Shown piece after piece: positions 1 to 64,000 of a stretch of 64,000 nt of DNA; position 1 is the first letter of the stretch, and every line of letters starts with the position of its first letter. Source of the DNA: a bacterium (lineage in GTDB: Bacteria > Bacteroidota > Ignavibacteria > UBA10030); contig JAZDJN010000064.1 in the NCBI GenBank assembly GCA_043803945.1, positions 1 through 64,000 on the forward strand, written 5' to 3'. The translations under genes and the position numbers were made by a program. The notes beneath the pieces are model-generated. The model saw only the letters and a list, made by a program, of their open reading frames with translations, did no database searches and was not told the DNA's origin.

Positions 1-117
1 CTCTTGCTTCAGAGACTCGATCTGAGACCCCCTGAACGGCTCGAATTGAAACTCAAAAATGTAGTGCCGACTTTTTAACATTTATGCCCTATGCTCAACG
101 GAATCGCCATCTTTTCT

Positions 118-327
118 TCACAACTGTCGAACTTGGGCTAATTGAATAACGCCGGTTGCCCACAAGAGAATACCGAAAAAGAACAGAACATATCCAATGG
201 GCTGGATACCATCGAAGGCCGAAGGCAATGATGCAAGCGTTGGCATGAAACGCTGAATCAAAATAGCTGCCACTATAGAAGGCAAAGTAAAAAGAATAAT
301 TTTGCCGCCCTGCCCGATAATGTTCAT
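118..327 (-). pseudogene. Truncated membrane protein, probably the N-terminus of an ICMT/PEMT-family methyltransferase
   Basis: MNIIGQGGKIILFTLP followed by two hydrophobic helices, then a stop after ~69 aa. Family resemblance is by eye only. Confidence 0.4.
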
Positions 328-453
328 TCCGTTGTTAGCTCTAAAGAGACTTATCATTGTTATCTCCTCTGATGATATTGATGTTCCTTCACACCTGTCC
401 AATATGCAAGCAAAGCGTATTATCTACAGACGATGGACTTTGTGTCCTATTGA

Positions 454-568
454 GGCTGACTAAAAAGTATTTTCTAGTGCGAAGGCGTCCCCGCCGAGCA
501 TAATAATTTCGCTCATTCCCTCGGCGAGACGCCTTCGGGTTAGAGTTATATATCCTTTTTAGTCAACC
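454..568. mobile_element. MITE/REPIN-like element with outer and inner inverted repeats
   Basis: Outer IRs GGCTGACTAAAAAG (454-467) and CTTTTTAGTCAACC (555-568). Inner IRs CGAAGGCGTCCCCGCCGAG (480-498) and CTCGGCGAGACGCCTTCG (520-537). Confidence 0.6.
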
Positions 569-605
569 CCGCATAAGGGGCTACAGATGTATAGAAGCTA
601 CGATC

Positions 606-836
606 TTACTCAGTTGAGATAAGAAGTATACCATTTGTATCTGTTCTCTGCAACAACGGCAATTTCTCTCGACGCATGTTCGCTGTTGTCGCACACTCGA
701 GAAATTCGAGGATTGCATTTTCCATTCTTGCAGCAACGCTGAACCGGTAGCTCTTCGGAAACTTCCCCGTATGCACCAGCAGCCATTTGCTAAAATCGTA
801 TCCCCGCTTCACAATAAGTAATTCATCAGTGCGCAT
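606..836 (-). pseudogene. avd: DGR accessory variability determinant (Avd, four-helix bundle), C-terminally truncated
   Basis: ELLIVKRGYDFSKWLL..TGKFPKSYRFSVAARME is the Avd N-terminal signature. It lies directly downstream of a VR-bearing gene and ends at 76 aa without the usual C-terminal helices and GGW-type motif. Confidence 0.75.
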
Positions 837-890
837 GGTTGTTCAAACCCCTTTCAGAGTTTCAGCGTAACAGAGTATCTGAGCAACAGG

Positions 891-913
891 CTCATCAGCC
901 TCTGGCTGAAGAG
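891..913. repeat. Hairpin just downstream of the VR (cruciform candidate); also a member of a dispersed repeat
   Basis: CTCATCAGCC-TCT-GGCTGAAGAG. A related copy (TTCAGCCAGAGG..CTGATGCGCC) is at 17584-17643. Confidence 0.55.
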
Positions 914-915
914 TT

Positions 916-1881
916 TCAAAAACCTGACCGGGAGCAAACAACGCGAAAACCGACGCCGTTGAACCAGTTTTCGGGATCGACCCCGACCCGCGAATCGCAA
1001 CGCAGATCTTCCGTACCGTCGTCCCATGAGCCACCACGAAGAGCGCGTACAGCGGGATAATCCTTGTGGCCGTACAGATTTTCCATCCATTCCCATACAT
1101 TACCGGCCATATCCATCAGACCATCAGGGGTTGCTCCATCGGGATAGGAACCAACAGCAGTTGTCTGACCTACTTTCCCACCATAGTTCGCACGCCGCTC
1201 GTTAGGCTTATCATCGCCCCAGGGATATTCCCGCTTCCCTCCTCCTGCCGCCCATTCCCACTCTTGTTCTGTCGGCAATCTGAAGATGCGCCCCTCTCCT
1301 TTGTCATTATAAGAAGAGAGTTCAGTCAACCAATGACAATACGCAACTGCTGCATACCAGCTAATTCCCACAACCGGTTGATCATCATTATTGAATCGTT
1401 TATCGGAATCATATTCAGACTTTAGTAGCTTAGCCCACTCAACAAAATTCTTACCAAGATAATTAAGCATGCCGTCGAATTTCCTAGAATTTGCAATAAG
1501 ACTCTTTGCAAATATATCAAGAGGTATCTTATCGGCTTCTTGTATTACCTCCCTTCCTCGAAGATGTTGAATGAACCGGTTGTATTGCCTGTTTGTGACG
1601 GGATGCCTGGCCTCCGTGGCCGTGTTGTACTCGGCCTCAGAGATCGATATTGTTTCTCCTTCAGGAATGAAACCGTACCTATGCGCATAGATACCCACAA
1701 AAATATCAGATTCTTCTCGAACCAACCTGATGCATTCATCGAGCGGTCGCTCGTCCCGTGCACCGAAATGCTCCATCGCCACATCGATAGCGCCAAGCTG
1801 CCGAATTGCTGCACGAACGGCTTCTCTGAATTGTTCAAGGTCTTTGAAGGTCGAAGAGACGAATATGCGTTTATTCATCAT
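916..1881 (-). CDS. DUF4062 domain fused to a formylglycine-generating-enzyme (FGE/SUMF1, C-type lectin fold) domain; putative DGR target protein
   Basis: N-terminal IFVSSTFKDL..R and GIYAHRYG..SISEAEY (DUF4062). C-terminal PVVGISW, FRLPTEQEWEWAAGG, GLMDMAGNVWEW, LRGGSW...GFRVV (FGE). Confidence 0.85.
   Translation of the reverse strand: MMNKRIFVSSTFKDLEQFREAVRAAIRQLGAIDVAMEHFGARDERPLDECIRLVREESDIFVGIYAHRYGFIPEGETISISEAEYNTATEARHPVTNRQYNRFIQHLRGREVIQEADKIPLDIFAKSLIANSRKFDGMLNYLGKNFVEWAKLLKSEYDSDKRFNNDDQPVVGISWYAAVAYCHWLTELSSYNDKGEGRIFRLPTEQEWEWAAGGGKREYPWGDDKPNERRANYGGKVGQTTAVGSYPDGATPDGLMDMAGNVWEWMENLYGHKDYPAVRALRGGSWDDGTEDLRCDSRVGVDPENWFNGVGFRVVCSRSGF
930..1050 (-). other. Putative DGR variable region (VR)
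   Basis: In RGGSWDDGTEDLRCDSRVGVDPENWFNGVGFR, positions that are AAC/AAT in typical TRs are NNC/NNT codons (GAC GAC GGT, GAT, GTC, GTC, GAT, TTC AAC GGC). Confidence 0.65.
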
Positions 1882-2133
1882 TGAGGTGCGAAGTGGTTGT
1901 ATGGTGCGAGCCATAAAATTGAAGTACTACAATTCTGCTAGTGCAAATATACAATAATGGGAGGTGTTTTCATAGTTGGCTATCGTTTCTGGTCGTACAG
2001 TCTTCTTATTCAAATCGAATGTTTCAGTCAAGATGCCATCCTTGCTCTCCTATCGATGAGAATGATGATGAGAATAATCGTGCCTCACGCACCGGCTCAG
2101 CGGCAGCGGAACACCATCCGCCGGGAACGGTTA

Positions 2134-2403
2134 TCAGTCTTCCAGCACCCTGGGAACAAAGCGCCCTTTGTAGAAGGAGGGCAGTTTGCTGAACTCATCT
2201 ATCAGACGGTCGTCTGATATTTTTTCAGAATCATAGTTCACGACAATTCCAGAAATCTCTGCGCGCTTTCCAACGGATACTTCCGAAACACCATCTATCC
2301 TTCCCAACACGGAGCGTATCTCCTCGATGCACATGGCACAGTTGTACCCGCACTCGGGGATTATTGAATTACAGTCCAAATGAAAAAACTTTTGTACCAG
2401 CAT
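2134..2403 (-). CDS. Small heavy-metal-associated (HMA)-like domain protein
   Basis: NCAMC motif, then IRSVLGRIDGVSEVSV..VNYD (ferredoxin-like HMA pattern). Confidence 0.6.
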   Translation of the reverse strand: MLVQKFFHLDCNSIIPECGYNCAMCIEEIRSVLGRIDGVSEVSVGKRAEISGIVVNYDSEKISDDRLIDEFSKLPSFYKGRFVPRVLED

Positions 2404-2539
2404 CAGTTACTCTCTATTTATAGACACTGTTGGGTCAGCTTGATCCAATTCCACATGCTTAACGCTTCTCAGTTAAGCCGTGGTAGAATTGAAAAGCCCA
2501 CTGGTTTAAAGCGATGAGCTGCGGGTTCTGCAGCGCCAG

Positions 2540-3019
2540 CTAAACGAATACTGCAACTGACTTCTTGCCGATGGCTCCACGCCACATAGCAAGTTGACCT
2601 GCATGAAATGCCGTGTGGGCAATAATCACCTGTGACAAGAGATGACTCATTGTCGGTAAAGTTTCATCAGGTAGTGATTGCTTTAGGGTAGACTCGCTTA
2701 CATTCAGAAGGATTTGAACGAGACGATCCTCGGCATCTGTGAGGATCTTAAGCATATCGGATTTCGATGGATAACGTGAGAGGTCAGACATCGGTGTGCT
2801 ACCATAGCCGAAGATCGACTCCCAGTCATTTGGCAGCCACCCCTGAACACCCATTTCGTTGGCTATTCCCTGGCAACTGTAAATGACATGCCCGAGCGTC
2901 CAGGTAGCATGGTTTCGAACTCCCGTTGGCTGCTCGACCATCTCCTGCTCTGAGAGGTCGGCAACCGATTGCTTCATGAACTTCAACGTGTTCTTGAATG
3001 TGTGTATTAGTTCAATCAT
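2540..3019 (-). CDS. DinB family protein
   Basis: NHATWTLGHV and HTAFHAGQL motifs; GGAGG RBS upstream. Confidence 0.85.
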   Translation of the reverse strand: MIELIHTFKNTLKFMKQSVADLSEQEMVEQPTGVRNHATWTLGHVIYSCQGIANEMGVQGWLPNDWESIFGYGSTPMSDLSRYPSKSDMLKILTDAEDRLVQILLNVSESTLKQSLPDETLPTMSHLLSQVIIAHTAFHAGQLAMWRGAIGKKSVAVFV

Positions 3020-3280
3020 TTAGATGAACCTCCGGCGCCGCTCAACGGATGGTGGCCCGCCAATCCGTAATGGTGCTGGCGGACGTAAAAAGCGTGAACG
3101 ATGGCAGATAAAGATTCCGTAGTGCTACAATCGCGAAAGGTATCGGTCGTCAGACTGCGACGGACTCATCAAGCCGTAATCAGTACTAAAGAACTCTACA
3201 TTCTGCCATCGCGGAACGCATCGGAAGATTAATATCTACTTAACTCTTTCCTTTTTTTTAAAAATGGTTAGAGTGCACAA

Positions 3281-4849
3281 CTAAGGAGCTATTCTCTTAA
3301 CAGCTTCGGCAATTAAAATATTTGTTCTTGAATGACCCGCCCAGGCTGCAAGTGCAGTTCTACGTTCGGGTGTTGGAAAATAACGGACTGCAAATAAAAT
3401 TGCGCCACGGACATAATCGGAAGGCTCATCTGAATAGTGATGCTTAAGATTCCTTCGATGAGCAGGATGACCAAGTCTGCCAATCGCGATTGCCGCTATA
3501 CCTCTCAAGGCTGGTGAACGACCAACTTCTCGTAATATTCTGAGAAGTGAATTAATGGTTTGTTCTCCAGCGGATGGCTGACGAATAATTGCACCAATAA
3601 CCCACATAAGTTGCCAATCATAGGGAAGATTGTCAGTTTGGATAAGTTTTTCCAAGGAAAGAGCAATGTTTGCATCCAGTTCAGCAATAGTGGCAAGATA
3701 AGACACATAAGATTTTGATAAATATGGGCGTTCAACCAAGCCCTCAAACGAACGAGAAACCGCAATGTCTGACTTGGCAATAGCAAGATGTGGCAAACAG
3801 AACTTTTCAATCTTATCAGCAATTAAAGGATTGGACTGGTTAATAGAACTATATAAAGCTTCAACGGCTTTTAATTCTAATTCATCCTCATCTGCCGGGG
3901 GCTCTTCGGGCAACCAGAGAGTTTGAAAACCATATCCGCTATAAAAGGACGTGCTCTGGTCTTCTATTTCCTCACGCGCATCCCTGAATAATTTGTCTAG
4001 TTCAGTTTCCTCGGTTAACAAATCAGCCGTTTCAACAACTTTTGTTTTCTTTTCATTCAAGCTAAGACCTTCATGCCGCAAGGTTCGTGTCAACTCCATA
4101 AGACCCTTCCTTGCAGACTCACGATCCTTGAAAAACATATAAATATCATCTACGTAGCGAGCAGAAGGTATCTCTCGCACGGCTGCATCCGAATCGAAAC
4201 TAACTAGATAGAAATTTCCAAAAAAATCTGATGGATAAATGCCCTGAACAATGCCATGGGAATTTTTTTCCATCCAAGCCAACAATAATTTTTCTAATAA
4301 GTTAACTGCACTTGCAGGACAATTAGAGCCATGGAGTAAATTAATTAAATTGTGCTGATAGAGCCGTTCAAAGAAGTTTGATACATCGGCTTTAATTGCA
4401 TAAGTATATTGAGGATCGCGACAAAGGTTTGTAACTGTCGCTTGCATATGTTCCCAACCCTCATGAGCTGGTACAAACATTTGGAAACCAGGGTCTGTAG
4501 AAAGGAGGATGTTACTAGAAACACGAGTTCGATCAAATTCTTTGTCAACAATAGGCGCCATCAAATCAATTAATACTTGATACACAAGCCTATCGAGCGG
4601 GACAAGAATAGAACCGGGTCTTGTTATGCCACTTTGCTTAGGTACTTCGATTGTTAATGGAAGTTCAGGTTCAAAGTTACCTGCACGTAATGATTTCTTA
4701 ACCTCATTCTACAACTCTTCACCATAATTTGCAAAAATAGCAGAGTAGTGAGGCGAAAGAATAAAATCCGATTGAACGTCTGTGTTAATGCGACCGATTG
4801 CGGTCTTAAAATCGATAGAGTCTAATATTGCTGGATCTAGACCTGGCAT
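3281..4849 (-). pseudogene. Reverse transcriptase with C-terminal alpha-helical (HEAT-like) repeats (UG/Abi/DRT class-1-like), interrupted by an in-frame TAG at codon 47
   Basis: ATG at 4849 with a GGAG RBS. VPKQSGITRPGSIL, KADVSNFF, GIVQGIYPSD, RYVDD and LNEKKT RT motifs are all in one frame. The TAG is at 4711-4709, and the intact downstream ORF is 3281..4585. Confidence 0.85.
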
Positions 4850-5063
4850 TTATTTATTCTCCATTTTACATGCGCCCAAACTATTAATTATACTGTATGA
4901 GCTTTGTTGACAGAGTACATCGATCTGTACTCTTCTGTATGTTTTTTGCCTCACTTCTGCGAACTCAAATCGTCCAGCGTGTTCCACATTCTCCACCGTA
5001 CCTGAGAACCATACAGAGGTGCATTCGAATAGTATATCCGGTTCCAAACAGAAAATCCGCTTC

Positions 5064-5669
5064 TCAAAATGTTCCGAACTTGAATGTGAGTGTCGCGGTC
5101 ATGCCGCAGAAATCACTATCGTTCAATCCTGCTTGCTCGGCCCCGAAAGTCAGGCGATAGGACAGGCCGGCATTCAGTCGGAACCACGCTGTGACATTCA
5201 TCTCGGCGTTGACTGCCGGCTCGATCACAAACATAAAAGCGGTTTCTCCGGCCTGTTGATTGCTTCGACTGACAGGGCCGACATCTTTCACAAAATTGGT
5301 CGCCCCGCCACCAAGAAGCGTGTAAAGACTCAGGTGAACCATGTTCATGGGCTGCAGAATATATTCAACTTCGAATCCGAGGTATCCGAATTCAATATCC
5401 AGAGGCCCTTCGAACGGCAGCGCTTCCGGCGGTGCATCGATTTCATTCACGACACCATACGCGCCGCCGCCAAGCACCAGCCGGTGATCGATGATCCAGC
5501 CGCCGCGGCCTCCGATCATCAGAGCACTCTGGCCATGGACAGAGGTGAGTTTAATTACAGGGCCGCCGAATCCACTTGTTTCTCCGGCGAATTTAAAAAG
5601 CGTTTCTTCCTGTGCCATCCCTTCTGCTGCAAAGGCAACCAGTATGAAAAATAATGCTACGTGACGCAT
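5064..5669 (-). CDS. Putative outer-membrane beta-barrel protein
   Basis: Signal peptide, Gly/aromatic alternating strands, terminal Phe, GGAGG RBS. Confidence 0.6.
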   Translation of the reverse strand: MRHVALFFILVAFAAEGMAQEETLFKFAGETSGFGGPVIKLTSVHGQSALMIGGRGGWIIDHRLVLGGGAYGVVNEIDAPPEALPFEGPLDIEFGYLGFEVEYILQPMNMVHLSLYTLLGGGATNFVKDVGPVSRSNQQAGETAFMFVIEPAVNAEMNVTAWFRLNAGLSYRLTFGAEQAGLNDSDFCGMTATLTFKFGTF

Positions 5670-6350
5670 ATCGTCCTCCGATTTATTGTACCCCAAACTG
5701 CACCCACCTCGAGAAGGCGGGTTAACTATTAATGATACTGTTTGAACCTGGTCGATACATTACATTGATGTGTCCAGTGCTTTACGTCTATACGAAAGTA
5801 TCGATCCTGTGAACTCAAAACGGTTAACGTATTTCAAGTTCTCCACCGCACTCGGGAATCAGACACAGGTTTGTTCGAATGGCATGTCCGGTTCCACAAC
5901 AACTTCTTCCCCCAAAACATTATAAGCGCAGGATCGGTCTCACTGCGCATCGACTGATTGCAAATTGCTTTTTCTCTATTATAAAAGCAAGCAGAACCTG
6001 GAGGAAAGATCTATTTACCACAGAGGACACAGAAAAGACAAGGGGATAATGTAGTGATATGAAGCCTGAATGCTGCGTAGAAAGATGAAGGTTCCTGAAG
6101 TTCAGAGTGAACGTGGTCCGGACAGTGAGGATCTATCCTGTAAGATCGTTAATGCATGGGCGCCTGATAGAGGGACTGTATTGTGGGAGATGATTACTCA
6201 GTTAACATAAAAACGGTTCATCAGGCAGAAAGGCACTAGATACCCGCCTTCGCGGGTACGACAGGAATAAAGTCATCCCCACAATAACTCACCACACAAT
6301 GATGAAGCTCATCATAAAGGAAAATCGGCGAACAAAATCCTGTTGAGTTC

Positions 6351-7124
6351 TTACACCTTCCTGTGCACCAATGTTGTCGATGCCTGGGCTGTTGGTAAAA
6401 TAATTATCTCTGCCAATTGTACATGCGGCGGACGTGTTGCACAGAACAGAACCGCCTCTGCCACATCGTCGGGCGATAACGGCTGAAGGCCTTTGTAAAC
6501 ATTCGAGGCACGCTGTTCGTCGCCCCTGAACCGGACGATGCTGAACTCCGTCTCCACAAGGCCCGGGTCAACCGTGCAAATCCGTATCGGCGTATCGAAA
6601 TAATCCATCCGCATGCCTTTGGTGATTGCATCTACGGCGTGCTTGCTCGCACAGTAGACATTGCCGCCCGGGTATACTTCATGGCCGGCGATCGATCCAA
6701 TGTTGATCACCGTGCCGCGGCTGCGCACAACCATTCCGGGCAGAACCGCTTTCGATACATAGAGCAATCCCTTCACGTTCGTATCGAGCATCTCTTCCCA
6801 GTCGGGGAGTTTTCCGTCATGAAGTTTATCGATTCCTCGGCTGAGTCCGGCATTGTTCACCAGCACATCGATCTCCTGCCACTCCTTCGGCAGGTTCCGG
6901 ATTGCCGCTTCGACCGCGGGCTGGTTGCGAACATCGATCTCGAATCCATAGACATCGACGCCCTGCAATTGCTTAAACTCTGCCGCAATAGTATCAATAC
7001 GTTCCTTGCGCCGCGCTGCAATCAACAGTCTTGCGCCTTCCCTGGCAAATGCTTTTGCGCAGGCCAGACCAATACCGCTGCTGGCGCCGGTGATGAAGAC
7101 AATTGAATTCTTGAGTGATGTCAT
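6351..7124 (-). CDS. SDR family oxidoreductase (YdfG-like NADP-dependent 3-hydroxy acid dehydrogenase)
   Basis: TGASSGIG, NNAG, YCASK, PGLVETEFS motifs. Confidence 0.9.
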   Translation of the reverse strand: MTSLKNSIVFITGASSGIGLACAKAFAREGARLLIAARRKERIDTIAAEFKQLQGVDVYGFEIDVRNQPAVEAAIRNLPKEWQEIDVLVNNAGLSRGIDKLHDGKLPDWEEMLDTNVKGLLYVSKAVLPGMVVRSRGTVINIGSIAGHEVYPGGNVYCASKHAVDAITKGMRMDYFDTPIRICTVDPGLVETEFSIVRFRGDEQRASNVYKGLQPLSPDDVAEAVLFCATRPPHVQLAEIIILPTAQASTTLVHRKV

Positions 7125-7164
7125 GATCGTGCTCCATTATAAACATGTAAAGGAAATATTAATG

Positions 7165-7215
7165 AAGGTCGGGAGGAGACCTCCTCGCCATAGGCGAGTC
7201 TTTCGACCTCCCAGC
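7165..7215 (+). repeat. GTAG-type REP copy carrying a 23-nt hairpin insertion
   Basis: GGTCGGGAGGAGACCTC[insert 7184-7206]CCTCCCAG compared with the uninterrupted copy at 7501-7529. Confidence 0.7.
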
Positions 7216-7500
7216 GTTAGAGGAAAGGAATCAAGAACGCGGGAGACAAAATACAAAGGAGGAGACGGAATGTCAATGGAACGTCAGGGTATTGGAGGAT
7301 GGTAGATGGTAAGCAGAAAGCAGCAAGATATAAGAGGTCAGTTGATGAAAAAGAAATTTCTCCCCCTACACTGGGTCTCATTCATGGAAGAGGGGGAGAT
7401 TGAACCTGTCCGCCATCTGTTTGGCGGAGAGGGGGTTGTTGATCGAGATGACCGCTATCTTCATTCGGATATCGTGGAGAGTGACAGCAATATTCTGTTC

Positions 7501-7529
7501 ATAGGTCGGGAGGAGACCTCCCTCCCAGG
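7501..7529 (+). repeat. GTAG-type REP (family also at 30942-30967 and 58487-58514, reverse strand)
   Basis: ATAGGTCGGGAGGAGACCTCCCTCCCAG. The reverse complement of 58487-58514 reads GTAGGTCGGGAGCTGAGCTCCCTCCCAG. Confidence 0.7.
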
Positions 7530-7563
7530 ATTGGATACGCTTGGAACTTTGCTCATTGACCGA

Positions 7564-8697
7564 TTACGATCGTCCGCGCAGAATTTTCCACTTCTCCATC
7601 ACCTCGTCCTCCTTCACAACATAGTAGTAATCGAAGTTTGCTGCTGTGAGGCATGAGTGGTGTTCGAGGATGCGCAGGCGTTCGCCGACTTTATACCTGC
7701 CCTCGATCACGGCAGGATTCTCAGTCACTACTTTTCCATGTTCCTGTGAGAGCGTGCGTAATTGAATATGAGGAGCAAGGCGTTTCCGTTTGTAATCTTC
7801 GAAGATACTTCCCATATCCATATCGTTTTTAACATGGGTGGGGCCGAGGTCTTTCGAGAGCGCAAGTGCTCCCGCATCGGTGATGAAGTACGACGCACCC
7901 GGTTGGTGAGAGACAATGGAAGCGAGCACCGTCAGGGCACAGTCGGAAACGCCGCAGCTCCCGATCATCGTCTGTGTGTAATCATTAAAGGCATAGTTGC
8001 CGGGCCGGACTTCATTGATTCCTTCCAGGTCTTCGATGACCATCATCGCCGGTGTCGACCCAATGCTGATCAGCGGAATCCGATATCCCTGCCGGCGCAT
8101 CCGTTCGGCAAAACTGACCATCACCAGGCGTTCGCGGTTAGCAAAGTTTATAATCTCTGCGCGCCGGCGCGCATTGTAGGCATACCCGGAGTGGCTGAGA
8201 ATGCCTTCGAACATGATGCTTTTCGATTCGCACAGTGCCGCAAGCAATTCCTCAGCGAACGGTGATTCAGGATCGACACCAGCCCGATGATACCCGCAAT
8301 CGACTTTCAGCCACACATGCATGCGGTCGGTAATCCGTGAGGCGGCTTGCTCTATTGCCTCCTTCGCCTCAAAGCTGTCAACAACAACGCGAATACACGC
8401 ATGCTCATTCAAGCGGGCAACCTTCTCCGCATAGAGGGGCGGCAGGGGAAATGCCCAGGTAATATCATTAAATCCCGCGCGGGCAAACTGTTCGGCTTCG
8501 TAGTATGTCGAAACGGTAATTCCACGCGCACCCATGTCCAATTGGCGATGAGCGATTTCAAGACACTTGTGTGTTTTAATGTGGGGGCGAAGTGTTACAT
8601 TAAGGTCGTTCGCCCGTTCCTGCATGTGCGAAAGGTTACGTTCGAGAACATCAATATCGAGCAGAAGAACCGGCGTTGGGAGATCGTAAATTGTCAT
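7564..8697 (-). CDS. DSD1/D-threonine aldolase-like PLP-dependent enzyme (alanine racemase N-terminal fold)
   Basis: LPTP, LRPHIKTHK, KVDCGYHRAG, EVRPGNY, LSQEHG, HSCLT motifs. Confidence 0.88.
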   Translation of the reverse strand: MTIYDLPTPVLLLDIDVLERNLSHMQERANDLNVTLRPHIKTHKCLEIAHRQLDMGARGITVSTYYEAEQFARAGFNDITWAFPLPPLYAEKVARLNEHACIRVVVDSFEAKEAIEQAASRITDRMHVWLKVDCGYHRAGVDPESPFAEELLAALCESKSIMFEGILSHSGYAYNARRRAEIINFANRERLVMVSFAERMRRQGYRIPLISIGSTPAMMVIEDLEGINEVRPGNYAFNDYTQTMIGSCGVSDCALTVLASIVSHQPGASYFITDAGALALSKDLGPTHVKNDMDMGSIFEDYKRKRLAPHIQLRTLSQEHGKVVTENPAVIEGRYKVGERLRILEHHSCLTAANFDYYYVVKEDEVMEKWKILRGRS

Positions 8698-9209
8698 GGC
8701 AATTGAGTGATGAAATTGATCGCTTATACTGCAGTCTCGTTGGTTTGAATATAGAAAACACCATGCAGTCGCACGTTGATTCAGTGCACAGATGAAAAAA
8801 AACATTGTTCTGCGCGGTACGTCTTCTTCTTGAACTGAATGTAGGGTCTATTCGAACGAAGGGCAAGCAGAAAGCTTGAACGAAAATCCGGAGCTTTTTG
8901 CATGAGAGAGAGTTATTATTTCCTACTCAATTTTCTAGTCAATGGATATTGGCTTCTTTACTATCTAAAAATTTAACAAAGATCAGGATCTTCTCTTTAG
9001 TCTTTATTACCGAATCGAGGTGGAAATTTCCACAAACGAATCAGAGTTCTTTTTGATTATCCAGTAAAAATAAAGGATATTCTATAGATTTCGCGAATGG
9101 AGCTAATGGCATACTCCTTGCACATTCATTGGTGGTGATTTTTTTTAAAGAAATCAGATCATCAAACGTAGCGCACTGTGACCGGCAGCAAGGATAATTG
9201 GTGTGCGCC

Positions 9210-9251
9210 GTCAAGCCTATGCTTGACATTTGTTCTGCGATTCGCTAAGCT
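9210..9251 (+). promoter_or_regulatory. sigma70-type promoter with an operator-like palindrome overlapping the -35
   Basis: TTGACA (9223-9228), 17 nt spacer, TAAGCT (9246-9251). Inverted repeat GTCAAGC-CTAT-GCTTGAC at 9210-9227. Confidence 0.55.
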
Positions 9252-9320
9252 TATACGGGATAATGAGTTGTCCCAATGAAACATGATCGTTTGCACCTTA
9301 ATGACTAAGAGGAAAATTCT

Positions 9321-9884
9321 ATGGGTCAAATGTTGTTGGTTCTGGGAGCTTTTGCCATGCTCTCAACGATTGCCCTGAGCATCAATGGCATGATGATAGG
9401 CTCCATGCAGCTCGGCATCGAAATGGAAGCCACGATGAATGCCGTCTCTATCGGCCAAAGCCTGATGGATGAAATTATGGCAAAAGATTTTGACGAAAAC
9501 GCTATAGGAAGCACGCGTATGTATGCAACCTCAGAAGCCACCGCTGCTGGTTCATTCGGCATCGAATCCGGAGAAAGTTGTTCCGGTGCCGGCGGGGTTG
9601 GGTACGATACAACATTTGCATCTCTTACTAAGTTCGACGACGTCGATGACTATCACCATTATATTCGATGGGTGCGGGACTCACGCCTCGGATGGTTCGT
9701 CGATTCTGTCACCATCGCCTATGTCAATGAAACAACTCCTACAACATCCTCTGGCTCACAAACATTTTTCAAAACCATTACTATTTCTGTGACAAACGAT
9801 AATATGCCAAAACAGCTCAACAATCTTACCCATGTTCAGCCGTATTACGTTCGAGATATTTCCATCTACCGGCGGTACTTTTAA
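9321..9884 (+). CDS. Minor pilin/pseudopilin-like protein (MshD/PilV-like)
   Basis: N-terminal hydrophobic helix; GQSLMDEIMAKDFDE, FDDVDDYH and KTITISV resemble MshD-type pilins. Confidence 0.6.
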   Translation: MGQMLLVLGAFAMLSTIALSINGMMIGSMQLGIEMEATMNAVSIGQSLMDEIMAKDFDENAIGSTRMYATSEATAAGSFGIESGESCSGAGGVGYDTTFASLTKFDDVDDYHHYIRWVRDSRLGWFVDSVTIAYVNETTPTTSSGSQTFFKTITISVTNDNMPKQLNNLTHVQPYYVRDISIYRRYF

Positions 9885-9899
9885 AGGAGGGATAAGGCA

Positions 9900-10499
9900 A
9901 TGCAAGGAATGCTCGATATCATCGGCTCGATGCTCATTTTCGGAGTTCTCATTTTGACCGTGGCACGGGTTCAGCAAAATTTGAACACAACGCTTTACCA
10001 GTCAACGTTTAATATTCAGACACAGCGCAATGCTATCGAATTGGCAAAGCAAATCGAGTTCGAATTTACAAAAATTGGCTATAGGGTAACCAGCAACCAG
10101 TTGGTCTATGCAGATTCTAATCGGATCATTTTCAAAGGCGATATAAGAAACACCGGACAAGTCGATTCTATCCGCTATTCAAAGGGTACAACCTCGCTGG
10201 CAACGTCTTCTACCAATCCCCGCGACTTTCCATTAATACGCCGTTCCAAAGTGAGCAACGATTCGCTGGTCCAGCATTTTGGTATTACGCGGTTATCATT
10301 CGCGTATTACGACTCCACAAATACAGCTATGACTACGCCGGTATCATCCGGCCTGATGATCAATGTTCGGGCAATTAATGTTGCATTTCGGGTGGAGAGT
10401 TTTGAATCCGTTTACGACCCGGTCTCCGGCGACACAACATGGTTCGCTGTGAACTGGCAAAAAAGAATTTATCCAAGAAACTTAAGCAATTACAGGTGA
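9900..10499 (+). CDS. Minor pilin-like protein (PilW-like)
   Basis: G-MLDIIGS hydrophobic N-terminus, EFTKIGY, LSFAYYD, and a C-terminal IYPRNL typical of PilW-like proteins. Confidence 0.6.
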   Translation: MQGMLDIIGSMLIFGVLILTVARVQQNLNTTLYQSTFNIQTQRNAIELAKQIEFEFTKIGYRVTSNQLVYADSNRIIFKGDIRNTGQVDSIRYSKGTTSLATSSTNPRDFPLIRRSKVSNDSLVQHFGITRLSFAYYDSTNTAMTTPVSSGLMINVRAINVAFRVESFESVYDPVSGDTTWFAVNWQKRIYPRNLSNYR

Positions 10500-10502
10500 G
10501 AT

Positions 10503-11537
10503 ATGGGACGTTCAGCGATGTTTCTGGTGATGGGGCTCGGTATGGCCCTTGCAATGATAGGCTTCAACATCAATAAGACAGGGAGCCAGGCTGTTGAGGT
10601 ACAGATGGGGTATATGAAATATGCCAATGCCCGCAACCTTGCCAATACTGCTGTACACGCAGGGCTTCGAGCGCTCGACCGGGGAAATGGCATGCCTCTC
10701 ACAGCTGTTTCATATAACAGCGGAACGTATATAGTAACCGACACATCCTCAAATGTTGATACGCTCTTTATAAATACACGAGGTACCTACGCTGAATCGA
10801 CGTACACGATGAGATTAAAGCTGTTCTTCGATACCAAACCATTTCCCATGCCGAATGCTGCTATCGGTATCAGAGCAACTCCGGTCAGCTTTTCCATGAC
10901 CGGTGCCGGCTGCGAAGTGAACGGGAATAACTGGACAGCCGATGGAAGCGCTCTTACTGGCTCCGGCAATTTACCCGGTGTTACGACGATGACAGCAGCC
11001 GATTCTTCAACGGTTTATGCTGCAGGCTCAGGTCGTATTAATGGAACTGTTGCAGTGGCGAAAGACACCAACACACCCAACCCTGGAACTTACATTAATG
11101 AGTACATCGCAAACGCAGATTACACGTTTTCGACTGGTACAGTATCTGGAAACCAGACATTCGGCAGCGCCTCAAATCCCGTCATTGTTGTTTGTGATTC
11201 GCCTGCCGATACAAATTTCAGAATCAGGTTTAGTGGAAATGTGACCGGCTATGGTATTCTGGCGGTTCGCGGGTCTCTTCAGGTTGGCGGTACGTTTGAA
11301 TGGTTCGGCCTTGTTGTCTGCTTTGGAGAGTCCAACACCGTCGACTTTGGCGGTAACGGCACGCCATCTATTGTCGGAGGATTGATTGTCGCTCAACCCG
11401 GCGCTGGATCTGCGTCGCTGCAGCTAAAAGGTTCAGGCAATAGGGGAAAAGTTAAATACAGCAGTGCGGCTATCCGCAACGCCCGCAACATTGGCAAGCT
11501 GAAATACTACCGGGTATTAAGCTGGTACGAGCAATAG
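10503..11537 (+). CDS. PilX-N-terminal-like minor pilin/adhesin
   Basis: SAMFLVM hydrophobic start, ARNLANTAV..GL, a GILAVRGSL/FEWFGLV beta-rich region and terminal SWYE. Confidence 0.6.
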   Translation: MGRSAMFLVMGLGMALAMIGFNINKTGSQAVEVQMGYMKYANARNLANTAVHAGLRALDRGNGMPLTAVSYNSGTYIVTDTSSNVDTLFINTRGTYAESTYTMRLKLFFDTKPFPMPNAAIGIRATPVSFSMTGAGCEVNGNNWTADGSALTGSGNLPGVTTMTAADSSTVYAAGSGRINGTVAVAKDTNTPNPGTYINEYIANADYTFSTGTVSGNQTFGSASNPVIVVCDSPADTNFRIRFSGNVTGYGILAVRGSLQVGGTFEWFGLVVCFGESNTVDFGGNGTPSIVGGLIVAQPGAGSASLQLKGSGNRGKVKYSSAAIRNARNIGKLKYYRVLSWYEQ

Positions 11538-11648
11538 AAGACTCTCCATAACTCTTCCAAAATTATAACGGCATTTCACCTGAGATGCCGCTTCATTGTA
11601 CAGGTCCTTCACAGGATTGTTACATCGTATTTGGAATCTATCGCAGAG

Positions 11649-12100
11649 TAGATCCCCCGCCTTCGCTACGCTCTGGCGGGCAGGCCGACAATAGCATTCG
11701 GAGAACACTGATATGTGGTTAGGAGAATAACAAGAAAAGGACAGTGATCCCAAAATGTTTACCCGCCGAAATGTTTTCTATGAAGGCGGGATTCTATTTG
11801 GGATCTGCTATACGGTGATGAGCTCTACCGCATGATAGATCCCCGATAAAAGCAATCGGGGAACACTAGGGGTACTCAGTGTAAAAAGAAGGATAGCGTT
11901 TCCAGCATGTCTCTGGCTGGAATCTGTAAAACGGAACCAGAGCTTCTATAAAGCAGATCCCCCCGATAAAAAGCATCGGGGCAGGCCGATAAAAGCAATC
12001 GGGGAACACCCGTGGGTGGAAAAAAGGAAAATCAGTGATCCCAAAGTGTTCACCCGTCGTAATGTTTTCTATGAAGGCGGGAATCTATTTGGGATCTGCT
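11649..12100. repeat. BIME-like array of alternating 30-nt REP arms with hairpin insertions
   Basis: Repeated AGATCCCCGAYAAAAGCAWTCGGGGAACAC and its inverted variants. About 270 nt is nearly identical to 22301-22572. Confidence 0.85.
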
Positions 12101-12154
12101 AAGTGGAATTGAATGACTCTACCTGTTCTAGTTCAACCTGGCTGAGTAAATATA

Positions 12155-12868
12155 TTATCTTTTCATCAGGGCTTTCATCTCCCTCACAGCACAGTTCAAC
12201 CCTACATGCACAGCATACGAGATTATCGCATGGCCGATGCTGAGCTCATCGATTTCTTTCAGGGCAGCGATACGCTTTACATTGACATAGTTAATCCCGT
12301 GTCCGGCATTTACACCCAGCCCGATCGATTTTGCATGTTGAGCAGCAACCGCGATGCGTTTGAGTTCACGAGCGTTTTCCCGGGACGTTGTTGCGTTGGC
12401 ATACTCACCGGTATGAATTTCAATCATATCGGTGCCGATCTCTTTTGAAATTTCCACATTCTCTTTCGTCGGGTCAATGAACAGGCTGACAGCAATAGCA
12501 TGCCGGTGAAAATGGTTAATGACCTGTTCAAGGCGGCGTTTCTGCTTTCTAACATCGAGCCCCCCTTCTGTTGTCAACTCCTGCCGGTGTTCAGGCACCA
12601 GCGTAACAAGGTCGGGAACAAGATCAACGGCAATATCAACAATCTCATCGGTGGTTGCCATTTCAAGATCGAGTTTTGTCGTAATATTCTTCCGTAAGGC
12701 AAAGACATCCTCATCCCGGATATGGCGCCGGTCTTCGCGCAAATGACAGACAATCCCTTTCGCTCCGGCCTGTTCGCACAGCAACGCTGCCTTCAGGGGA
12801 TCCGGCTCAATGCCGCCGCGGGCGTTGCGGAGCGTGGCAATATGATCGATATTAATGGCTAAACGCAT
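12155..12868 (-). CDS. pdxJ: Pyridoxine 5'-phosphate synthase
   Basis: LAINIDHIATLRNAR, HLREDRRHI, TTEGGL, NAGHG, SIGHAI. Confidence 0.97.
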   Translation of the reverse strand: MRLAINIDHIATLRNARGGIEPDPLKAALLCEQAGAKGIVCHLREDRRHIRDEDVFALRKNITTKLDLEMATTDEIVDIAVDLVPDLVTLVPEHRQELTTEGGLDVRKQKRRLEQVINHFHRHAIAVSLFIDPTKENVEISKEIGTDMIEIHTGEYANATTSRENARELKRIAVAAQHAKSIGLGVNAGHGINYVNVKRIAALKEIDELSIGHAIISYAVHVGLNCAVREMKALMKR

Positions 12869-12952
12869 AGCTTTCTCTTGTTTAATTGATCCTAGAGTTC
12901 ACCGTAGAATATACTAAACACTTTTCTTGATTGCACAATTTTTGAAGAAATG

Positions 12953-13330
12953 TGTCTCACCCAGGTAAGCGGGTGCCCGGTGACTTACCTTCTGATTCCT
13001 TTCCTTTTTCAAAGTCACTGGATCCCCACTTTCGTGGGGATGACAATATCCTTTTTTTTATGGAATGGTCAGGGGGCCGAGGGAAACAATTTCTTAAATA
13101 TATACGCATGCTTCCACCTCCGGCGTGGAAGCGTTTCCCAGCGAAAAGAATAATATGTCTCACCCGCGAATGCGGGTGTCCAGTGCCTTAAACAATAACC
13201 AACCGAATTAAGAAGGTGCTGGGTGCTGGGTTCTCGCTTCCGCGAGAACGACATTCTTTATTTTCTTCGTAGTCCTGCCGCCCGTCTGAACGACATCCGT
13301 CGGGCAGGCTTTCGTGAAAATGACAATATC
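12953..13330. repeat. Cluster of paired TGTC-ended REP-like palindromes
   Basis: TGTCTCACCCGCGAATGCGGGTGTCCAG and CTGGATCCCCACTTTCGTGGGGATGACA type arms in head-to-tail pairs. A related arm is at ~6238-6263. Confidence 0.75.
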
Positions 13331-13450
13331 CTTTTTGGGCAGTAGAATGGACAAGAAAACACAGGATAAAAGATATCTTCCATTGAAACTTTATTTATAG
13401 AATGGGCGTATTTTTAACTGAGATACCACTCATTCCCCACGAGGCACATT

Positions 13451-15142
13451 ATGAAAAACTATATAAAATTTTTACTCTCCGCTGCCCTGTTCCTGATGGC
13501 AGTGGTCGTTGTTCAGGGCCAGGAGCGCAAACGCACGACAACCCGGACGCAAGAAGAGAGTCTCGGCGAACGGATTAATTCCATGGTGAACGATTTTATG
13601 GAATCGATCGACCGTGAACTTTCCTTCAGGACTCCCCGGCAGGATTATATCTTCTCCGCCGATACCCTCGAAAAACGGCGCATAAAAAAACGAACCATCG
13701 ATGAAGAGCTCCTCGAGGATGAGAAAGCAATCACCAAAGAGGGCAATACGACGGTGGAAAAAGGCGATACGGTGAAATCCAGCCTTGTCGTCAAAGCAGG
13801 AACGCTGACTATTTATGGCGTGGTAGAAGGCGATGTCATGGTGGTGGGTGGCGATCTGTACGTCAAAGAAGACGGCAAGGTAACCGGGAATGCAAAAGTC
13901 ATCCGCGGTTCCATTGTCTGTACGGATGGCGGAACCATTGATGGCTATATGGATCAATCCTCGGGCCCTTCCTACACTCACCGGGATACAGAGAAAGAGT
14001 TCAGCCGTTCTTCGTACCGGCTGCAGCTTCCCTGGCGCGATGAATTTACCAACCTCGATAACGTGATCTTCAGATATAATAGAGTAGAAGGAATCTTCCT
14101 GGGGCTCGGTTCGGAGAAGCGTTATTACTGGGATGATCCTGCACGGACACATCTCTATGGCTCGGTTGGCTGGGGATTCAAATCGCATCGTTGGAGATAT
14201 AATTTGGGATTGAGCCAGCAATTCAGCATTGGCGATGGGCAGATTTTCGAAGTGGGAGCCGAGGGGCACAGTTTCACCGATACGAAAGACAAGTGGATTA
14301 TCAGTCTGAACGAGAACACGGCTGCCGCACTTTTGATTCATGAAGATTACCGGGATTACTTCGGACGGCAGGGATTCGGCGTGAACACGGGATTCGCGTT
14401 TCAACAGGAAGGAATCTCCGGCCAATTGAAAGCAGAGTATTTGCTTGACGAGTACACCTCTCTGACGAACCGAACAGAATGGTCGATCTTCGGCGGGAAG
14501 AAGGTCTTCCGACCTAATCCGGCAATTCACGATGGAAAAATCGGCAGTGTACTGGTCACCGGCGGCTTCAGCACGGAACAGAAATCAATCTATGGCCCGA
14601 AGGGCTGGAATGTCTATGCCACGGCCGAGTTTGCCAATCAAGACCTCGGCGGTTCCTTAGATTTCCACCAGTACGTTCTTGACATGCGCCGCTATCAACC
14701 GCTGAGCACAAACAACAACTTCAATATCAGATTCCGTGTCGGTTCTGCCGAAGGCGTGCTGCCTGCCCAGAAAATATTCGAACTCGGCGGATTGAGCTCG
14801 CTTCATGCTTTCCCCTACAAAGCAGAGGCGGGCAACCGGATGATTCTCGTGAACGCTGAATTTATTACCGACCTTGAAGTTCTCAGTGAACTCTCCTTCT
14901 GGCCCGATGGGCTGCTGGGGGGCATTAATCTGCTGGTGTTAACAGATGCCGGAATAATCCGCAACGTACCGACAGACGGATACCTGACCAGCGGATTTGA
15001 GAAGATCACCTTCTCCGAATTTAAGCACGATGTCGGTGTCGGTATTGCCAATCAAAGCGGCACCTTCCGAATAGCGTTCGTATGGAGAACAGATATCCGC
15101 GAACCGGCAAAGTTCATCTTCAGATTTTCACGGCCATTCTAA
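13451..15142 (+). CDS. BamA/TamA-like outer-membrane protein with an N-terminal polymer-forming (bactofilin-like) repeat region
   Basis: Signal peptide, GDVMVVGGDL..GKVTGNA repeats, RYNRVEG, FELGGLSSL, terminal RPF. Confidence 0.65.
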   Translation: MKNYIKFLLSAALFLMAVVVVQGQERKRTTTRTQEESLGERINSMVNDFMESIDRELSFRTPRQDYIFSADTLEKRRIKKRTIDEELLEDEKAITKEGNTTVEKGDTVKSSLVVKAGTLTIYGVVEGDVMVVGGDLYVKEDGKVTGNAKVIRGSIVCTDGGTIDGYMDQSSGPSYTHRDTEKEFSRSSYRLQLPWRDEFTNLDNVIFRYNRVEGIFLGLGSEKRYYWDDPARTHLYGSVGWGFKSHRWRYNLGLSQQFSIGDGQIFEVGAEGHSFTDTKDKWIISLNENTAAALLIHEDYRDYFGRQGFGVNTGFAFQQEGISGQLKAEYLLDEYTSLTNRTEWSIFGGKKVFRPNPAIHDGKIGSVLVTGGFSTEQKSIYGPKGWNVYATAEFANQDLGGSLDFHQYVLDMRRYQPLSTNNNFNIRFRVGSAEGVLPAQKIFELGGLSSLHAFPYKAEAGNRMILVNAEFITDLEVLSELSFWPDGLLGGINLLVLTDAGIIRNVPTDGYLTSGFEKITFSEFKHDVGVGIANQSGTFRIAFVWRTDIREPAKFIFRFSRPF

Positions 15143-15167
15143 GAACCACACCATTGTTTGTACTTCG

Positions 15168-15200
15168 CAAAGAGCGGCCCCCGGGTCGCTCTTTGTTTTT
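15168..15200 (+). terminator. Rho-independent terminator
   Basis: CAAAGAGCGGCCC-CC-GGGTCGCTCTTTG followed by a T-run. Confidence 0.8.
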
Positions 15201-15274
15201 CTGTGCAGGTTAAAAGAAAACGCAGTATCTTTCCGGGGAAAATTTTTCCACACCAAACAATGCGCAGAGAACCT

Positions 15275-16456
15275 ATGATCGAGAAGACCTATGGAGAAGT
15301 GAGCCGGGAGCTCTTTGAAATTTACGAAGCTTACAAAGTCCCGGAGATCACCTCACGACGGTTCACCCACAATCAGATGTTGTTATGGCTTGCTCCTCTG
15401 GAACAATCGAAGATATTTGATCAGAAAGTCGTTGGATCATCGGCGGAAGGAAGAGCAATCTCTCTCCTCTCTCTGGGCAGAGGTACAACCAAAGTCTTTC
15501 TCTGGTCGCAAATGCATGGCGATGAATCGACCGCGACGATGGCCTTGATCGATATGCTCACCTTCTTTTCACGGGCACGCGGCCATCGTGTCGTCACAAC
15601 CATCCAAGACAATCTTCGACTGCTGCTCCTTCCTATGCTCAATCCTGATGGTGCCGAGCGATTCCAGCGGCGCACTGCACAACTCATCGACATGAACAGG
15701 GACGCACTGCGGCTGTGCACGCCGGAAGCATGCATCCTTAAGAATGTGCGCGATCAGTATCAGCCGGAATTCTGTTTTAACCTCCATGACCAGGACACCC
15801 GCGGCACTGTCGGTTCAACAACGGACACCGCGGCCATTGCGTTACTCGCTCCGGCATATGATGTGCCAAAATCCGACAATGATGTTCGCGTACGGGCTAA
15901 GCGTGTTGCGGGTCTCTTCGGCGAAGTTTTGCATCAATTTATTCCCGGCCATGTTGCGCGCTACGATGATACGTTTGAACCCCGCGCCTTTGGCGACAAT
16001 ATTCAGAAATGGGGAACCAGCACGGTCCTCGTGGAATCCGGCGGTTGGACTGGAGACCGGCAAAAAATGTTTCTCAGAAAACTAAATTTTGTGGGATTGC
16101 TCTCCTCGCTCTATGCCATTGCAAGCGGAGAATATGCCTCGGCAGATTGTTCCCTCTATGAGCAGTTGCCCTTCAGTTCAAAAAATAAGTTTGATCTCAT
16201 TCTCAGAAATGTAACACTGAAACCCTCAACGGCAACACCAAGTGTTGTTGTCGATATTGCCATCAACATCGCCGAGCAGACCAATCCGGCAGACGGAACG
16301 ATTTTCGATGTCGGGACGGTCATGGATATCGGTGATCTCAGCGTCTTTGCAGGATTTGATGAACTCGACCTGACCGGCAAAACGCTCAGCCACGAGCTCA
16401 TTCAACTTGATAAAGTTCTCTCGATGGATATCCTCCAAAAAATAAAAGAAAAATAG
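15275..16456 (+). CDS. M14 family zinc carboxypeptidase
   Basis: SQMHGDES, PMLNPDG, DMNRD, NLHDQ motifs. Start placed after the terminator. Confidence 0.9.
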   Translation: MIEKTYGEVSRELFEIYEAYKVPEITSRRFTHNQMLLWLAPLEQSKIFDQKVVGSSAEGRAISLLSLGRGTTKVFLWSQMHGDESTATMALIDMLTFFSRARGHRVVTTIQDNLRLLLLPMLNPDGAERFQRRTAQLIDMNRDALRLCTPEACILKNVRDQYQPEFCFNLHDQDTRGTVGSTTDTAAIALLAPAYDVPKSDNDVRVRAKRVAGLFGEVLHQFIPGHVARYDDTFEPRAFGDNIQKWGTSTVLVESGGWTGDRQKMFLRKLNFVGLLSSLYAIASGEYASADCSLYEQLPFSSKNKFDLILRNVTLKPSTATPSVVVDIAINIAEQTNPADGTIFDVGTVMDIGDLSVFAGFDELDLTGKTLSHELIQLDKVLSMDILQKIKEK

Positions 16457-16626
16457 AGCCGCAAAGAAGCATCCTTTCCTTGCAATCATGACGTATTTTT
16501 TCTTACCTTATCCAGCGAATTACTTTCGCGGGATAGGTCAGAAAGTTCCCGGAACACCAATTTTTTTCACCGCTATTCTTACCCTTTCGATGATACACCA
16601 TCGGGGACAATAGAGGAATCCTGGAA

Positions 16627-17217
16627 ATGTCAGCCACGGGGCCGGTGCAAAACCGAGCCACACAGAAAAAACAGAGCGATTTTGAAACGGAAGCACTTCC
16701 GCATATGGATGTGCTCTACAATTTCGCGCTCCGTACAACCGGCAATAATGACGATGCTAAGGATTTGCTCCAGGAGACCTACCTCAAGGCATACCGCTTC
16801 TGGGATAAGTACGAGAAGGGAACGAACATCCGTGCGTGGCTGTTTAGAATCATGAAGAACTCCTATATCAACCGCTATCGGAAGGAAACAAAAGAACCGG
16901 ATACGGTTGACTATGATGCGATTGAAAACTTTTACCACTCCATACGATCGGAATCAACAGACCCGAATGATCTTCAGGAAAAGATTTTCGGGAACCTTCT
17001 CGGCGACGAAGTTGCGAAAGCGTTGGAAAGCCTTCCGGACGATTTCCGCACTGTCGTAATTCTCTCCGACATCGAAGGTCTGACGTACGAAGAAATTGCA
17101 GAATTTGTCGAATGCCCCATCGGCACCGTCCGGTCAAGACTCCATCGGGGAAGAAAATTGCTGCAGGCAAAGCTTTATGCCTATGCCAAGAAGCAAGGTT
17201 TGATTCATACCGACTAA
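16627..17217 (+). CDS. ECF sigma-70 factor (RpoE-like)
   Basis: DAKDLLQETYLKA, AWLFRI, YEEIA..CPIGTVRSRLHRGR. Confidence 0.93.
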   Translation: MSATGPVQNRATQKKQSDFETEALPHMDVLYNFALRTTGNNDDAKDLLQETYLKAYRFWDKYEKGTNIRAWLFRIMKNSYINRYRKETKEPDTVDYDAIENFYHSIRSESTDPNDLQEKIFGNLLGDEVAKALESLPDDFRTVVILSDIEGLTYEEIAEFVECPIGTVRSRLHRGRKLLQAKLYAYAKKQGLIHTD

Positions 17218-17257
17218 TACGGGCACTGTTCAGCCTGTGTATCTTCCATGAAAACGT

Positions 17258-17497
17258 ATGTTAACTTGTAACGAAATACGGTACTATGCCGGCGACGCCA
17301 TCGACCGCGTTATCTCCAAAGAGATTGAGTCGGATTTTTTCAACCATCTCTTTCTCTGTCACCCTTGCCTGACGGAGTATGAACTGGAGAAGCTGACCAA
17401 ATCGTTCGTCCATGCTTCACTTCACCCGGTTGAAGTTCCACCGGAGGTCAAGAGACTGGTGATCACTCTCTTACATCGCGAATATCACACCATCTAA
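17258..17497 (+). CDS. Zinc-finger anti-sigma factor (zf-HC2/ZAS)
   Basis: C..HLFLCHPC (HxxxCxxC) directly after the ECF sigma gene. Confidence 0.8.
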   Translation: MLTCNEIRYYAGDAIDRVISKEIESDFFNHLFLCHPCLTEYELEKLTKSFVHASLHPVEVPPEVKRLVITLLHREYHTI

Positions 17498-17689
17498 AAG
17501 CTTTGAAGAAAGTCTAACCGCGAAGGACACACCTGCCCGACTACGCCGTTCAGGCGGGCCACATGCCGGGCTAGGGCGAACTTTTCAGCCAGAGGTCGAT
17601 AGACTTCGATAGAGTCTAACGGACTCTATCGAGCTGATGCGCCTTTGGTGCAGCGGTATAATTCTTAACCTGTACTTTTTGCCGAGTCT

Positions 17690-18400
17690 CTATGTTCCCG
17701 AAAATAACCGATGAGCCAGGAGCGGGGGTAATTCAGCATTCAGGATCTTTTCAGCTGCGGCAGCACGATCAAAATCAGCACGGATTTGTTCATAAACCCA
17801 CGATGTCGTATCGAAGAGGCCGAAGCTGAGTAACGGGTTGCGATCGCGGGGCTGGCCGACACTGCCGACGTTCACCAGGTACCGGTCTCCTCGTGATACA
17901 ACATTCGACTGCCGGGATTCTGAAAACACTTCCGGTGTGTGCGAGTGTCCGATAAAACAGATCTCCTCGGAGAAATGCCGAAAGGCGCGCCTTGCATCCA
18001 CATCGCTGAAGATATAGTCCCACTCCTCCGGATTGCAGGGAGACGCGTGGACAAAAAGTATGTCTTCTCTCGAGTGTGTCAGCGGCAGCGTTTCGAGGAA
18101 TTGCTTATGTTCTGCCGTCAGTTGACGATTCGTCCAGACGGCAGCAATACGGGCATTCATTGTAAACTGCTCTGTGACCGAGAGATCGATGGCGGCAAGA
18201 TCATGGTTTCCCAGGAGGATTGTGCTGCAGCGTGATCGCACAAGATTTAAACATTCATTGGGATTAGCGCCGTACCCGACAACATCGCCAAGACAAATCA
18301 CCTCATCAACCGATCGGGTGTCGATTATCTCGAAGGCTGTTGTGAGAGCCTCCAGGTTGCTGTGAATATCCGAAAGTATTGCCAGATGCATTCGATTCAC
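17690..18400 (-). CDS. Metallophosphoesterase
   Basis: SDIHSN, LGDVVGYG, GNHD, GHSH, NVGSVGQPRD. Confidence 0.92.
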   Translation of the reverse strand: MNRMHLAILSDIHSNLEALTTAFEIIDTRSVDEVICLGDVVGYGANPNECLNLVRSRCSTILLGNHDLAAIDLSVTEQFTMNARIAAVWTNRQLTAEHKQFLETLPLTHSREDILFVHASPCNPEEWDYIFSDVDARRAFRHFSEEICFIGHSHTPEVFSESRQSNVVSRGDRYLVNVGSVGQPRDRNPLLSFGLFDTTSWVYEQIRADFDRAAAAEKILNAELPPLLAHRLFSGT

Positions 18401-18437
18401 CTCTCAGATGAGCGGTAGCGTGTATGCCGCATTATTG

Positions 18438-18893
18438 TTATATCGGTTCTTCCGGAATAAGAATCTGATCGAGATGATGGTTGAGGTGTTCGACATATTC
18501 TTTCAAGAGTATATCAAATGTTATCGGTTCGTTTTGCCCGACGAAACAGACACTTCCAAGCTTCTTGTCTGGAATTTGATGAAGCACATGGATCAGGTGA
18601 AGATTATAGTGATGCCAAAACTGCACCAGTTGCTCCCATCGCTCAGATTGATAATTCTGGGTGGCCACCCATACCTCTTGATCGTAATCAGGCATGCGCA
18701 GTTCGCTGCTCAACTGGATCCTCACAAACCGCTGGTGATTATTGCTTGCGGAATCAATCAGGTGGCCCAGAATCTCTTTCTTCGACCATTTGCCCGGTAC
18801 TCTGTGTTCGCCGGCATCCCGTTCCGTCAATTTCTGCAATTGCGGTACGGTCTGACGCACCGTTGCAGAGAGTTCATCGATAATATCACGCAT
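18438..18893 (-). CDS. DinB family protein
   Basis: GKWSKKEILGHLIDSASNNHQRF, YVEHLNHHL. Confidence 0.88.
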   Translation of the reverse strand: MRDIIDELSATVRQTVPQLQKLTERDAGEHRVPGKWSKKEILGHLIDSASNNHQRFVRIQLSSELRMPDYDQEVWVATQNYQSERWEQLVQFWHHYNLHLIHVLHQIPDKKLGSVCFVGQNEPITFDILLKEYVEHLNHHLDQILIPEEPI

Positions 18894-19207
18894 AATGGAT
18901 TGCCCCTTCCACCAATTGTGCACATGCCGCGCACCGTATAAGATCAGCCACAGCAGAAGGCAGAAAAGGAGAACGGGAACAAATAGATGTTCAAGATGCG
19001 TTGGAGTTTGTAGAATCAGTAGGGTCATGCTCTTCTTGAGTTCTCCAGAATTGCCCCGTGAGCCAATAAAAGGTAGAGATTTTTACACGAGCAATCAAGA
19101 AACGGAATTTGTTTCAAATCGACCCTGGAGAGTTGACCCATCGCTGAACAACAAGTACATTCTTACAATTGTACGTTGCTGAACACATCAGGGAAAGAGA
19201 TGGAGAG

Positions 19208-22192
19208 ATGAGAAGATTGAGCTTCATGATAGTGTTTCTTGCGTTAATCATGTCGTGCGGATATGCATCAGGATCGAATGCACAACAGCACGTTCAAAAG
19301 ACACTTCCCCTTGACCGCATGCCGGGGATCACCAAGCGCGATCGAACTAACAGCCTTTACATGCACGATCGGATCATCATTAAATTGATGCCGAAGGCGA
19401 CGACGTCGTTATCAAAATCGCTGAGTGGTATTCAGGCAATTGCTGCAATCCTGAGCCGTGTTTCGGTAACATCGGATCGGGCGATGTTTGTTAATCCGCC
19501 GGCAGTTCAAAAAAAAGGAGATGTCGATCTTTCGCAATTCTATGTTGTGCAATTTTCTTCACCGAACGATCCTTTCGCTCTTACTGAAGAGTTGTCCAAA
19601 CTTCCCGAAGTTCAGTATGCCGAACCCTGGTATATCGCAACGCTCACCCAAACAACATCCACACCAAACGATCCCCTTTATACAAACCAATGGGGATTGA
19701 AAAAGATTAAAGCAGAAGAAGCCTGGGGAATTTCCAAGGGCGACTCAACGGTGGTCATTGCCATTGTCGATACCGGGGTTGATATCCTCCATCCCGATTT
19801 GGCAGCAAATATCTGGACTAACCCTGGTGAGGTGGGGCTCGACACACTTGGACGCGATAAGCGTACTAACGGAGTAGACGATGACAACAACACCTACATT
19901 GACGATGTTCATGGATGGGATTTCGCTGGAGGGGACTACAACGCTCTGAAGGGTGACAACGATCCGAGTCCCCATGGATCTGGTGTGGGTCATGGAACTA
20001 TTGTTGCCGGAATTGCAGCCTCGGTTACAAACAACGGAATCGGTGTTGCCTCCATTGGCTACAAGTGCAAAATCCTGCCTGTGAAATGTGCTGCAGACAA
20101 TGACACTCGAAGCGGCGGCTCAGCCTTTATAGCCAATGGGTATGAAGGAATTGTCTATGCAGCGAAGATGGGTGCCAAGGTCATCAATTGCAGTTGGGCG
20201 TCACCCGGAGGATCTCAGGCCGAGCAGGATATCATTAACTTCGCAACGCAGCAGGGAGCGCTTGTCGTCGGTGCCGCAGGCAACGATTATACGAATAGCT
20301 TTAACTCTCCTGCAGGATATGAGAATGTCCTCGGTGTTATGGCAAGTGATAATAATGATCTCAAGGCAAGCTTTTCAAACTATGGAGATTATTTCGATGT
20401 TTCGGCACCGGGGATTAACATCTTCAGCACGATGTACGATTTCTACGACACGACACACCCTCACACGTATACCAGCTTTTTCGGCGTGAGCGGCACATCG
20501 GTGGCGAGCCCCTTTGCGGCAGGATTGGCAGGGCTGGTGAAATCCCGATTTCCCCATTTCACACCCCAGCAGGTTGCAGAACAAATCCGCGTCAATTCCG
20601 ATAATATCGACGCACTCAATCCGAGCTACGCTGGTCAATTAGGGCATGGGCGTATCAATGCACTCCGTGCACTCACAGATACAACGCTCCCATCGGTGCG
20701 AATGCTTTCGTATGACATGAAAGATTATCCCGGGGGAAATGGCGACGGCTTTGCACAGAAAGCCGAAACGCTCACCATTCGCTGCCAGTTTGAAAATTTC
20801 CTTGCCCGTACATCGCCGGGATCAACAATTCAACTAAAGAGCCTGAGCCCGTACATTACCATTATCGACGGTGCTATTCCGATTGGAGTACTCAATACGC
20901 TGGAATCGATTTCCAACAATGCTTCGCCCTTTTGTGTCTATGTTCAACCTTCAGCACCATCAAGCCATTTGGCGACCCTGCAGATTGCGGTCACCTCCGG
21001 ATCGTTTACCGATACACAGAATTTTTCTTTTATGGTAAACCAAACCTATCAAACACACAACGTCAATGCCATCCGGTTAACCCTGACCAACAATGGTGCT
21101 CTTGGCTTCTTCGATTATCCGTCGAATAAGCTTGGCGAAGGATTTATCTTCCACGGTGTCAATCATTTGTTCGAAGGAGGATTGATCATCGCATCGTCGC
21201 CGACCAGAGTGGTGAACGTCGTTCGGGATGTCAACGACGAACAGACCAAGGACTTTTTCTCCTCGAGTTTATATAAGCTCGATACGCCTGGTTCAATTTC
21301 AAGTCAGGATGGTTTTACCTCGTTTACCGATGCCAATGCTCCGGCAGAAAATAAAATTGGGCTCTCCGTGGAGATGTACTCGTATGCCTACAATGCTCCG
21401 ACAGATTCGCGATACATCCTCCTGCGTTATGACATCAAGAACACTTCACCAACGGCAATTTCAAATCTTTATGCCGGAATCTTTCTGGACTGGGATATCG
21501 GCGATTACAATAAAAACATTGTACGCTACGATGCATCACGAAGTTTAAGCTATACCTTCGAAACCGGCGATACTGCACGAAAGGAGTACTTTGGTATTCG
21601 CGCTGTGGACAGCGCAGCATCATCGCGAGCTTTAGTGAATAATATGCTTGATGTTTCACGCGCTGCAAAATGGCAATGGCTGAGCGGCGGAGTTCAACAA
21701 GCACAGGCGGGACCTGCCGACATTCACCATGTCCTTTCCTCAGGCCCTTATTCACTTAATCCGGGTGCAAAACAGATTGTGGGATTTGCACTTGTTGTCG
21801 GCGACAGCTCGCTTGCCAACCTTCAGCAAAATGCCGATGTCGCCAAGGCGAAATGGAAATCGATTCTTAAAGTCGTCGATGTTGAGAAGCTGCCCGAGGT
21901 TCCCCGTTCATTCTCGCTTGATCAGAACTATCCGAATCCATTCAACCCGAGAACAACGATCGCTTACCGGATTCCGGAGCGGAGTATAGTAACACTCAAA
22001 CTCTTCGATCTGCTTGGGCGGGAAGTGCTCACACTGGTCAATGAGGAACAATTAGCCGGAGCACATGCCCTGGCCTGGGATGCCGCAGCATACCCGAGCG
22101 GTGTCTATTTCTACCGAATAGAGGTTCACCCGCTCTCCGGCGGACGCATGGGTTCATTTGTCGAAACCAGAAAGCTAATATTGATGCGATAA
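19208..22192 (+). CDS. S8 subtilisin-family serine peptidase with T9SS-type C-terminal sorting domain
   Basis: Catalytic triad motifs IVDTG, HGT, GTSVASP; C-terminal QNYPNPFNP..SGVYFY. Confidence 0.93.
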   Translation: MRRLSFMIVFLALIMSCGYASGSNAQQHVQKTLPLDRMPGITKRDRTNSLYMHDRIIIKLMPKATTSLSKSLSGIQAIAAILSRVSVTSDRAMFVNPPAVQKKGDVDLSQFYVVQFSSPNDPFALTEELSKLPEVQYAEPWYIATLTQTTSTPNDPLYTNQWGLKKIKAEEAWGISKGDSTVVIAIVDTGVDILHPDLAANIWTNPGEVGLDTLGRDKRTNGVDDDNNTYIDDVHGWDFAGGDYNALKGDNDPSPHGSGVGHGTIVAGIAASVTNNGIGVASIGYKCKILPVKCAADNDTRSGGSAFIANGYEGIVYAAKMGAKVINCSWASPGGSQAEQDIINFATQQGALVVGAAGNDYTNSFNSPAGYENVLGVMASDNNDLKASFSNYGDYFDVSAPGINIFSTMYDFYDTTHPHTYTSFFGVSGTSVASPFAAGLAGLVKSRFPHFTPQQVAEQIRVNSDNIDALNPSYAGQLGHGRINALRALTDTTLPSVRMLSYDMKDYPGGNGDGFAQKAETLTIRCQFENFLARTSPGSTIQLKSLSPYITIIDGAIPIGVLNTLESISNNASPFCVYVQPSAPSSHLATLQIAVTSGSFTDTQNFSFMVNQTYQTHNVNAIRLTLTNNGALGFFDYPSNKLGEGFIFHGVNHLFEGGLIIASSPTRVVNVVRDVNDEQTKDFFSSSLYKLDTPGSISSQDGFTSFTDANAPAENKIGLSVEMYSYAYNAPTDSRYILLRYDIKNTSPTAISNLYAGIFLDWDIGDYNKNIVRYDASRSLSYTFETGDTARKEYFGIRAVDSAASSRALVNNMLDVSRAAKWQWLSGGVQQAQAGPADIHHVLSSGPYSLNPGAKQIVGFALVVGDSSLANLQQNADVAKAKWKSILKVVDVEKLPEVPRSFSLDQNYPNPFNPRTTIAYRIPERSIVTLKLFDLLGREVLTLVNEEQLAGAHALAWDAAAYPSGVYFYRIEVHPLSGGRMGSFVETRKLILMR

Positions 22193-22245
22193 TAACTATT
22201 TCTCTATTTGGTATCTGCTACGCGGAGCTGAATTACAATGCATAA

Positions 22246-22573
22246 TAGATCCCCGACAAAAGCATTCGGGGAACACCAGGGGATTGGAAACAACAGGCAA
22301 AGGACAGTGATCCCAAAATGTTTACCCGCCGAAATGTTTTCTATGAAGGCGGGATTCTATTTGGGATCTACTAAATGGAAATGCATTGCATCGCATGATA
22401 GATCCCCGACAAAAGCATTCGGGGAACACCAGGGGTACTCAGTGTATAAAAGAAGGATAGCGTTTCCAGCATGTCTCTGGCTGGAATCTGTAAAACGGAA
22501 CCAGAGCTTCTATAAAGCAGATCCCCCCGATAAAAAGCATCGGGGCAGGCCGATAAAAACATTCGGGGAACAC
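22246..22573. repeat. Second copy of the BIME-like REP array
   Basis: Near-identical to 11738-12008, including spacers and inserted hairpins. Confidence 0.85.
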
Positions 22574-22608
22574 TGTGAGGTTGGAAAACTCCGAAAAAAT
22601 TGATCCCT

Positions 22609-23637
22609 ATGAAAGCAATGATTCTCGAAAAGCTGGGTGTCATTACAGCGGAAAGTAATCCTCTTCGCTTCGGGTCCATGCCCGATCCTGTGCCGCGTGA
22701 CCATGAAGTTCTGCTCAAAGTCCACACCTGCGGTGTCTGTCATACCGAGCTTGACGAAATTGAGGGACGCACTCCGCCTCCCTCCCTGCCGATCATTCCG
22801 GGCCATCAGGTCGTTGGTACTCTTCTCTCTACAGGAGGTGCTGTACCAAATCTCAAAATTGGCGACCGCGTTGGTGTTGCTTGGATTTATTCAGCTTGCG
22901 GAACTTGCTCGTGGTGCCTTTCGGGAAACGAAAATCTTTGTCCCGATTTTCGGGGAACGGGAAGAGATGTCAATGGCGGATATGCAGAATACCTCACCGT
23001 GCCGGCTACGTTCATCTTCCCAATACCGGAGATCTTCAGCGATGCTGAGGCTGCTCCATTATTATGCGCCGGTGCTATTGGGTACCGATCGCTGCGGCTG
23101 ACGGGAATTCGCGATGGACAAGCGCTCGGGCTAACAGGTTTTGGTGCATCGGCACATCTGGTTATCAAGATGGTGCGGCACCGCTATCCCGGCACGAGGG
23201 TGTATGTTTTCGCCAGGAGCGAATCGGAGCGCGCCTTTGCAAAAGAACTCGGCGCTGCTTGGGCAGGTGCTATTCATGAATCATCGCCGGAACTGCTCGA
23301 TGCCATCATCGATACCACGCCGGCCTGGAATCCCGTTGTCGAAGCCTTGAAGAACCTTGCTCCCGCCGGCCGCCTTGTGATCAACGCCATCAGAAAAGAA
23401 GGGGTGGATAAAGACGCTCTTCTGCGGCTTGAGTATCCAATACACCTCTGGATGGAAAAAGAGATTAAGAGTGTCGCTAATGTTGCACGCTGCGATGTCA
23501 GCGAGTTTCTCCAATTGGCCGCTGCGATGGCACTCAAACCGGAGGTGCAGGAGTTCAGGCTGGAAGAGGCCAACAGGGCTCTTTGTGAATTGAAATCGAC
23601 AACAATTCGCGGCGCAAAGGTCTTGAGGATTGAGTAA
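22609..23637 (+). CDS. Zinc-binding alcohol dehydrogenase family protein
   Basis: CGVCHTE, PGHQVVG, CGTCSWC..C, APLLCAG. Confidence 0.93.
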   Translation: MKAMILEKLGVITAESNPLRFGSMPDPVPRDHEVLLKVHTCGVCHTELDEIEGRTPPPSLPIIPGHQVVGTLLSTGGAVPNLKIGDRVGVAWIYSACGTCSWCLSGNENLCPDFRGTGRDVNGGYAEYLTVPATFIFPIPEIFSDAEAAPLLCAGAIGYRSLRLTGIRDGQALGLTGFGASAHLVIKMVRHRYPGTRVYVFARSESERAFAKELGAAWAGAIHESSPELLDAIIDTTPAWNPVVEALKNLAPAGRLVINAIRKEGVDKDALLRLEYPIHLWMEKEIKSVANVARCDVSEFLQLAAAMALKPEVQEFRLEEANRALCELKSTTIRGAKVLRIE

Positions 23638-23694
23638 AAAGGAAATATACTCTTCCTGCGACTCCATCAGCTACATCATCAACAAGGAATCATT

Positions 23695-25185
23695 ATGACT
23701 CAACCATCGCAACCGGGTTTGTTACATTCGTTTCCAAAAGTTTTCTGGGTGGCAAATATTATGGAGCTCTTCGAGCGCGCCGCTTACTACGGAATGAACT
23801 CCGTGCTCGCCGTTTATCTAACCAACTCCTTGCAGAATGGCGGACTTGGATTTTCGGAAGATTCGGTCGGGTTTCTCCAGAGTCTTGTCTATGCCTTGAC
23901 GTACGTCGTGCCCATCCTCGGGGGTGCCCTTGCGGATCATTACGGTTACCGAAGAATGTTGATGGTTGCCTTTTCCTTTCTGACAACCGGATATTTTATC
24001 ACCGGCAATATGAGTTCGTACGGAGCCGTCTTTGCCAGTCTGCTTGTGATGGCGACCGGAGCCGGCTTGTTTAAACCGATTATTTCCGGGACGATTGCCC
24101 GCACGACAAACGAACAGAATTCCGGATTCGGTTTTGGCATTTATTACTGGATGATCAACCTCGGCGCATTCCTTGCCCCGCTGGTTGTCAGCTACTTGAA
24201 AGGTTTTTCGTGGAGTTATGTTTTTACCGCCTCGGCTTTGTATACAGGACTTATGCTGCTCCCCACCGTGTTTATCTTTCGTGATCCTCCAAAGCCGGAG
24301 AGCACAAAGAAATTAAAAGAGGCCCTCGGCGGCATGGCTCTCGTGCTTTGCGATGCACGGTTCATGCTGATGATTGTGGTGTACTCCTGCTTCTGGATTC
24401 TCTACTTCCAGAACTTCGGAACCGTGCTCTGGTTCCTGAGGGACTTCGTGAACAAGACACCGGTGAATGAAGCGTTCGCTGCAATCGGAATTTCATTTTC
24501 GTTCGATGCAGAGCATGTTACCGTGATTAACGCCGGCACCATCATCCTGCTCCAGGTTCTGGTGAGCCGCATCGTGAAGGATGTTAAAGCACTGCCGACG
24601 ATGGTGGCGGGTATCCTTCTCGGTGCAGTCGGGTTTATTTGCCTGGCATATGCCTCAACAGCATGGCTTTTTATTCTCGGCATCGCCGTTTTTTCCATCG
24701 GCGAGATGACTGCTCATCCGAAATACTACAGCTACATCGGTCTTGTCGCACCTTCGGATAAGAAGGCCGTCTACATGGGATACGCGTTCCTCTACGGAGT
24801 GATCGGGAGCCTTGTCGGATCGAATCTCGGCGGAGAGATGTACAATTCGATGCTCAAGCCCTTGCTCGGTCAATCCGGCATTGAATCAGAACTGCGTAAC
24901 TTCTGGTTGATCTTTGCCGCACTTGGATTCGTGACAGCACTCGGTCTTATTGCCTACAACCATTTCTTCTCTGCTGATACACCTGAAACCAATCGCCGGG
25001 CACGCACAATCATGATCAATGTCTACCTTCTGCTCACCGCGCTCGGTTGCTGGTTCTTCTATAAATCGGTGTTTGCCGGTAATACCGTCGTCTATCGAAC
25101 GATGGTACAAGCAGTTATTATGCTGGTGATTGGATCGGGAGGCTTGGTCATTAGTCTGAAAACCAACAGGCCAGCAACCACTTGA
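23695..25185 (+). CDS. MFS transporter (POT/peptide transporter-like)
   Basis: ELFERAAYYG (ExxER), GGALADHYG, FGIYYWMINLG. Confidence 0.88.
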   Translation: MTQPSQPGLLHSFPKVFWVANIMELFERAAYYGMNSVLAVYLTNSLQNGGLGFSEDSVGFLQSLVYALTYVVPILGGALADHYGYRRMLMVAFSFLTTGYFITGNMSSYGAVFASLLVMATGAGLFKPIISGTIARTTNEQNSGFGFGIYYWMINLGAFLAPLVVSYLKGFSWSYVFTASALYTGLMLLPTVFIFRDPPKPESTKKLKEALGGMALVLCDARFMLMIVVYSCFWILYFQNFGTVLWFLRDFVNKTPVNEAFAAIGISFSFDAEHVTVINAGTIILLQVLVSRIVKDVKALPTMVAGILLGAVGFICLAYASTAWLFILGIAVFSIGEMTAHPKYYSYIGLVAPSDKKAVYMGYAFLYGVIGSLVGSNLGGEMYNSMLKPLLGQSGIESELRNFWLIFAALGFVTALGLIAYNHFFSADTPETNRRARTIMINVYLLLTALGCWFFYKSVFAGNTVVYRTMVQAVIMLVIGSGGLVISLKTNRPATT

Positions 25186-25238
25186 TCATCGGAACAAGCT
25201 ATTCTCCAATAACGATTGATTTACCGCTCGATGACAAG

Positions 25239-26093
25239 ATGAGGAAAAGATTGAAACAATTCTTCTTCGTACATATTTCCATCCAATTCCTGTTTGGCAT
25301 CGTCGCTATGATTCTTACTCTGGCTGGCTGTTCAACTGCACCAACGGTAAAGGAAGATCCCAAGTCTGAGCCGCCGCCACGCGTTGAGGCACCGCGTAAG
25401 CCCGACATGACTGTCGTCCTTGCCAGTTTGAATCTGGCAAACCGCTCGACCCGATTTGAAAAGAAGGATCTTCAGCAGCTTGCCGCTGTGTTGAAGAAAG
25501 AACAGGTTGAAATTTTCTCGGTCCAGAATATCTCACGCTACCCGACCTTAACGAACAGGCTTGACTTCTACGATGAGCTGCTGGTGTTAACCGACATGCG
25601 CGGCAAGTTCGGCGAAATGTCCAATGTGTCGGGAAGAATACGCGGCAACGCGGTTTTCAGTATCTATCCAACCTACGGGTCGAAGACGACGTACTTCACC
25701 GGCGTGCGTTCTGCAAACGACGAAGCGCTACTGCAAGTGGTTATCGATGCCGGTGTACGGACTATCGGTATTGTGAGCGCGGCACTCCCCGAAAAAGCAA
25801 CAAGCGAAGAGCAGGTCAAATATCTCCAGATGATTGTTGCAGCGAATAAAGAGCTCGGTGCACCGCCCCTTATCCTGTCCGGAAACTTACCACAATCGGA
25901 AAAGGTTAGATCTTTAGGAGCGTTTACGCAAAGCGCTCCCTCGGGTAAAAAGGTGTCCGACAATGCTGTCTGGTATTCCTCGTCCGGGGAGCTTGTCCAG
26001 AGCGAGGCACGGTCGATTGAGACAGCGCTTGGCACTCTTTTGCTTGCACGCTTTGGTATCTTCCGTCAAATCACGAATCAACCAACGAGGTAA
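25239..26093 (+). CDS. Lipoprotein with a degenerate endonuclease/exonuclease/phosphatase fold
   Basis: LAGC lipobox; ASLNL, SVQNI, GNAVFS and ILSGNL resemble EEP motifs but lack the catalytic acidic residues. Confidence 0.5.
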   Translation: MRKRLKQFFFVHISIQFLFGIVAMILTLAGCSTAPTVKEDPKSEPPPRVEAPRKPDMTVVLASLNLANRSTRFEKKDLQQLAAVLKKEQVEIFSVQNISRYPTLTNRLDFYDELLVLTDMRGKFGEMSNVSGRIRGNAVFSIYPTYGSKTTYFTGVRSANDEALLQVVIDAGVRTIGIVSAALPEKATSEEQVKYLQMIVAANKELGAPPLILSGNLPQSEKVRSLGAFTQSAPSGKKVSDNAVWYSSSGELVQSEARSIETALGTLLLARFGIFRQITNQPTR

Positions 26094-26097
26094 CCTG

Positions 26098-26427
26098 ATG
26101 CGACGATTGATAACGTTGGCTCATGCTTTCCCGCTCAGCTTGGTTCTTCTCCTGGCTCTCAGTTCACTGGCAGGATTGGTATCCTCCTGCGATAATGAAG
26201 ACGAGAACACTCTGCGATTTACAGGTACTGTAACGTACATCGATCTTGAAGGGGGTTTTTACGGTATCACAGGAGATGACAGGAAACACTACGATCCGAT
26301 CAATCTTGCGCAAGAGTTCAAGAAAGATGGGTTGCGCGTCCGCATAGAGGCCCGAGAGCGGAACGATATGGGAAGCATTCATATGTGGGGAACGCTTATT
26401 GAAATACACACTATCGAAAGAATCTGA
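26098..26427 (+). CDS. Hypothetical lipoprotein
   Basis: Signal peptide with SSC; GTVTYIDLEGGFYGI..HMWG conserved-looking motif. Confidence 0.65.
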   Translation: MRRLITLAHAFPLSLVLLLALSSLAGLVSSCDNEDENTLRFTGTVTYIDLEGGFYGITGDDRKHYDPINLAQEFKKDGLRVRIEARERNDMGSIHMWGTLIEIHTIERI

Positions 26428-26825
26428 AATCAAACTCGTCCATTCCCATCTGCCGAATGCAACAGAAGCTTCCAACCACAAGCAGGATTGGAGTGAATTT
26501 GTTTTTGACCCCTTGAGAAGATATCTTGAGGTACAATGAGTCGTTGGCAAACAACCTGTTTAGTAACAACGTGACATAAGTATTGAACCGCCAAGCGACA
26601 CCAAGATTGCCAGGTAAAACAATTAAAACAAATGGTAATTTTACTAGATGAGTATATTATCTCTAAGTTTCTCTATTGTTTAACAATTTTTGGCGACCTT
26701 GGCGTTTTGCCTGCCTGCGTGCCTGCCTGCGCTGCCGCTCCGGCAGACAGGCCGAAGGCACTTCAGCAGGCAGGGCGGTTGGATTTTCATAGCAGCGATT
26801 ATAATCATTTTCCACAGGAGTATTC

Positions 26826-27656
26826 ATGAAACAAACGATTTTGCTTTGGGTTCTTGCGTTCACCATTACCGCCGCATCGGCCATTTACCAGAGGATGACA
26901 GGTCCAACGCATCCGCTTTCCGGATCGTTCGATCTGGCGGGAAAGACCTATTCGTTCAAATTCGATCGAAGCCATGGCGGCACGACCAATGCGCCGGTCC
27001 AAATAAAAACCGACGATGAATCCATTCAGGGAACTGTGTTCTGGAAACGCTATAAGACCGACGATGAATGGGTATCAATTCAGATGACCTACGCCAACGG
27101 TACTTTATCAGCGGAGCTGCCTAATCAACCTCCTGCCGGTAAGTTACTCTACCGCGTTGAGTTGAAGAAGGATGAGCAGACCGTCAGCGTGCCGGCCGGT
27201 GAGCCGATCATCATTCGATACAAGGGCGATGTACCGCTGTATGTTCTCATTCCCCATGTGTTTGCCATGTTCGGTGCCATGTTTTTGTCAACACGTGCCG
27301 GGCTCGAAATTTTCAGAAAGGAACCGCAGTATAAAAAATTCATTTACTGGACGCTCGGTTTTCTTTTTGCCGGGGGATTTATTCTCGGACCAATCATGCA
27401 GTGGTACGCTTTCAACGCCTGGTGGACCGGATGGCCTCTCGGTACCGACCTCACAGACAACAAAACTGCTGCTGCATTTCTCGGCTGGGTTGTTGCAGCA
27501 ATAGCACTCGCAAAATCATCCCGACCGAAGTATTGGGTTCTTGGAGCATCTATTGTTATGCTTGTTGTCTATCTTATTCCTCACAGTGTGCTGGGATCTG
27601 AGCTTAACTACAAAGACTTGGAAAAGCAGCAACAGCAAAAGAGCCAGCCGCAATAA
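26826..27656 (+). CDS. Hypothetical membrane protein
   Basis: YQRMTGPT, several TM helices, WTGWPLGTDLTDNKT; AGGAG RBS. Confidence 0.75.
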   Translation: MKQTILLWVLAFTITAASAIYQRMTGPTHPLSGSFDLAGKTYSFKFDRSHGGTTNAPVQIKTDDESIQGTVFWKRYKTDDEWVSIQMTYANGTLSAELPNQPPAGKLLYRVELKKDEQTVSVPAGEPIIIRYKGDVPLYVLIPHVFAMFGAMFLSTRAGLEIFRKEPQYKKFIYWTLGFLFAGGFILGPIMQWYAFNAWWTGWPLGTDLTDNKTAAAFLGWVVAAIALAKSSRPKYWVLGASIVMLVVYLIPHSVLGSELNYKDLEKQQQQKSQPQ

Positions 27657-27672
27657 TAACAGGAATCAACAT

Positions 27673-29346
27673 ATGGTATACCGATTATCTCTGTGTTTTC
27701 TCGCGGTAATTATTTTCCTCACCGCTTGTGTATCTTCAGCGGCCGCACAGGATGCAAGGCGGAAAAATCCGATTACATCAGAACAGGTGGAGCAAGCTGA
27801 ACAGTTGTTCGGCCTGAAATTCAACTCCGCCAAACGTGATTCCATGCTGGATAATCTGTATGAATATCTCACCGGATATGAACTCCTCAGAACCGTCCCG
27901 CTTGCCAATAGCGTGATGCCTGCCGTACTCTTTAATCCGATTCCGATCGGTTTCCACATGGAGCAGAAACGGATCTCGTTTAAAGCTGCGCCTGTCGGCA
28001 AGGTTGTTTTGCCAACAAATCCTGATGACCTGGCATTCTACTCTGTGGGGCAATTGGCAGAGCTCATCCGAACGCGGAAGATAACTTCTGAACTGTTAAC
28101 GACACTCTACCTCAACAGGCTGAAGAAGTACGGGCCAAAGTTGGAGTGTGTCATTTCTCTGACAGAAGAACTTGCCATGAAGCAGGCCCGCCGGGCAGAT
28201 GCGGAGATTGCCCGCGGAAATTACCGCGGCCCACTCCACGGTATCCCCTATGGCGTTAAAGATTTACTCGCGGTAAAGGGATATCGCACCACCTGGGGTG
28301 CCATGCCGTACAAAGAACAAGTGATCGATGAAGATGCGACCGTTGTTAAAAAGCTTGATCGGGCAGGAGCAGTGCTGGTGGCAAAATTAACGATGGGTGC
28401 ACTGGCGATGGGTGACTACTGGTATGGCGGCAGAACCCGCAATCCGTGGAATTACAGCCTGGGTTCGAGCGGATCATCCGCCGGTCCCGCAGCAGCTACG
28501 GCAGCCGGACTTGTCGGATTTTCCATCGGCACTGAAACGCTGGGGTCGATCGTTTCTCCGTCAACACGATGCGGCACAACCGGATTGCGGCCAACGTACG
28601 GCCGCGTCAGCCGAACAGGAGCGATGGCGTTAAGCTGGTCGATGGATAAGATCGGCCCCATTTGTCGTACCGTGGAAGATTGTGCGCTTGTGTTCAATGC
28701 AATCCATGGCCCGGACGGTGTTGATCAAACGCTGTACGATGCACCATTCAATTATACTCCCGCGATTACCCTGAGCAAGCTGAGAATAGGTTACCTCAAA
28801 ACCGAGTTCGACAGCGCCAGAGGCAACAGAGCATTAAATGATTCCGTCCTTGCTGTACTCAAGAGGCTTGGCGCAAAACTCGTCCCGATCCAGCTTCCCA
28901 AAATACCGGTGAGCAGCCTCTCACCAATTTTACGGGCAGAGGCCGCTGCTGCGTTTGACGATCTGACGCGGAGCGGACGTGACAGCTTGCTGGTTCGCCA
29001 GACAAAAGGGTCCTGGCCAAACAGTTTCCGCTCGTCGCGGTTTATTCCTGCCGTCGAATACATTCAGGCAAACCGTGTCCGGACTCTCCTCATCCAGGAA
29101 ATGCAAAAGCTCATGGACTCGATCGACGTCTATGTTGCTCCCTCCTTTGGAGGTGACAATCTCCTGCTCACAAATTTAACCGGCCATCCCTGTGTTGTTC
29201 TCCCGAATGGGTTTGGCAGGGAGGGAACTCCGACGAGTATCTCATTCATCGGTCAACTGTTCGGAGAAGCGAAACTTCTTGCGGCGGCACGAATCTATCA
29301 GAACGCGACAACTCATCATCTCAAACATCCGACACTGCGGGAGTAA
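27673..29346 (+). CDS. Amidase signature family protein
   Basis: GPLHGIPYGVKDL, GSSGSSAG, GTETLGSI. Confidence 0.93.
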   Translation: MVYRLSLCFLAVIIFLTACVSSAAAQDARRKNPITSEQVEQAEQLFGLKFNSAKRDSMLDNLYEYLTGYELLRTVPLANSVMPAVLFNPIPIGFHMEQKRISFKAAPVGKVVLPTNPDDLAFYSVGQLAELIRTRKITSELLTTLYLNRLKKYGPKLECVISLTEELAMKQARRADAEIARGNYRGPLHGIPYGVKDLLAVKGYRTTWGAMPYKEQVIDEDATVVKKLDRAGAVLVAKLTMGALAMGDYWYGGRTRNPWNYSLGSSGSSAGPAAATAAGLVGFSIGTETLGSIVSPSTRCGTTGLRPTYGRVSRTGAMALSWSMDKIGPICRTVEDCALVFNAIHGPDGVDQTLYDAPFNYTPAITLSKLRIGYLKTEFDSARGNRALNDSVLAVLKRLGAKLVPIQLPKIPVSSLSPILRAEAAAAFDDLTRSGRDSLLVRQTKGSWPNSFRSSRFIPAVEYIQANRVRTLLIQEMQKLMDSIDVYVAPSFGGDNLLLTNLTGHPCVVLPNGFGREGTPTSISFIGQLFGEAKLLAAARIYQNATTHHLKHPTLRE

Positions 29347-29372
29347 GCATATTCACTAACACCGGAGGTTCT

Positions 29373-29792
29373 GTGATAAACCGGTATAGGATTTTGGTTC
29401 TTGTCTTCTTATCACTCACAATCATTGCCAGTTGTAAAATCACCACGAATCCTCTCACACCGGATGTTCCGACAATTTATGGTACATGGAACTGGGAAAG
29501 TTCCATAGGAGGATTTGCCGGGCATATTCTCACACCAAAATCGACGGGATATATGAAGCAGGTTCGTTTATACACCAGCGGAGTGTATGAAGAGTACCGA
29601 AACAATGAACAGGTGCTCACCTCGCCATTTATCATCAAGGATAAAGTTGTAGGGCAACAAACGTATCAACTGCTTCTTCTCTCCAATTTTCCCGGAACAG
29701 AATTCTATATTAAGCTTCAAGGCAGGGATACGCTGTTACTCTCTGATCCTTTTGTTGATGGCTATCAGCACACGTATCGGCGGCAGAGATAA
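29373..29792 (+). CDS. Hypothetical lipoprotein
   Basis: IASC lipobox, GTWNW.SS.GG.AG motif, GGAGG RBS. Confidence 0.7.
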   Translation: MINRYRILVLVFLSLTIIASCKITTNPLTPDVPTIYGTWNWESSIGGFAGHILTPKSTGYMKQVRLYTSGVYEEYRNNEQVLTSPFIIKDKVVGQQTYQLLLLSNFPGTEFYIKLQGRDTLLLSDPFVDGYQHTYRRQR

Positions 29793-29946
29793 AGTATGAG
29801 AAACACAGACGAAAAGTCTAATCACTAGGGACACAAAGAGAATAGATTAATAGAAAATCAAAATTAATTCGGCCGTTTTTCCTTTGTGTCCTTTGTGGTT
29901 TAATTCTTAATCTAGACTTCTTGACCATGTTTCCGGAGTATGCTGG

Positions 29947-30792
29947 TTATGGGCGCTTCGCGAATTCCCATGCCAGCATGGCCCGTTTCCGGAAGTGCCC
30001 CCAGCGATAATTTCCGATAATACCCGACTGCCGGATAACGCGGTGACATGGTACAATGTATGAAATTGGATTGGCGCCGACAGCATTTCCTACCGCACGT
30101 GATGCCGAGGGCTTGCCAATTGAGCGGGCAACATCCTCATAGGTTACGATCGAGCCTTGTGGAATTCTCAGCAATGCCTCCCATACTTTAATCTGAAAAT
30201 TTGTCCCCATTAAAAAGAGTTTGAGCGGCCGGTGTGTTTTGTTGCCGGAGGGAGAAAAAATTGAGTCGGCATAACGCTTTGTCAACACTGTATTCTCCTT
30301 CACGTCTGCCTGCTTCCAGTACGACTTGAGAATATCAACCATTTCACGCTTCTTTTCATCTGAGACAAAATAGAGATTGCTGATGCCCCGCTCGGTTGTC
30401 GCAAGCAGGCATTGGCCGAAGGGTGTCGCATGGAATCCAAACTGAACTGTGAGCCCCGACCCTGCGGATTTATACTCACCCGGTGTTACCGCGTCGACCG
30501 AAACAAATAGATCATGCAGCCTGCCGGTGCTTGAGAGGCCGGTTTCGTATGCGGCGTCGAGGACACTGTTCGATTCTGCAAGAATCTCCTTCGCATGTTG
30601 AATAGTCAGAAACTGCATAAACTGCTTCGGTGTGATTCCGGCCCACCGTTTGAAGAGCCGCTGAAAATGGAATTCACTGAGGTGGACATGATCGGCAATT
30701 TCTTTCAGGTCCGGTTTTCGCTGGTATTCTTCTTCAATAAAACGAATTGCCTGTTCGATGCGTTGATAATCGATTATTTGTTTCTCACTCAT
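29947..30792 (-). CDS. AraC-HTH / methylated-DNA-protein-cysteine methyltransferase (Ada-like)
   Basis: HFQRLFKRWAGITPKQF, GTNFQIKVW, VPCHRVI. Confidence 0.92.
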   Translation of the reverse strand: MSEKQIIDYQRIEQAIRFIEEEYQRKPDLKEIADHVHLSEFHFQRLFKRWAGITPKQFMQFLTIQHAKEILAESNSVLDAAYETGLSSTGRLHDLFVSVDAVTPGEYKSAGSGLTVQFGFHATPFGQCLLATTERGISNLYFVSDEKKREMVDILKSYWKQADVKENTVLTKRYADSIFSPSGNKTHRPLKLFLMGTNFQIKVWEALLRIPQGSIVTYEDVARSIGKPSASRAVGNAVGANPISYIVPCHRVIRQSGIIGNYRWGHFRKRAMLAWEFAKRP

Positions 30793-31268
30793 TGAAATCC
30801 TCAGTGCTTTATTCTTATTCTGTTTTTCTCACCTCAATATAGCAATTTACGATTGATGACAACACCCGATTCTTGCGGAGTTTGAAAGCAGATAAGAAGT
30901 AAGACGAGAGAGGTGAGATGGCAAGGTTACAGACCATACATGCTGGGAGGGAGCTCTGCTCCCGACCCAAAAGTGTGCTTGATGTTGAAATGGAATATAC
31001 TTGATTAGGAAAAAGTGTTCTAACCATGGAGAATTCTATCAGGGTGCTGAAAAACCAATCATCAATGAAGGATTGAACCGCCCCCGATGAATCGGGGCCA
31101 AGGACACCAAGAGATCTCTTTAAATCTGATTGAAAATATAATATAAATATCATTTTGGTGTACTTGGCGGTTTTCTTTTTCAGCAACCTGCTAGAGGGCA
31201 TTAACAACACAAGGTTTTTTTTGGAATAACAATAGACAAGTAATGCTGCTGGAGAAATGATCTTCAGC

Positions 31269-31826
31269 CTACAGCACCAGATCAAATTGCCCCTGAGAAA
31301 TTTCCACGGTGTGTTCCGGAGAAGAGTAAAGACATTGCAGTGCTCCGGAAATTTTAAGATTGCCATCGACATCGTTCTCGTTCCTCAATGCCACAGACCG
31401 TGAGACCGGGCGAAGCTCGATGATCCGATTCTCCAGAGCACTCCGTGATGCATAATGGCCCTCTTCGTCGACACCGGAGAAGGAGAAGGAATAATCCTCT
31501 ATTGACTTAGATTGACGCGGGGCAGAAGAGCGAAACCGGAGTGCACAATTTGTTAGTACAAGCGTTCCGGGCTCCGCTGAAAAATTTTGGACGATAAGCT
31601 GAAGATCGATGGTTTCCGTGTTCACTTCAGGATTACCGGCACCCAGCACGATCTTCATATTTTCGCTTCGTTCAAGCGATACCGATCGAATAGGAAGCTC
31701 CCGCGATTTCCCGTTGACTGCCAGCATGATGGTCCCTACAGGCGATTGTTCGTCACCAGCATTCCACCATGAAGTCAAGTCCATCCGTACTGAAAAATGG
31801 AGTTGCATATCTTCCTTTGCCTGCAT
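31269..31826 (-). CDS. Hypothetical protein (start uncertain)
   Basis: 185-aa ORF with beta-rich composition and a terminal GQFDL; no family recognised. Confidence 0.4.
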   Translation of the reverse strand: MQAKEDMQLHFSVRMDLTSWWNAGDEQSPVGTIMLAVNGKSRELPIRSVSLERSENMKIVLGAGNPEVNTETIDLQLIVQNFSAEPGTLVLTNCALRFRSSAPRQSKSIEDYSFSFSGVDEEGHYASRSALENRIIELRPVSRSVALRNENDVDGNLKISGALQCLYSSPEHTVEISQGQFDLVL

Positions 31827-32474
31827 CCTTGAAATGTCTTCCGATTCCGCCCAACCGGAATACCGTGGAGAATACTGTTTGCCAGGTTCTTCTGTAAAGA
31901 AATCCTGTGCTTGTAGTTAGACCAATAATTGGAGTGTTTGTTCCATCCCCAGTACTCACAAATCACCTTTGCTTTGGTAATCAGGATTATCCTGGAGAAT
32001 GATTGACCACAGATGAATCAGCTCGGTGTTCATCAGTGATAATCTGTGTCAATCCGTGGTCCATGTATCCTCAATCTGTATGCCACATGCTGGGCATAAT
32101 AGAACACAAGATATATAGGGTTATCTCTATCTGGTATGATTGGTATTCTGGACAAGGTGTTCCTTAACGAAGACAGATTATTGGAAAGCGCAGTCCTCGA
32201 TAAGCCCATTTTATATTCAAATCCTGGCTATTTCATACTCAATTCTGGTGAGACGCGTCCGCAGTCTTCCCATTCTTACATAAAGACTCTTAAGCCGAGA
32301 ACCATCTTACGCTATCTGCCCAGTGTAAAATACTCCTTTTCGGTTTTACAACGTGACACAGTCTGCGAAGCGAACTCATTACCACGCACCGGCTTGTATT
32401 GAATTCTTTCCCAATTCTCCTTATTCTGCTCCCTGTAGTATTGATGATTTGAAAAATAAAGGGTTTCCGGTGCT

Positions 32475-33284
32475 ATGAACTACGATGTCATCGATTTTGA
32501 GCAGGATGTACTGAAACGGAGTTATGAAATCCCCGTGCTTGTAGATTTTTGGGCTGAATGGTGCGGGCCATGCAAGGTGCTCAGCCCCGTGCTGGAAAAA
32601 CTTGCGGAGGCAAGCGACGGAAAGTGGGCCCTCGCCAAGGTGAATACCGAACAGCATGTCGAATTAACCCGGCAGTCCGGCATCCGCAGTATTCCGACCG
32701 TGAATCTCTTTGTCGATGGAAAAGTGACCGATATGTTTGTCGGCGCTTTATCTGAAGTTCAGATCCAGAGTTGGCTTCGATTGGCAATCCCGAGCAAGTA
32801 CCGCAAAATTGTCGAACAGGCTGAGCGGCTAATCCAGGATGGCAACCTGGAAGAATCCCAAACGCTTATCGAACGGGTGCTTCAGGAAGAACCGGACAAT
32901 GCACGGGCAAAGGTGCTGCTGGCACGGAGCATCCTTTTCAATAAACCCGAGAAAGCAGTTCAGTTGGTGGAAGACGCCCATGATCCTCAGTCGATGGAAT
33001 TAATCGAAGCAATTAAAACCGCGGCAAAAGTACGGGAGACATTGGATACTGCGTATGCCTTGCCTCAGAAGGAAGTACGATCTCTCTATGTTGACGCCCT
33101 TGATTGTTTTCTCAAGCAGGAATTCGATCAGGCACTGTTGAAGTTCATCGAGGTGATCAGAACCGATCGTTACTACGAAGATGATGGTGCACGAAAGGCG
33201 TGTATTGCAATCTTTAAAATTCTTGGCGACGACCACGAAATCACACTAAGGCACCGGCGGGATTTTAGCAGCGCTCTATATTAA
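32475..33284 (+). CDS. Thioredoxin with TPR domain (YbbN/CnoX-like)
   Basis: VDFWAEWCGPC followed by TPR helices and terminal RRDFSSALY. Confidence 0.9.
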   Translation: MNYDVIDFEQDVLKRSYEIPVLVDFWAEWCGPCKVLSPVLEKLAEASDGKWALAKVNTEQHVELTRQSGIRSIPTVNLFVDGKVTDMFVGALSEVQIQSWLRLAIPSKYRKIVEQAERLIQDGNLEESQTLIERVLQEEPDNARAKVLLARSILFNKPEKAVQLVEDAHDPQSMELIEAIKTAAKVRETLDTAYALPQKEVRSLYVDALDCFLKQEFDQALLKFIEVIRTDRYYEDDGARKACIAIFKILGDDHEITLRHRRDFSSALY

Positions 33285-33467
33285 AGCATTCAATTACTTT
33301 ATTCCTGGTCGATCTTCGTGGCACTTCGTGAAAGGCTGTTAAAAGCGTTACACGAAGGTACACGAAGGAAAGAAACTTCGTGGTTCCAATGTACATCAAA
33401 ACCTGGTATTGGTACCCGTGGACATGCTGTCCTATCTTGCCAATCTGAAAAGGTGGTACAAATTCGA

Positions 33468-36400
33468 ATGCCAGACCCACTCCGAAAAGATATCGAGATC
33501 CCTCGTTCCGATGAGACCATTGTTGAAGCATCGGCAGGGTCTGGTAAAACAACGGCCCTGACAGAGCGGCTGGCTCAGTTCCTTCTCTCCCATTCAATCC
33601 CGCACAACAAGCTGCAAAACATTCTTGCCATTACGTTCACCAATAATGCTGCACGCGAGATGAAAGAGCGTGTATTGCAACTTCTCAAAAAAGCTGCGCT
33701 CGGCGATGAAACAACGCTCAACCGATTTTCCGATCTGCTGACACTCGATCGCGGCCTCATTCAGCGCCAGGCAGAACTGCGTGTCGATGAAATTCTGAAT
33801 AACTACTCCGATTTTCAAATACTCACTATCGACAGCTTCCTTGCAAGAATTTTCAAATCAACTGCTGTTCAATTCGGCTTTCCCCCTGACTTTGAAATTG
33901 TTCTTGACAGCCGTTCATTACTCAACGAGGGGTTGCAATTGTTTGCCCGTGATATCACACAAGGGGCGTCAACCACTGAACTGCTCAATCAGCTTATTGC
34001 CCTGCTGCTTGAGGGACGCAGTGCCTCGGAGCGGTACCTCTGGAATCCTTTTGATGATATTTCAAGAAAAGTACGCGACCTCTATGCAAAAACTGTTTTG
34101 TATTCAAAGCCTCTTGTGGTTGAAGATTTCTCAGATGAAATCCGGCAAGAAAGTCAGCGCCTCATACGATTGGTGCTGGAACTGGATATGATGGTTGAAC
34201 AATCTGGATTACCACGGCAAGCGCGTTTTGAGAAGTATGTCGCTGAAGCACGCATGAGCGACGCTCAGCGGCTGCTTGATCTCCAGATGCCATCGCCTCC
34301 CACCAAAAAATCCAAAAGCAGTTTGTACGAATCCTGGTTGATAACGATCGAACCTCTGTGTGACACGATTGTTGAACTCCGCAGCCGCCTGATCATGCTG
34401 AAAGCCCGACAGCATTTCCAGCCCTATGCCCGTTCCCTAGAATTGCTCCAACAAAGCCTTGAGAGCCTCAAGCGTCAACACGGGATAATCGATATTGCCG
34501 ATATCTCAAAGCGGCTTGCTGCATTTTTAACCCGCGAGATTATTCCCGAAATTTACTACGGCCTTGGCGACCTCATTCACCATTATTTAATCGATGAGTT
34601 TCAGGACACCAATCCGATTCAATGGGAGAACCTGTATCCGCTCATTGACAATGCACTGTCGCAGGGTGGAAGCATATTTATCGTCGGCGATATGAAACAA
34701 TCGATTTATGGATTCCGCGGCGCCGATTGGAAAATCATGCGCAAACTCATTCAAACGAATGTGTTTCCCTCTGCACACAAAACTGTTGCTCAGTTGACCG
34801 AGAATTATCGAAGCTATCAAAGAATCCTCGACTTTACTCAAACTGTATTCAAGGAGATTGTGCCAACACAGGTTGACCCTGAGGCCGCTGATGCAAGCGG
34901 TTTGAAAAGTTACATTCAGGTTCCCATAGAAAAATTCAAGGGGAAGGGATATGTCGAACTGGAGTTTTTTGAGAAGGATACAGCAGAGAACACTCTTCCT
35001 GAAAAAAAGAAGCTGCTGGATATTATCAGCTCATGTGTGCGTCGCGGATATCGATGCCGCGATATTGCGATTCTTACACCCAAAAACCAAACCGTGATTA
35101 CCGTGAGCGGTTGGCTGAACGAACAAAATATCGCCTTTGTTTCCCACAGCAGCCTCGATGTCAGAAACCGGAAGAGTGTCGGCGAATTGCTTGCCCTTCT
35201 GCACTTTTTAGATTCCCCAATCGACGACCTTTCCTTCTCGACCTTCATCCTTGGAGACTTATTCGGTGCACTTCTTGCCTCTGAAGAATCCCCGGTCAAC
35301 ACTGCGGTACTACGCGACCTGATAGTTCATCACCGGACGAGCCGGAGTTCCGATTCAGCGCTCTATACTGTGTTCCGGTCTCAGCATTCCGATCTCTGGG
35401 CCCGGTACTTCGATCAGCTTTTTTCTCTTACCGGTTATGTACCGCTGTACGATCTTGTGTCCGAAATGATCAAACACCTCCGTGTGTTCGACATCCTCCC
35501 GGAGGAAGAAGCCGCCATTGTCAAATTGCTGGAGGTCATCAGGCCCTTCGAAGAGACAGGAGAGAACAGCCTGAAGGGTTTCCTCCGGTTCGCCGACGAG
35601 GCATCAGACCAGAGCGATTGGGATATTGCCATTCCGCTTGATGTCCATGCCGTTACCGTGATGACGCTCCACAAGGCAAAGGGCCTCGGATTCCCCGTTG
35701 TTATTGTACTTCTCTACGACAGCCGGCCGCGCAGCGATGGTTACACATTCATCGATGAGGGCGATGGCATGCATATCGTTCATCTCACACAAGATATTGC
35801 TAAACATGTGGCGGAGCTGCGCCCCTGGCTAAAGGAAAAAGAGCTGAACGCTGCGGTCGATGAGTTGAACAAGCTCTATGTTGCTCTGACCCGCGCCCGA
35901 GAAGAGATGTATATCCTCAGTGTGAAGAATGATCGATCAACAGAACCTTCGTCGTTCCTGCCAACGACAGGATTTGAACCCGGAACACCTCCCCGGGTGT
36001 CCGCTCAGGAACAACCGGCAGAACCTTGCGCTCGTTCGTTCCATCATAATCAACCGGCCATGAAACAAAGTGTTGAATACCAGAAGATCGGCCTGCGGGA
36101 AGTCGAGCGAGGTGAGCTTATTCATCTGATGCTTTCCCGCATCAATGCTTTGGACAATGATCTTCACCGCCAACTGTTCTCATTGATAGAACAATGTTCT
36201 ATCGAATCACGAAGCGTGTTCGATCAAACAGCCCTGCTTGAAACATTACTGCGGTTCCTCTCCAATCCGGAGGTGAACGTATTCTTCACTATGCAGCCGG
36301 GCCGGACAATATTGAACGAGCACGAGTTTGTAACCCGGGAAGGACGGCTGCAGCGAATGGATCGAGTCATCCTCGACACGGACAGAATAATCGTTATCGA

Positions 36401-36542
36401 CTATAAAACAGGGGACGAGAACCCGGAGTATCACGAACAGGTGCGGGGTTATATGAACATCCTGAAGGAGGTGTACCCCGGAAAACAGGTTATCGGCTTC
36501 CTTGCCTATGTCGATCGTAACGTGCTGAGGGCTGTGGTATGA
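33468..36542 (+). CDS. addA: UvrD-type helicase/nuclease, AddA-like
   Basis: EASAGSGKT, AITFTNNAA, IDEFQDT, GDMKQSIYGFRG, TLHKAKGL, LYVALTRA, and a C-terminal RMDR..IDYKTG nuclease. Confidence 0.85.
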   Translation: MPDPLRKDIEIPRSDETIVEASAGSGKTTALTERLAQFLLSHSIPHNKLQNILAITFTNNAAREMKERVLQLLKKAALGDETTLNRFSDLLTLDRGLIQRQAELRVDEILNNYSDFQILTIDSFLARIFKSTAVQFGFPPDFEIVLDSRSLLNEGLQLFARDITQGASTTELLNQLIALLLEGRSASERYLWNPFDDISRKVRDLYAKTVLYSKPLVVEDFSDEIRQESQRLIRLVLELDMMVEQSGLPRQARFEKYVAEARMSDAQRLLDLQMPSPPTKKSKSSLYESWLITIEPLCDTIVELRSRLIMLKARQHFQPYARSLELLQQSLESLKRQHGIIDIADISKRLAAFLTREIIPEIYYGLGDLIHHYLIDEFQDTNPIQWENLYPLIDNALSQGGSIFIVGDMKQSIYGFRGADWKIMRKLIQTNVFPSAHKTVAQLTENYRSYQRILDFTQTVFKEIVPTQVDPEAADASGLKSYIQVPIEKFKGKGYVELEFFEKDTAENTLPEKKKLLDIISSCVRRGYRCRDIAILTPKNQTVITVSGWLNEQNIAFVSHSSLDVRNRKSVGELLALLHFLDSPIDDLSFSTFILGDLFGALLASEESPVNTAVLRDLIVHHRTSRSSDSALYTVFRSQHSDLWARYFDQLFSLTGYVPLYDLVSEMIKHLRVFDILPEEEAAIVKLLEVIRPFEETGENSLKGFLRFADEASDQSDWDIAIPLDVHAVTVMTLHKAKGLGFPVVIVLLYDSRPRSDGYTFIDEGDGMHIVHLTQDIAKHVAELRPWLKEKELNAAVDELNKLYVALTRAREEMYILSVKNDRSTEPSSFLPTTGFEPGTPPRVSAQEQPAEPCARSFHHNQPAMKQSVEYQKIGLREVERGELIHLMLSRINALDNDLHRQLFSLIEQCSIESRSVFDQTALLETLLRFLSNPEVNVFFTMQPGRTILNEHEFVTREGRLQRMDRVILDTDRIIVIDYKTGDENPEYHEQVRGYMNILKEVYPGKQVIGFLAYVDRNVLRAVV

Positions 36543-39376
36543 GTGCTCTCTCTATTCTATCGCCGCAGCAGAGCTTGATCTCGCATATCGTTTCGATGCT
36601 CGATGGTCAGGGACTGGATTTCAGCCGGCATTGCATTGTCTTTCCCGGAAAGCGTCCGGCACATTTTATCCGGACAACGCTGGCCGGACGACTGCAGTCG
36701 GCATACATTCCGCCTCAGCTCTTTTCCATCGACACCTTTGTTGAACACCTCCTCCGGGAACAACTTGGCGTTCGCAGCACGCCGATCGACAGCCTCGATG
36801 CTACTGCACTGCTTTATGAGATTCACTGCTCTCTGCCGAACCGTATCGGCGGCAGCCATTTCATATCGCTCGATCGTTTCATTCCCATCGGCCTCAAGCT
36901 TTTTGCCGAACTGGAAGAATTGAAGATGGCTGCTGTTTCCGTCTCAAGTATTCTTGGGGCGCTTGGACGTGTACCCTACGGTAACTACCCTTCCCTGCCG
37001 CACTACTATGAGGCATTTTATCGTCAGGTTGCCGATCGTGAATTCACCACCCGTGCAGTTTCCTACGATACGCTCGTACAACGAATTCAGGAAATTGATT
37101 TCTCTCAGTACGGCTCAATTGTTATCGCCGGGTTTTACGCCTTTGCATCCCTCGAAGCACGAATGATAAAAGCACTCTACCGGCTTCCCCAAACGCATCT
37201 CATCTTTCAGGAGGGCCCGGGGCTCCGGCGCCAGCTTGAAGCCCTTGATCTTTCTCCGGACAACGATGGTGTTCCCGAGCAGCAGAATCCGACAGTAAAA
37301 CTTTACAAGGCCGCCGACACACACGGACAGATCTTCGCTTTGAATCAACAGATGAAGGACCTTCTCGATTCAGGAACTCCACTTGATGAAAAAACCGTCA
37401 TTGTGCTTCCAGCGCCCGATGCATTATTTCCGGTCATCCATCAGCCGTTGGCATTGCTGGATGAAAGCCAGTATAATATCTCCATGGGGTACCCGCTTGA
37501 GCGAACTCCGCTCTTCGGATTTCTCACCAGCCTGATGAACGTTGTTCTCTCCATGCAGAACGGCAAAGTCAGTGCGGCAAGTTACATGGCTTTTGCCTTG
37601 CATCCTTATACCAAGAATATTCGTTTTGGTACACGCTCGGATGTGACGCGTGTACTATTCCACGCGATTGAAGACCATATTGCCGGAATCCGCTCGAAGG
37701 TTCTTCTCTCTCTTGAAGAACTTGAAAACTCCGTCGAGGTCTTTGATCAGGTTTGCCATGCTTTTCCCGCCGACGATTTTAAGTTATTACCGACCGATCT
37801 GAAAGAGCATCTCTTTGCGATACATTCCAGGACGCTCCGAACATTTATGCATCTTGAGAGTGTTGAAGATTTCGCGAACAAGTTGATCGACGTCATCCAG
37901 TATATCAACGACCGGAGCACGGCGCAGCTTCATCCTCTCTTTCACCGGTATGCCGAAAGCTTTCTTACACTCTTTACTTCGATGACAAAATCCCTGTTAC
38001 GGGAGAAGAGGTTTGAGACACCGCATGGCTATGCTCAATTTCTTCAAAGTGCTGTTGCCTCACGTGATGTTCCCTTTCCCGGAACGCCGGTGCATGGCGT
38101 ACAGGTACTCGGTTTGTTAGAAACACGCGGGCTCCATTTCGATCGTGTCTATATGCTCGATGTTTGCGATGACATCATCCCGGGTAATCGCGGCCAGCAC
38201 CTGCTTCTGCCCCAGCCGTTACGTGAGGTGTTGGGCATGGAAACCCATGCCGGCAAGGAGCAGCTTATGGAGTACTATGTTACACTTCTCCTGAACAGCG
38301 CCCGCGAGGTACACCTGTTTTTCACCGAGGATGGACACCATGAGAAAAGCCGATTCATCGAAAAAATTCTCTGGCGCCAGGCGCAGAAGAATAAAAGCCT
38401 GGCCGATGTTCAGCCCGTGAACGTTATCCGGTACAGGATAGACCTCTCAACCCGGATCCCCGCGCCAATTCCAAAATCGGAAACAGTTACCCGGCACCTG
38501 AAGCGCTATCTCTACAATGCAACCGCACTTGATACGTACCTGCGATGCCCGATCCAATTCTATTACCGATATGTACTTCGCCTGAAAGAAAAAGAAGAGG
38601 TCGCTTCCGACATTGAAACGCAGGAGATTGGAACACTTGTTCACGGCATCTTGAAAGAATTATTCTCCCCGACCGTCGGCCGAACACTCCTTGAAAGTGA
38701 TCCTTCTCTCGAACATTTTGAACATCTTGTGGAAGAGCAGTTCTCGGCAACCTATGGGAAGGAGGTTTCAGGGCCGCTTCTCCTAATGAAACAACGGCTG
38801 CACCAACAACTCCTCCAGTTCATCGAACAGTATCAGCGCCCGATGGCTAAGAAGCACAAGATTGTTATAACAGGCGTTGAGCAGATTCTTTCAGCAAGCA
38901 TGGAAGGTTATAACTTTACAGGGCGGGTGGACCGGATCGAAGAGCGGGATGGAAAGCAGATCATTCTCGACTATAAAATTCGTCATGATGATACCCCCTA
39001 TAAAATTCGCGTCGATGCACTCGATGTCGACAGGAGAGAAACCTGGACAAAGGCAATTGGATCTCTGCAGCTTCCCCTCTATGCGTTACTCTACTCGCAA
39101 GCCGCCCAGATTCCCATCGAGAACATTACTCCAGGTTATCTTTTGCTGGGGAAAAACCGGCTCGATACAGAGATCGAGGCATGCATCACAGACGATCCCG
39201 GGGAGCAGACGGAACGGTTGAGGCAGCTCGACATCGTTATTCATGCTCTCCTTGATGAGATTACATCTGAGCAGATTTCGTTTACACCGACCGATGATCT
39301 CCTCGGGAATTGCCCGCAATGCCCCTACTCAACACTCTGTGGAACTCAATGGGTTCATGGGCGAGAGATGGCTTAA
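36539..39376 (+). CDS. addB: PD-(D/E)XK nuclease, AddB-like with Fe-S staple
   Basis: Overlaps the addA stop. QVLGLLETR, LRCP, GRVDRI..LDYK, LQLPLY, CPQCPYSTLC. Confidence 0.82.
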   Translation: MSALSILSPQQSLISHIVSMLDGQGLDFSRHCIVFPGKRPAHFIRTTLAGRLQSAYIPPQLFSIDTFVEHLLREQLGVRSTPIDSLDATALLYEIHCSLPNRIGGSHFISLDRFIPIGLKLFAELEELKMAAVSVSSILGALGRVPYGNYPSLPHYYEAFYRQVADREFTTRAVSYDTLVQRIQEIDFSQYGSIVIAGFYAFASLEARMIKALYRLPQTHLIFQEGPGLRRQLEALDLSPDNDGVPEQQNPTVKLYKAADTHGQIFALNQQMKDLLDSGTPLDEKTVIVLPAPDALFPVIHQPLALLDESQYNISMGYPLERTPLFGFLTSLMNVVLSMQNGKVSAASYMAFALHPYTKNIRFGTRSDVTRVLFHAIEDHIAGIRSKVLLSLEELENSVEVFDQVCHAFPADDFKLLPTDLKEHLFAIHSRTLRTFMHLESVEDFANKLIDVIQYINDRSTAQLHPLFHRYAESFLTLFTSMTKSLLREKRFETPHGYAQFLQSAVASRDVPFPGTPVHGVQVLGLLETRGLHFDRVYMLDVCDDIIPGNRGQHLLLPQPLREVLGMETHAGKEQLMEYYVTLLLNSAREVHLFFTEDGHHEKSRFIEKILWRQAQKNKSLADVQPVNVIRYRIDLSTRIPAPIPKSETVTRHLKRYLYNATALDTYLRCPIQFYYRYVLRLKEKEEVASDIETQEIGTLVHGILKELFSPTVGRTLLESDPSLEHFEHLVEEQFSATYGKEVSGPLLLMKQRLHQQLLQFIEQYQRPMAKKHKIVITGVEQILSASMEGYNFTGRVDRIEERDGKQIILDYKIRHDDTPYKIRVDALDVDRRETWTKAIGSLQLPLYALLYSQAAQIPIENITPGYLLLGKNRLDTEIEACITDDPGEQTERLRQLDIVIHALLDEITSEQISFTPTDDLLGNCPQCPYSTLCGTQWVHGREMA

Positions 39377-39504
39377 ATTATTCTTTTGATTACTGAAATA
39401 GCACATAACAGCATCAGAACTAATAAATCGGATTGACTCTGAATGTTTATTCGCTATCTTATACATGGGTTCCGTAGCGCTCGGAACTTAGTATAGAACG
39501 ACAC

Positions 39505-39915
39505 ATGAGATCCCATAGGCCAAACATATTGATTTCTTCTCTGTTGATCACGGTGTTTACCGTGTTCATCGTTGGTATTCCCGTGGTGATACATTTTTGC
39601 ACTATGATGACCATGGAAAATCCCGTGTGCAAGATGATGCCACCGGAAACTCATGGTGGTCTTTCTGTTATACCTGAAATTCTGAATTGCTGCACGAGCC
39701 ACATTATCGCCGAGAAAAATACCACACCGTATCTTTCTATCGGGCAATTTACAATATTACCCCCGGTACCCCTTCATCCTGTTGCCCAAATAACCAATGA
39801 TACGTATCTTACTTACGGGCAATCTTCATTGTCGGAGGTACTGTGCATTACCCACTCACCACCCTGCAGAGAGGCTCTCTCTCTCTCAATTCTGAATTCT
39901 ACGCTTCTCATTTAA
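39505..39915 (+). CDS. HYC_CC_PP-type small protein preceding the metal efflux operon
   Basis: HFC...CC...HSPP...ILNSTLLI pattern; Met-rich. Confidence 0.6.
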   Translation: MRSHRPNILISSLLITVFTVFIVGIPVVIHFCTMMTMENPVCKMMPPETHGGLSVIPEILNCCTSHIIAEKNTTPYLSIGQFTILPPVPLHPVAQITNDTYLTYGQSSLSEVLCITHSPPCREALSLSILNSTLLI

Positions 39916-39988
39916 GCACTTGTCGCTTCATTGCCCATAGTCGTCCTGTTCTTAAGGACATTCTAACCAGAGAGCTTTTCAAAAAGGA

Positions 39989-41263
39989 GTGAATATGCGA
40001 ATATGCATTTTCTTTTCTCTTGCATTGTTATTGATGCCGATTATGTACGGTCAAGAGCAGAAACGAGAGGAATTACTGGCGCTGATCAACGAAGCGATCC
40101 GGCAAAATCCTGAAATTGCCGCAGAACTATCGCGGGTAGCGATGCTGGCGGCGCGGATACCCCAAGCTAGTGCTCTCGCTGATCCTGAATTCACATTCAA
40201 GCAAATGGAGTTCCCGGGGCTGCGATTGAGTGGAGCGATGTATCAGAATTTTGAACTCATGCAGATGATCATGTTCCCGACCAAGCTCTCGACGCGAAAA
40301 GACCTTGCCTTTGTGGCAGCGAAAAGTGCACAATGGGGACACACAGCGAAGACGGTTGAAATCATAGCCCGGGTACGGTCGGCATACGCCATGGTATGGG
40401 GCGTACGGACACAGTTGACCATCAACCTTGAGAACCAGCAATTGCTGGAACAGATACTCCGTACCGCACAAACTCAATATTCTGTCGGACAGGCCTCGCA
40501 GCAGGATGTGTTAAAAACAAGCGTGGAACTCGCTAAAGCACGTTCTGATGAAGCTTTTCTCCGCCAGGAAATTATGGGATCTGAAAGCATGCTGCGTGCC
40601 ATTCTCAACAGGCCCCACTCTAGTGCTATCGGATTGATTACACTTGACGCTTTTCTGCCAATTCATCACTCCGTTGATGCATTACTCCGATATGCCTATG
40701 TCCAGCATCCAATGTTATCACAGGATTCTCTCAGCGTCGTTGGGAGTGATCTTATGGTAAGCATGGCGCGTCAGGAATACATACCCGATTTCAAGATCTC
40801 CGTGGAACGAGTCACGCAGCCAATGATCGGCATGAACTCGTGGTCTGTCATGGCAGGTATTACACTTCCGTTCGCTCCATGGTCACTCGCAAAAACTTCT
40901 GCCCGTGTGCAGGAAGCTCGAGCGGATCGTTCGATGCGTCAATCGATGCTGCAGGCAAATCGAACCATGGTTGAAGCAAGTATTCGTGAATCGTTTGCCC
41001 GTGTAAAGGCTTATGAAACTCAGGTTCAATCCTTTGATCAAACAATTTTACCGCAATCCAGGCAATCGCTTTTATCGTCCCTCGGAGAATACCAGGGCGG
41101 ACGCACATCCTACCTCATGCTCCTGGATGCCTTTCGGATGAATCAAGAGATGAGAATGGAAGCGGTTATGACTCGAATGAATTACGAAAAAGAATATGCC
41201 AATTTGCAGCGGCAGGTTGGCGTTGTCGATATCAAAGAGATTTCCTTAGAGGAGACACGATAA
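39989..41263 (+). CDS. TolC-family outer-membrane efflux protein (CusC-like)
   Basis: Signal peptide, NPEI, YIPDF, Y..GRTSYLMLLDA; first gene of an RND triad. Confidence 0.88.
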   Translation: MNMRICIFFSLALLLMPIMYGQEQKREELLALINEAIRQNPEIAAELSRVAMLAARIPQASALADPEFTFKQMEFPGLRLSGAMYQNFELMQMIMFPTKLSTRKDLAFVAAKSAQWGHTAKTVEIIARVRSAYAMVWGVRTQLTINLENQQLLEQILRTAQTQYSVGQASQQDVLKTSVELAKARSDEAFLRQEIMGSESMLRAILNRPHSSAIGLITLDAFLPIHHSVDALLRYAYVQHPMLSQDSLSVVGSDLMVSMARQEYIPDFKISVERVTQPMIGMNSWSVMAGITLPFAPWSLAKTSARVQEARADRSMRQSMLQANRTMVEASIRESFARVKAYETQVQSFDQTILPQSRQSLLSSLGEYQGGRTSYLMLLDAFRMNQEMRMEAVMTRMNYEKEYANLQRQVGVVDIKEISLEETR

Positions 41264-42873
41264 TGAAATATATCACGTTAATATTTTCATTCGCCCTTAC
41301 CTTTTTTCTCCTTTCGTGCTCACAACAGCAGGAGAAGAAAACAACGCAGGGAGCGGATGCCGTTGTGACACAGAGCGCTGAGTATTACACCTGTCCCATG
41401 CATCCATCCGTTATCTCAGATAAGCCGGGAGCCTGCCCGGTTTGCGGTATGGCGCTCGTAAAAAAAATGAAACCCCAGGAAACATCATCGAACGATATGG
41501 ACAATCTGAGGGCTGTAACACTTTCGCCAACGCAACGCGTACTTGCCAATGTTGCAACGGCTCCGGTTGAACGAACTTCATCCGTCAGGTCTGTTTCTGC
41601 CGTCGGCGTTGTCAGCTATGCTGAACCGAATCAGGCGAACGTATCGGCATGGTTTCGAGGACGAATCGAGAAGTTGTACGTTAACTACACCGGGCAGGAA
41701 ATAAAGAAAGGGCAGCCCCTCTTTGAATTGCACAGCCCCGATCTTATTTCCGCCGAGCAGGAGCTTATTCTTGCACAATCAAGCGCTGCTGTTTCGTCGG
41801 GGAATGATACAACGAGCCGCCAACGGACGCTGGAAGCTGCTCGTGAACGTTTGCATATTCATTTCGGTATGACCGACGAACAGATTGCGGAGACTGAAAA
41901 AATGAAACAACCTCGAATGAGCGTTACGTTTCATTCTCCCATTCACGGGACTGTGATTTCCAAAGAGGTGCAGGAAGGGCAATATGTTGACGAGGGCATG
42001 GTGCTATACCGGCTTGTCGATCTATCAAAAGTATGGATTTATCTCGATGTCTATGAAAAAGACATCAGATTCGTGAAGATGGGAACATCCGTCTACTTCA
42101 CGAGTGATACATATCCGAATGAACGATTTCATGGAACGGCGACCTTTATCGACCCGGTAATCAATGAAGAAACGCGAACGGTACGTGTTCGGATCGAATC
42201 AAATAATATCAACAAAAAATTGAAACCGAATATGTTTGTTCAGGCGACAATAACCGTGCCATTTACAAGCAACGTTCTTGTTCCTTCATCTGCGGTGATG
42301 CTGACAGGAAAACGTTCGGTCGTTTGGGTTGAAGTGAAACCCAATGTCTTTGAACCGCGTGATGTTGTCGTCGGAACTTCATCGGATACGAAATCTGAAA
42401 TTCTCAACGGATTGAATGAAGGCGAGCAGGTTGCTGTGAGCGGAGGGTTCCTCATTGATTCAGAGAGCGCACTACGTCAACCGACATCCGCGGATCCGCA
42501 CGCCGGACATCGGACACAAAAAGCGAACACAGCACAAACACCCGTGCCTTCATCAGATCAGGGCCACAATCATACAACGATGGAGTCTGATCAGGTAACG
42601 GATGTGAATATCACCGTTGATGGAAGTTATTCACCTGACACGATCCGTGTAAAGCTCGGGAAGAAAATACGATTGCATTTCACACGTCACGAAGATTCTG
42701 AATGCACAAGTGAGGTCATCTTTGACCAATTCAACATTCGCCGCAAACTTCCGCCTCATCAAACTGTGGATATTGAAATTACTCCTGCGAAACCTGGAAC
42801 ATATGATTTCCACTGCGGCATGGGTATGGTGCATGGTACTCTTATCGTTGATGATAAAGGAGTCCGGCGATGA
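41263..42873 (+). CDS. RND periplasmic adaptor (CusB-like) with N-terminal heavy-metal-binding and C-terminal cupredoxin-like domains
   Basis: YTCPMHP..PGACPVCGM, LKPNMF, FLIDSES, and C-terminal FHCGMGMVHG. Confidence 0.9.
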   Translation: MKYITLIFSFALTFFLLSCSQQQEKKTTQGADAVVTQSAEYYTCPMHPSVISDKPGACPVCGMALVKKMKPQETSSNDMDNLRAVTLSPTQRVLANVATAPVERTSSVRSVSAVGVVSYAEPNQANVSAWFRGRIEKLYVNYTGQEIKKGQPLFELHSPDLISAEQELILAQSSAAVSSGNDTTSRQRTLEAARERLHIHFGMTDEQIAETEKMKQPRMSVTFHSPIHGTVISKEVQEGQYVDEGMVLYRLVDLSKVWIYLDVYEKDIRFVKMGTSVYFTSDTYPNERFHGTATFIDPVINEETRTVRVRIESNNINKKLKPNMFVQATITVPFTSNVLVPSSAVMLTGKRSVVWVEVKPNVFEPRDVVVGTSSDTKSEILNGLNEGEQVAVSGGFLIDSESALRQPTSADPHAGHRTQKANTAQTPVPSSDQGHNHTTMESDQVTDVNITVDGSYSPDTIRVKLGKKIRLHFTRHEDSECTSEVIFDQFNIRRKLPPHQTVDIEITPAKPGTYDFHCGMGMVHGTLIVDDKGVRR

Positions 42874-45800
42874 TCGAAAAAATTATTGATTACTGCGCAC
42901 GCAACAAGTTTGTCGTGATTCTCTTTTACCTTATCATTATTGGCTGGGGCATCTGGGCTGTCGCCAATACACCGTTAGATGCAATCCCCGATCTTTCGGA
43001 GAATCAAGTCATTGTCTTTACAGAATGGATGGGACGTGCACCGAAATTGGTGGAAGATCAGATCACCTTTCCGCTGGTGACGGCGCTGCAGGGTGTTCCA
43101 CAAGTTCATGCAATTCGTGCAACATCGATGTTCGGGATGTCTTTCATCTATATTATTTTCAATGAATCGACTGATCCGTACTGGGCGCGCAGCCGGGTGC
43201 TGGAAAAACTCTCAACAATACAGTCCTCTCTGCCTCAAGGAGCAAAATTACAACTTGGCCCGGACGGCACCGGCGTCGGGCATGTATTCTGGTATACACT
43301 TGAAGGGAAGTACGATCTCGGAACGTTGAGAGCTATTCAGGATTGGTATGTGAAGTTGAATCTGCAAGGTGTACAGGGTGTTGCCGAGGTTGCATCGGTA
43401 GGCGGATTCGTGCGACAATATCAGGTGGATGTCAATCCGAACAAGATGAAAGCATACGGCATTACGCTTGCGGATATCAAAAATGGGATTATGCGTTCGA
43501 ACAACGATGTCGGCGGCAAGATACTAGAAATTTCCGATGCGGAATATTTTGTCCGGGGGCAGGGCTATATCCAGTCTCAACGCGACATTGAAAATATAGT
43601 CGTCGGTTCCGCAACGAGCGGCGTCCCTATTTACATTCGTAATATCGGCACGGTACAATTGGGCGGAGATATCCGGCGCGGTTCTATCGAGAAAGATGGT
43701 CAAGGCCAGGCCGTTGGCGGTATCGTTGTGATGCGGTATGGCGAGAATGCCAAAGAAGTTATTGACCACGTTAAGAAACGCATTGAGGAAATTACACCCG
43801 GATTGCCAAGCGGCGTTTCAATCAAAGCATCGTACGACAGAAGCAGCCTTATCGAGGCGGCTGTCGACACGTTGAAGCATGCACTCATCGAAGAGGCTAT
43901 CGTTGTCAGTCTCGTCGTGTTGTTGTTCCTGCTTCACTTCAGAAGTGTGTTGCGTATTATCATTGAGATTCCGGTTGCTGTATTGATCGCGTTTATCTGC
44001 ATGAAGCTTTTCGGTATTACGTCCAACATCATGTCGCTCGGAGGTATTGCTATCGCTATTGGTGTTATTGTGGATGCCTCCATCGTTCTTGTAGAAAATG
44101 CTTACAGGAATGTTGCACGGGCACAGGAGACAAAAGGAGCGCTGACGAAAGAGGATTTTATAGAAATATCGATTCTCTCCGCGAAACAGGTCGGCCCTGC
44201 TATATTTTATTCCGTTGCCATCATGGTTGTCTCCTTCCTTCCGGTGTTTCTCCTGGAGGGACAGGAGGGAAAACTCTTCAGGCCGTTGGCATTTACAAAA
44301 ACATTCGTACTTGCCGGCTCTGCAATCATTGCCATTACACTTGTACCGATGTTAATGACCATGCTGACACGAGGAAAATTCCGTACCGAAAATCAAAATC
44401 CCATTACTCGGATACTCAACCGTCTCTACGCCCCTGTCATCCACTGGGTGTTGAAATGGAGAAAAACAACCATCGCGTTCAATGTTATCGCACTTCTTGT
44501 GACAATCCCGATGATCATGAGCATGGGATCGGAATTTATGCCACCGCTGGATGAAGGAAGCTTGCTCTTCATGCCGGTCACCTTGCCCTCTGCTTCCATC
44601 ACGGAAGTCAATCGGATTCTCCAGGTGCAGGATGCAATTATCAAGTCTGTTCCAGAGGTGGAGACGGTTCTTGGCAAAGCCGGCAGAGCTGAGACTTCAA
44701 CAGATCCGGCGCCGGTGAGTATGATTGAATCGATAATTTTACTCAAACCAAAAAGCCAATGGCGGCCGGGCATCACCAAGAATGATATAATTTCTGAACT
44801 TGACTCGAAGCTGCAGATTCCCGGAGTGCGTAACGGTTGGACACAACCGATTATCAACCGGATTAACATGCTTTCGACCGGTGTACGAACGGATCTTGGC
44901 GTAAAGATATTCGGAAAAGATCTTGATACACTGGAACAACTTGCCATCGAATCTGAGCAAATACTCAGGAAGGTGCCTGGTGCAGCCGATCTCTATGCTG
45001 AACGTACGCAGGGTGGGCTCTTTGTTGATATCAACATTAATCGTGAAGCTGTCGCTCGATACGGCATTAATGTGGGCGACGTACAGGATGTGATTGAAAC
45101 GGCTGTGGGTGGTGAGAATATCGGCACTGTTATCGACGGACGGCAGCGCTTTCCTATCCGAGTGCGGTACGAACGGGACTACAGAAACAACATAGAGGCG
45201 CTGAAGAACCTTCTTGTCCCCGTCAATGTTGGAGGCGGATTATCGATGCAGACACAAGCCTCTTCGGCTGGAATGGGAAGCAGTATGGGGTCTCCAGGCA
45301 GTTCCTCAATGAGTGCTTCTGCGTCACCAATAAAACCTGCCCGATCGGCAGGCGGGCAAGCACCAATCGCAAATTCCCCATCGTCATTGCCGCGGGTGTC
45401 ATCGCGGACATATATACCGCTTGGACAGTTAGCAAGCGTCGAAATTGTTCCCGGGCCTCCGATGATTTCCAGTGAAGATGCTCAACTCCGTTCAATTGTT
45501 TTTTTAAATGTGCGCGGACGCGATATGGGTGGATTTGTGGAAGAAGCCAAAAATGTTCTCCTCAACGAGCTTCGCCTGCCTGCCGGTTACACCCTTCAAT
45601 GGAGCGGTCAGTGGGAAAATCAGGTTCGTGCAAAGAAACGTATGGAATTATTGATGCCGATTGTTTTCCTTATCATTTTCGTGATGTTGTATTTTACGAC
45701 GAAGGATTTTACCGAAGCAGCAGTTGTCATGCTCTCTGTTCCATTTGCACTTATCGGTGGCGTATATCTCGTATATTTGCTCGGATACAATTTATCCGTG

Positions 45801-46220
45801 GCGGTGTGGGTTGGATTCATCGCTCTGTATGGTCTTGCGGTAGAAACTGGCGTTGTTATGGTCATCTATCTGCACGAGTCATTGGACAGGAGAATTCATG
45901 CCCATCAATCCGGGAAGCGCGGAGCGATAACGATGCAGGATATTTACGATGCAACGGTCGAAGGTTCTGTGTTGCGTCTACGCCCAAAAATAATGACTGT
46001 TGGAACAGCGATGATTGGTCTAATTCCCATTATGTGGAGCACCGGCGTTGGTGCCGATGTCATGCAGCCCCTTGCAGCGCCAATGATCGGAGGATTGATC
46101 ACATCCACCATCCATGTCCTCGTCGTTACACCGATTCTTTTCAGTTACATGAAAGAATACGCGTTGAAGAAGGGGACATTAGAGATGTCCAAGATGGCAA
46201 GCTGGATGAAAGAAGAATAA
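42870..46220 (+). CDS. cusA: CusA/CzcA family heavy-metal RND efflux transporter
   Basis: DAIPDLSENQVIV, GPDGTGVGH, GSEFMPPLDEG, RINMLSTG, LRLRPKIMT. Confidence 0.93.
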   Translation: MIEKIIDYCARNKFVVILFYLIIIGWGIWAVANTPLDAIPDLSENQVIVFTEWMGRAPKLVEDQITFPLVTALQGVPQVHAIRATSMFGMSFIYIIFNESTDPYWARSRVLEKLSTIQSSLPQGAKLQLGPDGTGVGHVFWYTLEGKYDLGTLRAIQDWYVKLNLQGVQGVAEVASVGGFVRQYQVDVNPNKMKAYGITLADIKNGIMRSNNDVGGKILEISDAEYFVRGQGYIQSQRDIENIVVGSATSGVPIYIRNIGTVQLGGDIRRGSIEKDGQGQAVGGIVVMRYGENAKEVIDHVKKRIEEITPGLPSGVSIKASYDRSSLIEAAVDTLKHALIEEAIVVSLVVLLFLLHFRSVLRIIIEIPVAVLIAFICMKLFGITSNIMSLGGIAIAIGVIVDASIVLVENAYRNVARAQETKGALTKEDFIEISILSAKQVGPAIFYSVAIMVVSFLPVFLLEGQEGKLFRPLAFTKTFVLAGSAIIAITLVPMLMTMLTRGKFRTENQNPITRILNRLYAPVIHWVLKWRKTTIAFNVIALLVTIPMIMSMGSEFMPPLDEGSLLFMPVTLPSASITEVNRILQVQDAIIKSVPEVETVLGKAGRAETSTDPAPVSMIESIILLKPKSQWRPGITKNDIISELDSKLQIPGVRNGWTQPIINRINMLSTGVRTDLGVKIFGKDLDTLEQLAIESEQILRKVPGAADLYAERTQGGLFVDININREAVARYGINVGDVQDVIETAVGGENIGTVIDGRQRFPIRVRYERDYRNNIEALKNLLVPVNVGGGLSMQTQASSAGMGSSMGSPGSSSMSASASPIKPARSAGGQAPIANSPSSLPRVSSRTYIPLGQLASVEIVPGPPMISSEDAQLRSIVFLNVRGRDMGGFVEEAKNVLLNELRLPAGYTLQWSGQWENQVRAKKRMELLMPIVFLIIFVMLYFTTKDFTEAAVVMLSVPFALIGGVYLVYLLGYNLSVAVWVGFIALYGLAVETGVVMVIYLHESLDRRIHAHQSGKRGAITMQDIYDATVEGSVLRLRPKIMTVGTAMIGLIPIMWSTGVGADVMQPLAAPMIGGLITSTIHVLVVTPILFSYMKEYALKKGTLEMSKMASWMKEE

Positions 46221-46262
46221 CAGTAATTAATTCAATCAAAACCAATACATAAGGAGTACTAC

Positions 46263-46520
46263 ATGAAACGATTCACACTGTTGTTTGCTCTCCTCATCAT
46301 CGGTGGTGTAATAGCCAATGCAATTGCACAGGGTTAGTAACAATCTAAAACCGGTCCAAAAATGGACCAGACAAAAAAACAGACGAAAGAAACCTATGCC
46401 TGCCCGATGCATTCTGAAGTTGTTTCTGATAGACCTGGCAAATGTCCCAAGTGCGGAATGAAGCTTCGGAAAGTTAAAGTATCCTCTTCTGCAAAAAAAG
46501 GCCATAAAGAACGGAGCTGA
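46263..46520 (+). pseudogene. Secreted heavy-metal-binding domain protein with in-frame TAG TAA
   Basis: AGGAG RBS, MKRFTLLF signal peptide, stops at 46335-46340, then in-frame YACPMHSEVVSDRPGKCPKCGMKL. Confidence 0.75.
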
Positions 46521-46530
46521 AAGGTGCAGG

Positions 46531-47850
46531 TTAAAGGAATGTGAACAAAAATGCGCAGAGAAATCCGGCAATGGTTGCCAGGCCGACCGAGGGGCCGCCA
46601 TCTTCGTACGCTTCGGGCATCATCACAGAGGAGACCATAGCGAGTATTCCTCCGCCGGCTATTGCTTCTACCAATGCAATGAGCGTGGGCGGCGCAGCGG
46701 AGAGATAAAGGTTGCCAACAGCCGCAGCAACCGCTCCGAACAACATCAGAACCCCCCAGAGTGTAAATATTCGTTTTGTACTGAATCCCGCATGCTGCAT
46801 GCCGACGGCACTCGACATCGCTTCGGGCAGATTGGCAAGGAAGACAGCGATAAGGAAGGTAAACTTGAACGACTCCAGCGATGTGTAACTCGATCCGATA
46901 ACGATCGACTCTGGAATGCCGTCAAGCATGGCGCCGAGAAAGATTGCCAGCGGTGCAACCGACTCAACATTTTTTTTGATCATGCTGAGTTCGTCGCTTT
47001 TGGAAATCCGCTGAATGTTCGCAACGGCAATATGCTGCCAGAGGCCCGCATCCAATCGTCCCTTCGACACTTCAACGTTCTTCAGCAGACGCTGAGTGGA
47101 CAATTGTTCAACCGCCACCCGAAGCCGCGGCGAATGATCCATCAATTCATCAAACAACTCTTTTTCAATCTTTAGAAGCGACGTCTCTTCAACCGCAATG
47201 GCTGTGGCAGAACGGGGCTCTCCGGAGAGAAGTGCAATCTCTCCAAAGGATTGGCCGGGTCCCAGTCTGGCAAACGGTGCTTCATTCTCTCTGGATTGAT
47301 CGGTAAGAATATCAACATGCCCTTCATCGATACAATACAGTGCATCCGCCTTATCGCCCTGTCGGAAAATTGCCTCGCCTGAGCGTACCTTGACTGGTTG
47401 AATACATGACAGCACGTCTTCCATTTCTTCGGGCGGCAGGGAGCGGACCAGTTCAATTTTTGAGAGGCGTTCCAGAATTGCTACAGACTCACTGCGCTTT
47501 TTATTGATGAGGAAGGCTTTTGTCAATGCCGGGTGTCGGAGCGCCGCACCACGCCGCTCGAGCATGCGGTTTGCGAGATAGTAGACAACACCTCCTGTGA
47601 TAAAACCAATGGTAACCCAGAACCAACTTTCAATTCCTGTAAGGTGTGCCTTGTGTATCAGTTGCTCGGCATTATCGTAGGCTAGCTCCAATGCAACTGC
47701 CTGAATCAGTGCTCCGGTGCCAAACGCCATGACGATCGCGTTGACCCGCTGTGAAGGATGAGAGAAAACTCCGATGAGCGCACCGATCACAAGCGCGGAC
47801 ATTGCCAGAACTGCCATCGCTGTAGCGCCAAGAACAACATCAAACTGCAA
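46531..47850 (-). CDS. ZIP-family metal transporter with an inserted cyclic-nucleotide-binding domain
   Basis: MAFGTGALI; IFRQGD..SFGEIALL..PRSATA (cNMP); LDGIPES and NLPEA (ZIP TM4/TM5). TTG start after AGGAG. Confidence 0.82.
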   Translation of the reverse strand: MQFDVVLGATAMAVLAMSALVIGALIGVFSHPSQRVNAIVMAFGTGALIQAVALELAYDNAEQLIHKAHLTGIESWFWVTIGFITGGVVYYLANRMLERRGAALRHPALTKAFLINKKRSESVAILERLSKIELVRSLPPEEMEDVLSCIQPVKVRSGEAIFRQGDKADALYCIDEGHVDILTDQSRENEAPFARLGPGQSFGEIALLSGEPRSATAIAVEETSLLKIEKELFDELMDHSPRLRVAVEQLSTQRLLKNVEVSKGRLDAGLWQHIAVANIQRISKSDELSMIKKNVESVAPLAIFLGAMLDGIPESIVIGSSYTSLESFKFTFLIAVFLANLPEAMSSAVGMQHAGFSTKRIFTLWGVLMLFGAVAAAVGNLYLSAAPPTLIALVEAIAGGGILAMVSSVMMPEAYEDGGPSVGLATIAGFLCAFLFTFL

Positions 47851-48180
47851 GAGAGATTCTCCTATCCCACGAGTTGTTGAATATGAGAAGAATAAGTGCG
47901 TTGCTGCGTCGTAAAATACTTCCTTTTCCTGCAAGTCGCAATTCATTGACCAGGATTAGCAGGATTAAAAGATTTACAGGATTAAAAAGATTTGCCACGA
48001 AGGCAAAGTGAAAACAGAAACGGATAAATGGTTTGGGGAAATGTATCGTTGTCACAACAGTGACAAACAATTCTATGTCCTTTGTGCTCTCTGTGGCTAA
48101 TCTAATTGTATCTATTCATTCATCTCTGTAGATTATCGCCAGACGATGAATTCAACGAGCCTCACTCAAGGAATTGTCCT

Positions 48181-49521
48181 ATGGATCAGACCATCATTAA
48201 GAACCGGAGAATACGGCTCTTTGCAGTCGTGCTCCTTCTTCTGAATGCTTTCGCAACTGAGTCACTGCTCCGGTCGCAGGAAAAAAACTCTACAGCGCTC
48301 GCGACTGAAATTCTTGCCGATACGACACTTCCCGCAGCCCTGACCCTGGCAAAGGAAACACTCCGTTCAGGATTCGTTGCCGGTTCGGGGTACGATGAGG
48401 TGTGGATTCGCGACCTTAATACGTTCATTCTGCTGTCACTTCAACTGCTTGATCCGGAACGTGTGGAACATCAACTACGAATGTTCCTCCGGTTCCAGAG
48501 CGACGAGGGGGAAATTGTCGATGGTTTTGTGCCGGACTCGCTTTCAAGTGTGCCTTACCAATACATTCGGAATAGAAGTATTTCGAGATATGCCGCTCAT
48601 AAAAACACCGTCGCTACCGATCAAGAGGCCTCACTCGTCCAGGCGGTATGGAAATATGTTCACGCCACAGGTAACCGCGCCTTCCTCGAAACCCGGGTTG
48701 ATAGCATTCGGGTTATCGACCGGCTTGAAAAAGCATTGTTCTTCCTCCTCGGATATCGATACTCGATGATGTATGGATTGCTCTGGGGTGCTACAACTGT
48801 CGACTGGGGCGACGTTCAGCCGGAACATCCCTGGGGTGTTGAACTGGATGGCGACACCCATTATGCCGTCGATGTTTATGATAACGCTATGATGCTCATT
48901 GCCATTCAGAATTTCCTCATGCTCTCGCCCGAGAATCCACGCCGATCGTTCTGGGAGGGATGGCACGATCGGATTAAACGAAATGTCCGCACGAAACTCT
49001 GGGACGGGACCAAATTCATTCCGCATCTCTATATTGACGGCTCTCCGTTTCCGTCAACATTCAACGAACGAGAACTTTATTACCATGGAGGCACGGCTGT
49101 TGCGATTGAGGCAGGTCTGCTGACACGCGAAGAAATCCAGCGTTCACTTGCCATCATGCGCAGTAATGTCCGGCAGGCAGGTGCAAGCTCGATTGGGCTC
49201 ACACTTCATCCTGTATATCCCATGGGATTTTTCAAGAACTCTGCACTTGTCCCTTACAGCTACCAGAATGGCGGCGACTGGCCATGGTTTGGCGGACGCA
49301 TGGTCCAGGCGTTGATCACCCATGGGTTTGTTGAGGATGCCTATTTCGAACTGAAGCCCATGGTTGCCCATGCACTTCGCAATCGCGGATACTATGAGTG
49401 GTATACCTTGAAGGGCGAGCCGAAAGGTTCCGGAACATTCCGCGGCGCAGCCGGCGTTGTCGGTAAGGCTATTCAGATGCTTCTGGAATGGGCGCAGGCA
49501 GAACAGGAAGGAAAGAAGTAA
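48181..49521 (+). CDS. Six-hairpin glycosidase-like protein
   Basis: YDEVWIRD, DWGD, YQNGGDWPW, YEWY motifs. Confidence 0.65.
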   Translation: MDQTIIKNRRIRLFAVVLLLLNAFATESLLRSQEKNSTALATEILADTTLPAALTLAKETLRSGFVAGSGYDEVWIRDLNTFILLSLQLLDPERVEHQLRMFLRFQSDEGEIVDGFVPDSLSSVPYQYIRNRSISRYAAHKNTVATDQEASLVQAVWKYVHATGNRAFLETRVDSIRVIDRLEKALFFLLGYRYSMMYGLLWGATTVDWGDVQPEHPWGVELDGDTHYAVDVYDNAMMLIAIQNFLMLSPENPRRSFWEGWHDRIKRNVRTKLWDGTKFIPHLYIDGSPFPSTFNERELYYHGGTAVAIEAGLLTREEIQRSLAIMRSNVRQAGASSIGLTLHPVYPMGFFKNSALVPYSYQNGGDWPWFGGRMVQALITHGFVEDAYFELKPMVAHALRNRGYYEWYTLKGEPKGSGTFRGAAGVVGKAIQMLLEWAQAEQEGKK

Positions 49522-49650
49522 CAGCTTTGAATAATAAACCGCCCTGCCTGCCGAAGTGCCTTCGGCACGCAGGCAGGCATGACGCCAAGACCGCCAAAAA
49601 TGCCAACAGAATTAATAGAGTAAAAGAAGAATCACTTTCGATAACGATGT

Positions 49651-50568
49651 TCATTCTGGATGGTGAAGCACGGTTTCATGAACACTGCTGTTGATCAAAC
49701 CTTTCAAGAGATTCATGTTTTCAACATCTTCTTTCATATCCTCGCCCTTTGGGGTTTCGAGAATTTTCGGTGTGTGTGCAAACCGTTCATCGTTCATCAA
49801 CATGCGAAACCCAACAAGGCCAATCGCTCCTTTACCGATGTGTTCATGCCGATCAACCCGCGACCCGAGCCCGCGTTTCGAGTCATTGACATGGAATGCC
49901 GCCAATCGTTTAAATCCCACGACATGATCGAACTCTTTCATCGTTCGTTCATATCCCTGCTCTGTAGAAAGATCGTAACCGGCAGCAAAGATATGGCAAG
50001 TATCGATTGTGACCGCCATTCGCCTCTTGTTCTCCACGAGATCGATAATTCGGCGCAACTCCTCAAAGCGATGGCCAATGGACGTGCCTTGACCCGCGGT
50101 CGCCTCAAGAACACTCTTCACCCGATATCCCTTTGTCCGTTCATGGATGAGGTTTAACGATTCTGCAATGCGTTCGATTCCTGCCTCCTCCCCGGCACCC
50201 ATATGAGAACCGGGGTGAAAATTAAGATACTGAATGCCGAGCCCTTCACACCGATTGAGTTCATCGATGAGTGTCTCGCGGGACTTTTTCAGAATCCGTA
50301 TATTCGTTGCACAAAGATTAATCAGGTACGTGCTGTGGGCGACAACGGGCGCCACGCCGGATTGTTCGATCAATCGTTTGAAGTGTGCGCGTACTTCGTC
50401 ATCGATCGTCGTCCCCTTCCACTGTGTATTGTTTTTCACAAACATGGATATTGTTGTGCAGCCGATACGCATGGCACGCTCCACCGCGGTGTGGACGCCG
50501 CCGGCAATGGACATATGGGCACCAAGCAGCAACGGTTGGGATTGAGGTAATGGCTGATTCATCATCAC
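49651..50568 (-). CDS. nfo: Endonuclease IV
   Basis: GAHMSIAGG, NFHPGSH, DTCH, HVNDSK, DRHEHIG, ILETP. Confidence 0.96.
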   Translation of the reverse strand: MMMNQPLPQSQPLLLGAHMSIAGGVHTAVERAMRIGCTTISMFVKNNTQWKGTTIDDEVRAHFKRLIEQSGVAPVVAHSTYLINLCATNIRILKKSRETLIDELNRCEGLGIQYLNFHPGSHMGAGEEAGIERIAESLNLIHERTKGYRVKSVLEATAGQGTSIGHRFEELRRIIDLVENKRRMAVTIDTCHIFAAGYDLSTEQGYERTMKEFDHVVGFKRLAAFHVNDSKRGLGSRVDRHEHIGKGAIGLVGFRMLMNDERFAHTPKILETPKGEDMKEDVENMNLLKGLINSSVHETVLHHPE

Positions 50569-50668
50569 AATGATGTGGGATAGATGTTAGTGAACTCTTT
50601 TATTATTCGGTGATTATGCGTGTGCCATCGGTGGTGAAAGATGCTCTATTACCTGTTATGCTGAGCAA

Positions 50669-51583
50669 TTACCCCTGAATGTTTAGTTTGCTCAATTCCT
50701 TTGTACCTATACCATGTTCGTGAGCAAACTGTATCATCGCTACATCGTTCCGGCTCAGAAATCGTTCGGCACAGAGTTGGTCGACCGCGACACAATCGGT
50801 ACCCGCCACAACAGCACGCGGTTTTTTGATCTCTCCCGGTCCCGCCGGCCCATTTGTGGTGATCAACTCTGTAGCGTCAACCACACAGAGGTTCGGTTTA
50901 CGAATCAGATTAACATCGGCAATGCATTGGGAGAGGAACTTCACATCATCGTACGCACCGCTTGCGCCTGAGCCCATGTGGAAATACCGGCAGGTGGCAC
51001 GCCCGCAGGCTCCCATAAAATTTTTCAGGTTTGCTGTGAACTGAGTACCGCGGTGGTCTTTGGCAATCGGAATATTGATAAACACATCGACATCGAGCAG
51101 CGTTTTTGAGACTTCTGCTTCTTTCAGGGACTTCCCTTTGGCAATCTTCATTGTAACAGTGTTGCTGCTTCGTGTAAGCTTCTCTGTCTCCCGCTGAAAC
51201 TTTGTGGAGAGGGCACTGCGTTTCCAATAATTTGCAGGAGTGCTTTCGATTGTTGAGACCTCTTTTACCCCGGCGTCGAGACACATTTTCAGGACTGCAA
51301 GAGCGACATCGGGATTCGTAAAGGAGCCGGGCCTGCTCCAGACAGAATTGATGAGCAATCCCACTGTCGCACCGGGCTTGACGAACTTTTTCATTCCTCC
51401 CAAACCATCAACCGCCGCCAGGGTATTCTCAAAATATTGTTCGCCCGTTACAACCTGAATATCAACTCTCCGGTTCTTCTGCTCGCCGAACAGCAGCCCC
51501 GGCGCAACACCTCCGGATACTGTTACCACTCCGGCAACAAGGCTCTTCTGAAGAAATTCACGGCGATCGATGCGCTGATTCAT
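50669..51583 (-). CDS. DUF362 domain protein with Tat signal
   Basis: DRREFL twin-arginine motif, GGMKKFVKPG, INIPIAKDH, LKNFMG, DCVAVD. Confidence 0.8.
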   Translation of the reverse strand: MNQRIDRREFLQKSLVAGVVTVSGGVAPGLLFGEQKNRRVDIQVVTGEQYFENTLAAVDGLGGMKKFVKPGATVGLLINSVWSRPGSFTNPDVALAVLKMCLDAGVKEVSTIESTPANYWKRSALSTKFQRETEKLTRSSNTVTMKIAKGKSLKEAEVSKTLLDVDVFINIPIAKDHRGTQFTANLKNFMGACGRATCRYFHMGSGASGAYDDVKFLSQCIADVNLIRKPNLCVVDATELITTNGPAGPGEIKKPRAVVAGTDCVAVDQLCAERFLSRNDVAMIQFAHEHGIGTKELSKLNIQG

Positions 51584-51813
51584 AGTGGCTCCTGATAGAA
51601 ATGGGTAGTTGCTGTTCTCTGCTGTTGTTCAGTTTGAGTGCTGTTCAAGGAAGATGGTCCGGTTCGGGTTAGAAACACTTCGATCCATCGCATCTTTCTT
51701 TACGATTGGTCAAAGATAACTCTCGGCGTTCATGTGTACAACTCTATTATGACAATCACAGAATTGGAGTCATAGGGATCGTCGGAGGAAGTGGTAAAGA
51801 TGTTTCCTAAATT

Positions 51814-51864
51814 AAATGACCGTCACCTTCCTCAAGACATCTTATTGAGAGATGACGGTCATTT
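51814..51864. terminator. Long hairpin, probable terminator
   Basis: AAATGACCGTCA ... TGACGGTCATTT, just downstream of the 51886..53919 gene. Confidence 0.55.
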
Positions 51865-51885
51865 ACCTTCATGATCTTCCAGGAA

Positions 51886-53919
51886 TCATTTTTTAGTCAA
51901 CGTTATCAGCATCATTTGTACCCTTACATCCTTTGTTTCTGTTCTGGGATTAGATCCATTTAAACTGCTGTAGGAATAGACCTCTTCCCATATAGCTGTC
52001 AAATAGAGGGGAACATAACTTTCACCTCCAAAATCCGTTGAGGAAAGGTAAACGGAAAATTTCGGTGTAGGAGATGTAGCGTAGGGCATTTGAAGACTTA
52101 ACTCATAATTCTTGAACCTGGCTTTATATTGATATTTTCTAGTCAACGTCTCTTGCTGTGGAGCCACCCAGTATGTTCCATCAAATATTACCTGACTGTC
52201 GAGAGAGGGATTATAATGATGTAAACTCAGGTCTTGCACCTTGACATCCAGAAGAATGGTTGCCGGCAGCACATCGCTCTGAATACTCATATCCATCAGC
52301 ATACTATAATTTGAGTTAACGGAGTTCCCGTTCAATCGAAGTGTTTGAGCCTGTGCGGTTCCCCCAAGAGTATATTGTGGCTGCATATCCCCGATATAAT
52401 TGGATAGGTTAACGATCTTCGTCTGAGGAATGGTGACCGTTTCAGCATTACTGAATTTACAGGGCTCCGATTTGACAACGATCCCTCCAAATTCAATCGA
52501 TGCAACAACCTGATCATCTTTCTTCAATGATGAATAGGCGCCATTCAACCGGATTTCAAATGTATTCTTTCTTGCTGTACCAGTGCCGGTGTAAGCCTTG
52601 GAGTTGATATTAATCGTAACCGGTCCATTATACATATTGGTTAAATCAAAGAGACCAGAATACTCATCCTCGAACGAGGGAATGGCATAAGATATTTTTC
52701 CTCGGATGATGCCTCCGCTATCAACCTTGGCTTCCTTGACTTCCACCACCAACCATGGTATAAATACTCTTAGGGCATGAGCACCCGCCTCAATGACATT
52801 CGGCATAAGCACACTCGCCTGACTTTTCACACAATCGACATCTACATAGGGCTTTCCGCGCAGAGAATCTTTCCCTAAAAGCCAGCTCGCTCCAAACCTG
52901 AGCGGATACTTATCCTTGCACATTGTCACCGAGACTCCTCCCACATTTTTAATGAAGGAAGAGGCAGAACGATTATAATCCGATTCTGTGATGTTCGGAT
53001 AGGGATACGGATTCAACTGCCGAATTGCCGGATAATAAGCATTTGTTTTGATCGTCTGGTTCGTTACAAAGTTGAGATTGGTAAACGAGGCAAGCTCTTC
53101 AAACAGAGAGGTGTAGGTCTCTGCTGCTGTAAACTTGCCCGACAAGTAGCTGTTCGGTGCATTAGCATATCCATAGGTAGCAACGTTGAGACTCTTACAG
53201 ATATTCTCAAATGGATCAGGATCACCAATCACCGAAAAAACCTCGGCTGGAAATCTTGGCGGATGGCTATCGTTGCGTACATGCGGGGTGCAACCCATAT
53301 CGGCAAGCAGATGCAGGGATTGACCCAGGCATCGATACGCCATGGCCATATCCTGGTTCTTTTGACTGGGCAGCGAATCTTTCAAGGCCTTGATAATATA
53401 TTCTTTGGCCTTATTCCAGCCATAAGGATTTTTAGAACTCATCACCCAGCTCTTGGCATCCATAGTAAGCCACGTCTTCAACTGGGTCAGCCCTGGGGAG
53501 CTCTCAATGAGTCCTGAATTATCCGTCAGGTATTTCTTGCCGCCATCGATGGCCATCGGATCATAGAAATGACACAACGAAGCAGGACCCCATGGTTCAT
53601 CTTCCATCCAGCCCCCTTCTTTAATCCAATTGATCGGGGTGTATTTCTTCGTAACCTCATCAGAGGATGTATAGTAGAGGTAGTAGTCCTGGGTGATAGC
53701 AGGACCCGACAATTCGGGTGCTGCCGTATTATTCCAATTAAACTCGTAATACTTGAATTTACTTTCGGCAAATGAGGTGCTAGAGTATTTTGTAAGGAAT
53801 GTTTTAACAATGTGTTCGTTCAAAGGAACATGCGTTTCCGTGTGTCCGAACCCTGAAAAGAGCACGATCACCACACCATAAGCAACAATACCGCTAACGA
53901 ATTGGATAAGTTTTTTCAT
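51886..53919 (-). CDS. Secreted protein with a zinc-dependent phospholipase C/P1 nuclease-like N-terminal domain
   Basis: Signal, then F..TH, GG..ED, HFYDP and LGQSLHLLADM..PH..ND.H; beta-rich C-terminus. Confidence 0.55.
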   Translation of the reverse strand: MKKLIQFVSGIVAYGVVIVLFSGFGHTETHVPLNEHIVKTFLTKYSSTSFAESKFKYYEFNWNNTAAPELSGPAITQDYYLYYTSSDEVTKKYTPINWIKEGGWMEDEPWGPASLCHFYDPMAIDGGKKYLTDNSGLIESSPGLTQLKTWLTMDAKSWVMSSKNPYGWNKAKEYIIKALKDSLPSQKNQDMAMAYRCLGQSLHLLADMGCTPHVRNDSHPPRFPAEVFSVIGDPDPFENICKSLNVATYGYANAPNSYLSGKFTAAETYTSLFEELASFTNLNFVTNQTIKTNAYYPAIRQLNPYPYPNITESDYNRSASSFIKNVGGVSVTMCKDKYPLRFGASWLLGKDSLRGKPYVDVDCVKSQASVLMPNVIEAGAHALRVFIPWLVVEVKEAKVDSGGIIRGKISYAIPSFEDEYSGLFDLTNMYNGPVTININSKAYTGTGTARKNTFEIRLNGAYSSLKKDDQVVASIEFGGIVVKSEPCKFSNAETVTIPQTKIVNLSNYIGDMQPQYTLGGTAQAQTLRLNGNSVNSNYSMLMDMSIQSDVLPATILLDVKVQDLSLHHYNPSLDSQVIFDGTYWVAPQQETLTRKYQYKARFKNYELSLQMPYATSPTPKFSVYLSSTDFGGESYVPLYLTAIWEEVYSYSSLNGSNPRTETKDVRVQMMLITLTKK

Positions 53920-53931
53920 GGTAGTTTCCCC

Positions 53932-54369
53932 TTAGAATCTCATAAGCTTCCAGGAATTATCCGCCTGCCGCGCAAGCCCTATGGAATACTCTACTCCATT
54001 GAAGGTGTACTTATATTCGGCATATAAATCACCATATAAAATAAGCTGTTTCGATTGGAGCGACTGTCCAAGTTTTATGAGATCATCTTTGTTGAGCGCA
54101 GTAATACCTTGCGAGTATGTGCTCTTCGCGGATTCTGTGAGGGTCGCAAGCACCTTCTGGGCATCTCCTGTTTTCAGAGCCTCCTGGACGCTCGTTGCCC
54201 CATCCTCAATCTGCTTCTGCGTAGCTGCATCGACAACCGGTTCATCAGCGACGGGATTATCCTTGTGTTTACAACTCCAGCCTCCATGCAGAGTAGCCGC
54301 AACGATAATACCGATAAAGAAGAATTTGAGCGAAAGAGCTTTCTTCAACACTAACTTGTAAGAATTCAT
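53932..54369 (-). CDS. Hypothetical lipoprotein
   Basis: WSC lipobox, GGAGG RBS, terminal WKLMRF (NTF2-like ending). Confidence 0.65.
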   Translation of the reverse strand: MNSYKLVLKKALSLKFFFIGIIVAATLHGGWSCKHKDNPVADEPVVDAATQKQIEDGATSVQEALKTGDAQKVLATLTESAKSTYSQGITALNKDDLIKLGQSLQSKQLILYGDLYAEYKYTFNGVEYSIGLARQADNSWKLMRF

Positions 54370-54996
54370 TTGATCCTCCTTTGAAATGACTGTTTGTAAC
54401 ACTTTGCATTTCATCTTAGTTCAACATTTTTTTTAAGCCTTTATCGTAGATCAACTGAAATACCTTTAAGTTGCTATCAACAATGGATCTCGAATCTTCG
54501 TGCTGGAGTTAAACGGAGCGGGAAAATTCTGATCGGATATTAATCGCACTGGAAGAACATCAGAACACTCTTCAATTCCATTCAGAGGAGATCGTATGGC
54601 AAGGATATTCTTGCCATCGGCTGGCTCATTGGAAATCATTTTACTATTGCTGCTTGTGTTGCGAGTCAAATTTGCTGGCGCAGAAAACAATCGCCAGTGC
54701 AATTCCTGTTGCGCATGGATAGGTTGGAGAAGAAGTGCTGCAACATCAAGGCTGAGAAGACGACGAGCAATAAGTGGGTATTTGAGGGCTCTGTCCATTG
54801 GAGACGTTGGTTTGGACTCGTACCGAATGAACCAGAATTGTGCTCATAGTACTAAATACATCCCCGTGATGCAAGAAGGCACCTGTTTTGTAGCAGCACA
54901 ATTTTGTCTAACGATTGTATTGTAAGTGTGAATTTCCTATTTGAAATCCCAACAAATTATGATTACATGGTACGAACGATTAACCATGAGGAGAGT

Positions 54997-56229
54997 ATGA
55001 AAACAGCATTGTGGATTACCCTAAGCTGCATGATGATTGGCGGCTTTCTCTTTGCCCAGCAAAGGCCGCCGGCCAACATAGAATTCGTGGAAAGCATTCC
55101 CGTCGAGACATCCCTGGACAATCCCGATATTCGCAACACACGGGAAGTCTGGCTCGAGATGATTCGTGCAGCCAGGAAGACGATTGATCTGGAACAATTT
55201 TACATCTCTCCTCAGAAAGGCGAGACGCTTGACGACATCATTAAGGCACTCCGTACTGTTGCCGGCCAGGGCGTGCGCGTCCGGTTTATTATTGACAAGA
55301 ATATGTACAAGACCTATCCTGCCATGGCCGATTCGTTCAGCAGGATGAAGAATATTTCTCTCCGCATTATCGATTTCGGTTTGCTTGCCGGGGGAATTCA
55401 GCATGCAAAGTATTTCGTTGTCGATGGAGAAGAGCTATTCATTGGCAGCCAGAATTTTGATTGGCGGTCGCTAAGTCACATTCACGAACTTGGGCTGAGA
55501 GTACGCCAGAGAGAGATCGCGAAAGTCTATCAACAACTCTTCGATCTGGATTGGCGGTTGGCAGCGTTGAAAGAGAAGGATAGCTTACGACTGCTTCTTT
55601 CTTCCTATTCACATTCTTCTCCCTTTCCTGTGCGTGTATCAACATCTCAGTACGGCACAGTGACAATTCAACCGACCTATAGCCCCCGTACAGTCATTCC
55701 CGATACAAGCCTGTGGGACGAATCCCATCTGATGCGGCTCATAGGGGGAGCTCAGAAAGAGGTCTGTTTGCAATTTCTCTCTTATTCTCCCCGCGGACGG
55801 GATAACTCCTATTATGAAGCGCTGGATGGCTCCCTTCGTAACGCTGCAGCACGAGATGTAAAAGTCAAACTGCTCGTCTCCGATTGGCAAAAAGGAACTC
55901 GGGCAGAACGGTATCTGAAAGAACTATCGGCTGTCCCGAATATCCAGGTCAAGTTCAGTGCCATTCCCGATTGGTCGCGGGGATATGTTTCCTTTGCGCG
56001 TGTTGAACACTGCAAGTACATTCTTGTCGATGGAAAGCGGTTTTGGCTCGGTACCAGCAACGGCGAGAGGAGTTACTTCCACACCTCACGGAATGCCGGC
56101 CTCATCGTTGAGAACGATCAATTGGCAGCAAGGCTGCATCAGATTTTCTACAAAAGCTGGGAGAGCGCATACACGGAGCTTGTCCATCTTTCAACGACGT
56201 ATGCTCCACGAAAACATACAGAGGAGTGA
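54997..56229 (+). CDS. Phospholipase D superfamily protein, PLD3/K4-like
   Basis: Two HxKxxxxD motifs (HAKYFVVD, HCKYILVD), VESIP, GSQNFDWRSL..ELG. Confidence 0.88.
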   Translation: MKTALWITLSCMMIGGFLFAQQRPPANIEFVESIPVETSLDNPDIRNTREVWLEMIRAARKTIDLEQFYISPQKGETLDDIIKALRTVAGQGVRVRFIIDKNMYKTYPAMADSFSRMKNISLRIIDFGLLAGGIQHAKYFVVDGEELFIGSQNFDWRSLSHIHELGLRVRQREIAKVYQQLFDLDWRLAALKEKDSLRLLLSSYSHSSPFPVRVSTSQYGTVTIQPTYSPRTVIPDTSLWDESHLMRLIGGAQKEVCLQFLSYSPRGRDNSYYEALDGSLRNAAARDVKVKLLVSDWQKGTRAERYLKELSAVPNIQVKFSAIPDWSRGYVSFARVEHCKYILVDGKRFWLGTSNGERSYFHTSRNAGLIVENDQLAARLHQIFYKSWESAYTELVHLSTTYAPRKHTEE

Positions 56230-56856
56230 TACAATGCTGAATCGTTTTGATCGTCGTACTCACTGCGTATCGTCAAAAAGAACTGTGGTTTAACACCATG
56301 AATGAATTCTTTTATCTTCTGCTAATCCTGAGAATATGCTGAGCATCCCAAGACGCGCATAATCCGTTCTCACGCTCGATTCCTTCGCAGGATTCTTCCC
56401 TGATTGGCATGACGGATCTCGCTGTACTCTCTGAACAAGAGATGTGGAGTGTTGGCGAGAAGGGAAGTATCCTTCACTATGCACAGAAGGCCTGGCATCG
56501 GCATCCCTCCCCAGCAAGTTCCGACCTGATACAAATGAAGAAAGTCAGGAGCACAATCAGTGAAAACTGGTCAGCCGGTAACTTCCTGGGATCCAAACGA
56601 AAAAATTGGGCCGACCGGCTATGGCACTCAGGGATTTATCTCTTCGGCTGGGAAGATGAACTACCAAATACTTTTTGAAAATAACAAAGAGGCAATTGCA
56701 CCCGTGTACAAAGCGTAATCGTTTTTTCCGTTTACTCAATTATAACCCTACGGTGATACCCCGCATAAATCGCACCATCAATAGTGTTTGTCCAAGGATG
56801 TTCGTACATTTCTCCAGTTTCTTTTTTCGTCCCTTGTACACTCTACGGAGATTTCC

Positions 56857-58413
56857 ATGAAGGCTTACTCTCGACTTTGCTTCATCCTGCTCATCACGGC
56901 TGCATTTACCAATCTTCATGCTCAAACAATGCCGCCGGAAATTGACTCTCTCATCAATCAGGTACAACAAGCGTTCGATGTACCCGGAGTCTCTCTCGCC
57001 ATCGTGAAAGATGGCAAGGTGCTCCTTGCGAAAGGGTACGGCGTAAAGAAGCTCGGTGCAACCGATCAGGTCGACAGCAAAACGAACTTTGGGATCGCTT
57101 CGAACACAAAGGCATTTACTGCCACGGCCCTTGGGCTTCTTGTTGAAGAGCGAAGATTGAAATGGAATGCCCGCGTGGTAGATTACCTTCCCTGGTTTCA
57201 ACTTTCTGATCCCTACGTGACACGCGAGATGACTATTCGCGACCTGCTTGTTCATCGGAGCGGGCTCGGTCTCGGAGCCGGCGATTTGCTCTGGTGGCCC
57301 ACTTCAACGTATGACCGGAAAGAAATTGTGCGGCGGTTGCGCAACATACCCCTGGCAACAAGCTTCCGCAGTGCGTATGCGTACGACAACGTTCTGTATC
57401 TTGTCGCCGGCGAAGTGATTGAAGCAATCAGCGGAATGTCATGGGAAGCATTTGTCCAGACACGCATCCTTGACAAGGTGGGGATGATGAACAGTAACAC
57501 CCGTCATTCCGACGCGAACAAGAAGGGAAATATTGCTACACCCCATGCACCCATCGATGGCAAGGTGAGACCCGTCACTGCGTTCGACAGCGATAACACT
57601 AATCCGGCCGGCGGTATAAACTCCAATGCGGAGGACATGGCAAAATGGATGATCTGCCAGCTCGATTCAGGCAGAGTTGCAAATGGTGGAAGGCTGTTTT
57701 CACCGGCGATAACCCGGGAATTATGGACCCTCGTTACACCCATGCCCATCGGCATAGCATCAGGAGAATTCAAACCGCTTCAGGCAAATTTTCTCGGGTA
57801 TGGCCTCGGATTCGACCTACGCGATTATCGGGGAAAGAAGCTCGTGACCCATACAGGTGGATTGCCCGGGTATGTTTCGCGTGTCGCGATGATTCCGGAA
57901 TTAAAACTCGGCATATCGATCCTCACCAACCAGGAGTCCGGCGAAGCATTTAACACTATCGCATTTCAGATCCTCGACTATTATCTCGGAGCACAATCAA
58001 ATTGGCTTACACTTTTCAAGAATCTTAAAACAAGGAACGACTCGTTAACAGCTCTTGCAGAAGTCTCGGTTACAAAATCGAAAAAGGCTGATTCTAACCC
58101 CTCGCTGCCGCTGCAATCTTACACCGGCCATTACACCGACACCTGGTACGGAGACCTCAAAATTTCAAACGACAACGGCCAATTGAAAATTCAAATGGTG
58201 CCCACCCCATCGCTTTCAGGAATGCTGGAGCATTATCAGCACGATACGTTCATTGCTCGCTGGAGTGATCCGGAAATGCGTGCCGATGCGTTCGTGACAT
58301 TTTCCATGCTTCCCGATGGAAGCATCGAACAGATAAAAATGCGTGCCGTTTCACCTGCCACTGATTTCAGCTTCGATTTTCAAGACCTGCTCTTCAAACC
58401 GGTAAAGAAATAA
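56857..58413 (+). CDS. Serine hydrolase (class C beta-lactamase-like) with DUF3471
   Basis: ASNTK (SxxK), YDN (YxN), HTGG, C-terminal YTGHY.D.WYG. Confidence 0.9.
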   Translation: MKAYSRLCFILLITAAFTNLHAQTMPPEIDSLINQVQQAFDVPGVSLAIVKDGKVLLAKGYGVKKLGATDQVDSKTNFGIASNTKAFTATALGLLVEERRLKWNARVVDYLPWFQLSDPYVTREMTIRDLLVHRSGLGLGAGDLLWWPTSTYDRKEIVRRLRNIPLATSFRSAYAYDNVLYLVAGEVIEAISGMSWEAFVQTRILDKVGMMNSNTRHSDANKKGNIATPHAPIDGKVRPVTAFDSDNTNPAGGINSNAEDMAKWMICQLDSGRVANGGRLFSPAITRELWTLVTPMPIGIASGEFKPLQANFLGYGLGFDLRDYRGKKLVTHTGGLPGYVSRVAMIPELKLGISILTNQESGEAFNTIAFQILDYYLGAQSNWLTLFKNLKTRNDSLTALAEVSVTKSKKADSNPSLPLQSYTGHYTDTWYGDLKISNDNGQLKIQMVPTPSLSGMLEHYQHDTFIARWSDPEMRADAFVTFSMLPDGSIEQIKMRAVSPATDFSFDFQDLLFKPVKK

Positions 58414-58592
58414 CGAACATATAGAAGTCCGTCTTTTTCCCATGATCTCTCTTGATCAAAAAACGGACTTCTTCTCCGGCCCAAAAGCTGGGAGGGAGCT
58501 CAGCTCCCGACCTACACAGAAAATAGCTGTGCCCATTCACACTTCGTCTCAACTTCGTTGCTTCTCTCCTCTCCATTCTCTACCTTTTCTTT

Positions 58593-59258
58593 ATGAAAAG
58601 AACACTCATGGCTCTCATTGTACTTAGTGCCCTGGCACAGTGTTTTGCCCAGCAACGGGTAGAGAGCCAGTTTCGGATCGCGCGGTTAAAATACAGCGGC
58701 GGGGGCGATTGGTATAACGACCCATCTGCCGAGGTCAATCTGCTTAAATTCATCCGGCAGAATGCGGGTATTGATACAGATCCACGCTATGAGTTTGTTG
58801 ACCTGACAAGCGAAAAATTGTTCTCCTATCCATTCCTGTTTATGACGGGCCATGGCAATATTGTGTTTTCGGAAACCGAAGCCCAGCGACTGAGATCGTA
58901 TTTACTCAACGGCGGCTTTCTCTATATCGACGACGACTATGGCCTCGATAAAGCACTCCGGCGGGAGATGAAAAAAGTGTTCTCCGATCTCTCGTTTGTT
59001 GAACTCCCTTTTTCGTATGGATTGTACCACTGTCATTTCAATTTCCCCAACGGTGTACCAAAAACCCATGAGCATGATAACAAGCCGCCACGAGGATTGG
59101 GAATTTTTTACGGCGGTAGGCTTGTTGTATTCTATACCGTTGAGTCGAATCCGAGCGACGGCTGGGCAGATCCGGAAGTCCATGGCGACCCTGAATCGGT
59201 ACGGCAGGAAGCGTTGAAATTCGGCACTAATATTGTCGTCTGGGCGCTCACACAATAA
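58593..59258 (+). CDS. DUF4159 domain protein
   Basis: LKYSGGGDWY, YPFLFMTGHG, GGFLYIDDDYG, GTNI. Confidence 0.88.
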   Translation: MKRTLMALIVLSALAQCFAQQRVESQFRIARLKYSGGGDWYNDPSAEVNLLKFIRQNAGIDTDPRYEFVDLTSEKLFSYPFLFMTGHGNIVFSETEAQRLRSYLLNGGFLYIDDDYGLDKALRREMKKVFSDLSFVELPFSYGLYHCHFNFPNGVPKTHEHDNKPPRGLGIFYGGRLVVFYTVESNPSDGWADPEVHGDPESVRQEALKFGTNIVVWALTQ

Positions 59259-59372
59259 ACCGCCAAGCCGCCAAGAGCGCCAACGTATTATAAAATTCAA
59301 AGAAGAATTGCAGAACGTTATGTTAAATAGACCTTTTCATCCGGCTGGTGTAACCCGGATTCATAAACAATC

Positions 59373-62300
59373 GTGACATTTTCATCCACCATACTTCAGG
59401 ATATTCTGAAAAGGCTGCAGCAGGTTCGATCGCTGCAGTATCGGGTTGAGCTGCAAGCGGGCATCTTTCTCTTTGGGATACTCACCTTGCTGATATTCTA
59501 TCTCTGCCTCCTTGCCGAGCTGGCGTTTCAGCTGAGCTCGCCGTTGCGGACTTTTCTGTTCTACTCATTTTTCCTGCTTGTCGGTATCGGCCTGATTCGA
59601 TTTATTCTGATGCCCATACTCCGGTGGAGCTGCATACTGAAATCGCTGGATGATTTTGACCTTGCTCAACATGTAGGCGCATCGTTCCCTACAATCCGCG
59701 ATCGTCTTTTCAACCTTCTTCAACTTCATCGAGAGGTAACATCTGGAAATACTCTTTATTCACCGGAGCTGGTTGATGCCTCATTTCAGGATCTCGCCGA
59801 GAATGTGAGCACCATTGATTTTACCGCATCTGTTGATACAACCCCGGTAACAAAGGCTCTCAAGCTTTTTGCATTCTGTCTCTTTGGAGCCTTTGTTATT
59901 GTTATAACGGCACCATCAGTATGGTCGGCCGCACTGTACCGTATCTGGAATTACACCGAAGAGTTCGCTGTGCCGGCAGAGTACTCGTTCGAATTGACCC
60001 CGGGCAACAAAGAGATCGTCAAAGGACAATCCGTGGAACTCACAGCCAGAGTTTTCGATACGTTTGGATCCCGCGTGGCCGGCCAACCGTTGACACTCTT
60101 CTGGAAAGTGGAGGGGCAGGAAACCTATGACCAACTCCTCCTGCAGCCAGATTCCACCGGTATGGTCAAAACAACGATGCACAATATCCGTGCGACAACA
60201 TCGTACTTTGCACAACTTCGAACGACACAGAGCGCGCGATGTACACTCACCGTAATCGATCGGCCGCTGATCCGCTCATTCCAGGTGCGCCTTGAGTATC
60301 CCTCTTATGCAAAGCTGCCGCCAAGAGTTCAGGAAGAGTTTGTCGGCGACATTACTGCTCTTGCCGGAACACAGGCAACAATTATGGGAACAGCAAGTAA
60401 GGATATTCTTTCCGGACGGATTGTTTTGGGAACATTGAAGCCCGTTCCACTTTCTGTGCAGGCACAACGTTTTAGCATCACCGTTCCCATCGATTCCGAC
60501 GCTGCATACCACCTCGAACTCATTGATCATGAACATCTCACCAACGCCGATCCCATACAGTATTCTATCAAGGTTCTGCCCGATGAGCTTCCCATTGTTT
60601 CGATTATCCAGCCGGGGAGGAACCTCGATATTGCAGGAGATCAATTCCTCCGCTTGATCATTCAAGCGAAAGATGATTTTGGCCTCTCTTCTATGCGGCT
60701 CGGACATCGGCTCATTCAATCACGGTATGAAAAGCCTGCACAGTCGTTCACCTACACACCCATTCCTCTTCCGTCGTCTTCTGGTGCCCAGATTGAACTC
60801 CCCTTCACATGGGATCTTTCAAAGATGAGCCTTGTGCCGGAAGATGCTGTGGAATATTTCGTTGAAGTATTTGACAACGATAATGTCCGCGGGCCAAAAA
60901 GCAGCAGAAGCTCGATCTATCTTATCCGCTTGCCTTCCCTTGAAGAAGTCTTCAAGGAATCAGACAAAGCCCATGAACAATCGCTCGACGACCTGAAACA
61001 AACACTGGAAGCTGCCAAACAATTGAAGGAAAAAGTAGAATCGATAAGCCTCGACATGAAACGGAATAAAGAAATGGGCTGGCAGCAGCAGAAAAAAGTC
61101 GAGGAGATGTCAAAGCAATATCAGGAGATTCAGAAGGAGTTGAATAACGTCAACAAGCGGCTGGACGATATGGTGCAAAGCCTCGATCGACAGAATGTTC
61201 TGTCGAAGGAAACCCTGGAAAAGTACCTGGAATTGGATCAGCTTCTCTCGCAAATGAACTCTGCCGAACTCCAGCAGGTATTGAAACAGATGCAGCAGTC
61301 GATGCAAAATGTTAATCGCGACCAGCTCCGTCAGGAGCTTCAAAAGATGAGTTTTTCAGAAGAACAATTTCGCTCGAATATCGAACGGACGATCGAACTT
61401 CTCAAGCGAATCCAGATCGAGCAGAAATTCGACGAGGTACGCAAGCGGACAGAGGAGATTGCAGCGGCCCAGCGTGAGTTGAATGAGAAAACAGCCGACA
61501 CCACCGGATCCAAAGAAGCCATGAATGATCTTGCCAGGCGACAGAGCGATCTGGCCGCAAAGCAGCAGCGCCTTCAGGAAGAATCTGTCGACCTGCAAAA
61601 GAAAATGGAAGAGTTTTTCACCGAGATGCCCTCGGACCGGCTCGATCTGCTGAACCAGCAGATACAGGGGCAAAACCTACCCGGCAAGATGCAGCAAACG
61701 GGTCAGATGATGATGCAGGGAAAATCTCAGCAAGCACAGAAAAGCCAGAAGATTATTGAAGAGTCGCTCGGGCAGATTGCAAAAGAATTTTCAGACATGC
61801 AGCAACAGATGCTCCAGCAGCAACAGCAGTACATCATGAATGAATTTCGAAGGCTGGTGAATAACATTCTTGACCTTTCAAAAAAAGAGGAAGAACTTAA
61901 AACGCAGTCGCAGAATGCCCCGGCAAACTCGCCGCAATTCCGGCAGAACGCACAAGACCAGGTACAGATCATGCGCGACATGGAGAACATTGTAAACAGT
62001 CTGGGCGATGCCGCACGGCGATCCTTTGCCGTAACACCCGATATAGGACGCTCCATCGGAGAAGCATATAACGCGATGAGATCGGCCCTCGAAGCGCTCG
62101 AAACACGGAACAGCTTTTACGCTTCACAGCAACAAGTGTCTGCGATGGCAGCATTGAACAAGGCGGCATCGCAGATACAGAAGGCCATGCAATCAGCGAT
62201 GCAGGGTGGCGGAGGCACAATGGGCGGATTGATGGGTCAATTGCTGGGACTTGCTGGACGACAGGAGATGGTGAATGAACAAACGCAGTCGATGCAAGCG

Positions 62301-62750
62301 GCAAGCGATGCAGCGCGCCTTGCCCTTGAACAGGAGGCAATCCGCAAATCCCTTGAGCAGCTAAACCGGGAAGCTCAGGCAAGCGGCGACCAGCAAAAGC
62401 TGCTCGGCGACCTCGATCGCATTGGAGATGAGATGCAGGAAGTGATCCGGAATCTTGAGCAAAACGATGTGAATCCGGAAACCATACGCAGGCAGGATCG
62501 CATCCTTTCCCGATTGCTCGATGCTTCCAAATCGATGCGTGAGCGCGATTACGAAAAGCGCCGGAAAGCGACTACAGGAACGGATATTACCCGGCGAAGC
62601 CCGAACGAACTCGATCCTACAATAATTGAAGGACGAAGCCGTTTGCTGGAAGATCTGCAGAAAGCCCTCGAACAGGGGTACACAAAGGACTATCAGGAGC
62701 TGATACGGAAATATTTCGATGCATTGCAAAAAGCAGAAGGAAAACGGTAG
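59373..62750 (+). CDS. DUF4175-like membrane-anchored coiled-coil protein
   Basis: TM helices, Ig-like region with DDFGL and VFDND..GPK, Gln-rich coiled coil, terminal YQELIRKYF. Confidence 0.8.
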   Translation: MTFSSTILQDILKRLQQVRSLQYRVELQAGIFLFGILTLLIFYLCLLAELAFQLSSPLRTFLFYSFFLLVGIGLIRFILMPILRWSCILKSLDDFDLAQHVGASFPTIRDRLFNLLQLHREVTSGNTLYSPELVDASFQDLAENVSTIDFTASVDTTPVTKALKLFAFCLFGAFVIVITAPSVWSAALYRIWNYTEEFAVPAEYSFELTPGNKEIVKGQSVELTARVFDTFGSRVAGQPLTLFWKVEGQETYDQLLLQPDSTGMVKTTMHNIRATTSYFAQLRTTQSARCTLTVIDRPLIRSFQVRLEYPSYAKLPPRVQEEFVGDITALAGTQATIMGTASKDILSGRIVLGTLKPVPLSVQAQRFSITVPIDSDAAYHLELIDHEHLTNADPIQYSIKVLPDELPIVSIIQPGRNLDIAGDQFLRLIIQAKDDFGLSSMRLGHRLIQSRYEKPAQSFTYTPIPLPSSSGAQIELPFTWDLSKMSLVPEDAVEYFVEVFDNDNVRGPKSSRSSIYLIRLPSLEEVFKESDKAHEQSLDDLKQTLEAAKQLKEKVESISLDMKRNKEMGWQQQKKVEEMSKQYQEIQKELNNVNKRLDDMVQSLDRQNVLSKETLEKYLELDQLLSQMNSAELQQVLKQMQQSMQNVNRDQLRQELQKMSFSEEQFRSNIERTIELLKRIQIEQKFDEVRKRTEEIAAAQRELNEKTADTTGSKEAMNDLARRQSDLAAKQQRLQEESVDLQKKMEEFFTEMPSDRLDLLNQQIQGQNLPGKMQQTGQMMMQGKSQQAQKSQKIIEESLGQIAKEFSDMQQQMLQQQQQYIMNEFRRLVNNILDLSKKEEELKTQSQNAPANSPQFRQNAQDQVQIMRDMENIVNSLGDAARRSFAVTPDIGRSIGEAYNAMRSALEALETRNSFYASQQQVSAMAALNKAASQIQKAMQSAMQGGGGTMGGLMGQLLGLAGRQEMVNEQTQSMQAASDAARLALEQEAIRKSLEQLNREAQASGDQQKLLGDLDRIGDEMQEVIRNLEQNDVNPETIRRQDRILSRLLDASKSMRERDYEKRRKATTGTDITRRSPNELDPTIIEGRSRLLEDLQKALEQGYTKDYQELIRKYFDALQKAEGKR

Positions 62751-62934
62751 AAAGACTGCTATCTGTAGCCTGCTCTCTTTGTGGTGTTAACTCTTCTTGT
62801 CGGACTTATTACTGATGTGCCTGGCATGCCTCCTACGCTTTTCCGCGATAATTTCCTCGATGGATTACTGATGGGATTAGGGATAGGTCTCGGTGTGGAG
62901 GTTGCTGAATCCATTATTCACCATTCGCCATTCT

Positions 62935-63492
62935 CTACATTTTCCACTCGAACCGGAACCGGCAGCATGATCCGCCGGTGGCACGGCATTCTTCCTCGAC
63001 GATCTTCACTTCTTTCACTCCGCACATCTTCAACGCAACACGATACCAGCCGATAACGGTAAGGCAATCGGCAACCGAGAAAGTCTCTGCATCATAGGTT
63101 GTCATCACGCCGGATGTTGGCCCGGTTTCCTTGTATTCTCTTCTCCCAATATTATAATAGAACTTATAGATCATATCAGCTTTTTTCATGAACGCCTGCG
63201 GATTGCCGACACTTAGAAATGATTTATGTTCCATGCTCAGGCTCCGCTGAGCCGACTTGGCACCGAGGTCCTCAAAAAAACTTTTCTTACCTCCCCCAAG
63301 AACATCGACTATGGCTTTATCCAAACGGTCTCCTATTTCAAAAAGATACCATTGCGAGGAAAGCAGTACCCCTTTGAGTACTTCCTGATCTTTCGCCGGC
63401 ATTGCGCTTACGACCTTTTCCCAACCGGCATCACCAAAATTTGACCTTACAAAATCTTTTCGTGCATTGAGGATGTGACCTTTAATTTTCAT
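62935..63492 (-). CDS. TIGR02265-like / V4R-HNOX-fold protein
   Basis: KIKG, SSQWY, IGWY, terminal CRATGGSCCRFRFEW. Confidence 0.6.
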   Translation of the reverse strand: MKIKGHILNARKDFVRSNFGDAGWEKVVSAMPAKDQEVLKGVLLSSQWYLFEIGDRLDKAIVDVLGGGKKSFFEDLGAKSAQRSLSMEHKSFLSVGNPQAFMKKADMIYKFYYNIGRREYKETGPTSGVMTTYDAETFSVADCLTVIGWYRVALKMCGVKEVKIVEEECRATGGSCCRFRFEWKM

Positions 63493-63616
63493 GGAACTAC
63501 CTTTTGCAAAGAATGAGAATTGGTGTATGATGGAATATATTCTGATGGCCGCAAAGTACATGATTGTTGAATGACGAGCAAGAGAGAAAAAAACTTTGAT
63601 CTGTAAAAAATCAGGA

Positions 63617-64000
63617 TTAGAAATTTAAGGTAAAAACCGTTCGAACGTCGAGTTCAGAATGAGCGTGAATCGCCCCGCGATGCTGGCGCATGATCTGCCT
63701 TGAGAGACTTAGGCCGATTCCACTACCCGTTGGTTTGGTTGAGAAGAAGGGGACAAATATCTTTTCCAGGTTCTCTTGCGGAATGCCTGGACCGTTATCA
63801 ATTACTTGTATCACAACACGGCCGCGGTCGTTCAGTGAAGCATTTAACTGGATGGAAGCCGAGGGTTGCAACTCGACCGCCTGCAGTGCGTTGAGCAGGA
63901 GGTTAATGAGCACCTGTTCAATCAGTTCCGGATCGGCATATAATTCCATGGTGTCGAGTTCGAGTGAAGCAGAAAAGGAAATGTTCCGAGCGGCAATGTT
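63617..64000 (-). CDS. Sensor histidine kinase, C-terminal HATPase (partial; runs off the window)
   Basis: QVLINLLLNA, DNGPGI, FVPFFSTK, GSGIGLSLSRQI. Confidence 0.9.
   Translation of the reverse strand, partial: NIAARNISFSASLELDTMELYADPELIEQVLINLLLNALQAVELQPSASIQLNASLNDRGRVVIQVIDNGPGIPQENLEKIFVPFFSTKPTGSGIGLSLSRQIMRQHRGAIHAHSELDVRTVFTLNF

Follow-up and report, generated by a model that had tools for sequence, protein, structure and literature searches.

Tagged hairpins and their clusters are known as REP sequences (Di Nocera et al. 2013, PMC3733652; Quentin et al. 2018, PMC6006769), and REPs inside palindromes have been noted earlier (PMC3733652). The repeats described here lie in a window of 64,000 nt (the whole stretch of DNA that was analysed) from an Ignavibacteria-like genome of 5.54 Mb, assembled in 118 contigs. 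As far as the available text of these papers goes, they share with REP, REPIN and BIME sequences a hairpin of 20-40 nt whose foot carries an unpaired tetranucleotide, and an arrangement as inverted pairs and clusters in intergenic DNA, in a genome that has many Y1 HUH genes. Measured against the same descriptions they also differ: the inserted units are tagged CCTG, CTTG or CCAG (tail CAGG, CAAG or CTGG) in place of the canonical GT[AG]G, single 19-37 nt hairpins rather than REPIN doublets show filled/empty differences, units are nested in their own kind to three deep, and the host repeats H1 and H2 have an RYAG foot, yet no RAYT gene was found next to them.

Other systems resemble the locus in part, again according to the text available for each. 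The mosaic arrays, with such hairpins between repeats, are like those of Neisseria dRS3/NIME. For Ssn, the C directly after the NTS palindrome matters for binding (Chenal et al. 2025, PMC11893778), and our genome likewise has a GIY-YIG frame between hairpin repeats (on C101) and xTCCC..GGGAx palindromes followed by C, a C that is common to all the families found here. Unlike in NTS/SRM, the CGTC tag 5' of the ATTCCC..GGGAAT palindrome is absent from H1, H2, G-type and D-type hairpins, and the C101 frame has none of the usual start codons (ATG, GTG or TTG); in the available text of PMC11893778 the word 'nested' does not occur. Like IS200/IS605 'peel and paste', which involves hairpin recognition on ssDNA and is a known case of a short element sequence selecting the target (PMC6006769), our units leave no target duplication. 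They are distinct from these elements, as described in that text, in consisting of one hairpin with no gene, and in that the target-like sequence is the loop and not the foot. Literature searches for nested REPs, or for REPs in Ignavibacteria, gave no account of this system, and the supplements of PMC3733652 and PMC11893778 may list more tag types. The locus is best placed in a known kind, tagged REPs in BIME/NIME-like arrays, of which the tail type and the deep self-nesting look new.

An earlier note on this DNA had described inserted hairpins that mirror their own target sites and had suggested, as a speculation, that the insertion may be templated or programmable. We consider it rather likely, instead, that the arrays are REP-kind (BIME/NIME-like) mosaics of nested tailed hairpins, that the mirroring has an ordinary origin and that the loop is irrelevant to targeting.

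The two arrays and their host repeats

Array 1 occupies a 617-nt gene-free gap (11538-12154) between two convergent genes, an unknown 344-aa ORF and pdxJ. Array 2 lies in a gap at about 22193-22600, flanked by two co-directional ORFs, and includes a 275-nt block with 93.8% identity to 11736-12009. The bulk of both gaps is made up of H1 and H2 hairpins (Table 1). H1 is a 27-nt unit, GATCCCAAA-ATGnnTnnn-TTTGGGATC, and a pattern scan of the 5.54-Mb genome found 16 uninterrupted and five interrupted loci; since both forms exist, 'insert' is a fair term for the sequence that divides the latter. H2 is a 29-nt unit, GATCCCCGA-n7-TCGGGGAACAC, with 27 plain copies in the genome (28 regex rows, one of them a false match) and about 11 interrupted ones, and with GTAG, ATAG or GCAG directly before it. 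When copies were compared by eye, with no alignment tool, the reverse complement of H1 aligned with H2, so that H1, spacer and H2 together usually form an inverted pair from one family. Judged by these sequences, a single hairpin family accounts for H1 and H2, which are its two orientations: AGATCCC-stem-loop-stem-GGGA[AT]CACT, with the tetranucleotide RYAG at the foot. They stand inverted and about 30 nt apart in arrays between genes, which is the inverted-doublet and intergenic-cluster arrangement of REP and REPIN sequences. Neither repeat was found in the 85 other genomes of the bacterial family, each being present in 1 of 86, this genome, and a metagenome scan gave four loci, none with any H2, G-type or D-type motif.

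Table 1. Hairpin repeats and inserted units in the two arrays of the window
Feature	Positions	Strand	
H2-type repeat GATCC..CGGAGAACAC, interrupted by a G-type hairpin that follows GATCC	11651..11708	+	
G-type hairpin CCCGCC-TTCGCTACGCTCT-GGCGGG in the split H2	11656-11680, CAGG tail 11681-11684	+	
H1 repeat GATCCCAAA..TTTGGGATC with 33-nt G-type insert (11761-11793), H1-type loop AAATGTTTTCTAT	11744..11806	+	
Plain 29-nt H2 GATCCCCGATAAAAGCAATCGGGGAACAC, ATAG before it; inverted pair with the upstream H1	11838..11866	+	
Third array module, hairpin TTCCAGC..GCTGGAA at 11900-11922	11884..11950	+	
H2 split after GATCC by D-type CCCCGATAAAAAGCATCGGGG (11961-11981) + CAGG (11982-11985)	11956..12009	+	
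Diverged H1+insert copy; insert 12052-12084	12035..12097	+	
Plain H2 of the second array	22248..22276	+	
Third copy of H1 + 33-nt insert (22324-22356), within the 275-nt duplicated block	22307..22369	+	
Plain H2	22401..22429	+	
H2 with D-type+CAGG unit (22525-22549)	22520..22573	+	

The third array module also occurs at 22444-22515 and at C95:33646-33878, and in the C95 copy its TTCCAGC..GCTGGAA hairpin holds a nested pair of CCTGCC and TCCGC hairpins. A solitary H1 right arm, CTCTATTTGGTATCTGCTA, is present at 22196-22215, 4 nt past the stop of a 1007-aa ORF, and gives the impression that the left half of an H1 had disappeared or that the end of the gene had come to lie over it.

A genome-wide superfamily of tailed hairpins

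The insert type that divides H1, here called G-type, has the form CCC[GA]CC-loop-GAAGG[CT]GGG. In the H1 loop it follows AAAATGYTT, in the three window copies as well as at C106:19024, where the insert has 33 nt and a loop, TAGCACGAACCGC, unrelated to H1, and at C54:48925, where it is a 63-nt composite with a further hairpin inside. In H2, G-type hairpins stand after GATCC and are followed by CAGG at five loci, in the same orientation relative to the host unit as in H1; besides the window copy at 11651..11708, the arrangement recurs at C54:48715, C82:725, C27:49410 and C101:33877. G-type hairpins with CAGG were detected in 79 of the 86 genomes of the bacterial family (0-1 with backward-pattern controls), with roughly 1,100 matches to the pattern in the 85 relatives. 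In the relatives G001-G007, many G-type units read CCCGCCTGCC..GGCGGGCAGG, for which two overlapping hairpin registers are possible, CCCGCC/GGCGGG with a CAGG tail or CCTGCC/GGCAGG with a CCCG foot.

Paralogous empty sites were searched for by deleting each of 24,197 perfect hairpins, with boundaries varied by +/-4 nt, and seeking the rejoined 22-mer elsewhere in the genome. This census yielded 141 place/length groups, about 38 of which are CRISPR or tandem-repeat artefacts, leaving roughly 100 units with a paralogous empty site in a genome that holds hundreds of units made of a hairpin and a 4-nt tail (CAGG, CAAG or CTGG). A perfect hairpin with a 4-nt tail accounted for 69 of the 141 groups (CAGG 29, CGGG 16, CAAG 9, CTGG 5, TAAA 4, others 6). 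Their boundary offsets were (0,+4) or (-4,0), and thus the unit is the hairpin plus its tail, without target duplication; the terminal inverted repeats with target-site duplication that define a MITE were not observed, as these offsets leave no duplicated target. The tetranucleotide foot typical of REP and REPIN sequences was present, as a CAGG, CAAG or CTGG tail, in 43 of the 69 events. Over 13,399 hairpins, CAGG was also the most enriched 3' tail (2.3-fold), and 538 tagged hairpins were counted in the genome, 194 of them with one of the five commonest stems (CCTGCC 57, CCCGCC 54, TCCGCC 45, TCCCGA 25 and CCCCGA 13).

Different units were found at the same targets. At the target GGCACTCAACGG^CGCAAGCACTC, the insert is a nested D-type unit in one copy (C81:20306) and a CCTGCC hairpin in another (C83:1860). 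Copies of CTGGGAGGGAGC^TC.GCTCCCGAC hold TCCGCC, TCCCGAC or CCCGCC hairpins, and some hosts have as many as four different hairpins at a single point. Targets showed no evident preference for hairpin loops (13 of 50 distinct targets in a perfect small loop, against 34 of 200 nearby control points). Unlike the targets of IS200/IS605, as the available text describes them, no conserved target tetranucleotide appeared among 57 oriented events: no 4-mer was conserved at the left flank, and the first base after the tail was C or T in 44 of the 57. Six-frame open frames of at least 120 codons cover 0.89 of the genome, too permissive a mask for the question of hairpins versus genes.

The census also brought out CRISPR-like arrays at C56:64-1577 and C87:189195-189740 (65-67-nt and 61-nt periods). 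A 62-nt tandem repeat built on CCTTCGGAAGG hairpins was seen at C64:97310-97440, beyond the window, and at C18:53-263, and the same family flanks a RAYT-like gene at C65:26971. In the window itself, a CCTGCC hairpin at 49543-49579, CCTGCCTGCCGAAGTGCCTTCGGCACGCAGGCAGG, has an exact empty-site paralog at C61:20699 and is another member of the tailed-hairpin superfamily.

The CAGG-tailed insert of H2

The second insert type, D-type, is CCCCGAT-loop-ATCGGGG followed by CAGG, or TCCCGA..TCGGGA followed by CAAG. The earlier note had called the insert at 11961-11985 a near copy of its host hairpin with a CAGG tag, and this description was confirmed, because CCCCGATAAAAAGCATCGGGG plus CAGG, which is seen again at 22525-22549, has 86% identity to the plain H2 core at 11841-11861. 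D-type units occupy H2 after GATCC in the window (11956 and 22520) and at C87:307913, and they also occur in the H2 loop and, beside the C101 GIY-YIG frame, within their own loop to three deep. The 26 simple D-type units lie in at least seven different target contexts, among them an NTS-like ATTC^CCGCG hairpin as well as places that in no way resemble the insert. Furthermore, the D-type stem-and-tail pattern was found in 64 of the 86 genomes of the bacterial family (backward-pattern controls, 0-1), with roughly 400 matches in the 85 relatives, and near-identical D-type hairpins were among the matches listed for other genera, which have no H1 or H2.

This distribution, set against an H2 confined to this genome, argues against the local capture of host sequence that had been proposed for this insert, and indicates that its likeness to H2 reflects shared descent. 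From the sequences compared, H2 looks like the younger relative, built on a D-type core that has gained new flanks. On this reading insert and host are relatives, and D-type units often insert into, or next to, hairpins of their own type.

A plain local tandem duplication of the H2 hairpin was also considered, with the resemblance in H1 due to chance; the two hairpins at 11956-12009 are indeed adjacent and 86-90% alike, but this reading is extremely unlikely, because the CAGG at the junction is the superfamily tail and is absent from H2 (which ends AACAC), the D-type+CAGG unit is present in other contexts and other genera, and chance is excluded for the H1 insert by the permuted null given below.

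The 33-nt insert with an H1-like loop

In the first copy of the interrupted H1, the left part GTGATCCCAAAATGTTT (11744-11760) is separated by the insert ACCCGCCG-AAATGTTTTCTAT-GAAGGCGGGATT (11761-11793) from CTATTTGGGATCT (11794-11806). The same arrangement is repeated at 22307-22369 and, in diverged form (93% over 69 nt), at 12035-12097, where the stem CCCGTCG has one mismatch, the loop reads TAATGTTTTCTAT and the flank AAAGTGTTC. The coordinates and sequences that had been reported for a 33-nt hairpin splitting H1 at 11761-11793, 12052-12084 and 22324-22356 were verified. The loop word AAATGTTTTCTAT occurs three times in the 5.54 Mb of the genome, always in the window copies, and the three copies belong to blocks that were duplicated (275 nt with 93.8% identity, 69 nt with 93%), in agreement with the note's view that the copies probably derive from single events.

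The resemblance of the loop to the interrupted H1 junction is likewise real and exceeds chance. A scan of 13,065 hairpins for the order flank, stem, copy of the flank, stem, flank, compared with a permuted null, gave the two window copies with intact stems a score of 14, the maximum of the genome, whereas the null reached at most 11; the next scorers were self-nested D-type units, and the third window copy (12053) fell outside the scan owing to its stem mismatch. How close the likeness is depends on where the insert is taken to end. Drawn as 31 nt ending ...GGGAT, loop and host agree at 13/13 (edit distance 0); as 33 nt ending ATT they agree at 12/13 with one indel (edit distance 1); and if the unit is the hairpin plus TAAA on the minus strand the edit distance is 2, which is also that of three other H1 copies from this loop. 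For the sister insert at C106:19039, an exact empty site (C27:10548) fixes the hairpin+TAAA parse. The genome-wide search for rejoined 22-mers gave no exact empty site for the inserts of the window, so their ends are not fixed. Under the 31-nt parse the loop is closer to its own host than to any other H1 copy, and such a 13/13 match is what one would expect from local copying. At 12037, in the diverged copy, loop and flank are separated by an edit distance of 4, and this drift indicates that no constraint maintains the likeness.

As ssDNA, 11742-11812 is predicted to form one hairpin nested in another (-14.6 kcal/mol, z -5.07, with none of 200 shuffles as good). By its stem and the GAAGG asymmetry the insert belongs to the G-type subfamily; the other loops in that subfamily are TTCGC..GCTAC on the strand with the tail at its 3' end. 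A G-type unit that has this same variant of the stem is present 80 nt upstream, at 11656. The safest statement is that the insert is a G-type stem with an H1-type apex, seated in an H1 loop. It is best read as a stem/loop chimera that arose in one event and was later copied to three places, and the presence of an H1-type loop inside a foreign stem supports the view that host-type sequence passed once into an inserted hairpin. We attempted to derive the chimera from a single standard event, namely target duplication, a circle junction, loop inversion, stem crossover or a quasi-palindrome template switch, and none of those tried leads in a single step to the order flank, stem, flank copy, stem, flank. 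The probable cause is a local template switch, or an exchange of strands, within the nested palindromes. In a genome-wide search for other chimeras, 5,521 pairs of loops common to different stems were obtained, mostly through chance sharing of 10-mers.

One could go further and take the hybrid at 11761-11793 as a snapshot of stem/loop exchange between element and host during single-strand cutting and rejoining, a proposal that we find doubtful. If it were true, such exchange would be a birth route for REP families with new stems or loops, and would make single hairpins of about 20-35 nt the mobile unit themselves.

RNA elements and loop-guided insertion as alternatives

The arrays might instead be structured RNA (terminators, stabilisers or non-coding RNA), with inserts that are helix expansions selected at the RNA level and not mobile DNA. 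In favour of this are the position of array 1 between convergent genes, compensatory changes in the stems (CCCGCC/GGCGGG against CCCACC/GGTGGG, for example), an RNA-library contig that covers 11660-11873 without a difference, and a second contig, of 1151 nt, that corresponds in pieces to the C54 array. The exact match of the first contig, from a public metatranscriptome run, also means that the insert did not arise as an artefact when this genome was assembled. Two sister runs gave nothing on this stretch. However, the RNA contigs have a depth of 2.6, at which DNA carry-over is possible, with the strand not given, and REPs are often transcribed without transcription being their origin. No Rfam family matched in 12.5 kb at E up to 1. 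Moreover, units of hairpin plus tail were found in either orientation and in numerous unrelated contexts for which empty paralogs exist, and the stem-and-tail patterns extend across 64-79 of the 86 genomes. In our view an RNA origin is unlikely.

We judged still less probable, and indeed very improbable, the idea raised by the earlier note that the loop of an inserted hairpin pairs with its target, or is copied from it, and thereby aims the element. What speaks for it is that the 33-nt insert is the top outlier among 13,065 hairpins, that with one choice of ends its loop equals its own host at 13/13 and beats the other H1 copies, and that, as a weaker case, the G-type insert at C27:49418 has CGATGC in common between loop and flank. 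There is also a precedent in IS200/IS605, where a short internal guide pairs with the target (PMC6006769); in the available text on the known systems, though, the guide is the 4-nt foot and not the loop (PMC6006769). Against it, the H1 site takes inserts with unrelated loops (C106 and C54), identical hairpins occupy unrelated targets, loop and flank have diverged in the copy at 12037, and the likeness of loop and target is same-strand identity rather than complementarity. The check that the note itself had put forward, a comparison of loops with flanks, gave no excess: 688 distinct CCC..GGG hairpins behaved as the permuted null, with six scores of at least 8 against 6.6 expected and two of at least 10 against 0.6, the top scorers being self-nested D-type units and the window insert. 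Neither a pairing guide nor a general templated or programmable insertion is upheld by these results.

A second apparent mirror, GCTTCAG in the C54 insert, was discarded as sequence of the element's own family, since it is also present at C65:95217 in a non-H1 context. At C27:49410-49470, inspection by eye of the other strand extends the likeness to a 7-mer, CGCATCG, in the upstream flank, and the flank variant GCATCGTAG was seen in no other H2 copy compared, a weak hint that is not significant alone.

Candidate enzymes

Searches of the genome gave 12 matches to Y1_Tnp (RAYT-like) and 13 small GIY-YIG frames. One of these frames, at C101:46017-46241, whose nearest solved relatives are UPF0213 proteins (E ~5e-6), has H1/H2 and D-type units on both sides, the flanking arrangement of the Ssn type, and 12 tagged hairpins were counted within 500 nt of it, against 1.4 expected over all 13 genes. 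Around it (C101:45600-46740) we also observed a D-type unit nested three deep, three CCCGATAnAAAGCAT left arms and three CGGGACARG right arms. Another GIY-YIG gene, at C112, is flanked by the NTS-like repeat ATCCCCGCGAAAGCGGGGATCCAG. Among the RAYT-like genes, the one at C72:16568 has four tagged hairpins beside it and is flanked by CCCGCC..GGCGGG+CTGG. In this 118-contig assembly, repeats flanking a RAYT gene (a REPtron) were thus seen for CCCGCC..GGCGGG+CTGG at C72 and not for H1/H2, which were absent within 700 nt of all 12 Y1_Tnp loci. Proximity is what makes these enzymes candidates for a link to H1/H2 or to the G-type subfamily.

A proposed origin of the arrays and its meaning

Returning to the REP-kind mosaic as the preferred explanation, the inserts belong to an older superfamily spread across the bacterial family, each a single GC-rich hairpin with a CAGG, CAAG or CTGG tail, rarely TAAA, and with stems such as CCCGCC, TCCGCC, CCTGCC, CCCCGA(T) or TCCCGA; read on the other strand, the tail is a CCTG-type tag at the foot. 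Such units are seen as filled-versus-empty differences of paralogous repeats, without target duplication and stacked to three deep, and it is from the sequences of these paralogs that we infer movement of the hairpins. They may be moved or copied as ssDNA by HUH Y1 (RAYT-like) transposases or by small GIY-YIG (Ssn-like) nucleases. In the case of the 33-nt insert, one G-type unit would have acquired an H1-family loop in place of TTCGC..GCTAC and then spread with the array block, and the loop would have no role in target choice.

This removes the tempting idea of a hairpin that aims itself by its loop. The 12 HUH and 13 small GIY-YIG genes become candidates for defined substrates, which is relevant to Ssn-like ssDNA tools. 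REPIN doublets are usually regarded as the mobile form, and if single 19-37 nt hairpins do move alone, they would rank with the smallest known units of mobile DNA. The picture that we propose instead is that of an old superfamily of CAGG-tailed mini-hairpins in an Ignavibacteria-like lineage, which nest in other repeats and in each other.
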